In this document: piece after piece, positions 1 through 32,000 of the stretch
Numbering within the stretch: position 1 is the first letter of the stretch
Layout: each line of letters opens with the position of its first letter
From: Trichodesmium erythraeum IMS101
GTDB lineage: Bacteria > Cyanobacteriota > Cyanobacteriia > Cyanobacteriales > Microcoleaceae
NCBI RefSeq assembly: GCF_000014265.1
Contig: NC_008312.1
Coordinates: 2,430,001-2,462,000 of the forward strand
Reading direction: 5' to 3'
Length of the DNA stretch: 32,000 nucleotides
Notes under the pieces: model-generated
What the model was told of the DNA's origin: nothing
Databases searched by the model: none
The model's input: only the letters and a program-made list of their open reading frames with translations
Translations under genes and position numbers: made by a program

Positions 1-332
1 AACTGAAAAAATCTCAGGCTTTAGAAAAATTAACATAAAAACAAAGTATTAGTCATGGCATCAATTCAACAATTAAAAGTGCTTTGTTGCCATAATTAAT
101 TTCAAACCATAGTATAAATTTAAATTGCGACTAGTAAATACTGTTGAGTTATCGTTTCTAAAAAATATTTTTTTCAACTCAACTTGTAAATTGATTCTTT
201 TTCCCAAAATCTATTTCACAGCTTTAGTTGAGACAGTTCACTACAGTTTCAAACTTAGCAAATTCAAATAGTAGGTGATAATTAACTAATACCAAATAAT
301 TAACTTCCTAAAAAGGAACTCCCACTAGAAAC

Positions 333-2159
333 ATGAAAGACTTTTTCAAATACACCTTTGCCAGCCTAATTGGCAGCATACTAGGAATTACTTTAATAAT
401 CGGTGTCGGATTTGGCGGATTAATATTTTTTGTCGTTTCCATAGCCAGTCAAACCAAAGATCTAGGTCCACAAGTTGAAGACAAATCAATCTTAGTTTTC
501 GACCTTGCTACAAGTATTACAGATAGTCGACCCATTTCCTCAACTGGGGAAGCACTCCAAGAAGCCCTATCTAGCGACCAAGCTACAACCATAACCCTCC
601 GAAAAGCAATTAATACTCTCAATGCTGCTGCCAAAGATAAAAAAATAATCGGCATTTACATTAAAGGTAGTAATGCTCCAGGGGTAACAGGACTAGCAAA
701 CCTACAAGAAATAAGACAAGCACTTCAACGGTTCCGAGAAACAGGCAAAACTATTATTGCTTATGATATGGACTGGACAGAAAGAGAATATTACCTAAGT
801 TCAGTAGCAGATGAAATTGCAATTAATCCTTTGGGTGTTTTAGAGTTCAATGGTTTAAGTTCTGAAACTATGTTCTTGAGTGGTGCATTAGATAAATTTG
901 GTATCGGGGTTCAGGTAACAAAAGTTGGTAAATATAAATCTGCCACTGAACCTTTTCTCCGAGAAAAAATGAGTCCGGAGAACCGACAGCAAACTCTTCA
1001 ATTGTTACAAGATATTTGGGGTCAATATCTGCAAACAGTTGCTACAAGTCGAAAGTCTACAACAGAGCAGTTACAGGCGATCGCTGATAATCAGGGAATT
1101 TTGATGGCGAATAATGCTTTACAGAGTAAGTTAGTAGATAGAGTTGTCTACTACGATGAAGTTCTGAAAAAACTTAAAGAACTAACAGGTATTGAAGAGG
1201 ACGATAAAAGTTTCACACAAATTAGTCTGAACAACTATAGCAAAGTACCAAGAGTTGCAAAAACTCTTAGTAAGAATATTAAAAGCAACAATAAAATTGC
1301 TGTAGTCTACGCTCAAGGAGAAGTAGTTAATGGTAGTGGTACTTCTAGACAAATAGGGGGCGATCGCCTAGCAAAGAAATTACGACAACTACGACTTGAT
1401 GAAAAAGTGAAAGCTGTGGTTTTACGAGTTAATAGTCCAGGGGGGAGTGCTTCAGCATCTGAAGTTATTAGTAGGGAAGTAAAACTTATGAGTGAGGAAA
1501 AACCTGTAATTGTATCTATGGGTAATATAGCTGCTTCTGGAGGGTATTGGATTTCTATGAATGCAGATCGGATCGTTGCTGAAGTCAATACTATTACAGG
1601 TTCTATAGGAGTTTTTGGTGTGTTGTTCAATATTCAAGAAATAGCTAATCAAAATGGAATTACTTGGGATGTGGTTAAAATTGGTAAGTTTGCAGATTTG
1701 AATACTACTTCTCGCCCTAAGACTGAAGATGAGTTAGTTTTGATTCAAAAGATGGTAGATTCAATTTACGAGCGGTTTATTAAAAATGTAGCGACAGCCC
1801 GTAATTTAGCACCCGAAAAAGTAGAGGAAATTGCTCAAGGTCGAGTTTGGTCTGGTGCCAACGCTCAAAAGTTAGGTTTAGTTGATGAAATTGGTGGGAT
1901 AGAAACTGCTATTAAAGTTGCTGCAGAAAAAGCTGAACTGGGAGATAGTTGGAAAATTGAGGAGTATCCTAAGTCTCGTAGTTTGGAGCAACAGATTTTT
2001 CGTAGTCTTTCTGGTATGGAAGTTGATATACCTACTATGCCTTTAGATCCGTTAGCGACAGAATTTAAAAAGTTGCAAGAGGAGTTAGCTAGTTTGAGAG
2101 CGATGAATGATCCTTATGGGGTTTATACTCGTTTGCCGTTCAACTTGAGAATAGATTAA
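333..2159 (+). CDS. sppA: signal peptide peptidase SppA (protease IV), long 67K type
   Basis: 608-aa ORF. It has an N-terminal TM helix (FASLIGSILGITLIIGVGFGGLIFFVV). Two tandem S49 peptidase halves follow, the second carrying the VNSPGGSA and GNIAASGGYW motifs typical of SppA. Confidence 0.9.
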   Translation: MKDFFKYTFASLIGSILGITLIIGVGFGGLIFFVVSIASQTKDLGPQVEDKSILVFDLATSITDSRPISSTGEALQEALSSDQATTITLRKAINTLNAAAKDKKIIGIYIKGSNAPGVTGLANLQEIRQALQRFRETGKTIIAYDMDWTEREYYLSSVADEIAINPLGVLEFNGLSSETMFLSGALDKFGIGVQVTKVGKYKSATEPFLREKMSPENRQQTLQLLQDIWGQYLQTVATSRKSTTEQLQAIADNQGILMANNALQSKLVDRVVYYDEVLKKLKELTGIEEDDKSFTQISLNNYSKVPRVAKTLSKNIKSNNKIAVVYAQGEVVNGSGTSRQIGGDRLAKKLRQLRLDEKVKAVVLRVNSPGGSASASEVISREVKLMSEEKPVIVSMGNIAASGGYWISMNADRIVAEVNTITGSIGVFGVLFNIQEIANQNGITWDVVKIGKFADLNTTSRPKTEDELVLIQKMVDSIYERFIKNVATARNLAPEKVEEIAQGRVWSGANAQKLGLVDEIGGIETAIKVAAEKAELGDSWKIEEYPKSRSLEQQIFRSLSGMEVDIPTMPLDPLATEFKKLQEELASLRAMNDPYGVYTRLPFNLRID

Positions 2160-2324
2160 TTTAGGAGTCATAACTCATAGTTCATCTATTTCTAAAACCT
2201 AAAATTTTATAAGTCTTCCCAAATCTTTTTTGAGATGAGAATTAAGGGATATGAGCAAAAATTGAATTGATAAATAAATAAAAAAACAACTGGTTTGCTA
2301 TCAAGAAGTTTATTAGGGTTTGAG

Positions 2325-2354
2325 GGAGTAAATTGGCGATCGCCAACTTACTCC
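2325..2354. terminator. 30-bp near-perfect palindrome centred on a HIP1 site, followed by a T-rich tail; possible bidirectional terminator between convergent genes
   Basis: ggagtaaattggcGATCgccaacttactcc has 14-nt arms with one mismatch, followed by atattttt. It lies between the sppA stop (2159) and the stop of the minus-strand gene (2525). Confidence 0.35.
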
Positions 2355-2524
2355 ATATTTTTAAGAATTACAAGTTTGCTGAACAGCTTAATTAACATTT
2401 GTAGTCAGCATTCTACCCAACCAAAGTTCCCTTAAAACCAATGAGTCCTTAAGCAAGATAAGTTTCGATTTTCAAGTTAACTTGTGATAATATTAGGGCT
2501 AAAACTTCATGAAAAATAAGAATA

Positions 2525-3232
2525 TTAAAACATATAATTACGCTCTCTAACCCACAAACTCACAGGTACAGCCTTACCTTGAGAATTGACTTTTGCTTCT
2601 ATAACAAAAGGTATGTCTTCTTCTGAATTAACACTATCTTGTACTTCCTGAATATCTTGATTAATTTTTTCTCGTCTATCCTCTGGCATAAAATAAGTTT
2701 CTAAGCCATATTTAACTCTCCCACCATCAAATTTTCCTTGAATAGCTATTTGGTTATCTGGCAAATTTTCTGGCATTTTTGAACTTATACCTATAGGTTG
2801 CCAAGCTTTAGGTATTTGTGAATTTTTTATTTTTTCAGGTTCAGCTAAAATTACATAAATATTAGTTTTATTTTCCCCATCAAATCTGCCTGAAGTTTCA
2901 AAATCAAATTGATGCCAACCCGGAAGTTTACTCAAGTTATCTTTGCGGGAAATATCATAACTTAAAACTTGATAATAACCGCGCAAAAAATCATAGGGGT
3001 CTACAGGTGCAGTTTGTAAAATAACTGTTCTACCTGTAATGTGAGTATAAATAGCTTGGGCAGAAACTGATAAAATTAATGCTAATTGCAAAGTTAAAGG
3101 CAAAACAAACCGCCAAATAGGTATTTGCTTTGTCAAAGATTTATTTTGATTAATAAGTAAACTAATGTCTTCAGTCTTATCATGATTTTTATCAGACAAC
3201 TTTTTTTGAATAAAAGGCTTATAAAATTTCAT
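2525..3232 (-). CDS. GDYXXLXY-domain membrane-anchored protein
   Basis: 235-aa ORF with one N-terminal TM helix (IWRFVLPLTLQLALILSV). It carries PVDPYDFLRGYYQVLSYDIS, a variant of the GDYxxLxY motif. It also has the C-terminal YGLETYFMPEDR motif typical of this family. Confidence 0.7.
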   Translation of the reverse strand: MKFYKPFIQKKLSDKNHDKTEDISLLINQNKSLTKQIPIWRFVLPLTLQLALILSVSAQAIYTHITGRTVILQTAPVDPYDFLRGYYQVLSYDISRKDNLSKLPGWHQFDFETSGRFDGENKTNIYVILAEPEKIKNSQIPKAWQPIGISSKMPENLPDNQIAIQGKFDGGRVKYGLETYFMPEDRREKINQDIQEVQDSVNSEEDIPFVIEAKVNSQGKAVPVSLWVRERNYMF

Positions 3233-3567
3233 TTTATCTCTCCATTTATTAATATTTTTATGGCAAAAATTTTGGTACTAAAGTAATTTAGTTAAATTAT
3301 TTTATATCTATAGTTTTAAGGGTAAATATTCAGAGGTATTAGCCTCCAAAAATAATTAAAATTCTGACAGAAAAAAGATATTCAGCTTTACTTCATATTT
3401 TTGCAGATTATGACCAAGAAAAAGAGCTATATCTGACTCCTAAAGTGCTTAATTTTTACATCTAAACTTTTTCTGAATATTTATTTTTATAGTTTTTTTT
3501 ATTTATAAAATTGGTATTTTGTGAATTAAATTATAATCTTCATATATTTCATAAATTATTGATTATA

Positions 3568-4164
3568 CTAACTAACAAAACTAATTAAAACTCCTAAAAG
3601 TTTCGGTAAATTTTTGAGGGAATATTCCTCTAAATCTAATACTACATTTTCACCTTCTAACTCTAAAAATTGCCAAGCAGTTCCAGTGGTAATAGCACCA
3701 TAAATTTGAGAAATTTGATTCCCTTTATTTTTGTTAAAAATTTGAGCTGCAACCATTTCCGCCAGACATTGACCAAAACCAGATTTTATATTATCATTTT
3801 TCGCCTCTACTAAGGTAACTACTGGTGCTTTAATTATGGTTTGTAGGCTAGAAAGACTAATAATAAAATCGCAAAAACCACTTAATCCTAATTCAATATT
3901 GACATTAAATTCTATACCAGAAAATAAACTTATTTGTTTGTTTAAATGTTTTCTAACTGCCACTAAAATTGGCGATACTATTAATTCTGAACGAGCTTTT
4001 TCAGTACCAATCGCTACTGCTAATGGTATATTGTCTTCTAAGGTTTCTTCTAACAGTTTACTAGGAGCTACGTCTGGTAAATTATTAAATTTCCCTAAGT
4101 TTTCGACTAAAGTTAAATTGAACTTAGTTAAAACTTCTTCTAAAGTGAATTTACTGTACGGCAT
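3568..4164 (-). CDS. hypothetical protein with PD-(D/E)XK nuclease-like motifs
   Basis: The ORF-track ORF is 3568..4227, but its first 21 codons are a translation of an 11-bp tandem repeat. The likely true start is the ATG at 4164 (MPYSKFTLEEV). The core pattern is CDFII, then 21 residues, then VTLVEAKND, then GQCLAEMVAAQ. This fits the D...ExK...Q restriction-endonuclease-like fold signature. Confidence 0.55.
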   Translation of the reverse strand: MPYSKFTLEEVLTKFNLTLVENLGKFNNLPDVAPSKLLEETLEDNIPLAVAIGTEKARSELIVSPILVAVRKHLNKQISLFSGIEFNVNIELGLSGFCDFIISLSSLQTIIKAPVVTLVEAKNDNIKSGFGQCLAEMVAAQIFNKNKGNQISQIYGAITTGTAWQFLELEGENVVLDLEEYSLKNLPKLLGVLISFVS

Positions 4165-4170
4165 TATGTA

Positions 4171-4225
4171 AATTTTTGAGCAATTTTTGAGCAATTTTTG
4201 AGCAATTTTTGAGCAATTTTTGAGC
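4171..4225. repeat. 11-bp tandem repeat (aatttttgagc) x5 immediately upstream of the 3568..4164 gene
   Basis: Five perfect head-to-tail copies are read directly in the sequence. Each copy contains a T5/A5 tract, so the tracts are phased at 11 bp. Confidence 0.9.
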
Positions 4226-4412
4226 AAATAAAGAACTTTAAAATATCATACCACTTTATAGCTAATTATCCTTGAAATCCAAGTAAAATCAATCAACGCC
4301 TTTGGTTAACTGAAAAAATGACTGACCAAATGGAGCAGCCTATAGGGCGACGCAGTAGAAGCAGGAAGTAAATCTGATAACATTACTAATTATAACATTT
4401 TATATCGGTTTT

Positions 4413-6308
4413 ATGAAGCAGAAAAAATTGTTAGACTCTAAATCTGATCAAACAAATGGTACAGTAGAAACCTTAACTGATAAGATAGAAGCTGTATCAA
4501 TTCAATCTGAGACAGCTTTGTTCAAGTCGAAAGGCAAAAAAAAGAAATTGACCTGGGTTGGTCTCCTAGTAGTTATTTTAGCAACAACTTTTGGCAGCCT
4601 AAAATTTCTCATCTATCGAAAGACTTCTCTCAAGCGAACCTCAGAAAGTTCTCTAGCGAATATCCTCTCTGTTCAAGCTACCCCCATAAAATTAGTCAAC
4701 TCCTACTCAGTTTCCCAAAGTTATACAGGAGTTGTAGAAGCCAAAAGAACAAGTGAACTTGGTTTTGAGCAATCAGGTTTACTTAAATTCATATATGTAG
4801 AAGAGGGTAAAAAAGTAGGCAAAGGAGAAGCGATCGCTCAACTGGATACCAGTCAAACCCAAGCCCAAAAGTCAGTATTAATAGCTCAGAAAGAAAGAGC
4901 GATCGCCACCCTCAAAGAACTGCAAACAGGACCCAGAGTAGAAGTCATTGCAGCCACCCGAGCATCCCTAGCTCAAGAAAAAGCAAAATTACAAGAATTG
5001 CAAACAGGACCCAGGGTAGAAGTAATTGCAGCCACCCGTGCATCCCTTACTCAAGAACAAGCCAAATTACAAGAACTACAAACAGGACCCAGAGTAGAAG
5101 TAATTGCAGCCACCCGTGCATCCCTTACTCAAGAACAAGCCAAATTACAAGAACTGCAAACGGGAACCCGCACCGAAGATATTGAAGCAGCTCGTTCAGT
5201 AGTTCTAGACTTAGAGGAACAAGTAGAATTAGCTCAACTTCGAGAAAAAAGACGTGAAGAACTTTATAAACAGGGAGCAATTTCTCAAGAACAACTAGAT
5301 GTTGCTTCTACTGAGACCGATACTCTCAATGCCAGACTGAAAAGAGGGCGGAGTGAACTAGAAAAATTACAAACAGGAACTCGCCGCGAACAAATAGAAG
5401 CTCAAAAAGCTAGAGTTCGTCAAGTGCAAAGTCAATTAGATGAACTGATAGCCGGAACTCGCCGCGAACAAATAGAAGTTCAAAAAGCTAGAGTTCGTCA
5501 AGTGCAAAGTCAGTTAGATGAACTGATAGCCGGAACTCGCCGCGAACAAATAGAAGCTCAAAAAGCTAGAGTCCGTCAAGTGCAAAGTCAATTAGATGAA
5601 CTTATTGCCGGAACTCGCTCCGAACAAATAGAAGCTCAAAAAGCAGAAGTTAAACGTTTCGAGGCACAAATTTCTGAAATTGATGTTGTTCTGAGAAAAA
5701 GTATTCTCTATGCGCCTTTTACTGGCACTATTTCTGTTCGCCATTTAGACGAGGGAGTTGTCGTTAATGCAACTCAAGCTGTTGTGCGTTTAGTCGAGGA
5801 TGGTGAAAGGAAAGTTCGGGTTGGGGTGCCGCCGACTCAAGCTAGTCGTTTGAGAATAGGTAGTTTGGAGGAAGTGAGGATAGCACAGAAAACTTTAAGT
5901 GCACAAGTGCTGTCAATTTTACCAGAGGTAGATTCTATGACTCGGACTCAAAGTGTAATTTTGGCACTACCTCAAGCTATAGCTCCAGGTACTATTGTCA
6001 AGTTAGAACTTAATCAAATTGAAACAGTGACAGGATATTGGTTGCCGACTTCTGCTTTGGTTTGGGGAGAGCGGGGGTTGTTGGCTTGTTTTGCTCTTGT
6101 CTCTCCTCAGAAATCAGATTTGGTGATACCTCCCTTAACTTATCAGACTGAAAAACGAATGGTTGAAGTTTTGCATACGGAGGGAGACCGGAGTCTGGTG
6201 CGAGGACTCTTAAAACCAGGAGAATTGGTTGTCACAACTGGAACTAACCAATTAGTTCCTGGTCAGTTAGTTCGCTATAGATTTTTTGGGCAGGAGAAAA
6301 ACCAATAA
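4413..6308 (+). CDS. HlyD-family efflux transporter periplasmic adaptor (membrane fusion protein) with expanded coiled coil
   Basis: 631-aa ORF with an N-terminal TM anchor (LTWVGLLVVILATTFGSLKFLIY). It has a lipoyl-like half (VGKGEAIAQLD ... LYAPFTGTIS). A very long run of GxRxExI-type helical units surrounds a GAISQEQLD hairpin-tip motif, followed by a C-terminal beta-barrel region. An RND pump gene lies downstream. Confidence 0.85.
   Translation: MKQKKLLDSKSDQTNGTVETLTDKIEAVSIQSETALFKSKGKKKKLTWVGLLVVILATTFGSLKFLIYRKTSLKRTSESSLANILSVQATPIKLVNSYSVSQSYTGVVEAKRTSELGFEQSGLLKFIYVEEGKKVGKGEAIAQLDTSQTQAQKSVLIAQKERAIATLKELQTGPRVEVIAATRASLAQEKAKLQELQTGPRVEVIAATRASLTQEQAKLQELQTGPRVEVIAATRASLTQEQAKLQELQTGTRTEDIEAARSVVLDLEEQVELAQLREKRREELYKQGAISQEQLDVASTETDTLNARLKRGRSELEKLQTGTRREQIEAQKARVRQVQSQLDELIAGTRREQIEVQKARVRQVQSQLDELIAGTRREQIEAQKARVRQVQSQLDELIAGTRSEQIEAQKAEVKRFEAQISEIDVVLRKSILYAPFTGTISVRHLDEGVVVNATQAVVRLVEDGERKVRVGVPPTQASRLRIGSLEEVRIAQKTLSAQVLSILPEVDSMTRTQSVILALPQAIAPGTIVKLELNQIETVTGYWLPTSALVWGERGLLACFALVSPQKSDLVIPPLTYQTEKRMVEVLHTEGDRSLVRGLLKPGELVVTTGTNQLVPGQLVRYRFFGQEKNQ
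4923..5156 (+). repeat. in-frame 78-bp (26-codon) tandem repeat x3, plus a diverged 4th unit to about 5234, inside the adaptor gene
   Basis: Units start at 4923, 5001 and 5079. Copies 2 and 3 differ at 2 of 78 nt, and copy 1 differs from copy 3 at about 7 of 78. Each encodes QTGPRVEVIAATRASL(A/T)QE(K/Q)AKLQEL. Confidence 0.9.
5376..5609 (+). repeat. second in-frame 78-bp (26-codon) tandem repeat x3, plus a diverged 4th unit from 5610, inside the adaptor gene
   Basis: Units start at 5376, 5454 and 5532, with 2-4 differences per 78 nt. Each encodes GTRREQIE(A/V)QKARVRQVQSQLDELIA. Confidence 0.9.
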
Positions 6309-6826
6309 CTAATAATATTGATGTCTGGATAATAAGTCAACACGGTTTAGATAATACCAAAAATATTATGATATGGAACCATTAAATGAGCTTTTCAGAT
6401 TACAGAAGCACAAAAACAATACTTAACGGATCATAAGTCATATTTTTTTTGTAGTAGGAATTGAGGGTCATCTCTTCTTAGGTTTTATAACAATTCCCAT
6501 GTATTAATTCTATCCCTGTGTCAATCTTTAGTTATTAAATAATTAACATAAAGGGAATAAATTTCTTACTTTTTTTAACTTAATCAATATGAATTATTAT
6601 TATCTTTGAGATAGTTTATAATGCAAATATACTAAATCCACTGCTATAATATTCTAATTTTCTAATCAAAAAAACTTGAAAAATTTTTGATAAATAGCAT
6701 TAATAATATTCCCTAAATATGAAGTTTAGTGATAACTATTAAAATAGACATAATCTAAATTATAACTGATAACTCATAATTAGTAAATTATAAATTATAA
6801 ATCATAACTCATAATTCATCTTTAAA

Positions 6827-9800
6827 ATGACTACTTTATTTTATCGAAACTTTCGATTATTAATACTAGCAATACTAATAATTGTAGCCTGGGGAATATC
6901 ATCATGTTTCACATTGCCACGACTAGAAGACCCAGAATTAGTTTCCCGTTTTGCCAGTATCACAACTTTTTGGCCAGGAGCTGATGCCCAACAAGTAGAA
7001 ACATTAATCACAGAGAAAATAGAAGCAAAACTATCTGAAATTGAAGAAATTGAAACCTATGATTCAACTTCTAGGGCGGGAAGTTCAATTATTAATATTG
7101 GACTATTAGAATCAGTTGAAGAAAGAAAAGCTGATACAGCTTGGTTAAGAATTAAAGAGCGATTAAATCAAGCCACAACTCAATTACCTGCTGGTACAAG
7201 TAAACCACGATTAGAGGAAGTTGAAGTTAAAGCTTATGCCATGATTACTGCTTTAACTTGGGAACAAGATACTGAGCCTAATTATGCAATTATCAATCGT
7301 TTATCTAAATTATTAAAAGATAAATTATTAGCATTGCCAGGAACACAAAAAGTTGCCAAATTTGGTATTCCTCAAGAAGAAATATTAGTAGAAATTAATC
7401 CTACTGATTTAGCTAGTCTTGGTCTGACCGCTCAACAATTATCAGCACAAATTCAACAAAGTGATGCCAAAGTTTCATCCGGTAAATTTCGGAGTCAAAA
7501 TAATGATTTACTCCTAGAAGTTGATTCAAATTTAGATTCCCTGAATAGGATTCGGAATATTCCAATTAGCTTTAGTGATAGAGGTCAATTTACTCGACTT
7601 GGTGACATTGCTAAAGTCAGAAAAACAATTGCTGAACCACCAAATGAACTTGCATTAATTAATGGTCATCCTGGTTCTGCTTTAGCTATATTTGTCGAAT
7701 CAGATTATCAAATAGACCTCTGGGCAAAATCAGCAGAATCAGCCATAGAAAAATTTCGCAAAGAACTAGGTATTGGTCTAAAAATTGAGATAATTTTTAA
7801 TCAAAGTAATTATATTCAAACTCGCTTAAAAAGTATGATTTGGAATCTATTAATGAGTGGCATACTGGTATTTTTGATGACAGTATTTTTAATGGGTTGG
7901 AAATCTGCAATTGTTGTTGGTTTGGTATTGCCTTTGTCAATTTGCATGGTTTTAGGGATGATGAGATTTCTCAATGTTCCTCTACATCAAATGTCAATAA
8001 CTGGATTAATTGTAGCTCTAGGATTATTAGTTGATGTGACAATTATTATTGTTGATCAAATTAGTAAAAGTATGGTTTCTGGATTAAAAGCTGAAACTGC
8101 TATTACTAAAGTAATTAATCATTTATTTCTGCCATTAACAGCATCAACTTTAACTACAGCTCTAGGGTTTTTATCAATGCTTTTAATCCCTGGTGAGCCA
8201 GGAGAATTTCTTGGTGGTCTTGGCATTAGTGTGATTTTATCTGTTATTTCTTCATTATTATTATCCCTGACTATAGGTTCTGGCTTAATAGGCAAACTAT
8301 ATCATATTTATTATCATCATAATAATTCCCAGAATACTCAACAAAATTTTTGGCAAACCGGATTTACAAATTCCTCTTTAACGAAACTTTACCAAGTTAG
8401 TCTACGAAGTATATTTAGCAATCCTTGGTTAGGAATATTATTAGGTTTAATTTTACCAATTACTGGTTTAATTCAAGTTAGGAATCTCCCTGAACAATTT
8501 TTTACTCCAGCATCCAGAAACCAGCTTCAAATAGAATTAGAATTACCTGCTTTAACCTCTATTGAAAAAACAAAAAATACGGCTATAAAAGTCAGAAACT
8601 TAATCTTAAAGCATCCAGAAATTCAGGAATTGCAATGGTTTGTAGGACGTAGTTCCCCTCGATATTACTACAACTTAAGAGCAACTAAACAGCCAGACTC
8701 CAATTATGCTCAAGGATTTTTACAATTAAATTCAATTGCTAACTCAGAATTAGTTAACAAACTCCAAGGCGAAGTTGATACTGCATTCCCTGGAGCTCAA
8801 GTCTTGATTCGACAATTAGAACAGGGGCCTCCCTTTGATGCACCAGTAGCAATCAGAATTTATGGTCCTAACTTAAAGCGTCTACAAGAATTAGGAGAAC
8901 AAGCCAGAAGCCTTTTAGCTCAAGTCCCTAAAGTCACTCACACCCGGGACACTTTAAGCGAAATTCGACCCCAACTACAACTACAACTAAATGAAGAAGA
9001 AGTTCGTTTAGCCCAATTAGATCATGCTAATCTTTCACAGCAGTTAGAGAGCTTACTGGAAGGGAATTTAGGAGGATCAATTATTGAAGATACTGAAGAA
9101 CTACCAGTGCGGGTGCGAGTATCGAATGCTCAACGGGGAGACATTAGCCAAATTACATCCTTAGACTTACAACCATTAGGTTCGAGTCTAAATCAAAATC
9201 GATTTAGTTCAACTGATACAATACCCCTGTCAGCTTTAGCAAAAGTAGAATTAAAGCCAGAATTTTCAGTTATTAGAAGAAGTAACGGCAGACGGGTAAA
9301 TTTAATTCAAGGTTTTATTGCTGCTGGGGTTTTACCTTCCGAGGTTCTCAAAGGTTGGCAACAAAGGTTAAATGATTCAAATTTTGAGTTACCATCCGGG
9401 TATTGGTTGGAAATTGCTGGAGAGTCAGAGAAACTAGGTGAGGCTAAAGCAGTTTTGCTTGCTACAGTGCCTCTTATATTTTTATTAGCAGTTTCAGTTT
9501 TGGTCTTATCCTTAAATTCTTTCCGAGCAACTGCCATTATTGGAATAGTTGCTATTTCTGCCATTGGTTTAGGATTTTTTAGTTTATGGTTATTTGGGTA
9601 TCCCTTGAGTTTTATGAGTCTGGTCGGTACATTTGGTTTAGTGGGAATTGCTATTAATGATTCAGTAGTAGTTTTGGCTGCTATCCTCCAAGACCGGGAA
9701 GCATGCACTGGTAACCGTCGAGCTACCCGTCAAGTTGTCATGGGTTCCACTCGTCATGTAGTTGCCACAACTTTAACTACAATGATCGGGTTTGTTCCTT

Positions 9801-9940
9801 TGTTGGTAAAAGGTGGTGGCTTTTGGCCGCCTCTAGTTATAGCGATCGCTGGTGGTGTTGGTGGTTCCACACTGGTCGCTCTCTACCTTGTTCCCTGTTG
9901 CTATTTACTTGTGGCAAATTTTGGTAGGGGAAAAGAGTAA
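6827..9940 (+). CDS. RND-superfamily efflux pump, AcrB/AcrD/AcrF-type inner-membrane transporter
   Basis: 1037-aa ORF with the typical layout: TM1, a large periplasmic loop, a TM2-6 cluster (around residues 340-480), a second large loop, and a TM8-12 cluster. N-terminal RLEDPE and GVLPSEV-type motifs are present. It is partnered with the upstream HlyD-family gene. Confidence 0.9.
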   Translation: MTTLFYRNFRLLILAILIIVAWGISSCFTLPRLEDPELVSRFASITTFWPGADAQQVETLITEKIEAKLSEIEEIETYDSTSRAGSSIINIGLLESVEERKADTAWLRIKERLNQATTQLPAGTSKPRLEEVEVKAYAMITALTWEQDTEPNYAIINRLSKLLKDKLLALPGTQKVAKFGIPQEEILVEINPTDLASLGLTAQQLSAQIQQSDAKVSSGKFRSQNNDLLLEVDSNLDSLNRIRNIPISFSDRGQFTRLGDIAKVRKTIAEPPNELALINGHPGSALAIFVESDYQIDLWAKSAESAIEKFRKELGIGLKIEIIFNQSNYIQTRLKSMIWNLLMSGILVFLMTVFLMGWKSAIVVGLVLPLSICMVLGMMRFLNVPLHQMSITGLIVALGLLVDVTIIIVDQISKSMVSGLKAETAITKVINHLFLPLTASTLTTALGFLSMLLIPGEPGEFLGGLGISVILSVISSLLLSLTIGSGLIGKLYHIYYHHNNSQNTQQNFWQTGFTNSSLTKLYQVSLRSIFSNPWLGILLGLILPITGLIQVRNLPEQFFTPASRNQLQIELELPALTSIEKTKNTAIKVRNLILKHPEIQELQWFVGRSSPRYYYNLRATKQPDSNYAQGFLQLNSIANSELVNKLQGEVDTAFPGAQVLIRQLEQGPPFDAPVAIRIYGPNLKRLQELGEQARSLLAQVPKVTHTRDTLSEIRPQLQLQLNEEEVRLAQLDHANLSQQLESLLEGNLGGSIIEDTEELPVRVRVSNAQRGDISQITSLDLQPLGSSLNQNRFSSTDTIPLSALAKVELKPEFSVIRRSNGRRVNLIQGFIAAGVLPSEVLKGWQQRLNDSNFELPSGYWLEIAGESEKLGEAKAVLLATVPLIFLLAVSVLVLSLNSFRATAIIGIVAISAIGLGFFSLWLFGYPLSFMSLVGTFGLVGIAINDSVVVLAAILQDREACTGNRRATRQVVMGSTRHVVATTLTTMIGFVPLLVKGGGFWPPLVIAIAGGVGGSTLVALYLVPCCYLLVANFGRGKE

Positions 9941-10187
9941 AACTTCAGTAAATATTACAGGTTAGTCTGGCTCGCGTCATGGTAGATGGGGATGAGAACA
10001 CTTAATAAGGGAGTAATATGTTCCCACTCCTATTCCCCGTCAGCCAAAAGAATTACAATAAACCATCATGACAATGCACCACCACCATAAATGATTTCAC
10101 ATCCTCCCGATACATGCATCACAAATTATCGTGCAGGGCATCGTTGTAAGAAAGATTCAGATCTGCTTGACACATCATTGCTATCAA

Positions 10188-11573
10188 CTACTTTTTGACA
10201 AGACGTTCATACCACAAACCAGCAGCTATAACTCCTAAACCACATAAAATAAACACTAAAGACTTTAATAATAATCCAGTATTATACTCAAAAGTACGAC
10301 TAACAATTTGTAAAGTCAACAATATCAAACCACCCCAAAAAGTACTTTTAATTCCTTGTACTAATCCAATCCTAATTAAACCTGTTGCCAAAATAAACAT
10401 TTCTATATTTATGATCAAAGTAGCTATTTCTGAAATTTTATTAATACTCAAATGCCAGAAACATAATATGGCTGTTACAACAATAAAACCCAAAACCATA
10501 CCACTCACAGAATCTAATCGCCAACTCTGAACATCTCTTTTATTTTGCCTTGCTAAAAACAACCATTCCCAGATAGTTAATCCCACAAAAAATAAAACTT
10601 CAACTAAAGTGAACCATTGAATTTTTGATGATGTACCATAAAAATTTTCTAATAAAAAATCCTGCCAAAATATTTGATAAGATAAACAAAAAAATCCAAT
10701 ACTTAAATACCAAATAGCTAAATTTTTTGCTAGAGATTGAAAAATTCTGCTATCTACTTTATGCCAGACAATATCATCATATCCCCACAATAAAGCAGGA
10801 GGTAAAGTTAAAGCGATCGCTCCCCAAACACCATTATTTGATAAATTAAAAACTCGGAACAGACTAATTTCTAAAGCTAGTAATATTATCAATGTAGCTA
10901 CAAAGAAAATTACTCGAGAATTGCACCAGTAAGCTAGGGGAATAAACAACAATACCCCCACCAAAGACATATATTCTATTATCAACTGTAACCAGGAAAC
11001 TTCTCCCGGGTAAAATAAACTTGATAACCCTATTAAATAGCCTAATCCCATCAATAAAATAGCAATAACTCCAAGAGAAGCTAGTTGTAAACTATAAGCC
11101 ATTACCAAAACTCCTAATCCCCAAACAATATATAATCCGTAGGGAGAGTCGCCAATATGAAACATTTGAGCCATTAGTGTTATATTTGCCCCTAAAATTA
11201 AGGCTCCAAATATTAAGAGTCCGTGACCTAATCTTTGTTTTTTATTGCTAGTATTTGCCAGAGTATTTGGCTGTCGCCATAAATAAAAACCAGTCGTATT
11301 AACTCCAATAAATAAAGTTAACAAAATAACTATTTTTAATTCCCTTGACCATTCTTGCCAGTTAGCAGAAACAAAAGTTATCATACCTAATCCCAGGAGA
11401 ATAGCACCCAGAGAAATAAGGATCGTAATAAAACGAGAGCTAGCAGTTTTTTCTAAATAATCAAATTGATAACGCTCTGATAATTGTTCATAGAGATAAT
11501 TATCAATTAATCCTTCTGTTTGCCATAATTTAACTTCTTGGCGGAGTTGGTGACGAAACTTTTCTGTAATCAT
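10188..11573 (-). CDS. polytopic membrane protein, DUF2157-like N-terminus (possibly a DUF2157+DUF4401-type fusion)
   Basis: 461-aa ORF. The soluble N-terminal helix pair (LWQTEGLIDNYLYEQLSERY) is typical of DUF2157. About 12 hydrophobic helices follow. Confidence 0.6.
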   Translation of the reverse strand: MITEKFRHQLRQEVKLWQTEGLIDNYLYEQLSERYQFDYLEKTASSRFITILISLGAILLGLGMITFVSANWQEWSRELKIVILLTLFIGVNTTGFYLWRQPNTLANTSNKKQRLGHGLLIFGALILGANITLMAQMFHIGDSPYGLYIVWGLGVLVMAYSLQLASLGVIAILLMGLGYLIGLSSLFYPGEVSWLQLIIEYMSLVGVLLFIPLAYWCNSRVIFFVATLIILLALEISLFRVFNLSNNGVWGAIALTLPPALLWGYDDIVWHKVDSRIFQSLAKNLAIWYLSIGFFCLSYQIFWQDFLLENFYGTSSKIQWFTLVEVLFFVGLTIWEWLFLARQNKRDVQSWRLDSVSGMVLGFIVVTAILCFWHLSINKISEIATLIINIEMFILATGLIRIGLVQGIKSTFWGGLILLTLQIVSRTFEYNTGLLLKSLVFILCGLGVIAAGLWYERLVKK

Positions 11574-12461
11574 TGTATTGAAAAAATAAATTATAAAATC
11601 TGAACCAAGTTATAAATTATAAGTTTTTTTGATAACAAAAACTTCAGTTTTTCTTAAAAAAAATCGCTTAAAAAGTATTGATCGAGAACATTTTTTTTTG
11701 ATTAATAATTGTTAGTTACTGAATCTAAATTATACCAATTTTATCAACTTAGGCTAAACTACTGATATTATACTAAAATATACAATAATTTCCTAAAACT
11801 ACCGACCGCGTCAAAGCTTTTATTTTTTAAAATCTTACTTTTAACTTTCTCCTTGGGATAGGATAAATGGGTGGATAAACGAATGACTATTGTGAAAAAG
11901 TATTAGTAAATTTTTTCTTTAAATAGTAAATTCTCTCTTAGATAAAGATGCCAGTTTTTTAGTTGCTATATTGTATGATTTTTACCTCTCAAAAAATGTC
12001 CTAAAACCTGACTTATAAAGTAAGTATTAGGATATTAAATTGCTTGTTAAACTTAACTTTAGAAATTTATACTAATTAAGTAAGTCGGAGTTTAAATCTG
12101 CCGCTATGTAACAACATATAAGTTGATTTTAAATAAACTGTATCAAGCATTTTGAATTCAGTATATAAATCTTAATACAGCCAAGTTTTTTTTAATGCCT
12201 ACCTACTTAGCAAAACTCATGCTATACTTAAATAGTACTTCAATTATTAAATTAATTAACAAAGACCAAATAAGTTTTTTTAATAATTATTAGCCAATTA
12301 GTATTAATCACTCTTATTTTTACCTACTAGTAGGAAATTAGTATACAATATTTATAGTTACTCCCCTACAAAAAAAATGTAGAGAAATTTTTAATAAATG
12401 GTATTATAGGCTCAGAAGTTTAATGTTAAATTAAAATTATTAAAGTTATATTTTTTTGTTT

Positions 12462-12896
12462 ATGGAAGATTACCAAGCAGCTTTTCTAGAACGCTATTAT
12501 GATACAAAAAAATTACATGAATCGGGAAGAAAAATTGCAGCCATGCATTTTGGAGGTATAACTATTGAGTGCTTATTAAAAGCAATGATTTTTGCTACTT
12601 TACCAAATAGTGCAACTAAAGAATGGAAAACATATAAAAATAATCCAGGGCATACTTTTACTAATCCAGGGCATGAATTACAAAAAGCAATAAAAAAACA
12701 TCCTAAACTTAAAAGATTAATTGACCACCAGCCCCATGTCCTAGAATGGTTAGATCAAGTTGAAAACCCAATAGGTCAAAATTTTATACATATACGTTAT
12801 TGCGCTATTGAAGCTGACAATATAAATTATGAAAGCTGGTTTAAAACATATACAAGGCTTATAGAATGGCTACAAAAACAAGCCACTATACTTTAA
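12462..12896 (+). CDS. small alpha-helical protein, HEPN-like (putative)
   Basis: The ORF-track start at 12456 is TTG; an ATG lies at 12462. The helical pattern AAMHFGGITIECLLKAMIF ... GHELQKAIKK ... FIHIRY resembles the HEPN (PF05168-type) consensus QA.E..LKA ... H.L..L ... Y...RY. The stop codon overlaps the Shine-Dalgarno sequence of the next gene. Confidence 0.5.
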   Translation: MEDYQAAFLERYYDTKKLHESGRKIAAMHFGGITIECLLKAMIFATLPNSATKEWKTYKNNPGHTFTNPGHELQKAIKKHPKLKRLIDHQPHVLEWLDQVENPIGQNFIHIRYCAIEADNINYESWFKTYTRLIEWLQKQATIL

Positions 12897-12901
12897 GGAG
12901 G
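12895..12901 (+). promoter_or_regulatory. Shine-Dalgarno AAGGAGG for the 909-aa gene, overlapping the upstream stop codon (translational coupling)
   Basis: In taAGGAGGttgaaATG the spacing to the ATG at 12907 is 5 nt. The TAA of the upstream ORF occupies 12894-12896. Confidence 0.6.
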
Positions 12902-12906
12902 TTGAA

Positions 12907-15636
12907 ATGGAAGAAACCTGGCAAGTACTACTAAAGCAAAAAATAGAAAATAAATACATTCAAAACCCTAACGCTAAAGAATGGGTTGATGTAAATTTTT
13001 CCACCTCAGGTTTGCTCAATTTAACTTTAGTTAGTAATAACTTTTTTGGTTTATCTATCCCTAAACGGAAAGAAGAAATCTCCAACTTGCTAAAATCTCA
13101 AGCGCCTCATTTATCTCCTGGGTTTCTTTCCTTATATACACCTCAAGAAGCTGAATCATTAAATATTTCACCTCCACAAATCTCTGATACACTCTCGCCC
13201 ATTGATTGGCAAGATTTAGCTAATCAGGCAGCAAACCCACAAGATCAACCTCAACTACCCCAGCAAGAACCCAGTACACCCAGAACAGTAACATTTTATT
13301 CTTTTAAAGGAGGAGTAGGTCGGACTACTGCATTAACTCATGTGGCTTCAATTTTAGCCATGCGAGGCCATAAAGTTGTAGCTATAGACTTAGATTTAGA
13401 AGCACCTGGGTTAACTACAGCATTTAAGCTTAAGCAACAGCCAAAATATGGAATAGTTGATTATTTCTACGAACGTTCCTACTTACCAGATGAAGTAGAC
13501 CCCAGTGTTTTAATTACAGAAATATTTGGTGAGGCAAAAATACCTAATGCTACAGGGAGAGTATTTGTTGTTCCTGCTGGATATCTTAGTCTTGATTATA
13601 TGTCTAAAGTTGGCGATCTTTATGCCACAACTGTTATAGATGGAAATCAAAATCTTTGGTCTATTTTTAAGCAGGAAATTCAGGAACAATTAAAACCAGA
13701 TTTTCTCTTAATTGACTCAAGAACTGGAATTAATCAATGGAGTGCTTTATCATTAATTCAAGCTGCTGATGAAGCAATTATTTTTCTTTTCCCTAACGAA
13801 CAAAACAAACAGGGAATGGAGTTAATACTAAAATCTCTTCAAAGTCTGAAAAATCTATCCATTAATTTTGTTTTTTCCCCTGTACCTGATGTAGCAAAAA
13901 GTGGTTTAGATAAAGTTAAAAAAATTTGGAATTTTTTGCTTGAAAGCATACAAAATCCAAAAGATGAAAAGTATGATACTGATGATGATGATGATGATGA
14001 TTCAAATACAACTAATGACATATCAGAAAATAACGATGAATTATTAGTAGTGCCTTACCTTGAAACAATTGCTTTAGCTGATAGCTATCCCATACCACAT
14101 ATACAGAATTACTATAGTAAAATTGCCAATCTAATTGATGCCAAAACTAATGAAATTAAACGCAGCAGTATTTTTAATACTAGTGAACAAAGATGGCAAA
14201 TTATTGAAAGTCTCGAGTTTGCTGAAGTAAATGCGGCTGACCAGAAGCAGGACCTAGGATTATTGTTTCAACGTACTACTGATTTTGACAAATTTTTAGA
14301 CGATACAACCTGTCTAATTAGAGGAAAAAAAGGAACAGGTAAAACTGCTCTATATTGGCTATTTTTACAACATCAAGAAGTCGCTCAAAAATTAGCTTAC
14401 AGAGGGTTAGATAATATTAATACTAAATTTGAATTTTTCTCAGGACACGGTAGATTTCAAAAAAGTCGTCCAACCCGTGATGAATTTCAATATATTCATC
14501 AAAAATTGCAGGAAAATAATGGGACATGGGAAGCTTTTTGGAGAGCTTATTTACTATTTAGATGTTATCAGGAAAGATTACTAAAATTTCCCAGAGGTAA
14601 GAAAGGAGAAAAGTTTAGTGAGTTAAAAAAAATCATAAATAATTTACCAAAAGATAGATGGGAGGCGCAATCAACAACTGAAGCTTTATTAGAATTATCT
14701 ACCAACTCTCAATTGATACTTACAGTCAAAGAAGCAATAGAGATTATTCTTAATCAAGAGGCGAAAAAAAATTCTAAAAAATACTGGTTTCTTTATGATG
14801 ACTTAGATGAAGATTTTCCAAAAGCAGAAGAATTAGGACAACAAGCATTAACTGGATTATTTCAATTAGTTCAGTCTTGTGATGCGAGTAGACTAACAGA
14901 AATTAGATTTAAAATTTTCTTGAGAGAAGATATTTGGAATCGTTTAATTTTTGATAATAAAAGTCATTTTACGGGAAGGGAGATTATTTTACAGTGGAGT
15001 TCAATAGACTTTTTACGTTTAGCCCTTCGTCAAGCAATACAATCTAAAAAATTCAAAGATTTAGTTGACCGAGTTTATCCTGTTGCTATTGACAGAATAG
15101 ATCAAGCTAGTGAAGAAGAGCTTGAGCAAGCATTAGAATTACTTTGGGGAAGTCGTCGCCGACGAGGAAATAGAGCGAAAAAAGTATCTCAATGGGTTTA
15201 TGAAAGATTAACAGACTTAAGTGGCACGACTTTTCCTCGGAGTTTAAGTATATTACTTAAAGAAGCAAAAGAAAAAGAATTAAGTAATAAAGGAAAGTCA
15301 TCAACTAAAATTCGTACAGACCGTCTCTTTCAAGGAAAATCTCTAGAATTAGGGTTAAAAAAAGCATCAGAAAAGCGATGTGAAGAAATTAAAGAGGAAT
15401 ATCCAAACTATATTAATTTCTTTGATTCTCTTAACGGAAAACTAGCTTTGTTAAAAAAAGAAGAATTGAAAGCAATATGGAAGGATTCGGCAGAGGATAT
15501 TGTCGGAAATTTTGAAGAATTTGCTTCTTTGTTAAGTGAAATAGGTATGATTGAATTTCGGGAGAAAGAAGAATGCTATAAATTTGCGGATATATATATT
15601 TATGGTTTTAATATGATTCGTAAAGGAACAATATAG
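12907..15636 (+). CDS. multidomain double P-loop NTPase: N-terminal unknown domain, KGGVGR-variant ParA/MinD-like (SIMIBI) module, acidic linker, GKT P-loop (STAND/AAA-like) module with helical C-terminus
   Basis: - Module 1: deviant Walker A FKGGVGRTT (aa 133-141), A' box DLDLEAPG (aa 161-168), Walker B FLLIDSRTG (aa 266-274).
- Linker: poly-Asp tract (aa 359-365).
- Module 2: Walker A GKKGTGKT (aa 473-480), Walker B YWFLYDDLDED (aa 626-636), then FKIFLREDIW and a roughly 250-aa helical C-terminal region. Confidence 0.75.
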   Translation: MEETWQVLLKQKIENKYIQNPNAKEWVDVNFSTSGLLNLTLVSNNFFGLSIPKRKEEISNLLKSQAPHLSPGFLSLYTPQEAESLNISPPQISDTLSPIDWQDLANQAANPQDQPQLPQQEPSTPRTVTFYSFKGGVGRTTALTHVASILAMRGHKVVAIDLDLEAPGLTTAFKLKQQPKYGIVDYFYERSYLPDEVDPSVLITEIFGEAKIPNATGRVFVVPAGYLSLDYMSKVGDLYATTVIDGNQNLWSIFKQEIQEQLKPDFLLIDSRTGINQWSALSLIQAADEAIIFLFPNEQNKQGMELILKSLQSLKNLSINFVFSPVPDVAKSGLDKVKKIWNFLLESIQNPKDEKYDTDDDDDDDSNTTNDISENNDELLVVPYLETIALADSYPIPHIQNYYSKIANLIDAKTNEIKRSSIFNTSEQRWQIIESLEFAEVNAADQKQDLGLLFQRTTDFDKFLDDTTCLIRGKKGTGKTALYWLFLQHQEVAQKLAYRGLDNINTKFEFFSGHGRFQKSRPTRDEFQYIHQKLQENNGTWEAFWRAYLLFRCYQERLLKFPRGKKGEKFSELKKIINNLPKDRWEAQSTTEALLELSTNSQLILTVKEAIEIILNQEAKKNSKKYWFLYDDLDEDFPKAEELGQQALTGLFQLVQSCDASRLTEIRFKIFLREDIWNRLIFDNKSHFTGREIILQWSSIDFLRLALRQAIQSKKFKDLVDRVYPVAIDRIDQASEEELEQALELLWGSRRRRGNRAKKVSQWVYERLTDLSGTTFPRSLSILLKEAKEKELSNKGKSSTKIRTDRLFQGKSLELGLKKASEKRCEEIKEEYPNYINFFDSLNGKLALLKKEELKAIWKDSAEDIVGNFEEFASLLSEIGMIEFREKEECYKFADIYIYGFNMIRKGTI
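13981..14001 (+). repeat. (GAT)7 trinucleotide microsatellite encoding D7 in the inter-module linker
   Basis: gatgatgatgatgatgatgat is read directly and is in frame (YDTDDDDDDDSN). Confidence 0.95.
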
Positions 15637-15823
15637 AAATTTGTAAGCAAGCACACAAAATTAATTACTCCTATATGTAAGATTGAACTTTTTATACTAT
15701 AAACTATCATTCAAAATAGAGTAGGTAAATAACAACTGTAATGGTACTTATTAAGAATAGAGTAGTTGAAAATGTTGAAAATATAGTATATCTAAATTAT
15801 AGCTTACTGAAAAAGCATTTTTA

Positions 15824-15997
15824 ATGAGTAAGAGACTCACTCCTAACCTCGACTGTAAAAAGAGAATTAGTATGGATATTTTGGTAAAAAAATATAGGTC
15901 GAAATGGGAAATTTATAGAGCAGTTATTCGATATATTTTTCCCGTAATTTTTTCTGTTATAAGAGCGCTAAAAATTCTAATAATTTTTAACTATTGA
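15824..15997 (+). CDS. possible small ORF (57 aa) with a basic N-terminus and hydrophobic C-terminus; speculative
   Basis: The ORF encodes MSKRLTPNLDCKKRISMDILVKKYRSKWEIYRAVIRYIFPVIFSVIRALKILIIFNY. It is below the ORF-track size cutoff, and a 57-codon open frame is somewhat unusual in stop-rich AT-rich DNA. It is on the same strand as the 909-aa gene and 187 bp downstream of it. No clear Shine-Dalgarno sequence is present. Confidence 0.2.
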   Translation: MSKRLTPNLDCKKRISMDILVKKYRSKWEIYRAVIRYIFPVIFSVIRALKILIIFNY

Positions 15998-16513
15998 GAT
16001 TGATTATTTTATTTAATAACAATTAATTAAAGAAAAAAAAGCACAGTAAGGATTTAGATATTTTTCTAAAATTGAAAATAAGTCGTTTAAATACTTAATA
16101 GCTCACCAATTATAAGATATTAATACTAACTTTTTTCAACCTTCAACAATTTAAGTAATTAACACAAAAGGAATATCATTTTTTGAAATTAATCCTCTCG
16201 AATTATGTAATTATTATCATGTTGTACAGACCTTGTATATAATATCCTTACCCTTATCAATAACAAAATAGAGTTTTTTTTTAATGAGTGCTCTAAATTC
16301 TGTTATGATTTGGGAAAAATACTAGTTTTTTTGATTCGGAAAACATTTTAGCCAATATCAGTCAGTGCTTTTATATTCAACAAGAAACTATGATGAAAAT
16401 TTATTAGACTTAATAAACATAGTTTAAAAAACTATTTTTTTTGACCAAAATTTTATCTGTATACACAGATATATATCTGCCATTCGTTGTGTAATTATAA
16501 TTAGTGAATTATC

Positions 16514-17074
16514 TTAATTTGTACTGAGAAAAGGAAACTCATTACAAATATTCCACCGCTTACCATTATGAATTAATAAAGTTAACTGAGAAGCTGTAAA
16601 ATCCAAATCTAGCGATCGCTCCCGAAACTCTATCCAAGCCGCTCGAAAATTCTGTTTAGTTAAATCTCGAAAAGCTACAGTAACATGAGGAGAAAAAGGG
16701 CGAATTTTAGAAGGGGGATGTACAATTCCTAAAGTAGTTTCTGTAAATGCAATTAAGTCCCGTTGAATTTTTAATAGTTCTGGAGTCTTGACAACATTAA
16801 TATAGATAACACGAGGCACAAAAGCAGCAAACCCAGATAAAGTAATGGGAAAAGCAGAGCAATGTTGAGTAAAAGCCTCTAAAGACTCCTGCAAAAGAGT
16901 TAAATTTTCAGTCGGCCATTTAAAAGGAGGTTGTAAAGTAATATGAGGCACAGATTTTAAAGCATGACTACTATTATAATTCCGAGAAAAATACTCCTTA
17001 ATTTCGGTAACTTGGTTTTGAATATTTTCAGGTGGCACAAGAGCCACAAATAATAGACATTTTGATAGACCCAT
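16514..17074 (-). CDS. 2H phosphoesterase superfamily protein (2'-5' RNA ligase / LigT-like)
   Basis: 186-aa ORF with the two diagnostic HxT/S motifs: VPHITLQPPF and SPHVTVAFRD. Confidence 0.75.
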   Translation of the reverse strand: MGLSKCLLFVALVPPENIQNQVTEIKEYFSRNYNSSHALKSVPHITLQPPFKWPTENLTLLQESLEAFTQHCSAFPITLSGFAAFVPRVIYINVVKTPELLKIQRDLIAFTETTLGIVHPPSKIRPFSPHVTVAFRDLTKQNFRAAWIEFRERSLDLDFTASQLTLLIHNGKRWNICNEFPFLSTN

Positions 17075-17091
17075 AAAATTCCTTAATAAAA

Positions 17092-17358
17092 ATGCCTTGG
17101 TTTGCCAAAATAGAAAAAGGTATAGTCGAAAAAGCCATATTTGATAAATATGTACCAGGCCACATAGCCTATGTCCAAAATTTAATTGCTAAAGGACATA
17201 AAGCTAAAAGTGGTTACTGGGGAAAACTAGGAGGAGGAATGTTAATATTCGAGGCTTCATCTATGGCAGAAGCTGAAAAAATAGTAGCCGAAGACCCCCT
17301 AATTAAAAATAATTGTGTAACTTATGAAATTTATCAGTGGTACATAGTTGCAGAATAA
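17092..17358 (+). CDS. YciI-like family protein
   Basis: 88-aa ORF. The pattern HIAYVQNL...G...SGYW...GG.LIFEA.S..EAE.IV.EDP...N matches the YCII-related domain. Confidence 0.7.
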   Translation: MPWFAKIEKGIVEKAIFDKYVPGHIAYVQNLIAKGHKAKSGYWGKLGGGMLIFEASSMAEAEKIVAEDPLIKNNCVTYEIYQWYIVAE

Positions 17359-17381
17359 AAAAATGTGTTATAGTAGTTAAT

Positions 17382-17475
17382 GATTCGGACCAGCGCGATT
17401 ACAACACCTAAACCTTGTCAGGACCGGAAGGTAGCAGCAACACGGGATGCTTGTAGTAGGCGTTGACTCCGGGTC
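17382..17475 (+). ncRNA. ffs: signal recognition particle RNA (4.5S/SRP RNA, small bacterial type)
   Basis: It contains GUCAGGACCGGAAGGUAGCAGC. This matches the universally conserved domain IV motif GUCAGGUCCGGAAGGAAGCAGC at 20 of 22 positions. The 5' GAUUCGGA pairs with the 3' UCCGGGUC to form an 8-bp closing helix. The length of about 94 nt is typical. Confidence 0.8.
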
Positions 17476-17514
17476 ACCCAACTAAAAGGAGCTCATAAGA
17501 TAGGATACATATAT

Positions 17515-17886
17515 ATGGATAATTTGGGAGGAATTATTCAACGAGCTGTTTATCTAGGAGTAGGGTTAGCTTCCTATGCAGGAGAGAAAGCTAGTCAAAA
17601 ATTAACAGAACTAAGGATAGAAGCTCAAAAGCTGGCAGATGAAATGGTTAAGCGTGGTGAAATGACTACGGAAGAAGGTCGTAAATTTGTGGAAGATATG
17701 ATGAATAAATCAATGATGCAGGAAGCACCTGTGAATCAGTCTCCAGAAAAAGGACCTAATGAACCACGCCGTATAGAGATTATCTCGGATGATGAAGATT
17801 CATCTTCTTCAGATTCTACAGAAGTAGATAAAATGCGCCAAGAAGTACATAAGTTACAAGAGGAATTACGTCGACTACAAAAATAA
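17515..17886 (+). CDS. phasin-like / PHA-granule-regulator-like coiled-coil protein (putative)
   Basis: 123-aa ORF. The N-terminal segment IIQRAVYLGVGLASYAGEKASQKLTEL...LADEMVKRGEMTTEEGRKFVEDMM resembles the phasin-family (COG3937-type) signature. The C-terminus is acidic and Ser-rich. Confidence 0.45.
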   Translation: MDNLGGIIQRAVYLGVGLASYAGEKASQKLTELRIEAQKLADEMVKRGEMTTEEGRKFVEDMMNKSMMQEAPVNQSPEKGPNEPRRIEIISDDEDSSSSDSTEVDKMRQEVHKLQEELRRLQK

Positions 17887-17954
17887 TAAATATATACTTA
17901 TTAAGGTATATAGGTAGTCTAAGTTTTAAAGAAAAGCTAAAACATAACACTATA

Positions 17955-18371
17955 ATGGAAGATTGGTCAAAGAACTTCTTTGAAGTAATAGAAACTGCCA
18001 TGTTAGAGGTAGAAAATTTCTTTGATGAAATGACAAAAGAAGTTTCAGAAGTTTGTGATGAGTTGGGAAAGTTCTCCGAGGAAATTGCTGAGGAAATAAA
18101 TATCAATATATTTGCAGAAATGGATGAGTATGTAGATCAATTGGTTGATCCGATCATTGAAGTGTACTTAGACTTCTATCCTGATATAGAGATAGAGGAT
18201 GTAGACTACTATCTTGTTGATCATTTAGAACCTACCATAGAAAAACATCCAGCGTGTAGAGGATGTATACACTATCATGGTCAATTTTATGGAGGAAATC
18301 TATTAGTTTGTGCCATGCACCCTTATGGTGTAGAAGATAAAAGTTGTCTAGACTGGGAACCTGAAGAATAG
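17955..18371 (+). CDS. acidic hypothetical protein with a Cys/His-rich C-terminus
   Basis: 138-aa ORF with a highly acidic N-terminal two-thirds. The C-terminal HPACRGCIHYHG-x10-CAMHPYG-x6-C suggests a small metal-binding module. Confidence 0.5.
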   Translation: MEDWSKNFFEVIETAMLEVENFFDEMTKEVSEVCDELGKFSEEIAEEININIFAEMDEYVDQLVDPIIEVYLDFYPDIEIEDVDYYLVDHLEPTIEKHPACRGCIHYHGQFYGGNLLVCAMHPYGVEDKSCLDWEPEE

Positions 18372-18736
18372 TAGCTTTAACTAAAGTAAACATAAGACAG
18401 TATATAGATAAGATACAGATATTGTTGATGTCAGAAATACTTATAAGTTATCTAAGTTAAAGGTTCACTATTTATTTAGTTATAATTTTGAACCCACTTT
18501 TTTTCAGTATTTTATTAGTAACCCTCTCAATCATAAAAATCTGAAATTATACCAAATCTAACTCATGGCCAGCTATATATTCTCAAAAAATATTCTAAGT
18601 ATTTGGTGAAGCAGAAATTCAGAAAATATATCAAAAATGTAATTGGTTTAAAAATCAAGCATTAATGCATAAGAAATGGTATTACTTTCCTTTATCCATA
18701 AAATATTAACGAAATAAGGAGATAGGATAGTCAAAT

Positions 18737-19576
18737 ATGAGTGAAGTAAATTCAGCAACCCTTTACATTGTTGGTACACCAATAGGCAATTTAGAAGATA
18801 CAACATTTAGAGCAATTCAAACATTACAAAAAGTAGACTTAATAGCAGCAGAAGATACTCGCCACACTAGCAAATTATTACAACATTTTCATATCCGAAC
18901 CCCACAATTAAGTTATCATCAACATAACGAACAAAGTCGCATACCCGAATTAATAGAAAAACTAAATCAAGGAAAAACTATAGCTTTAGTGACTGATGCT
19001 GGAATGCCAGGAATATCCGATCCGGGATATGAATTAGTAAAAGCTTGTGTCGAAGAAAATATTTCTATAGTACCAATACCAGGAGTTACTGCTAGTATTA
19101 CAGCGTTATGTGCCTCTGGACTACCAACGAACAAATTTATATTTATCGGTTTTTTACCTACTAAAATTAAACTGCGGGAAGAACAGCTAGAAAAATTATC
19201 TAATTTATTAGAAACTATAGTTTTATATGAGTCTCCTTATAGACTATTACAAACTCTGGAAGATTTAGGGAAAATACTAGGGGAAAATCGAAAAATAGTT
19301 TTGGCAAGAGAACTAACAAAACTCCATGAAGAATTTTGGCGCGGTACAGTTGGAGAAGCAGTTATTCATTATCAAAATAATCAACCAAAAGGAGAATTTA
19401 CTCTTGTTATTACAGGTGCTGAACCAGAATTACCAGTATTATCAGAAGATACTATTAAACAGGAGTTACAAGAACTCTTCGCCCAAGGAATTTCTCGCTC
19501 CCAAGCTAGTCGCCAACTTGCCCAAAAAATTAATTTATCCCGCCGCACAATTTATCAAATAGCTCTAAAAATATAG
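18737..19576 (+). CDS. rsmI: 16S rRNA (cytidine1402-2'-O)-methyltransferase RsmI
   Basis: 279-aa ORF. LYIVGTPIGNLEDTTFRAIQTLQKVDLIAAEDTRHTSKLL and DAGMPGISDPG are tetrapyrrole-methylase-fold RsmI motifs. Confidence 0.9.
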   Translation: MSEVNSATLYIVGTPIGNLEDTTFRAIQTLQKVDLIAAEDTRHTSKLLQHFHIRTPQLSYHQHNEQSRIPELIEKLNQGKTIALVTDAGMPGISDPGYELVKACVEENISIVPIPGVTASITALCASGLPTNKFIFIGFLPTKIKLREEQLEKLSNLLETIVLYESPYRLLQTLEDLGKILGENRKIVLARELTKLHEEFWRGTVGEAVIHYQNNQPKGEFTLVITGAEPELPVLSEDTIKQELQELFAQGISRSQASRQLAQKINLSRRTIYQIALKI

Positions 19577-19956
19577 TTATCAACGTTCAGCTTATTCTCG
19601 AATTTTTGATATAGTAAGGTCAAAAAAAAAGACTGAAAAAAATAATAGGGCAGTTAAAATTAAACAGGCAAAAAAAGAGATTACCTGAAATAAATATTAT
19701 TTGGAAAAGACAAATATTTTGAGTATAAATAGACGAGTTATACAAAAACCCAGTTTAGCCAGAAGGGTTAAAGAGGAATTTAAAAGATGCACTTTTGATA
19801 ACCGCATATTTATTGGTATAATCTTGGCTGTAAAAAATGTATAAGAAAGAATACACTTGAACATAAAAATTTAAAATTTCCAAGATACTGTAAGTTTCTG
19901 TAACTAAGATCACCGAGTCTCCCCTGAAGCTCAGTTTTCAAGCAGAGAGACTGAAT

Positions 19957-19980
19957 ACTTTTGACTTTTGACTTTTGACT
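19957..19980. repeat. heptamer tandem repeat (acttttg) x3.4, about 37 bp upstream of the folC start
   Basis: acttttgacttttgacttttgact is read directly. It creates three TTGACT hexamers at 7-bp spacing. Confidence 0.85.
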
Positions 19981-20016
19981 TCCAAGAGCTAGATAGCTAA
20001 TTGCTATAAAAAAACT

Positions 20017-21279
20017 GTGAATTCTATAGACTCTTTCTTAAAACGCTTTGAACATTTCGGCGTTGAGCTTAGTCTCGAACGCATCTATCAACTTCTAGAT
20101 AATTTAGGCAAGCCTCATCTCCAAGTACCCATAATTCATGTCGCCGGAACAAATGGCAAAGGTTCTGTCTGTGCTTACCTATCATCCATCCTCAAAGCAG
20201 CAGGATATAAAGTCGGACGTTACACTTCACCCCACCTGGTTGACTGGACAGAACGTATTTGCCTCAACGAAGAAAAAATTCCCTCAAGTATATTAGAACA
20301 ATTATTGGTAGAAGTAGAAACAGCTATTCAACCAGAACAACCTTCACCTACTCAGTTTGAGGTTATTACTGCCGCAGCTTGGTTATATTTTGCTCAACAA
20401 CAAGTAGATGTGGCAGTTGTAGAAGTAGGTTTGGGGGGCAGACTAGATGCTACTAATGTTTGTCACCAACCAATGGTAACTGTCATTACTTCTATTAGTT
20501 GGGAACATTGGCAAAAATTAGGTCCGACTTTGAGTCATATTGCTGGGGAAAAGGCGGGTATTCTTAAACCAAGATGTCCTGCTATAGTTGGAGTATTACC
20601 CCCAGAAGCAAAAAAAGTAGTAGAAAAACGTATTACTGATCTAGAGTGTCCTGTTGTTTGGGCAGAGCCTGCTAAATTATTGGCAGAAAGTCAGGAATAT
20701 AACTCATTGCCAGTAGCTACTTATCAAGGTATTGAATATAAGGTGCCATTATTTGGAGATGTACAGTTGATAAATTCAGCGATCGCTATTGCTACAGTTC
20801 AAGTGCTAGAAACACAAGGTTGGGAGATTCCGATCACAGCAATTAAACAAGGAATAGCTGAAACTAAATGGCTTGGACGTTTGCAATGGACTACATGGCA
20901 AAATCGCCAATTATTAATTGATGGGGCCCATAATGCTGCTGCAGCCCAAGTATTGGGACGGTATGTCCGGACACTAAATTATCCATCTATAAGTTGGGTT
21001 ATGGGTATGCTGTCTACGAAGGAACATTCGGAAATTTTTCGGGCACTTCTTAGACCAGGCGATCGCTTGTATTTAGTTCCTGTTCCTGACCATAGTTCGG
21101 CTGATTTGAATCAACTTAGTACCATAGCTCAGGATATATGCACAAAATTAGATTTTTGTCAAGTTTATCCCCATTTAACACCGGCTTTAGAAGAGGCTAT
21201 TACTGATAGTAAAAATTTAATTGTTTTATGTGGTTCTCTATATTTATTGGGTCATTTTATCAAAATGAAAAGTAACTAA
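20017..21279 (+). CDS. folC: bifunctional folylpolyglutamate synthase / dihydrofolate synthase
   Basis: 420-aa ORF with a GTG start. It has the Mur-ligase P-loop HVAGTNGKGSV, TSPHLVDWTERI, and the EVGLGGRLDATN motif. Confidence 0.9.
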   Translation: MNSIDSFLKRFEHFGVELSLERIYQLLDNLGKPHLQVPIIHVAGTNGKGSVCAYLSSILKAAGYKVGRYTSPHLVDWTERICLNEEKIPSSILEQLLVEVETAIQPEQPSPTQFEVITAAAWLYFAQQQVDVAVVEVGLGGRLDATNVCHQPMVTVITSISWEHWQKLGPTLSHIAGEKAGILKPRCPAIVGVLPPEAKKVVEKRITDLECPVVWAEPAKLLAESQEYNSLPVATYQGIEYKVPLFGDVQLINSAIAIATVQVLETQGWEIPITAIKQGIAETKWLGRLQWTTWQNRQLLIDGAHNAAAAQVLGRYVRTLNYPSISWVMGMLSTKEHSEIFRALLRPGDRLYLVPVPDHSSADLNQLSTIAQDICTKLDFCQVYPHLTPALEEAITDSKNLIVLCGSLYLLGHFIKMKSN

Positions 21280-21466
21280 ATTGTTATTGTTGGGAATTGT
21301 TCTTGAGCGTTGTTTGTGTTGGTAGTAGTGGGGTTTAATTTATCTGTTTTTATGGCTGGTATTCTAACTCTCGACTGCCTCTTTCTTCCCTAAAAATACT
21401 TTTTCAGTAAACCCTAAATAAAATCTTTGTTGGGTTTCACTTTTTTCTACATAAGCTACGAAATAA

Positions 21467-22744
21467 TCAAAGCTTATCCCATTCAGATGCGGCATCAGCG
21501 ATCGCTTGCTCAATAGTTTTTTCTGCCAACATAGCCTCCTGTAAACTTTGATAAATAATTTGTTTCAACTTATCCAAATTTTTAATAGGTGGCAGTAAAA
21601 CTTCTGCTGCCAAAATTTGATTAGCACTAATAACTCGACCCCGATCTTGAGTAGAAGCATCAGAAGAAATATTTTGAAAATAACTATTTTTTAAGGTCTT
21701 AGTTGTAGAGGGTAAAACATTAGTCTCCTGAGCAAAAGCCATTTGATTTTGATAATTAGTAATAAACAAAACAAACTTCAGGGCTCCATCTGGTAATTTA
21801 GTTTTGCTAGAAATAGCAAAATTCATCAAAACTATACCCTTCTTATCAGTCTTACCTGTAACTTGAGATGTTGGGAATGATACCTTTCCAATTTCAGGTA
21901 TATTTTCAGATATGGCTGTAATAAACTCTGGTCCAGAAAATACCATAGCAGTTTCTCCAGCTTGATACAAATCTTCACCTGCTTGAATTCCTTCGGTCAA
22001 TACTTCCTCTGGTAATAAATCTTCTCTATATAGATCAACCCAATACTTAAATACTGCCTCACCGAGTGGAGTATTAAAAGCAGCTTTTCCATCAACATTT
22101 ATTAACTCAACTCCCATCTTGCCAAAAGACTCTAATACCTCATTTCCTCCTTGTGGCGAAAAAGAAACAAAGAATGCATATTTATCAGTTTTTTCTTTAA
22201 TTTGTCTAGCGACCTTAGCTAATTCAGTATAATTTGTTGGAGGTTCTTCGAGTTCTGCCTCTTTAAATAGCTCTGAATTATAAATTGTTATATTCATCGT
22301 ACCATACCATGGGATACCAAGACTTTTACCATTAATCTGACTACATTGCCAAAGATTAGGTAAATATTCATTCCTCACCGAATCTGATAAAATAGTATCT
22401 AAATTTAGCCAGGCATTAGGTCGAGTTAATAAATGTGTGAAACTTGAGTTAAGATTCACAATGTCTGGAAGAGTTTCTGTGACAATAGCACTCTCAATTT
22501 TGCTTTCTATCTCCGACCAAGGTAAATCAACCCATCGCACTGATAAATCTGGATTATCTGCTTCAAAATCAGCAATTAACTGATTAAAATAATTAGTAAA
22601 CTGAGGTTGAAGCTGTATTGTCCAAAATTCAATTTCTTTAGTCTTTAAAATAGGATAGGGAGAAGTGCAACCAATAAAAATTGTTATAATTAGCCCCAGA
22701 ATAGTAAATATTTTAAACCTTTTCCATTTAACTATGAGAAACAT
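21467..22744 (-). CDS. ABC transporter substrate-binding lipoprotein (family 1, carbohydrate-type)
   Basis: 425-aa ORF. It has a signal peptide with a lipobox (ITIFIGC). The rest matches the typical extracellular solute-binding family 1 pattern (PDIVNL..., IPWYGTMNI..YN). Confidence 0.8.
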   Translation of the reverse strand: MFLIVKWKRFKIFTILGLIITIFIGCTSPYPILKTKEIEFWTIQLQPQFTNYFNQLIADFEADNPDLSVRWVDLPWSEIESKIESAIVTETLPDIVNLNSSFTHLLTRPNAWLNLDTILSDSVRNEYLPNLWQCSQINGKSLGIPWYGTMNITIYNSELFKEAELEEPPTNYTELAKVARQIKEKTDKYAFFVSFSPQGGNEVLESFGKMGVELINVDGKAAFNTPLGEAVFKYWVDLYREDLLPEEVLTEGIQAGEDLYQAGETAMVFSGPEFITAISENIPEIGKVSFPTSQVTGKTDKKGIVLMNFAISSKTKLPDGALKFVLFITNYQNQMAFAQETNVLPSTTKTLKNSYFQNISSDASTQDRGRVISANQILAAEVLLPPIKNLDKLKQIIYQSLQEAMLAEKTIEQAIADAASEWDKL

Positions 22745-22862
22745 TCGATAAAACCTAGAAAAATACCTTATTTGTGATTGCTATAAAACTAATTATTCAA
22801 ATAAAAATAACTTTTAATTTATAGCAAATATAATTTTGAATCCAATTAAAATTAGGATAAAA

Positions 22863-23960
22863 ATGCTTAATTACTTAAAAAACTTATTTCAAACAAAGCA
22901 GCCAGGAATAGGAATAGAAGTTAGTCCGGAAAAAATTAATCTTGCTAAGATCCAGCAACAAGGAGATCAACTAAAATTAGTAAATTTTGCTACAGCACAA
23001 GTCCCAGAAAATGTATTTTCTGAGGGTCAAATAATTGATATCCCCACAATATCAGAATTAATAGAATCAATTATTGCAGACAATAACATAAAAACTCGCA
23101 GAGTAGCAACAGCAATTTCAGCCAGAGAAGCAGTTACCCGTGTAATTCCCGTACCAGCAGAATTAAATGACCAAGAATTACAGGATTATATGAATCAAGA
23201 AGCAGGTTTATACTTACCATTCCCGAGAGAACAAGCAGATGTGGACTATCAAAAATTGGGAAATATAGTAGACTCAGATGATGACATAGAAAAAGTACAA
23301 GTAGCTTTAGTTGCAACGAGAAAAGAAATAACAGATGCCTATATAGAAGCCTTTTCAGAAGCAGGATTAGTAATAGATATTTTAGAGGTAAGTAACTTTG
23401 CCCTCATCCGCACAGTTAAAGATATACTCCAACAATATGGGCCTCAAGAAGCGACAGTAATTGCAGATTTAGAATTTGACAGTACCGAACTTGCTATCGT
23501 AGTAGATGGAATACCCCAGTTTAACCGAACAATTCCTATTGGTACTTATCAAATGCAATCTTCCTTAAATGAAGCGATGAACTTACCTCCAACCAGAGAT
23601 ACTACCCAGTTACTAAAGATGACTATTCCAGTGTTAGATACAATGGGAATTTCATTCGATAAAGCTGATTCTGGAACGAATGCCTTGTTAAAAGTATTAG
23701 CAGAATTAGGAGATGAGCTGCGACGTTCAATAGATTTCTATCTCAATCAATTTGAAGATTTGGAGGTGGCACAATTATTATTAACAGGGCCAGGAGCAGC
23801 AATAGGACAACTAGATGACTTTTTCATGCAACGTTTAAGTTTGCCAGCGTCTAAAGTGGATCCAATTGAAGTTTTAGGCTTAGAAACAGAGGTAGAAATT
23901 CCCCCAGAACAACGTTATGGTCTAGGAATTGTATTAGGTTTAGGACTAAGAGAGGTGTAA
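22863..23960 (+). CDS. pilM: type IV pilus assembly ATPase-fold protein PilM
   Basis: The ORF-track start at 22836 is TTG; an ATG at 22863 (MLNYLKNLF) is more likely. An actin-like fold pattern is present (GIEVSPEKINLAKI..., LLLTGPGAAI). pilN and pilO homologues follow directly. Confidence 0.85.
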   Translation: MLNYLKNLFQTKQPGIGIEVSPEKINLAKIQQQGDQLKLVNFATAQVPENVFSEGQIIDIPTISELIESIIADNNIKTRRVATAISAREAVTRVIPVPAELNDQELQDYMNQEAGLYLPFPREQADVDYQKLGNIVDSDDDIEKVQVALVATRKEITDAYIEAFSEAGLVIDILEVSNFALIRTVKDILQQYGPQEATVIADLEFDSTELAIVVDGIPQFNRTIPIGTYQMQSSLNEAMNLPPTRDTTQLLKMTIPVLDTMGISFDKADSGTNALLKVLAELGDELRRSIDFYLNQFEDLEVAQLLLTGPGAAIGQLDDFFMQRLSLPASKVDPIEVLGLETEVEIPPEQRYGLGIVLGLGLREV

Positions 23961-23966
23961 ATTAAT

Positions 23967-24782
23967 ATGTATGGCCTAGATATAAATTTTCTTAATGATC
24001 GCCCAGAATATCAAAAAGAAGTTCCCAAGCCAGTAATTAGTGAAGTATCGCTAGAGGACTCAACACCAATTATAATTGGGGCAGCAGTAGCAATAGCAAT
24101 TAATGGTTTGGTTGCAGGTGGGTGGTTATATATAAATAAGATGAATACTGGACTTCAGGTAGACTTAGACAAATTAAATGCAAAATTAACTACATTAGAT
24201 GCTCAAGTTAAAGACCTTAAAGCAATCAAAGAAAAAACTCAGAAATTTGAAGCAGAAGCAAAAGCTTTAGCAACAGTTTTCGATCAAATAAAACCATGGT
24301 CGGCATTATTAGGAGAGTTGGGAGTTGTGGTACCTAAGGGGGTAATAATAACTAGTATAGAACAAAAAGAAGCAAAGGTATCAGCCTCCCCTTCTCCTCA
24401 AAAATCTGATGCTAAAAAGGATGAAGAAAAAGAGGCGCCAGAACCTCCAAAACCAACAGCAACTATATTATTATCAGGAAATTCAAATTCTTACGGCAAG
24501 ATTAATGACTTTCAATTACTACTGGAAAACTCTTCCTTTTTCCAAGAAAAAAATAAACTGATTAGTACTGTGAGAAAACCTAATCCAACTAGATTAGAAT
24601 TACGAGAATCAAACTTAACCTTAGCACCAGAAATACCAGAATTAAACCCAATAATTGAATATAAAATTGAAGCAAATCTAAGCCCTTTAGGTGCATCAGA
24701 ATTACTGCCTGAGTTAAAAAGTCAAGGAGCAATTGGATTAGTAGATAGAATAGAAATACTAAAAGAAAAAGGAATACTTTAA
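23967..24782 (+). CDS. pilN: type IV pilus assembly protein PilN
   Basis: 271-aa ORF with the conserved N-terminal INFLN motif (LDINFLNDRPE). It has a single TM helix, a coiled coil, and the Pro/Lys-rich spacer usual in cyanobacterial PilN. The gap to pilM is 6 bp. Confidence 0.75.
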   Translation: MYGLDINFLNDRPEYQKEVPKPVISEVSLEDSTPIIIGAAVAIAINGLVAGGWLYINKMNTGLQVDLDKLNAKLTTLDAQVKDLKAIKEKTQKFEAEAKALATVFDQIKPWSALLGELGVVVPKGVIITSIEQKEAKVSASPSPQKSDAKKDEEKEAPEPPKPTATILLSGNSNSYGKINDFQLLLENSSFFQEKNKLISTVRKPNPTRLELRESNLTLAPEIPELNPIIEYKIEANLSPLGASELLPELKSQGAIGLVDRIEILKEKGIL

Positions 24783-24784
24783 AA

Positions 24785-25579
24785 ATGGTAGCAACAAATG
24801 AGATAGATATAGACTTAGAAGAACTAGAAGAAGAAGGAGAAGAATTTCAAGTTCCTTTGCTAAATATGTCTGTCAAAGACCCGAGATTTATTGGAGGAAC
24901 TATTGGTATTTTAGGCTTTGGAATAGCAGCTTTCTTAGGATATAGTCAGCTTAAACCAACTATAGAAAAAAATACTGAATTAAGGGCAGAGATAGAAGCA
25001 GCAGAAATCAAAATTAAACAGCAGAAAAAACAAATAGAAGAACGACCAAAGGTAGAGGAGGAAAACAAAAAAGCTGAAAGAAAAAGGGAAGATGTAACCA
25101 GCTTATTTGCTAGTGAAAAAACTATGAAAACTCTACTATATGATGTTAATCAACTTATCGATCAAATTAATGGCGGAATTACAGAGGAAGAAAAACAAGC
25201 AAAAATGACAAAGTTTCAACCAGTTGAGCCAAAAAATGGTAATTATATAGTTAATGATAACTCATTAGGACCACTGGTAAATGGCAAGTTAAAGCGACGA
25301 GAATTCAAAGTAGAATTTGAAGGTAGTTATCCCCAAACAAGAGCATTTATGACTGCTATAGAGAGGATGGAAACATTATTAGTAGTGAAAAACTTAATAA
25401 CTAAACTCAAACAAGGAAATGAGGTTATAGAAGTTGAATGGAGGCAAAATAAATTTGTGCCAGTTAGCAAGCCAGAAAGTCGACTAATATCATCCTTTGA
25501 TATGCATGCTCTATTGGCTTTAAGTGAAAAAGAGTCATTGGGTGTAAAAGGTTCTACAAAACAAGAAGAAAATAAGTAA
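24785..25579 (+). CDS. pilO: type IV pilus assembly protein PilO
   Basis: 264-aa ORF with a single TM helix (IGGTIGILGFGIAAFLGY), a coiled coil and a C-terminal ferredoxin-like region. It sits immediately after pilN (2-bp gap). Confidence 0.7.
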   Translation: MVATNEIDIDLEELEEEGEEFQVPLLNMSVKDPRFIGGTIGILGFGIAAFLGYSQLKPTIEKNTELRAEIEAAEIKIKQQKKQIEERPKVEEENKKAERKREDVTSLFASEKTMKTLLYDVNQLIDQINGGITEEEKQAKMTKFQPVEPKNGNYIVNDNSLGPLVNGKLKRREFKVEFEGSYPQTRAFMTAIERMETLLVVKNLITKLKQGNEVIEVEWRQNKFVPVSKPESRLISSFDMHALLALSEKESLGVKGSTKQEENK

Positions 25580-26307
25580 CATCATCTGCCAAATAAATGT
25601 TATTTTTTCAAAGAAATTAGGTTTAAAATTTCATCTTTATTTGACCTTATTTTTTCCCTAAAGCTAGGGTGAAAGTAGATAGTGAGTAGGAAGATAGAGA
25701 GGAGAAAAGATGGGGAGTATTTTCCCGTTTCTAAATGCGATCGCAGAAGGTTAAAAGGTTACTTTACCTAACTTTGAGCATAATAATTCTCTTGTCTGCA
25801 AGGATTAAAGTCTGTTAAGAAAGTATCTATTTCTAATCATTATTGATTATGCTTTTTTCAAATCTCAAGCATCATAGTATGTTTGACAGAAAATAAAATA
25901 ATTCATTATTTTGTCGGGAAAATTAAACTTGAATTCAATCACAAAAATGGCTAGATTTTTTTCATAAAAAAATATTTTATCTGTAATAAATTATGACTTT
26001 TATCAACAGCATACGCCTGAAAGATTATTCGATTTATGAGGGTTACAATATTTATAAGTTATTGCTAAGTTATTGCTAAATTTAAAGGATAATAAGTTAC
26101 TTTAAATACTGTAATTATATTGAAATATGATTTTCAAAAAAACTAAAAATCATAGAAAGATTTGTAAAATATTTAAAATATTTTCAAGATTATTGTCATC
26201 TATATTATGTAAATTAGTCAATTTATTAATTATTTTACAAAGACTTTGTAATATTATTTTAGGTTATTAATATATTGACAAATTACGAGAATTTAAGTTA
26301 CACATAA

Positions 26308-27428
26308 TATATAGCAATCCTAAGTAGGTTGCGGCAAAATTTCATACTGAAAAAGTTTTGGGAAATTGAATATTTGACCATCCGCAAAAAACTTAAATAG
26401 CCACTTAACTACTTTAAAAGAACTGCAAAGATGATAAAAAGTAATACTGAAATTTTTGGTTTGTAACCAAATATCTTCAACAGGATTTTGCTCCGGAGCA
26501 TTGGGAGCAAATCTTGTACAATTTATCAACAATTCTTCTTCTGATAAGTATTGATTAATTGTCATTAAATATTCTCGAAATTCTTGAGAGTTATGGTAAG
26601 TTGCCCCATCCCAAAATATTGCCAATTTGTTGCCCGGTCTTTGCTTCTGCAAATATTTAATAAATTCAATAGTATTTTTAGTATTTCCACTCTCATATTC
26701 TTGCACAAGAAATTCCTTGGTTTTATAGTCTAAAGCTCCATAATAAGTCTGTCTTTCTTTTTCATTTTTAATTGCAATTTCTATTCTTTCATCTGTTTTT
26801 CCCCAAGCATAACCTAATATGTCTCCCCATAGAAGATGACATTCATCAATCATAAACACTGTAAGCTTTCCAGTTTCTATTTCTGGTTGCCATTTAGCTA
26901 AAAATTCCTCTATTTCTTTTCTTTTAACTTCTACTAATTCATCATTTTTAGCAGGATTCTTTTTTTGAGTTTTTTTCCAACTTATGCCCGCTTCTTTAAA
27001 CAAGTTATAGTAACTTTGATTAGACTCAAAAACCACATCATATTGCTCCTGTAAGTAGTTTTTTAAATCTGATAACCTAAGATAATCTTGTGCTCTCAAC
27101 CACTCAATTGTTTTCTCTTTTTCGACCGTTTTTAAGTAACCTTGTCTCCCTTGATACTGAAGCCTTAAACTTTCTACACCATGAAATAATGCTTGGTTTT
27201 TCCATTCACTAATAAAACTGTGAGAAACATTTAATAATTCTTTGACTTCATGGTAGGATTTTCCTGACAAGGTCATTTTTACGGCCAAGGCCCTTTTAAT
27301 TTCTTTAGACTCTTTTGTTTGATTAATAAAATCATTTAGTTTATCTATAATATTCATTTTTTGTCTTTTTCTTAGATCTGTTATTCTTACTATTATATCT
27401 GTTGCGACCAATATGGGATTGCTATATA
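26308..27428 (-). mobile_element. IS630-family insertion sequence (about 1.12 kb) with imperfect terminal inverted repeats and TA at both ends
   Basis: tatatagcaatcc at 26308-26320 is the exact inverse of ggattgctatata at 27416-27428. Partial complementarity extends about 17 nt further inward. The size, the single transposase ORF and the terminal TA fit IS630/Tc1-mariner elements. Confidence 0.8.
26320..27357 (-). CDS. IS630-family DDE transposase
   Basis: The ORF-track ORF starts at a TTG inside the terminal repeat (27411); the ATG at 27357 (MNIIDKL) is more likely. It has an N-terminal HTH region and the DDE triad context FMIDECHL, IFWDGATYHNS and APEQNPVEDIW. The last corresponds to the canonical IS630 SPELNPIE motif. 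The ORF appears intact. Confidence 0.85.
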   Translation of the reverse strand: MNIIDKLNDFINQTKESKEIKRALAVKMTLSGKSYHEVKELLNVSHSFISEWKNQALFHGVESLRLQYQGRQGYLKTVEKEKTIEWLRAQDYLRLSDLKNYLQEQYDVVFESNQSYYNLFKEAGISWKKTQKKNPAKNDELVEVKRKEIEEFLAKWQPEIETGKLTVFMIDECHLLWGDILGYAWGKTDERIEIAIKNEKERQTYYGALDYKTKEFLVQEYESGNTKNTIEFIKYLQKQRPGNKLAIFWDGATYHNSQEFREYLMTINQYLSEEELLINCTRFAPNAPEQNPVEDIWLQTKNFSITFYHLCSSFKVVKWLFKFFADGQIFNFPKLFQYEILPQPT

Positions 27429-27454
27429 GATATATTCTTATAAAAGACTAGATT

Positions 27455-27664
27455 TTGCCGAAAAAAAATAGTAAGCATTACCAGGTAAAATTACTCTAAA
27501 TTAATGAAAATATAATCCTAATACTATTACTGAGAAAAGCTAAAGTTTTTATCATCAATTTGCCGAAAAAAAATAGTAAGCATTACCAGGTAAAAGTACT
27601 CTAAATTAATGAAAATATAATCCTAATACTATTACTGAGAAAAGCTAAAGTTTTTATCATCAAA
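27455..27664. repeat. 105-bp direct duplication (x2) abutting the large array
   Basis: ttgccgaaaaaaaatagtaagcattaccaggtaaaa(t/g)tactctaaatt...attactgagaaaagctaaagtttttatcatcaa occurs at 27455 and again at 27560. The last 33 bp are shared with the junction of the 595-bp units. Confidence 0.85.
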
Positions 27665-30611
27665 TAGAACTTTGAGTATTCGAGAGTGGAACAACTTTTG
27701 TTGAGATATTTCTCAAGTATTATCAAACATTTTCCCAAAAGATAATCTTAGATTCAGATGTAATTTATCTACCAAACTTTACTAGAATATGCTGCGTTTT
27801 AGAAATCCCTTAGTCTCGAATTTAAGAAATTACTGATACTGAATAATTTTTATAGTTTAAATATCAGTAAAAAAAAATTTAAGTATGAAACATTACGGCT
27901 CAAATTTACGGCTCAAACAAGTCAGTATGTTTTGAGATTTATTTTCTTATTTATTGACTTAATTTAATCTTACTAATTACTCAATTTTTAGCTAAACTCT
28001 TATATTGAGTTTTTTTATCATTAAACTAGAATTTTTATCAAATTTAAAAACTTATTGATTTTTAGTGGTACTCAGCAGGATATAAAATTAATTTTTGAGA
28101 AATGCGGGTAGTCCTTTGACCTGCATTAGATAACTTAGCATTTATCAAATAATTACAGTTCACAACCAAAATACTTCTAAGTATCAAAAAAGTACAAAGT
28201 CAAACTTGAAATGTCAAAGATCAAGAATTACTGAGAAAAGCTAAAGTTTTTATCATCAAATAGAACTTTGAGTATTCGAGAGTGGAACAACTTTTGTTGA
28301 GATATTTCTCAAGTATTATCAAACATTTTCCCAAAAGATAATCTTAGATTCAGATGTAATTTATCTACCAAACTTTACTAGAATATGCTGCGTTTTAGAA
28401 ATCTCTTAGTCTCGAATTTAAGAAATTCCTGATACTGAATAATTTTTATAGTTTAAATATCAGAAAAAAAAATTTAAGTATGAAACATTACGGCTCAAAT
28501 TTACGGCTCAAACAAGTCAGTATGTTTTGAGATTTATTTTCTTATTTATTGACTTAATTTAATCTTACTAATTACTCAATTTTTAGCTAAACTCTTATAT
28601 TGAGTTTTTTTATCATTAAACTAGAATTTTTATCAAATTTAAAAACTTATTGATTTTTAGTGGTACTCAGCAGGATATAAAATTAATTTTTGAGAAATGC
28701 GGGTAGTCCTTTGACCTGTATTAGATAACTTAGCATTTATCAAATAATTACAGTTCACAACCAAAATACTTCTCAGTATCAAAAAAGTACAAAGTCAAAC
28801 TTGAAATGTCAAAGATCAAGAATTACTGAGAAAAGCTAAAGTTTTTATCATCAAATAGAACTTTGAGTATTCGAGAGTGGAAAAACTTTTGTTTAAATAT
28901 TTCTCAAGTATTATCAAACATTTTCCCAAAAGATAATCTTAGATTCAGATGTAATTTATCTACCAAACTTTACTAGAATATGCTGCGTTTTAGAAATCTC
29001 TTAGTCTCGAATTTAAGAAATTCCTGATACTGAATAATTTTTATAGTTTAAATATCAGAAAAAAAAATTTAAGTATGAAACATTACGGCTCAAATTTACG
29101 GCTCAAACAAGTCAGTATGTTTTGAGATTTATTTTCTTATTTATTGACTTAATTTAATCTTACTAATTACTCAATTTTTAGCTAAACTCTTATATTGAGT
29201 TTTTTTGATCATTAAACTAGAATTTTTATCAAATTTAAAAACTTATTGATTTTTAGTGGTACTCAGCAGGATATAAAATTAATTTTTGAGAAATGCGGGT
29301 AGTCCTTTGACCTGTATTAGATAACTTAGCATTTATCAAATAATTACAGTTCACAACCAAAATACTTCTAAGTATCAAAAAAGTACAAAGTCAAACTTGA
29401 AATGTCAAAGATCAAGAATTACTGAGAAAAGCTAAAGTTTTTATCATCAAATAGAACTTTGAGTATTCGAGAGTGGAAAAACTTTTGTTTAAATATTTCT
29501 CAAGTATTATCAAACATTTTCCCAAAAGATAATCTTAGATTCAGATGTAATTTATCTACCAAACTTTACTAGAATATGCTGCGTTTTAGAAATCCCTTAG
29601 TCTCGAATTTAAGAAATTCCTGATACTCAATAATTTTTATAGTTTAAATATCAGAAAAAAAAATTTAAGTATGAAACATTACGGCTCAAATTTACGGCTC
29701 AAACAAGTCAGTATGTTTTGAGATTTATTTTCTTATTTATTGACTTAATTTAATCTTACTAATTACTCAATTTTTAGCTAAACTCTTATATTGAGTTTTT
29801 TTATCATTAAACTAGAATTTTTATCAAATTTAAAAACTTATTGATTTTTAGTGGTACTCAGCAGGATATAAAATTAATTTTTGAGAAATGCGGGTAGTCC
29901 TTTGACCTGCATTAGATAACTTAGCATTTATCAAATAATTACAGTTCACAACCAAAATACTTCTAAGTATCAAAAAAGTACAAAGTCAAACTTGAAATGT
30001 CAAAGACAAAGAATTACTGAGAAAAGCTAAAGTTTTTATCATCAAATAGAACTTTGAGTATTCGAGAGTGGAACAACTTTTGTTTAAATATTTCTCAAGT
30101 ATTATCAAACATTTTCCCAAAAGATAATCTTAGATTCAGATGTAATTTATCTACCAAACTTTACTAGAATAGGCTGCGTTTTAGAAATCCCTTAGTCTCG
30201 AATTTAAGAAATTCCTGATACTGAATAATTTTTATAGTTTAAATATCAGTAAAAAAATATTTAAGTATGAAACATTACGGCTCAAATTTACGGCTCAAAC
30301 AAGTCAGTATGTTTTGAGATTTATTTTCTTATTTATTGACTTAGTTTAATCTTACTAATTACTCAATTTTTAGCTAAACTCTTATATTGAGTTTTTTTTA
30401 TCATAAACTAGAATTTTTATCAAATTTAAAAACTTATTGATTTTTAGTGGTACTCAGCAGGATATAAAATTAATTTTTGAGAAATGCGGGTAGTCCTTTG
30501 ACCTGTATTAGATAACTTAGCATTTATCAAATAATTACAGTTCACAACCAAAATACTTCTAAGTATCAAAAAAGTACAAAGTCAAACTTGAAATGTCAAA
30601 GATAAAGAATT
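27631..30611. repeat. tandem array of a 595/596-bp unit x5.0 (about 2.98 kb), near-identical copies, non-coding
   Basis: The landmark attactgagaaaagctaaag recurs at 27631, 28227, 28822, 29418 and 30013, and homology ends near 30611. Copies differ by only a handful of SNPs or 1-nt indels. The ORF track shows no ORF of 60 aa or more on either strand between 27411 and 31403. Confidence 0.95.
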
Positions 30612-30960
30612 GATGTATAATCAAACATCAAGTTATAAAATAGCTGTAAAAAAATCAGATTAAAAAAGAGATAAGAGGAGATAGGGATACTAATGCTTAT
30701 TGTTTTACCTTCTTCTCGTATTACGTATCCGATGCTATGAATACTCAATTTGTGCCCTTGATGAATCAACCTATTAAAATCTGAATTTGGCCAAACTCAA
30801 AATTATTTTTTTTAGTTAATAGTTAGGCGATCGCTATTTAGGTGTTAAATACTAGGTTTTAGGTTTTAGTTCTAAAAATTAATAAGTTGATAATATCTTA
30901 CTACCAAATCTATTGATTTTGGCCCGTTAAATCTCGATAACTTTTTACTTCAATCATTTT

Positions 30961-31025
30961 CTATCTTTGCTATCTACCACTAAACCACCAAAGCTACTAA
31001 CTATCTTTGCTATCTACCACTAAAC
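30961..31025. repeat. 25-bp direct repeat (ctatctttgctatctaccactaaac) x2 with a 15-bp spacer
   Basis: Copies at 30961-30985 and 31001-31025 are read directly. Confidence 0.85.
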
Positions 31026-31564
31026 AACTGAACCAGTAAGCTTAATAAAACTTAACATATTTGGCAGTACTAATGGTTAGTTAGCAAAACAATAACACTT
31101 AGTAAAACTATGTATTGAAAAAGAATAACTAAAAAATTCTCTGATAGCAGTCGAGGCTTTAAACCCAATTTTTCAGTAAATAATACTATTTCGGAAAAAC
31201 TCTTCTATCTGTACTATTTATTGGGGGTAAAGATATTGCATAGATCATCGAGTTGGGTTGTGGGAGTAGGGAAATTGGATAAAGACATCCGGACAACTTA
31301 ATAATAATTAATATACTCGGGGGAGTGCTAGCTACTAAAAAAGTTGTTTGGTCTGTATTAATTACTTAATAATTACAAAGTAACCTGACTGTAGCATTAT
31401 TTTCAGGAATTGATGTAACAAAGTTTATTTTTACCCAGGATGACTAACATTGAAAAAAAGAAAAACTTAAAGTATGGTAGCCTGAAAGCTGTATAAAAAT
31501 CCCTATACTCTAGCCCAAGACTAACAGATGAATTAATAAAAAAGCTCAGTGTGGAGTCAAGAAA

Positions 31565-32000
31565 GTGAAACAGCAAATTCAATTTAGTGGTGGACTTTTG
31601 ACTGGAGTTGCGGCTATAATTATGGCCCAGACCCCAGCTTTTGCAGTAACCAAAATAACCCAAGTTAAGTTAAATTCAGTAGATGGAGGAATTAATATCC
31701 TCTTATCTACTAGTAATGGCGATCGCCCGGAAGTATTCTCAGTCAACAGAGATAACTCTTTTGTGGCAGACATAATTAATACTCAACTAACCCTACCCCA
31801 GGGCAATAAATTTCGGAAAGATAATCCAGCTCCTGGTATAGAATATGTAGAAGTAATACAGGTGGATGCTAATAGCGTGCGGGTAGTTATCCGAGGTACA
31901 GACAGTCCTCCTAGAGGTAGAATTATCCAAGGAGCAGGCCAAGGAATTATTCTTAGTGTGGCTGCTAGCTCAGGAGAAATAGCTCAAAGACCTCAACCTA
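31565..32000 (+). CDS. pilQ: type IV pilus secretin PilQ, N-terminal part (signal peptide plus AMIN domain); runs off the window end
   Basis: The frame is open from GTG 31565 to the window edge, with GGAG 8 nt upstream; the ORF track misses it because there is no stop. The translation is VKQQIQFSGGLLTGVAAIIMAQTPAFA/VTKITQVKLNSVDGGINILLSTSNGDRPEVFSVNRDNSFVADIINTQL...VEVIQVDANSVRVVIRG. This is a signal peptide followed by the AMIN-domain pattern usual at the start of cyanobacterial PilQ. Confidence 0.7.
   Translation, partial: MKQQIQFSGGLLTGVAAIIMAQTPAFAVTKITQVKLNSVDGGINILLSTSNGDRPEVFSVNRDNSFVADIINTQLTLPQGNKFRKDNPAPGIEYVEVIQVDANSVRVVIRGTDSPPRGRIIQGAGQGIILSVAASSGEIAQRPQP

Follow-up and report, generated by a model that had tools for sequence, protein, structure and literature searches.

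Two adjacent forward-strand genes of Trichodesmium erythraeum IMS101, lying in the 32,000-nucleotide stretch analyzed here (the window), constitute, as judged from profile and motif matches, a cyanobacterial gene-fused branch of a HEPN / KGGVGR-ATPase / Sll1717-ATPase cassette, the PADLOC candidate PDC-M28. The analysis marks the pair as a real conflict cassette with a putative mechanism, and we put the chances slightly in favor of an NTP-gated conflict module resembling abortive-infection or toxin-antitoxin systems.

All three PADLOC models, PDC-M28A, B, and C, match the window pair. What is already known is therefore the kind of cassette; what differs here is that B and C, separate in the typical three-gene PDC-M28, are fused into one gene in Trichodesmium. 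Bona fide three-gene loci, which are homologous to the window pair, match at 1e-21 (A), 1e-82 to 2e-96 (B), and 4e-113 to 3e-137 (C). PDC-M28 is a phage defense candidate in PADLOC-DB (Payne et al., bioRxiv 10.1101/2024.01.29.577857), a candidacy based on guilt by embedding only. The original prediction recognized the pairing as no named system, a view overtaken by these matches and by the description in 2013 of gene dyads encoding HEPN and ParA/Soj-like proteins, proposed to be toxin-antitoxin modules (PMC3710099).

Locus organization

The small gene (12456/12462..12896) has two in-frame starts. A MEDYQ/MEDYE-like N terminus in 30/30 aligned homologues favors the ATG at 12462, so that the product, originally given as 144 to 146 amino acids, is a real open reading frame whose length is set at 144. 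The large gene (12907..15636) encodes a 909-amino-acid multidomain NTPase. The small-gene stop codon (TAA, 12894-12896) overlaps a Shine-Dalgarno sequence (AAGGAGG, 12895..12901) that is followed, after a 5-nt spacer, by the large-gene ATG at 12907. The junction is equally tight in relatives, where the genes lie 6-16 nt apart or overlap by 4 nt, and from these signals we read the two genes, as first proposed, as a translationally coupled operon. Both reading frames, all of the motifs originally quoted, the overlap, and the two AT-rich flanks of about 880 bp are present in the window.

The small gene lies directly upstream of the large gene in each of the 15 cyanobacterial loci sampled at the outset and also in Calothrix, Dolichospermum, and Microcoleus. 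It is likewise upstream in relatives of 27-33% identity (L023, L025, L026, L028, and L030) and in 11 IMG/VR loci. As a unit, the pair is conserved even among relatives as distant as 27-33% identity.

The flanks (11574-12455 and 15637-16513) had been taken as a sign that the cassette is isolated. They exist, with a GC content of 23-24%, no open reading frame of at least 60 amino acids in the ORF list (the largest, at 15824-15997, has 57), no Rfam match, no excess of promoter-like or terminator-like sites, and no bounding repeats found. As evidence of isolation they carry no weight: long stretches free of ORFs occur elsewhere in the window too (one of 741 bp and, after 27411, one of about 4.6 kb), and Okeania relatives have the same downstream genes behind a spacer of just ~50-250 bp.

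The HEPN-fold protein

On the evidence of structural models, the 144-residue protein (12462..12896) is a HEPN fold, PF05168/HEPN-T-like, with a noncanonical site. PDC-M28A matches residues 2-65 (E = 1.2e-7). The AF2 model (pLDDT 94.4) has helices at residues 4-21, 24-44, 73-101, and 120-143, and its six best Foldseek matches in the PDB are all HEPN proteins (1wol, two chains of 2q00, 2hsb, 1o3u, and 1ufb; probability 0.82-0.97, TM score 0.50-0.65, weak E values of 0.27-1.0), in line with the fold first suggested. Alignment with hhalign to the Pfam-positive HEPN protein of L025 gave a probability of 90% (E = 1.7e-6), and the small protein is connected by profile to relatives above Pfam's own HEPN threshold.

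The HEPN-like helix pattern noted earlier (E..LKA, H, RY) was located at three places. In helix 2, the motif IECLLKA (residues 35-41; 12564..12584) supplies E36, L39, and K40, which are conserved family-wide, being invariant both in the small-protein alignment (A1) and in the distant homologues encoded at L023, L025, L026, L028, and L030. A cyanobacteria-specific insertion at residues 45-72 (12594..12677), nonhelical in the AF2 model, with two short bridge residues, carries a duplicated PGH (PGHTxxNPGH) and ends at H71 (...GHE), a histidine invariant across the family. A1 shows no variation at W55, H64, T65, N68, P69, or H71, and distant relatives lack the insertion yet retain the histidine (LHNL, HRLP, HGLR). 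In helix 4, the motif HIRYCAIE (12789..12812) contains invariant R112-Y113, with E117 at +5, the canonical HEPN position of His.

The histidine of the canonical Rx4-6H motif is absent from every sampled small-protein member in the alignments, and for that reason RNase activity is uncertain. In HEPN-T (PF05168), Asp often takes the place of this His, and a His elsewhere may aid activity (PMC3710099, Table 1); motif-less HEPN domains may serve as noncatalytic RNA binders (PMC3710099). AbiV, a HEPN-family RNase according to its PDB entry title, resembles the small protein in having no Rx4-6H (PMC3710099, Table 1).

The multidomain NTPase

From N to C terminus, the large protein comprises a probable BolA-like domain, a KGGVGR MinD/ParA module, an acidic linker, an Sll1717 P-loop ATPase, and a winged-helix-like end. 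A word-indexed search gave 1332 homologue matches; those with E <= 1e-30 form 232 clusters at 50% identity.

The N-terminal domain (residues 1-105; 12907..13221), with the core motif LVSNNFFGLSIPKRKEEISNLL (13027-13092), is probably BolA-like. Pfam BolA (PF01722) matches residues 37-66 below threshold (E = 0.22), and seven of 10 divergent homologues have a subthreshold match in the same register (E = 0.0018-0.2), the best one in six and among the top three in one. JGI names several orthologues "BcsQ/stress-induced morphogen," and R54, E81, and W101 are conserved to 26% identity. The domain occurs in cyanobacterial, Chloroflexota, and other fused forms and is absent from proviral split forms.

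The ParA/MinD-like (SIMIBI) module first described is well supported as a KGGVGR-type variant (residues 125-312; 13279..13842), and its three motifs were located: KGGVGRTT (134-141; 13306-13329), DLDLEAPG (161-168; 13387-13410), and LLIDSRTG (267-274; 13705-13728). The module matches Pfam AAA_31 (1.3e-11) and PDC-M28B (6.8e-42), and its PDB sequence matches are to MinD/ParA only. The two NCBIfam names originally suggested proved apt for the large protein: NF047398, "KGGVGR-motif variant AAA ATPase," scores 176.4 bits (cutoff, 90), and NF047389, "P-loop ATPase, Sll1717 family," scores 145.9 bits (cutoff, 75). Fourteen sequences of 26-60% identity all keep YSxKGGxGR, DxDxEAP, and DxRxG unchanged, and an Arg replaces the Walker A Lys throughout the family. 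Against the large protein, the equivalog models for housekeeping ParA and MinD fall well short of their thresholds. The acidic low-complexity linker between the two NTPase modules (DEKYDTDDDDDDDSNTTNDISENND; 13963..14037) is variable, both in how long it is and in its sequence, in alignments A2 and A5.

The second P-loop module, as originally described, stands on its motifs and on NF047389 for the Sll1717 module (residues 438-894; 14218..15588); matches to an AAA/STAND core are weak. PDC-M28C matches the module at 3.5e-27. Its motifs are Walker A, GKKGTGKT (473-480; 14323-14346), Walker B, WFLYDDLDED (627-636; 14785-14814), and KIFLREDIW (14911-14937), and GxxGxGK, YDxLD, and LRxD are invariant in its alignment. 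Pfam matches are weak (NACHT, 3.7e-4; ORC-CDC6-like, 0.017; AAA_16, 0.03), AF2 models this half poorly (mean pLDDT 59.5), and Foldseek on it returned weak matches only (2qen, ORC subunits, Dark, and 2fna). The sole confidently modeled piece of the C-terminal half is the helical, winged-helix-like last ~90 residues (15364..15633; pLDDT 84-95; pattern H-H-E-E-H), for which Foldseek gave low-probability matches to the winged helices of cullin (WHB), MarR, and Zur. G880, Y897, and G900 are invariant in this end, and L010, L015, and L008 carry the C-terminal segment in extra degenerate tandem copies.

Proposed mode of action

We base the division into sensor, switch, and effector on analogy. In the model that we slightly favor, the Sll1717 module would be a STAND/ORC-like P-loop ATPase that, with Walker A and B intact, acts as a nucleotide switch, while the C-terminal winged helix, perhaps together with the BolA-like N-domain, would read the trigger, a nucleic acid or other. 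The MinD/ParA-like module, because of its invariant Walker A Lys-to-Arg substitution, probably binds nucleotide and dimerizes without turnover, and it would hold or position the HEPN partner. Upon trigger, the HEPN subunit would cleave or sequester RNA, leading to growth arrest; the candidate site is R112-Y113 plus H71, E36, and K40.

The substitution also suits a reversal of roles, in which the variant MinD/ParA-like module would be the effector, for example as a dominant negative on division or DNA partition, and HEPN a noncatalytic sensor or regulator of RNA or nucleotides. We consider this reversal improbable. In multicellular bacteria, NTP-dependent conflict systems contain MinD/ParA-like domains that are predicted to lack activity and are treated as effectors, not sensors, some of them attached to AP-ATPases (PMC7159879); the KGGVGR type is perhaps not among them. 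The missing canonical His and the possible RNA-binding role of motif-less HEPN domains (PMC3710099) fit the reversal, as does the joining of the KGGVGR module elsewhere to other C-terminal domains such as TIR. However, fusion to TIR suggests a module that goes along with effectors and is not itself one, the invariant R-Y, His, and E..LK of the small protein resemble a maintained active or binding site, and the AbiV precedent counsels against equating a lost motif with lost RNase activity.

Genomic context of relatives

Inspection of homologue neighborhoods upheld the co-occurrence of the two genes and revealed conflict settings among relatives; most cyanobacterial loci have housekeeping surroundings. 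L025 lies inside a BREX locus, between brxC and pglX; L028 sits amid Dam/DpnII, Gp49-HTH, HicA, and C5-methyltransferase/HNH genes; L030, on a Nostoc plasmid, adjoins hsdR and a recombinase; and a Sinorhizobium plasmid encodes a fusion of the KGGVGR domain with TIR. The 24 proviral loci found, a sample skewed to mobile-element contexts by construction, have neighbors that include seven integrases, terminases, and resolvases. In the plasmid collection PLSDB, the small protein had zero matches and the large protein one full-length match only, at 30% identity; in that search the close orthologue of the cassette is chromosomal only, never on plasmids.

These settings bear on a selfish addiction module serving no antiviral purpose of its own, in which HEPN would be the toxin and the ParA/Soj-like ATPase an antitoxin neutralizing it through nucleotide-dependent conformational change or phosphorylation. 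The tight, coupled gene pair, lateral spread combined with persistence at housekeeping sites, the occurrence of decayed copies, and RelB/PIN, PIN_3, HicA, and Gp49/HTH toxin-antitoxin genes near several loci would all suit such a module, yet we regard it as unlikely. A multidomain antitoxin of ~900 residues that also bears a winged helix and another, STAND-like ATPase greatly exceeds in complexity what neutralization calls for, relatives are embedded in BREX and restriction-modification loci, and the HEPN gene comes first, opposite to the order in MNT-HEPN pairs. The dyad model of 2013 is a precedent, but its "MAE_18760" HEPN family is listed with Rx4-6H (PMC3710099), which the cassette protein lacks, and the two are perhaps not the same family.

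Lateral spread, decay, and inheritance

Sequence divergence indicates that the cassette spread laterally among filamentous cyanobacteria. Identity at 4-fold degenerate sites among the Trichodesmium/Okeania, Calothrix, Dolichospermum, and Microcoleus copies is 0.57-0.67, above the saturation expectation of 0.32-0.39 (z = 7-12), whereas four syntenic control genes compared between Trichodesmium and Microcoleus are near saturation (pooled, 0.33; expected, 0.25; z = 2.8). Similarity ranks track the species tree for PilM but not for the large protein, and the chromosomal site varies between genera.

A domesticated cyanobacterial function, in positioning or division (MinD/ParA-like) or in stress or redox (BolA-like), with the defense-like relatives as a separate branch, would explain several features of these loci. 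Neighbors in the window and at most cyanobacterial loci are housekeeping genes (RND efflux pump, DUF2157, LigT, SRP RNA, groESL, ileS, and rpoZ), synteny on the downstream side holds throughout Trichodesmium, Okeania, and Dapis, and GC and GC3 are like those of the host genome. These features, like the lack of close plasmid copies, also count against a conflict module. The chromosomal restriction of the close orthologue, the confinement of the BolA-like domain to fused forms, and very high conservation (mean column identity of 78% for the large and 75% for the small protein) point the same way. We nonetheless hold domestication to be quite unlikely. The high identity (81-83% between Nostoc and Microcoleus) is largely due to recent lateral spread, not extreme constraint, and the site is not shared between genera. 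Some copies are pseudogenized or truncated, a sign of dispensability: in L010 and L015 the genes carry interruptions or internal deletions, and in Microcystis the Sll1717 half is missing. Also against it are the low equivalog scores, the absence of minC/E and parB partner genes adjacent to the cassette in the window, and a literature search that found no paper on Sll1717. The ratio dN/dS versus Okeania is 0.35-0.58 for the cassette, above the 0.12-0.37 of neighboring genes.

The chromosomal Trichodesmium copy has been passed on vertically since the ancestor that this genus shares with Okeania and Dapis, and the ancestor linking the copy of that lineage to those of Nostocales and Microcoleus is much more recent than that of the organisms themselves.

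A catalogued family in variant form

The gene pair belongs to a family that is already catalogued, as a candidate system in PADLOC, as domain models in NCBIfam and as a dyad described in 2013, and the copy in the window is a variant distinguished by a fusion of components B and C, a BolA-like cap, an insert in the HEPN protein, a chromosomal site and lateral spread. An ORF listing of the window contained 12456..12896 (+) and 12907..15636 (+, 909 aa). Because a MEDYQ-like N-terminus is common to all homologues of the small protein, the real start of the first gene is the ATG at 12462, which yields a protein of 144 aa with 100% identity to ABG50875.1. The junction reads ...TTTAAGGAGGTTGAAATG, with the stop codon of the small gene at 12894-12896, AAGGAGG at 12895-12901, a 5-nt spacer and the ATG of the large gene at 12907, all on the + strand. 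Both the ORFs and this junction are as the original prediction described them, and each of the motifs it quoted was located at a computed position.

That prediction also treated the pair as isolated by its AT-rich flanks. The two flanks have 23-24% GC and are free of ORFs of at least 60 aa (the largest encodes 57 aa); they hold no Rfam family, tRNA or bounding repeat and no excess of promoter- or terminator-like sites, and we rejected them as island evidence and as regulatory or mobile-element features. Since further long ORF-free stretches are present elsewhere in the window, and since Okeania relatives have short spacers followed by the same genes, the flanks are uninformative on isolation and carry no weight for it. 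The neighbours of the pair in the window are an RND efflux pump, DUF2157, LigT and YCII proteins and a signal recognition particle (SRP) RNA. The last of these, a bacterial small SRP RNA (RF00169; 59.2 bits versus a gathering score of 40), occupies 17382-17478 (+) between the YCII-domain gene and the following ORF.

The pairing was not originally recognised as a named system, but the three PADLOC models for PDC-M28 all match it. PDC systems are 145 candidates that were derived from genes lying inside BREX, DISARM or type I restriction-modification loci, and PDC-M28 is cassette CAS_00115 (FAM_01482>>FAM_02546>>FAM_01036), comprising three families and counted 121 times (Payne et al., bioRxiv 10.1101/2024.01.29.577857). 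Model PDC-M28A (PDLC04558) matches aa 2-65 only of the small protein (E 1.2e-7, 30.3 bits), and PDC-M28B (PDLC04559) matches aa 110-317 (6.8e-42) and PDC-M28C (PDLC04561) aa 425-907 (3.5e-27) of the large protein, with the module order kept. Members with the typical three genes share homology with the window pair, but they score 1e-21 for A (74-76 bits, full length), 1e-82 or better for B and 1e-113 or better for C, whereas the window matches are distant, partial in the case of A, and weaker throughout. Rather than separate A>>B>>C genes, the window has B and C in one 909-aa ORF with an extra BolA-like N-domain, and its copy lies outside any defence locus, with no BREX, DISARM or type I restriction-modification neighbours beside it. 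The fused form would probably escape a PADLOC rule that called for three genes.

The large protein

Two NCBIfam models, exactly those that the original prediction had named, match the large protein above their cut-offs: NF047398, "KGGVGR-motif variant AAA ATPase" (aa 125-312, 176.4 bits versus 90), and NF047389, "P-loop ATPase, Sll1717 family" (aa 438-894, profile positions 1-432 of 454, 145.9 bits versus 75). In an alignment of 14 homologues with 26-60% identity, YSxKGGxGR, DxDxEAP and DxRxG are invariant in the first module, where the canonical P-loop Lys is always Arg, and GxxGxGK, YDxLD and LRxD are invariant in the second; C-terminal invariants include G880, Y897 and G900. KGGVGRTT lies at aa 134-141, and its KGGVGR motif is invariant family-wide.

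The first module is of SIMIBI fold, as are MinD, ParA, Soj and BcsQ, and has in common with them the KGG signature Lys as well as motifs DxD and DSxxG. The PDB sequence matches of the large protein are MinD and ParA, around the P-loop only. The module differs from the housekeeping proteins in the invariant Arg of its P-loop, in scores far under the thresholds of the ParA, MinD and BcsQ equivalog models (24-33 bits versus 158-508; for instance, 30.8 versus 212.9 for minD_bact and 31.3 versus 180 for ParA_partition), and in its surroundings, with no minC/E, parB or bcs genes near the pair.

The second module has weak Pfam similarity to NACHT (20.8 bits versus 26.7), to ORC-CDC6-like proteins (E 0.017) and to AAA_16. 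The AlphaFold2 (AF2) model of the Sll1717 half, built from 22 sequences that are all at least 68% identical, is poor (mean pLDDT 59.5), except for the last ~90 residues, which reach pLDDT 84-95 and look winged-helix-like. The top Foldseek matches of this half (2qen, ORC, Dark and 2fna) have probabilities of at most 0.21, and several winged-helix domains are found among the low-probability matches; we read these matches as hints. It is from weak Pfam similarity, a poor model and low-probability structural matches, then, that we infer a STAND/ORC-like module with a C-terminal winged helix.

The first ~100 residues of the large protein resemble BolA (…VSxxFxGLxxxxRxxxxxxL…LxTPxEA). The score of BolA PF01722 on the window protein is sub-threshold (12.3 bits versus a cut-off of 25.7), and BolA is the best or a top-three sub-threshold match, in the same register, in 7 of 10 divergent homologues, the best of them scoring 18.9 bits. 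The COG-based JGI name of several orthologues includes "stress-induced morphogen."

The small protein

The small protein has no Pfam or NCBIfam match, and direct sequence links to known HEPN domains failed: a profile of the cyanobacterial small proteins (30 homologues) found only chance-level matches among PDB sequences, and a phmmer search of the PDB with the HEPN protein of a distant relative (L023) found none. The link was therefore made through structure and through relatives. An AF2 model from the 30 homologues has a pLDDT of 94.4, and HEPN domains take all of ranks 1 to 6 among its Foldseek matches in the PDB (1wol, 2q00 [two chains], 2hsb, 1o3u and 1ufb), with probabilities of 0.82-0.97, TM scores of 0.50-0.65 and weak E-values of 0.27-1.0. 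Model and search together thus give the helical-bundle HEPN fold that had been predicted. A search of BFVD with the same model returned nothing meaningful. Among the homologous partners, those at L023, L025 and L030 score 28.1, 25.8 and 22.1 bits against PF05168 (gathering cut-off, 22 bits), and the cyanobacterial profile aligns with the L025 small protein at an hhalign probability of 90% (E 1.7e-6).

Conserved family-wide are R11, E36..L39-K40, H71 and R112-Y113, the residues on which the E..LK, H.L..L and RY pattern noticed in the original prediction falls. The Rx4-6H endoRNase motif is absent: R112 is invariant, but the sampled relatives all lack a His after this Arg, position +5 from R112 being an invariant Glu in the cyanobacterial small proteins, and the invariant H71 lies outside this region. 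In the HEPN-T group (PF05168), the motif His has often given way to an acidic residue, and activity may draw on a His at another position (PMC3710099, Table 1). The small protein fits this description in its E..LK, H and R-Y residues, its acidic residue and its His elsewhere, and its best structural matches are the HEPN-T/PF05168 domains 1o3u, 2hsb, 1wol and 1ufb. It differs in that the window protein, unlike its above-threshold relatives, has no Pfam HEPN match, and in a 28-residue His-rich insert with a duplicated PGH motif carried by the cyanobacterial small proteins. The partner in MNT-HEPN modules is a minimal nucleotidyltransferase, whereas here it is a double NTPase, and neither the pair nor its flanks has an NTP_transf_2 match of the kind that a HEPN-MNT (HepT-MntA) system would contain.

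The cyanobacterial small proteins also have a nearly invariant G-R-K-[IV]-A-A-M-H (R-x5-H) at aa 22-29 (window 12525-12548), at the start of helix 2. We rejected R23...H29 as a HEPN motif on account of its position at helix 2 and of the Tyr that takes the place of the His in distant relatives; this R-x5-H is probably not the catalytic motif, and together with the His-rich insert it may form one clade-specific site.

Architectures and genomic contexts of relatives

Relatives and 24 loci from an IMG/VR scan, which are viral by construction, were mapped with module HMMs and fell into four architectures. The typical, split form encodes the small protein, then a KGGVGR protein of 436-540 aa, then an Sll1717 protein of 481-496 aa, and has strong PDC-M28A/B/C scores (loci L040, L042, L043, L045, L056 and L057). 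The IMG/VR scan also held fused forms without the BolA-like domain and KGGVGR modules joined to other C-terminal regions, and in the fourth architecture, from a Sinorhizobium plasmid, KGGVGR is fused to TIR. Representative proteins, searched exhaustively, gave 232 clusters at E<=1e-30, many of them full-length fused proteins with 27-47% identity, including one from Chloroflexota.

The TIR fusion is a 734-aa protein annotated "TIR domain-containing protein" on Sinorhizobium chiapasense plasmid pSchITTGS70c (L031, 4989-7193). Its N-terminal part is a KGGVGR module (E 1.2e-37 with the KGGVGR HMM; 31.7% identity over query aa 127-316 by tblastn), and two further TIR-domain genes and one UvrD-helicase-domain gene lie within ~5 kb. 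Thus TIR effectors, too, are found together with the variant MinD/ParA module.

The small gene is immediately 5' of the large gene in every locus examined, which bears out the co-occurrence proposed as a check in the original prediction; this covers every cyanobacterial locus, five distant relatives with 27-33% identity (L023, L025, L026, L028 and L030) and 11 proviral loci, and in L026 the small gene is an uncalled ORF. Several distant relatives have defence or mobile-element genes as neighbours. L025 lies within BREX, between brxC and pglX; L030 lies on a Nostoc plasmid beside a recombinase and hsdR of type I restriction-modification; such placements are the route by which PDC-M28 was found as a candidate. 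L028 sits amid two restriction-modification systems and toxin-antitoxin genes, and the proviral loci, a sample viral by construction, are beside integrases, terminases and resolvases.

In the cyanobacterial loci, neighbours are mostly housekeeping genes, and the site changes from genus to genus: the pair lies behind groESL in Calothrix, in Microcystis it lies between ileS and ridA/rpoC1, and in Microcoleus near rpoZ. The Dolichospermum copy has restriction-modification remnants as neighbours, together with a PIN toxin-antitoxin pair and IS66. No PLSDB plasmid carries a close orthologue. A literature search for PDC-M28, Sll1717 or KGGVGR by name found nothing relevant. Synechocystis carries sll1717, and a study of that organism reportedly linked Sll1717 to quinol oxidase and the redox state of plastoquinone. 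A cellular role, domesticated in cyanobacteria, would sit comfortably with the housekeeping surroundings of the cyanobacterial copies and less so with the change of site between genera and the decayed copies described below, and we consider it improbable.

Descent, decay and lateral spread

Downstream synteny is kept among Trichodesmium, Okeania and Dapis, and dS of the pair among them (0.24-0.34) is about that of its nearest neighbours (0.22-0.45), which indicates vertical descent of the pair within these three genera. The dN/dS ratio is somewhat raised: the small gene has 0.48-0.58, the large gene 0.35-0.45 and their neighbours 0.12-0.37. The cassette is dispensable: in two relatives (L010 and L015), the large gene is interrupted or internally deleted and extra degenerate copies of its 3' end are present, and Microcystis keeps only the small gene and the BolA-like/KGGVGR half.

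The extra 3'-end copies, seen in relatives from Dapis, Okeania and a cyanobacterial MAG (L015), repeat the last ~90 codons, that is, the winged-helix-like end, one to three times in degenerate tandem form downstream of the large gene, with 58-72% amino acid identity (L010, 8792-9794; L015, 7375-8425; L008, 8767-8952). They could have arisen by slippage during gene decay or could be cassette-like alternative C-termini. In Microcystis (L019-L021, about 4400-7800), the small HEPN gene precedes a gene for a 393-aa BolA-like + KGGVGR protein, and directly downstream, where the Sll1717 half would be expected, are GmrSD_N (DUF262), HEPN_RiboL-PSP and RidA genes; the Sll1717 half looks to have been replaced by another nuclease/HEPN pair.

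Between orders, identity of the large protein is high, at a level that resembled housekeeping constraint: 81-83% identity between Nostoc and Microcoleus over ~900 residues and 74% between Trichodesmium and Nostoc. Extreme purifying selection, as an explanation for between-order identities of 81-85%, was rejected by a synonymous-site test and a syntenic control. Four-fold sites of Trichodesmium/Okeania, Calothrix, Dolichospermum and Microcoleus copies are 0.57-0.67 identical versus 0.32-0.39 expected at saturation (z = 7-12), whereas four syntenic chromosomal genes of Trichodesmium and Microcoleus gave a pooled 0.33 versus 0.25 expected; Planktothrix and Spirulina copies are near saturation at these sites. 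Similarity ranks of PilM track the species tree, with no named Nostocales sequence in its 120 best matches, whereas the next-best named matches of the large protein after Okeania are Nostocales. From the unsaturated four-fold sites, the near-saturated controls and the contrast with PilM, we conclude that the cassette spread laterally among filamentous cyanobacteria long after their lineages split. GC and GC3 of the pair are now host-like. The synonymous-site result is a tangible example of a chromosomal cassette that has recently moved laterally between orders of cyanobacteria.

Relation to published systems and proposed mechanism

Anantharaman et al. described a dyad of a MAE_18760-family HEPN gene and a ParA/Soj-like SIMIBI ATPase, with a Microcystis prototype, and proposed it as a toxin-antitoxin system in which HEPN is the toxin (PMC3710099). 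The window pair is likewise a small HEPN gene adjacent to, co-oriented and in an operon with, a SIMIBI ParA/Soj-like ATPase gene, and Microcystis carries an orthologue of it. The MAE_18760 family, however, is tabulated with Rx4-6H kept, whereas the window family lacks the His, and the second (Sll1717) ATPase and the BolA-like domain go unmentioned there (PMC3710099); the MAE_18760 family is a possible counterpart of the small protein. A purely selfish toxin-antitoxin module would agree with that proposal and with a dispensable, laterally spread pair; the placement of distant relatives in BREX and restriction-modification loci suits it less well, and we judge it unlikely.

Kaur et al. (2020) reported that NTP-dependent conflict systems of multicellular bacteria contain MinD/ParA-like domains for which they predicted inactivity, some of these domains being joined to AP-ATPases (PMC7159879). 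These systems, which are enriched in cyanobacteria, resemble the cassette in joining a MinD/ParA-type SIMIBI domain with a compromised P-loop to a STAND/AP-ATPase-like module. They differ in make-up, being vWA-MoxR systems or ternary systems that have effector-associated domains; the window cassette contains none of these components, and a HEPN partner, present in the window, is not described for them.

We modestly favour the view that the cassette is an NTP-gated conflict module, of an abortive infection or toxin-antitoxin-like kind. In such a module, the Sll1717 ATPase, with Walker A and B intact, would be the switch, and the winged helix and BolA-like domain would be input or binding modules. 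The KGGVGR module would serve as a nucleotide-dependent dimeriser or holder whose turnover would be weak or nil because of the invariant P-loop Arg, and the HEPN subunit would provide the output, cleaving or binding RNA by way of R112, Y113 and H71. The reverse assignment, with the MinD/ParA-like module as effector, could appeal to the invariant P-loop Arg of that module and to the missing canonical His of the HEPN protein, and has against it the TIR fusions and the invariant R-Y, His and E..LK residues of the small protein; we hold it to be very improbable.

A bolder form of the conflict-module reading is speculative and rather doubtful: the fused cyanobacterial cassette might be a mechanistically new immune or abortive-infection system in which a STAND/ORC-like ATPase gates a hydrolysis-impaired, nucleotide-binding MinD/ParA-like module and a His-variant HEPN, with a division or partition block or non-canonical RNA cleavage as output, and which lateral transfer has recently carried across filamentous cyanobacteria, among them Trichodesmium, a nitrogen-fixer of the ocean. 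If functional, the cassette would be among the few defence or conflict modules common to bloom-forming and nitrogen-fixing cyanobacteria at 70-85% identity; its carriers include Trichodesmium, Nostoc, Dolichospermum, Microcoleus, Planktothrix and Microcystis, in which phage-host biology is poorly known. The family combines parts with putative roles in immunity, namely, a MinD/ParA-like domain with a P-loop Arg, a BolA-like domain and a HEPN domain that lacks the usual His. The cassette, though no surprise, makes a good subject for experiments.

Other features of the window

An HlyD-like membrane-fusion gene (4413-6308) contains two tandem arrays, at 4915-5165 and 5376-5644, whose 78-bp (26-codon) repeats are 92-95% identical. 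Over 27454-30700, a unit of ~595/596 bp is repeated five times head to tail, the copies being 97-100% identical. They directly follow a transposase ORF of DDE_3/HTH_33 type (26320-27411, minus strand) and are preceded by a 2 x 105-bp tandem repeat. The first four copies contain no ORF of at least 50 aa, a 57-aa ORF (30596-30769) overlaps the divergent fifth, and the whole is a long non-coding tandem array.

Follow-up and report, generated by a model that had tools for sequence, protein, structure and literature searches.

Does the run of near-identical, non-coding repeats between pilO and pilQ in Trichodesmium erythraeum IMS101 consist of genes for a structured RNA, or is it a recombination-prone satellite? 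The initial annotation of this DNA raised both readings and preferred the first. We addressed the question in the stretch of 32,000 nucleotides that contains the locus (the window). The repeats lie downstream of pilO (24785-25579, + strand), the final gene of pilM-pilN-pilO and an exact match to the IMS101 PilO record ABG50886.1/WP_011611262.1; the two ORFs that precede it match Pfam PilM_2 and PilN. On the other side of the gap, the 5' part of pilQ (31565-32000, + strand) has a Pfam AMIN match (E = 3.7e-14) and runs off the window, while homologous loci extend pilQ into STN/Secretin_N/Secretin domains. The pilO–pilQ gap of IMS101 measures 5985 bp and holds the array, which adjoins an IS630-family insertion; the G+C content of the spacer is 25-27%. 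As argued below, the array is probably a lineage-specific, copy-number-variable tandem amplification (satellite) of a native 595-bp piece of the pilO–pilQ spacer. Literature searches turned up nothing specific on this array or on a locus tag for pilQ.

A repeat search of the window revealed five head-to-tail units at 27631-30608 (2978 bp, 5.0 copies) with a start-to-start spacing of 595/596 bp, which together with an alignment of the units confirmed the near-identical tandem arrangement that had been annotated. The units occupy 27631-28226 (unit 1, 596 bp), 28227-28821 (unit 2, 595 bp), 28822-29417 (unit 3, 596 bp), 29418-30012 (unit 4, 595 bp) and 30013-30608 (unit 5, 596 bp), the last of which runs on into single-copy spacer. 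The array itself had been recognized correctly, but its end had been placed at 30611, and the last three nucleotides (ATT) are bases of the downstream flank that match the unit start. TRF was run with a longest period of 500 and missed the 595-bp array for that reason only. The units are 98.2-99.2% identical, with 16 of 597 alignment columns variable and 5-11 differing columns per unit pair, and no two of the five carry the same set of SNPs and indels. As annotated, neither strand contains an ORF of 60 aa or more between 27412 and 31402. Stop-free stretches in the array reach at most 54 aa, and the frame changes from unit to unit because of an A-run indel. Exact sequence look-ups of three small array ORFs returned no record. 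We rejected the idea that the unit derives from a coding sequence or a pseudogene: blastn and tblastx searches with the unit as query picked up none of the genes in the window, pilO and pilQ included, the open stretches of the array gave no Pfam signal, and none of them exceeds 54 aa.

The origin of the unit can be traced in related genomes. A second Trichodesmium clade, with a 267-aa PilO, carries one unit, one copy of a 105-bp element that is duplicated in IMS101, and no IS, within a spacer of 2367-2381 bp (ten independent contigs, with no N gaps among those checked). In contigs L005 and L008-L014 of this clade, the single unit has the flanks and the orientation seen in IMS101, and L005 8461-10000 is 98.3% identical to unit 5 plus the downstream spacer (30013-31564). 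One unit is likewise present in six gap-free contigs of T. erythraeum type (L020, L022, L028, L029, L037 and L042). At least two units occur in three Tara scaffolds (L027, L030 and L033) that contain a sequenced unit-to-unit junction, U[545-596] to U[1-596], and at least two are needed to account for the order U[1-237]-N100-U[83-596] in the MAG scaffold L018. In Okeania hirsuta, of the sister genus Okeania, the spacer is 510 bp long and lacks the unit. Judged by these sequences, unit copy number appears to vary among natural populations, with five copies in IMS101 and at least two or one in wild contigs.

Short-read assemblers can collapse tandem repeats, and a copy number of one in such contigs is thus no proof. 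Some of the apparently single-copy wild contigs could indeed be collapsed arrays, since their haplotypes at unit positions 62/73/75 (CGG, ATA and CTA) are the same three that are found within the IMS101 array. At the clade-diagnostic positions 453/504/514/540, all five IMS101 units have the T. erythraeum-clade state. Other unit variants are spread as a mosaic over the IMS101 units, and several alleles are shared with wild contigs. The earlier proposal of recent amplification or ongoing homogenization therefore needs qualifying, because the 5-11 differences between units are similar to the 3-13 between wild alleles of the same clade and several of the variants are wild alleles. The array has persisted for some time, as its units have diverged by 1-2%. 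Between clades, the unit is 97.9-98.5% identical, compared with 98.1-98.4% for the pilO coding sequence and 96-97% for spacer segment A (25580-26311). Some sequence constraint on the unit is therefore possible, given that its conservation is on a par with that of pilO and exceeds that of segment A.

No other copy of the unit was present in the window. Two exact patterns gave 0 matches in JGI metagenome contigs. In a collection of species-representative genomes, an exact 37-mer of the unit gave 0 matches and a PilO-seeded scan yielded no confirmed locus; these negatives say little on other copies in the genome, because the IMS101 region is probably masked there or the species is represented by another genome.

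Smaller duplications are nested in and beside the array. Every IMS101 unit contains a 13-nt TTACGGCTCAAAT duplication (x1.9 in TRF), located at 27893-27917 in unit 1 and at 28488, 29083, 29679 and 30275 in the other units. It had been described as a 12-nt direct duplication, 'ttacggctcaaa x2', of which the duplication in each unit stands and the length does not. Since it is missing from L008, L010, L012 and L013, we read it as a polymorphic slippage product. A 105-bp element that is present twice in tandem at 27454-27663 (27454-27558 and 27559-27663; repeat search, and 2.0 copies at 99% in TRF) had been overlooked. The duplication extends 33 nt into the start of unit 1. The 105-bp element is single-copy in the second clade and in the same six one-unit T. 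erythraeum-type contigs, whereas it occurs two or three times in L018, L035, L036 and L044.

The junctions of the array suggest how it arose. With a slash marking the join, the left junction reads AATACT/ATTACTG, the internal ones CAAGA/ATTACTG and the right one AAAGA/ATTGATG. All four internal junctions are alike, AAAGA(TC or CA)AAGA/ATTACTGAG, and this novel junction has only 3 nt in common with the flanks: the ATT at 30609-30611, with which both the unit (ATTACTG) and the downstream flank (ATTGATG) begin. One copy in relatives and the 3-nt ATT junction together argue for an initial duplication of native intergenic DNA at a microhomology, followed by expansion. The first duplication would have come about by illegitimate joining, through microhomology or slippage, at ATT. 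Once two 595-bp copies were present, chromosome copies could have interacted by unequal homologous recombination and by gene conversion, which would have raised and shuffled the copy number, and the slippage-prone spacer of 25-27% G+C might also have given rise to the 13-nt and 105-nt duplications. We infer this recombination mechanism from the junction anatomy and general knowledge. T. erythraeum is described as highly polyploid in a statement of PMC7292380 that cites Sargent et al. 2016, and the genus is repeat-rich (PMC9950141). The single-copy native spacer in relatives, the copy-number differences among populations and the nested 13-nt and 105-nt duplications all fit the recombination-prone satellite that had been offered as the second reading.

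In the preferred reading of the initial annotation, the units are separate transcription units, each for a structured non-coding RNA. Amplification would then raise dosage, and the locus would be the second such array in the genome. This has a precedent in IMS101, where the repeats at 103000-110200 each have their own transcription start site (TSS), and the 1,621 intergenic TSS that were mapped give any 595-bp non-coding stretch a fair prior chance (PMC4143802). Each unit has one sigma-70-like match on the + strand, TTGAGT-16/17-TAGAAT, with a weak hairpin and T-run just upstream, and the pilO-like conservation of the unit points in the same direction. Only one hairpin in the unit is G+C-rich, AAUGCGGGU-9 nt-ACCUGUAUU (28696-28722 in the unit-2 copy, + strand; -9.1 kcal/mol, z = -1.96). 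Its basal pair varies between G-U, G-C and A-U among sequences, and the stem is otherwise without informative variation. Against this, the Rfam search that had been proposed as a check gave no match between 27300 and 31400 (Rfam 15), either at the gathering score or at E<=1. In the window as a whole, the sole Rfam match at the gathering score is the SRP RNA at 17382-17478. Folding of the unit showed no excess stability over shuffles on either strand (z = -0.71 and +0.13), and none of the 100-nt windows on both strands had z < -2. Local stability is highest for the element at 28275-28315 (z = -2.69), yet the common allele TTTAAA, present in units 3-5 and most wild sequences, removes two G-C pairs from the second hairpin of this element. 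The check for structural covariation, also proposed, found compensatory change in 0 of 159 predicted pairs and an unfavorable covariation term, although sequences that are only 1-3% diverged give this test low power. Promoter-like sites were fewer than expected (12 versus 24.9 +/- 5.3 in shuffles), the terminator scan returned 0 sites, and the units are apparently absent from the top-ranked transcripts in Table 1 of PMC4143802. The ACTCAAT-18 nt-ATTGAGT hairpin with T-run that had been proposed as a terminator (27979-28016 in unit 1, + strand) is present in each unit, but it is A+T-rich and weak (-4.7 kcal/mol and z = -1.64 for the unit-2 copy). Several TTGAC(T/C) hexamers per unit were also noted correctly (three, with two on the + and one on the - strand); their proposed role as -35 boxes was rejected, as the promoter scan showed no properly spaced -10 for any of them. 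The structured-RNA array is thus unsupported by these computations, and we consider independent RNA transcription units improbable. Slightly less probable again is the extended version, in which an active promoter in the unit would provide IMS101 with five near-identical non-coding RNA copies, making the amplification of such genes a recurrent way of dosage tuning with copy number varying in the wild. There is no evidence of a dedicated function of the repeat; even so, its lack of function should not be assumed, because the most abundant primary transcript of IMS101 comes from another long tandem array (PMC4143802). With no sequence sign of a structured RNA and with one copy in relatives, an ordinary DNA amplification of variable copy number is the best reading of the array.

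A second alternative holds that the unit is a mobile-element fragment or cargo, or foreign DNA, multiplied by the neighboring IS630 element. The array does have an IS630-family transposase 220 bp upstream of it, and transposases are also found upstream of the published IMS101 array (PMC4143802). The insertion (26312-27424, - strand; transposase ORF 26320-27411 with Pfam DDE_3, HTH_33 and HTH_23) lies outside the repeat, however, and has its own terminal inverted repeats (TAGCAATCC...) and TA target duplication, with a clean empty site, ACACATAATATATAGATATATTC, in L020. It was found only in IMS101-type contigs and is missing from all wild contigs that span the site, and since tandem units without the IS exist in wild scaffolds, IS-driven amplification was rejected. 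The IS630 insertion in IMS101 is later than, and unrelated to, the array. The unit ends lack terminal inverted repeats and a target-site duplication and show only the 3-nt microhomology, no dispersed copies occur within the window, and the similarity between unit and IS is limited to a single 46-nt, 80% A+T-rich match. Moreover, the unit is syntenic single-copy spacer in another clade and has no match in viral contigs, phage records or plasmid records. The mobile-element or foreign-DNA reading is largely refuted, and we give it very little weight. Still less credible is that the five copies are an artefact of the reference assembly. Tandem repeats are error-prone in assemblies, and the IMS101-type short-read contigs L001, L003 and L004 end before the region; these contigs end at the IS, a multicopy element, and not at the array, every unit has a distinct combination of SNPs and indels, and unit-to-unit junctions were recovered independently in the three Tara scaffolds.

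On the satellite reading, the likely effects of the array are a longer pilO–pilQ gap and a multiplication of any weak signals that the unit may contain. The flanking spacer is single-copy on both sides. Segment A is conserved across all Trichodesmium contigs, with 99-100% identity in T. erythraeum-type contigs (BLAST) and, in the second clade, 96-97% with gaps excluded (MAFFT) or 94-95% with gaps counted (BLAST); segment B (30609-31564) is 99-99.9% identical between Trichodesmium clades. Within segment B, the block 31454-31521, which contains CCCTATACTCTAGCC, is 75% identical over 68 nt to Okeania hirsuta L007 9577-9644 and is likely a pilQ-proximal promoter region. pilQ retains this conserved block close upstream and probably has its own transcription.

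Non-coding DNA makes up about 40% of the Trichodesmium genome, and the pilO–pilQ locus provides a stepwise view of one route by which such DNA can grow. The spacer measures ~0.5 kb in Okeania and ~2.4 kb in Trichodesmium; nested tandem duplications (13, 105 and 595 bp) and an IS insertion bring it to ~6 kb in IMS101, with intermediate states in natural populations. In practice, the array is a handy PCR or long-read marker for typing T. erythraeum strains. If the units are transcribed, this would be the second case of amplified non-coding RNA genes in T. erythraeum; if they are not, the array is a structural polymorphism of an ordinary sort and no new kind of element.

Among known systems, CRISPR arrays have periodicity alone in common with the pilO–pilQ array, which lacks unique spacers and a short palindromic repeat and repeats its whole 595-bp period at 98-99% identity; the initial annotation was correct on this point. 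The array resembles a minisatellite or macrosatellite (VNTR) in its head-to-tail non-coding units, copy-number polymorphism, nested 13-nt/105-nt duplications and A+T-rich surroundings, although its unit is far longer than the tens of bp typical of bacterial VNTRs. Amplification in bacteria, as established by Salmonella and E. coli genetics, starts with a join at short or micro-homology and continues by RecA-dependent unequal crossing-over. The identical internal junctions, 3-nt microhomology, single-copy parent, population copy-number differences and mosaic variants of the pilO–pilQ array are all in line with this. Classical amplifications usually span genes, are kept by dosage selection and collapse quickly without it, whereas the stretch amplified here is only 595 bp of non-coding DNA, in units that are 1-2% diverged.

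The closest counterpart is in the same genome. Pfreundt et al. 2014 described an IMS101 array of more than 6 kb at 103000-110200 with 7 tandem repeats of 736-973 bp, in which each repeat has a TSS and gives a ~260-nt transcript, jointly accounting for 44.7% of TSS-associated primary reads; transposases lie upstream, and the authors read the arrangement as the result of duplication events (PMC4143802). What so far sets that array apart is the mapped TSS in every repeat and the abundant RNA. Its repeats carry a duplicated 3' part of the neighboring gene Tery_0080, whereas the pilO–pilQ unit is without a gene fragment, and its authors found no similarity to the repeat elsewhere in the genome (PMC4143802), so that it is presumably not a sequence relative of the pilO–pilQ unit. 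The transcript ncr3647195, listed as 'in between repeats' (PMC4143802), probably belongs to a locus other than the pilO–pilQ array, since the order of protein accessions roughly places the window near 2.8 Mb. What the two arrays share is their architecture: both occupy a large intergenic gap downstream of transposase genes and are built of 5-7 non-coding units of 0.6-1 kb that are more than 96% identical.

In T. erythraeum IMS101 the array sits in the 5985-bp gap between pilO (24785-25579; PilO identical to ABG50886.1), upstream of which lie pilM and pilN, and pilQ, which begins at 31565, its 5' part encoding an AMIN domain (Pfam); homologous loci extend from this domain into secretin domains. 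A repeat search of the window bore out the five in-register copies with a spacing of 595/596 bp. With the boundaries set here, the units start at 27631, 28227, 28822, 29418 and 30013, and the array ends at 30608. TRF missed it solely because its period limit is 500. In a MAFFT alignment of the five units 16 of the 597 columns were variable, with 5-11 columns differing per pair. As the initial annotation had claimed, ORFs of at least 60 aa are absent from 27412-31402; stop-free stretches in the array reach 54 aa at most, an A-run indel shifts the reading frames between units, and the open stretches gave no Pfam signal. Also present in each unit are the described internal duplication (13 nt), an ACTCAAT/ATTGAGT hairpin with a T-run, and three TTGACY hexamers. 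Overlooked at that stage was a 105-bp x2 tandem duplication (27454-27663) adjoining the array. The final 33 nt of this duplication double as the opening 33 nt of unit 1, and the 595-bp duplication has its left breakpoint inside the 105-bp element. An IS630-family element (~26312-27424) lies in the same gap; its ends form inverted repeats (TAGCAATCC...), its TA target is duplicated, and its transposase (26320-27411, minus strand) has DDE_3, HTH_33 and HTH_23 domains.

Exact searches with variant PilO and PilQ sequences led to homologous loci, whose spacers were mapped onto the window elements. In the sister genus, Okeania hirsuta has a pilO-pilQ spacer of 510 bp without any trace of the unit. 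Ten independent contigs from several assemblers represented a second Trichodesmium clade, whose PilO is 267 aa long (MAG St19_bin2 and others). Where these contigs span the locus, the spacer measures 2367-2381 bp and contains a single 105-bp copy and a single unit but no IS; those checked are free of N gaps. Six gap-free T. erythraeum-type contigs (L020, L022, L028, L029, L037, L042) likewise carry one unit. In either group a count of one is the simplest reading rather than proof, since short-read assemblers can collapse tandem repeats. In three Tara scaffolds (L027, L030, L033) unit positions 545-596 run straight into 1-596, giving a sequenced unit-to-unit junction, with 100-N gaps within the repeats; in the ALOHA_ZT_67 MAG (L018) positions 1-237 are followed by 100 Ns and positions 83-596, which needs at least two units. 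Copy number of the 105-bp element varies as well: one in second-clade contigs and in several of T. erythraeum type, two in IMS101 and about three in contig L044. The IS630 element was absent from all T. erythraeum-type wild contigs compared, and all wild contigs that cross its target retain the site empty and intact (ACACATAATATATAGATATATTC), so the insertion is strain- or lineage-specific. The IMS101-type contigs L001, L003 and L004 end ~20 bp into the element, which is thus a break point of short-read contigs of IMS101-type DNA.

Because relatives have one unit and tandem contigs lack the IS, these comparisons indicate that the unit belongs to the native spacer DNA of Trichodesmium, and that it has been tandemly multiplied in part of the T. 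erythraeum lineage, independently of IS630. Single-copy spacer in relatives and tandem elsewhere, the unit thereby supports the satellite half of the initial annotation. An exact 37-mer of the unit had no matches in species-representative genomes, but this does not establish the absence of further copies, since IMS101 PilO itself was unmatched there; probably either masking of the source region or the use of another genome for this species accounts for it.

The left flank (...AATACT|ATTACTG), the internal junctions (...CAAGA|ATTACTG) and the right flank (...AAAGA|ATTGATG) share ATT, so the founding join appears to have used a 3-nt microhomology. At the clade-separating columns 453, 504, 514 and 540 each of the five units has the base typical of the T. 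erythraeum clade, which places the amplification after the clade split. The differences per unit are few, as had been noted, but the idea of recent copying did not hold: units differ by 5-11 events and wild same-clade alleles by 3-13, indicating that the units are not freshly copied. Moreover, the intra-array variants at 62/73/75, 160, 211, 246-248 and 592-595 are also wild-contig alleles, and are spread across the units as a mosaic. At 62/73/75 (27692, 27703 and 27705 in unit 1) the array has three haplotypes, CGG, ATA and CTA; the same three are alleles among the 'single-copy' wild contigs, reflecting either allele recombination during expansion or assembly collapse of wild arrays. From the ATT junction, the unit divergence and the mosaic of shared alleles we infer that the initial duplication arose by illegitimate joining at ATT. 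Exchange between chromosome copies, through unequal homologous recombination and gene conversion, would then have altered copy number and shuffled variants. IMS101 is described as highly polyploid in PMC7292380, citing Sargent et al. 2016.

Smaller duplications were found in and around the array. The 13-nt duplication is missing in four contigs (L008, L010, L012, L013), single-copy spacer B (30609-31564, array end to pilQ) has a 28-nt direct repeat (CTATCTTTGCTATCTACCACTAAAC..., 30961-31028) spaced 40 nt apart, and the O. hirsuta spacer (L007 9689-9842) has a perfect tandem duplication of its own (80 nt x1.9) that shows no sequence relationship with the Trichodesmium unit. The region has a G+C content of 25-27%, and the 13-nt, 105-bp, 28-nt and Okeania 80-nt duplications show it to be slippage-prone. 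The only part of the spacer conserved with Okeania is a 68-nt block just 5' of pilQ (31454-31521; …AAAGCTGT…CCCTATACTCTAGCC…; 75% identical), a candidate pilQ promoter or 5' leader that would make pilQ expression independent of pilMNO. Elsewhere in the window, a 631-aa ORF (4413-6308) holds two 78-bp tandem repeats (4915-5165 and 5376-5644; 3.2 and 3.4 copies, 92-95% matches) encoding in-frame 26-residue protein repeats. Perfect tandem repeats lie just upstream of this ORF (AATTTTTGAGC x5.2, 4171-4227) and of folC (20017-21279; FolC identical to ABG50882.1), the latter being ACTTTTG x3.6 (19957-19981), with three TTGACT hexamers.

The initial annotation had alternatively read the array as structured non-coding RNAs, each unit being a transcription unit, and had proposed Rfam and RNAalifold checks. 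A known RNA family was rejected, as Rfam gave no match in 27300-31400, even at E<=1; the bacterial small SRP RNA (RF00169, 59.2 bits) was found at 17382-17478 (+), between two small ORFs. Whole-unit folding gave z = -0.71 (+ strand) and +0.13 (- strand), and no 100-nt sliding window across one unit and its junction reached z < -2 on either strand. RNAalifold found compensatory changes in 0 of 159 pairs (covariation term +0.88), a weak test because the 15 sequences (five units, ten wild) are only 1-3% diverged. The most stable local element is a double hairpin (28275-28315, z = -2.69), but its second stem, TTGAGA/TCTCAA, is TTTAAA/TCTCAA in units 3-5 and most wild sequences and is thus not maintained. 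A G+C-rich hairpin (28696-28722; -9.1 kcal/mol, z = -1.96), in which one pair occurs as G-U, G-C and A-U, gives at most a hint of RNA structure. The proposed ACTCAAT/ATTGAGT terminator has its hairpin and T-run, but folds weakly (-4.7 kcal/mol, z = -1.64) and was not detected by a terminator scan. Promoter-like sites were rarer than expected (12 versus 24.9 +/- 5.3 in shuffles), with a single match per unit (TTGAGT-16/17-TAGAAT, + strand), and none of the TTGACY hexamers, suggested as -35 boxes, fell within a promoter listed by the scan. Between clades the unit is 97.9-98.5% identical, similar to pilO (98.1-98.4%) and between spacer A (25580-26311, single-copy, after pilO; 96-97%) and spacer B (99-99.9%), and is therefore not singled out. 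An array of structured RNAs or transcription units, unsupported by these analyses, thus seems rather improbable.

CRISPR, IS and MITE readings were also rejected, the first as the initial annotation had already held. The array is a long non-coding tandem amplification within an already repeat-rich genome (PMC9950141), and the locus gives a clean stepwise picture of Trichodesmium spacer growth. The proposed mechanism fits classical bacterial tandem amplification and VNTR/macrosatellite behaviour. Another IMS101 array, at 103000-110200, has seven repeats of 736-973 bp, each with a TSS and a ~260-nt RNA, and 44.7% of TSS-associated primary reads come from the seven combined (Pfreundt et al. 2014, PMC4143802). 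Each of its repeats contains a partial Tery_0080 copy, and transposases lie upstream (PMC4143802); the main text of that paper does not mention the pilO-pilQ array. Unlike those repeats, the pilO-pilQ unit has no gene fragment, but the two arrays are alike in architecture and context, which raises the question of whether amplified intergenic units are transcribed here as they are at 103000-110200.
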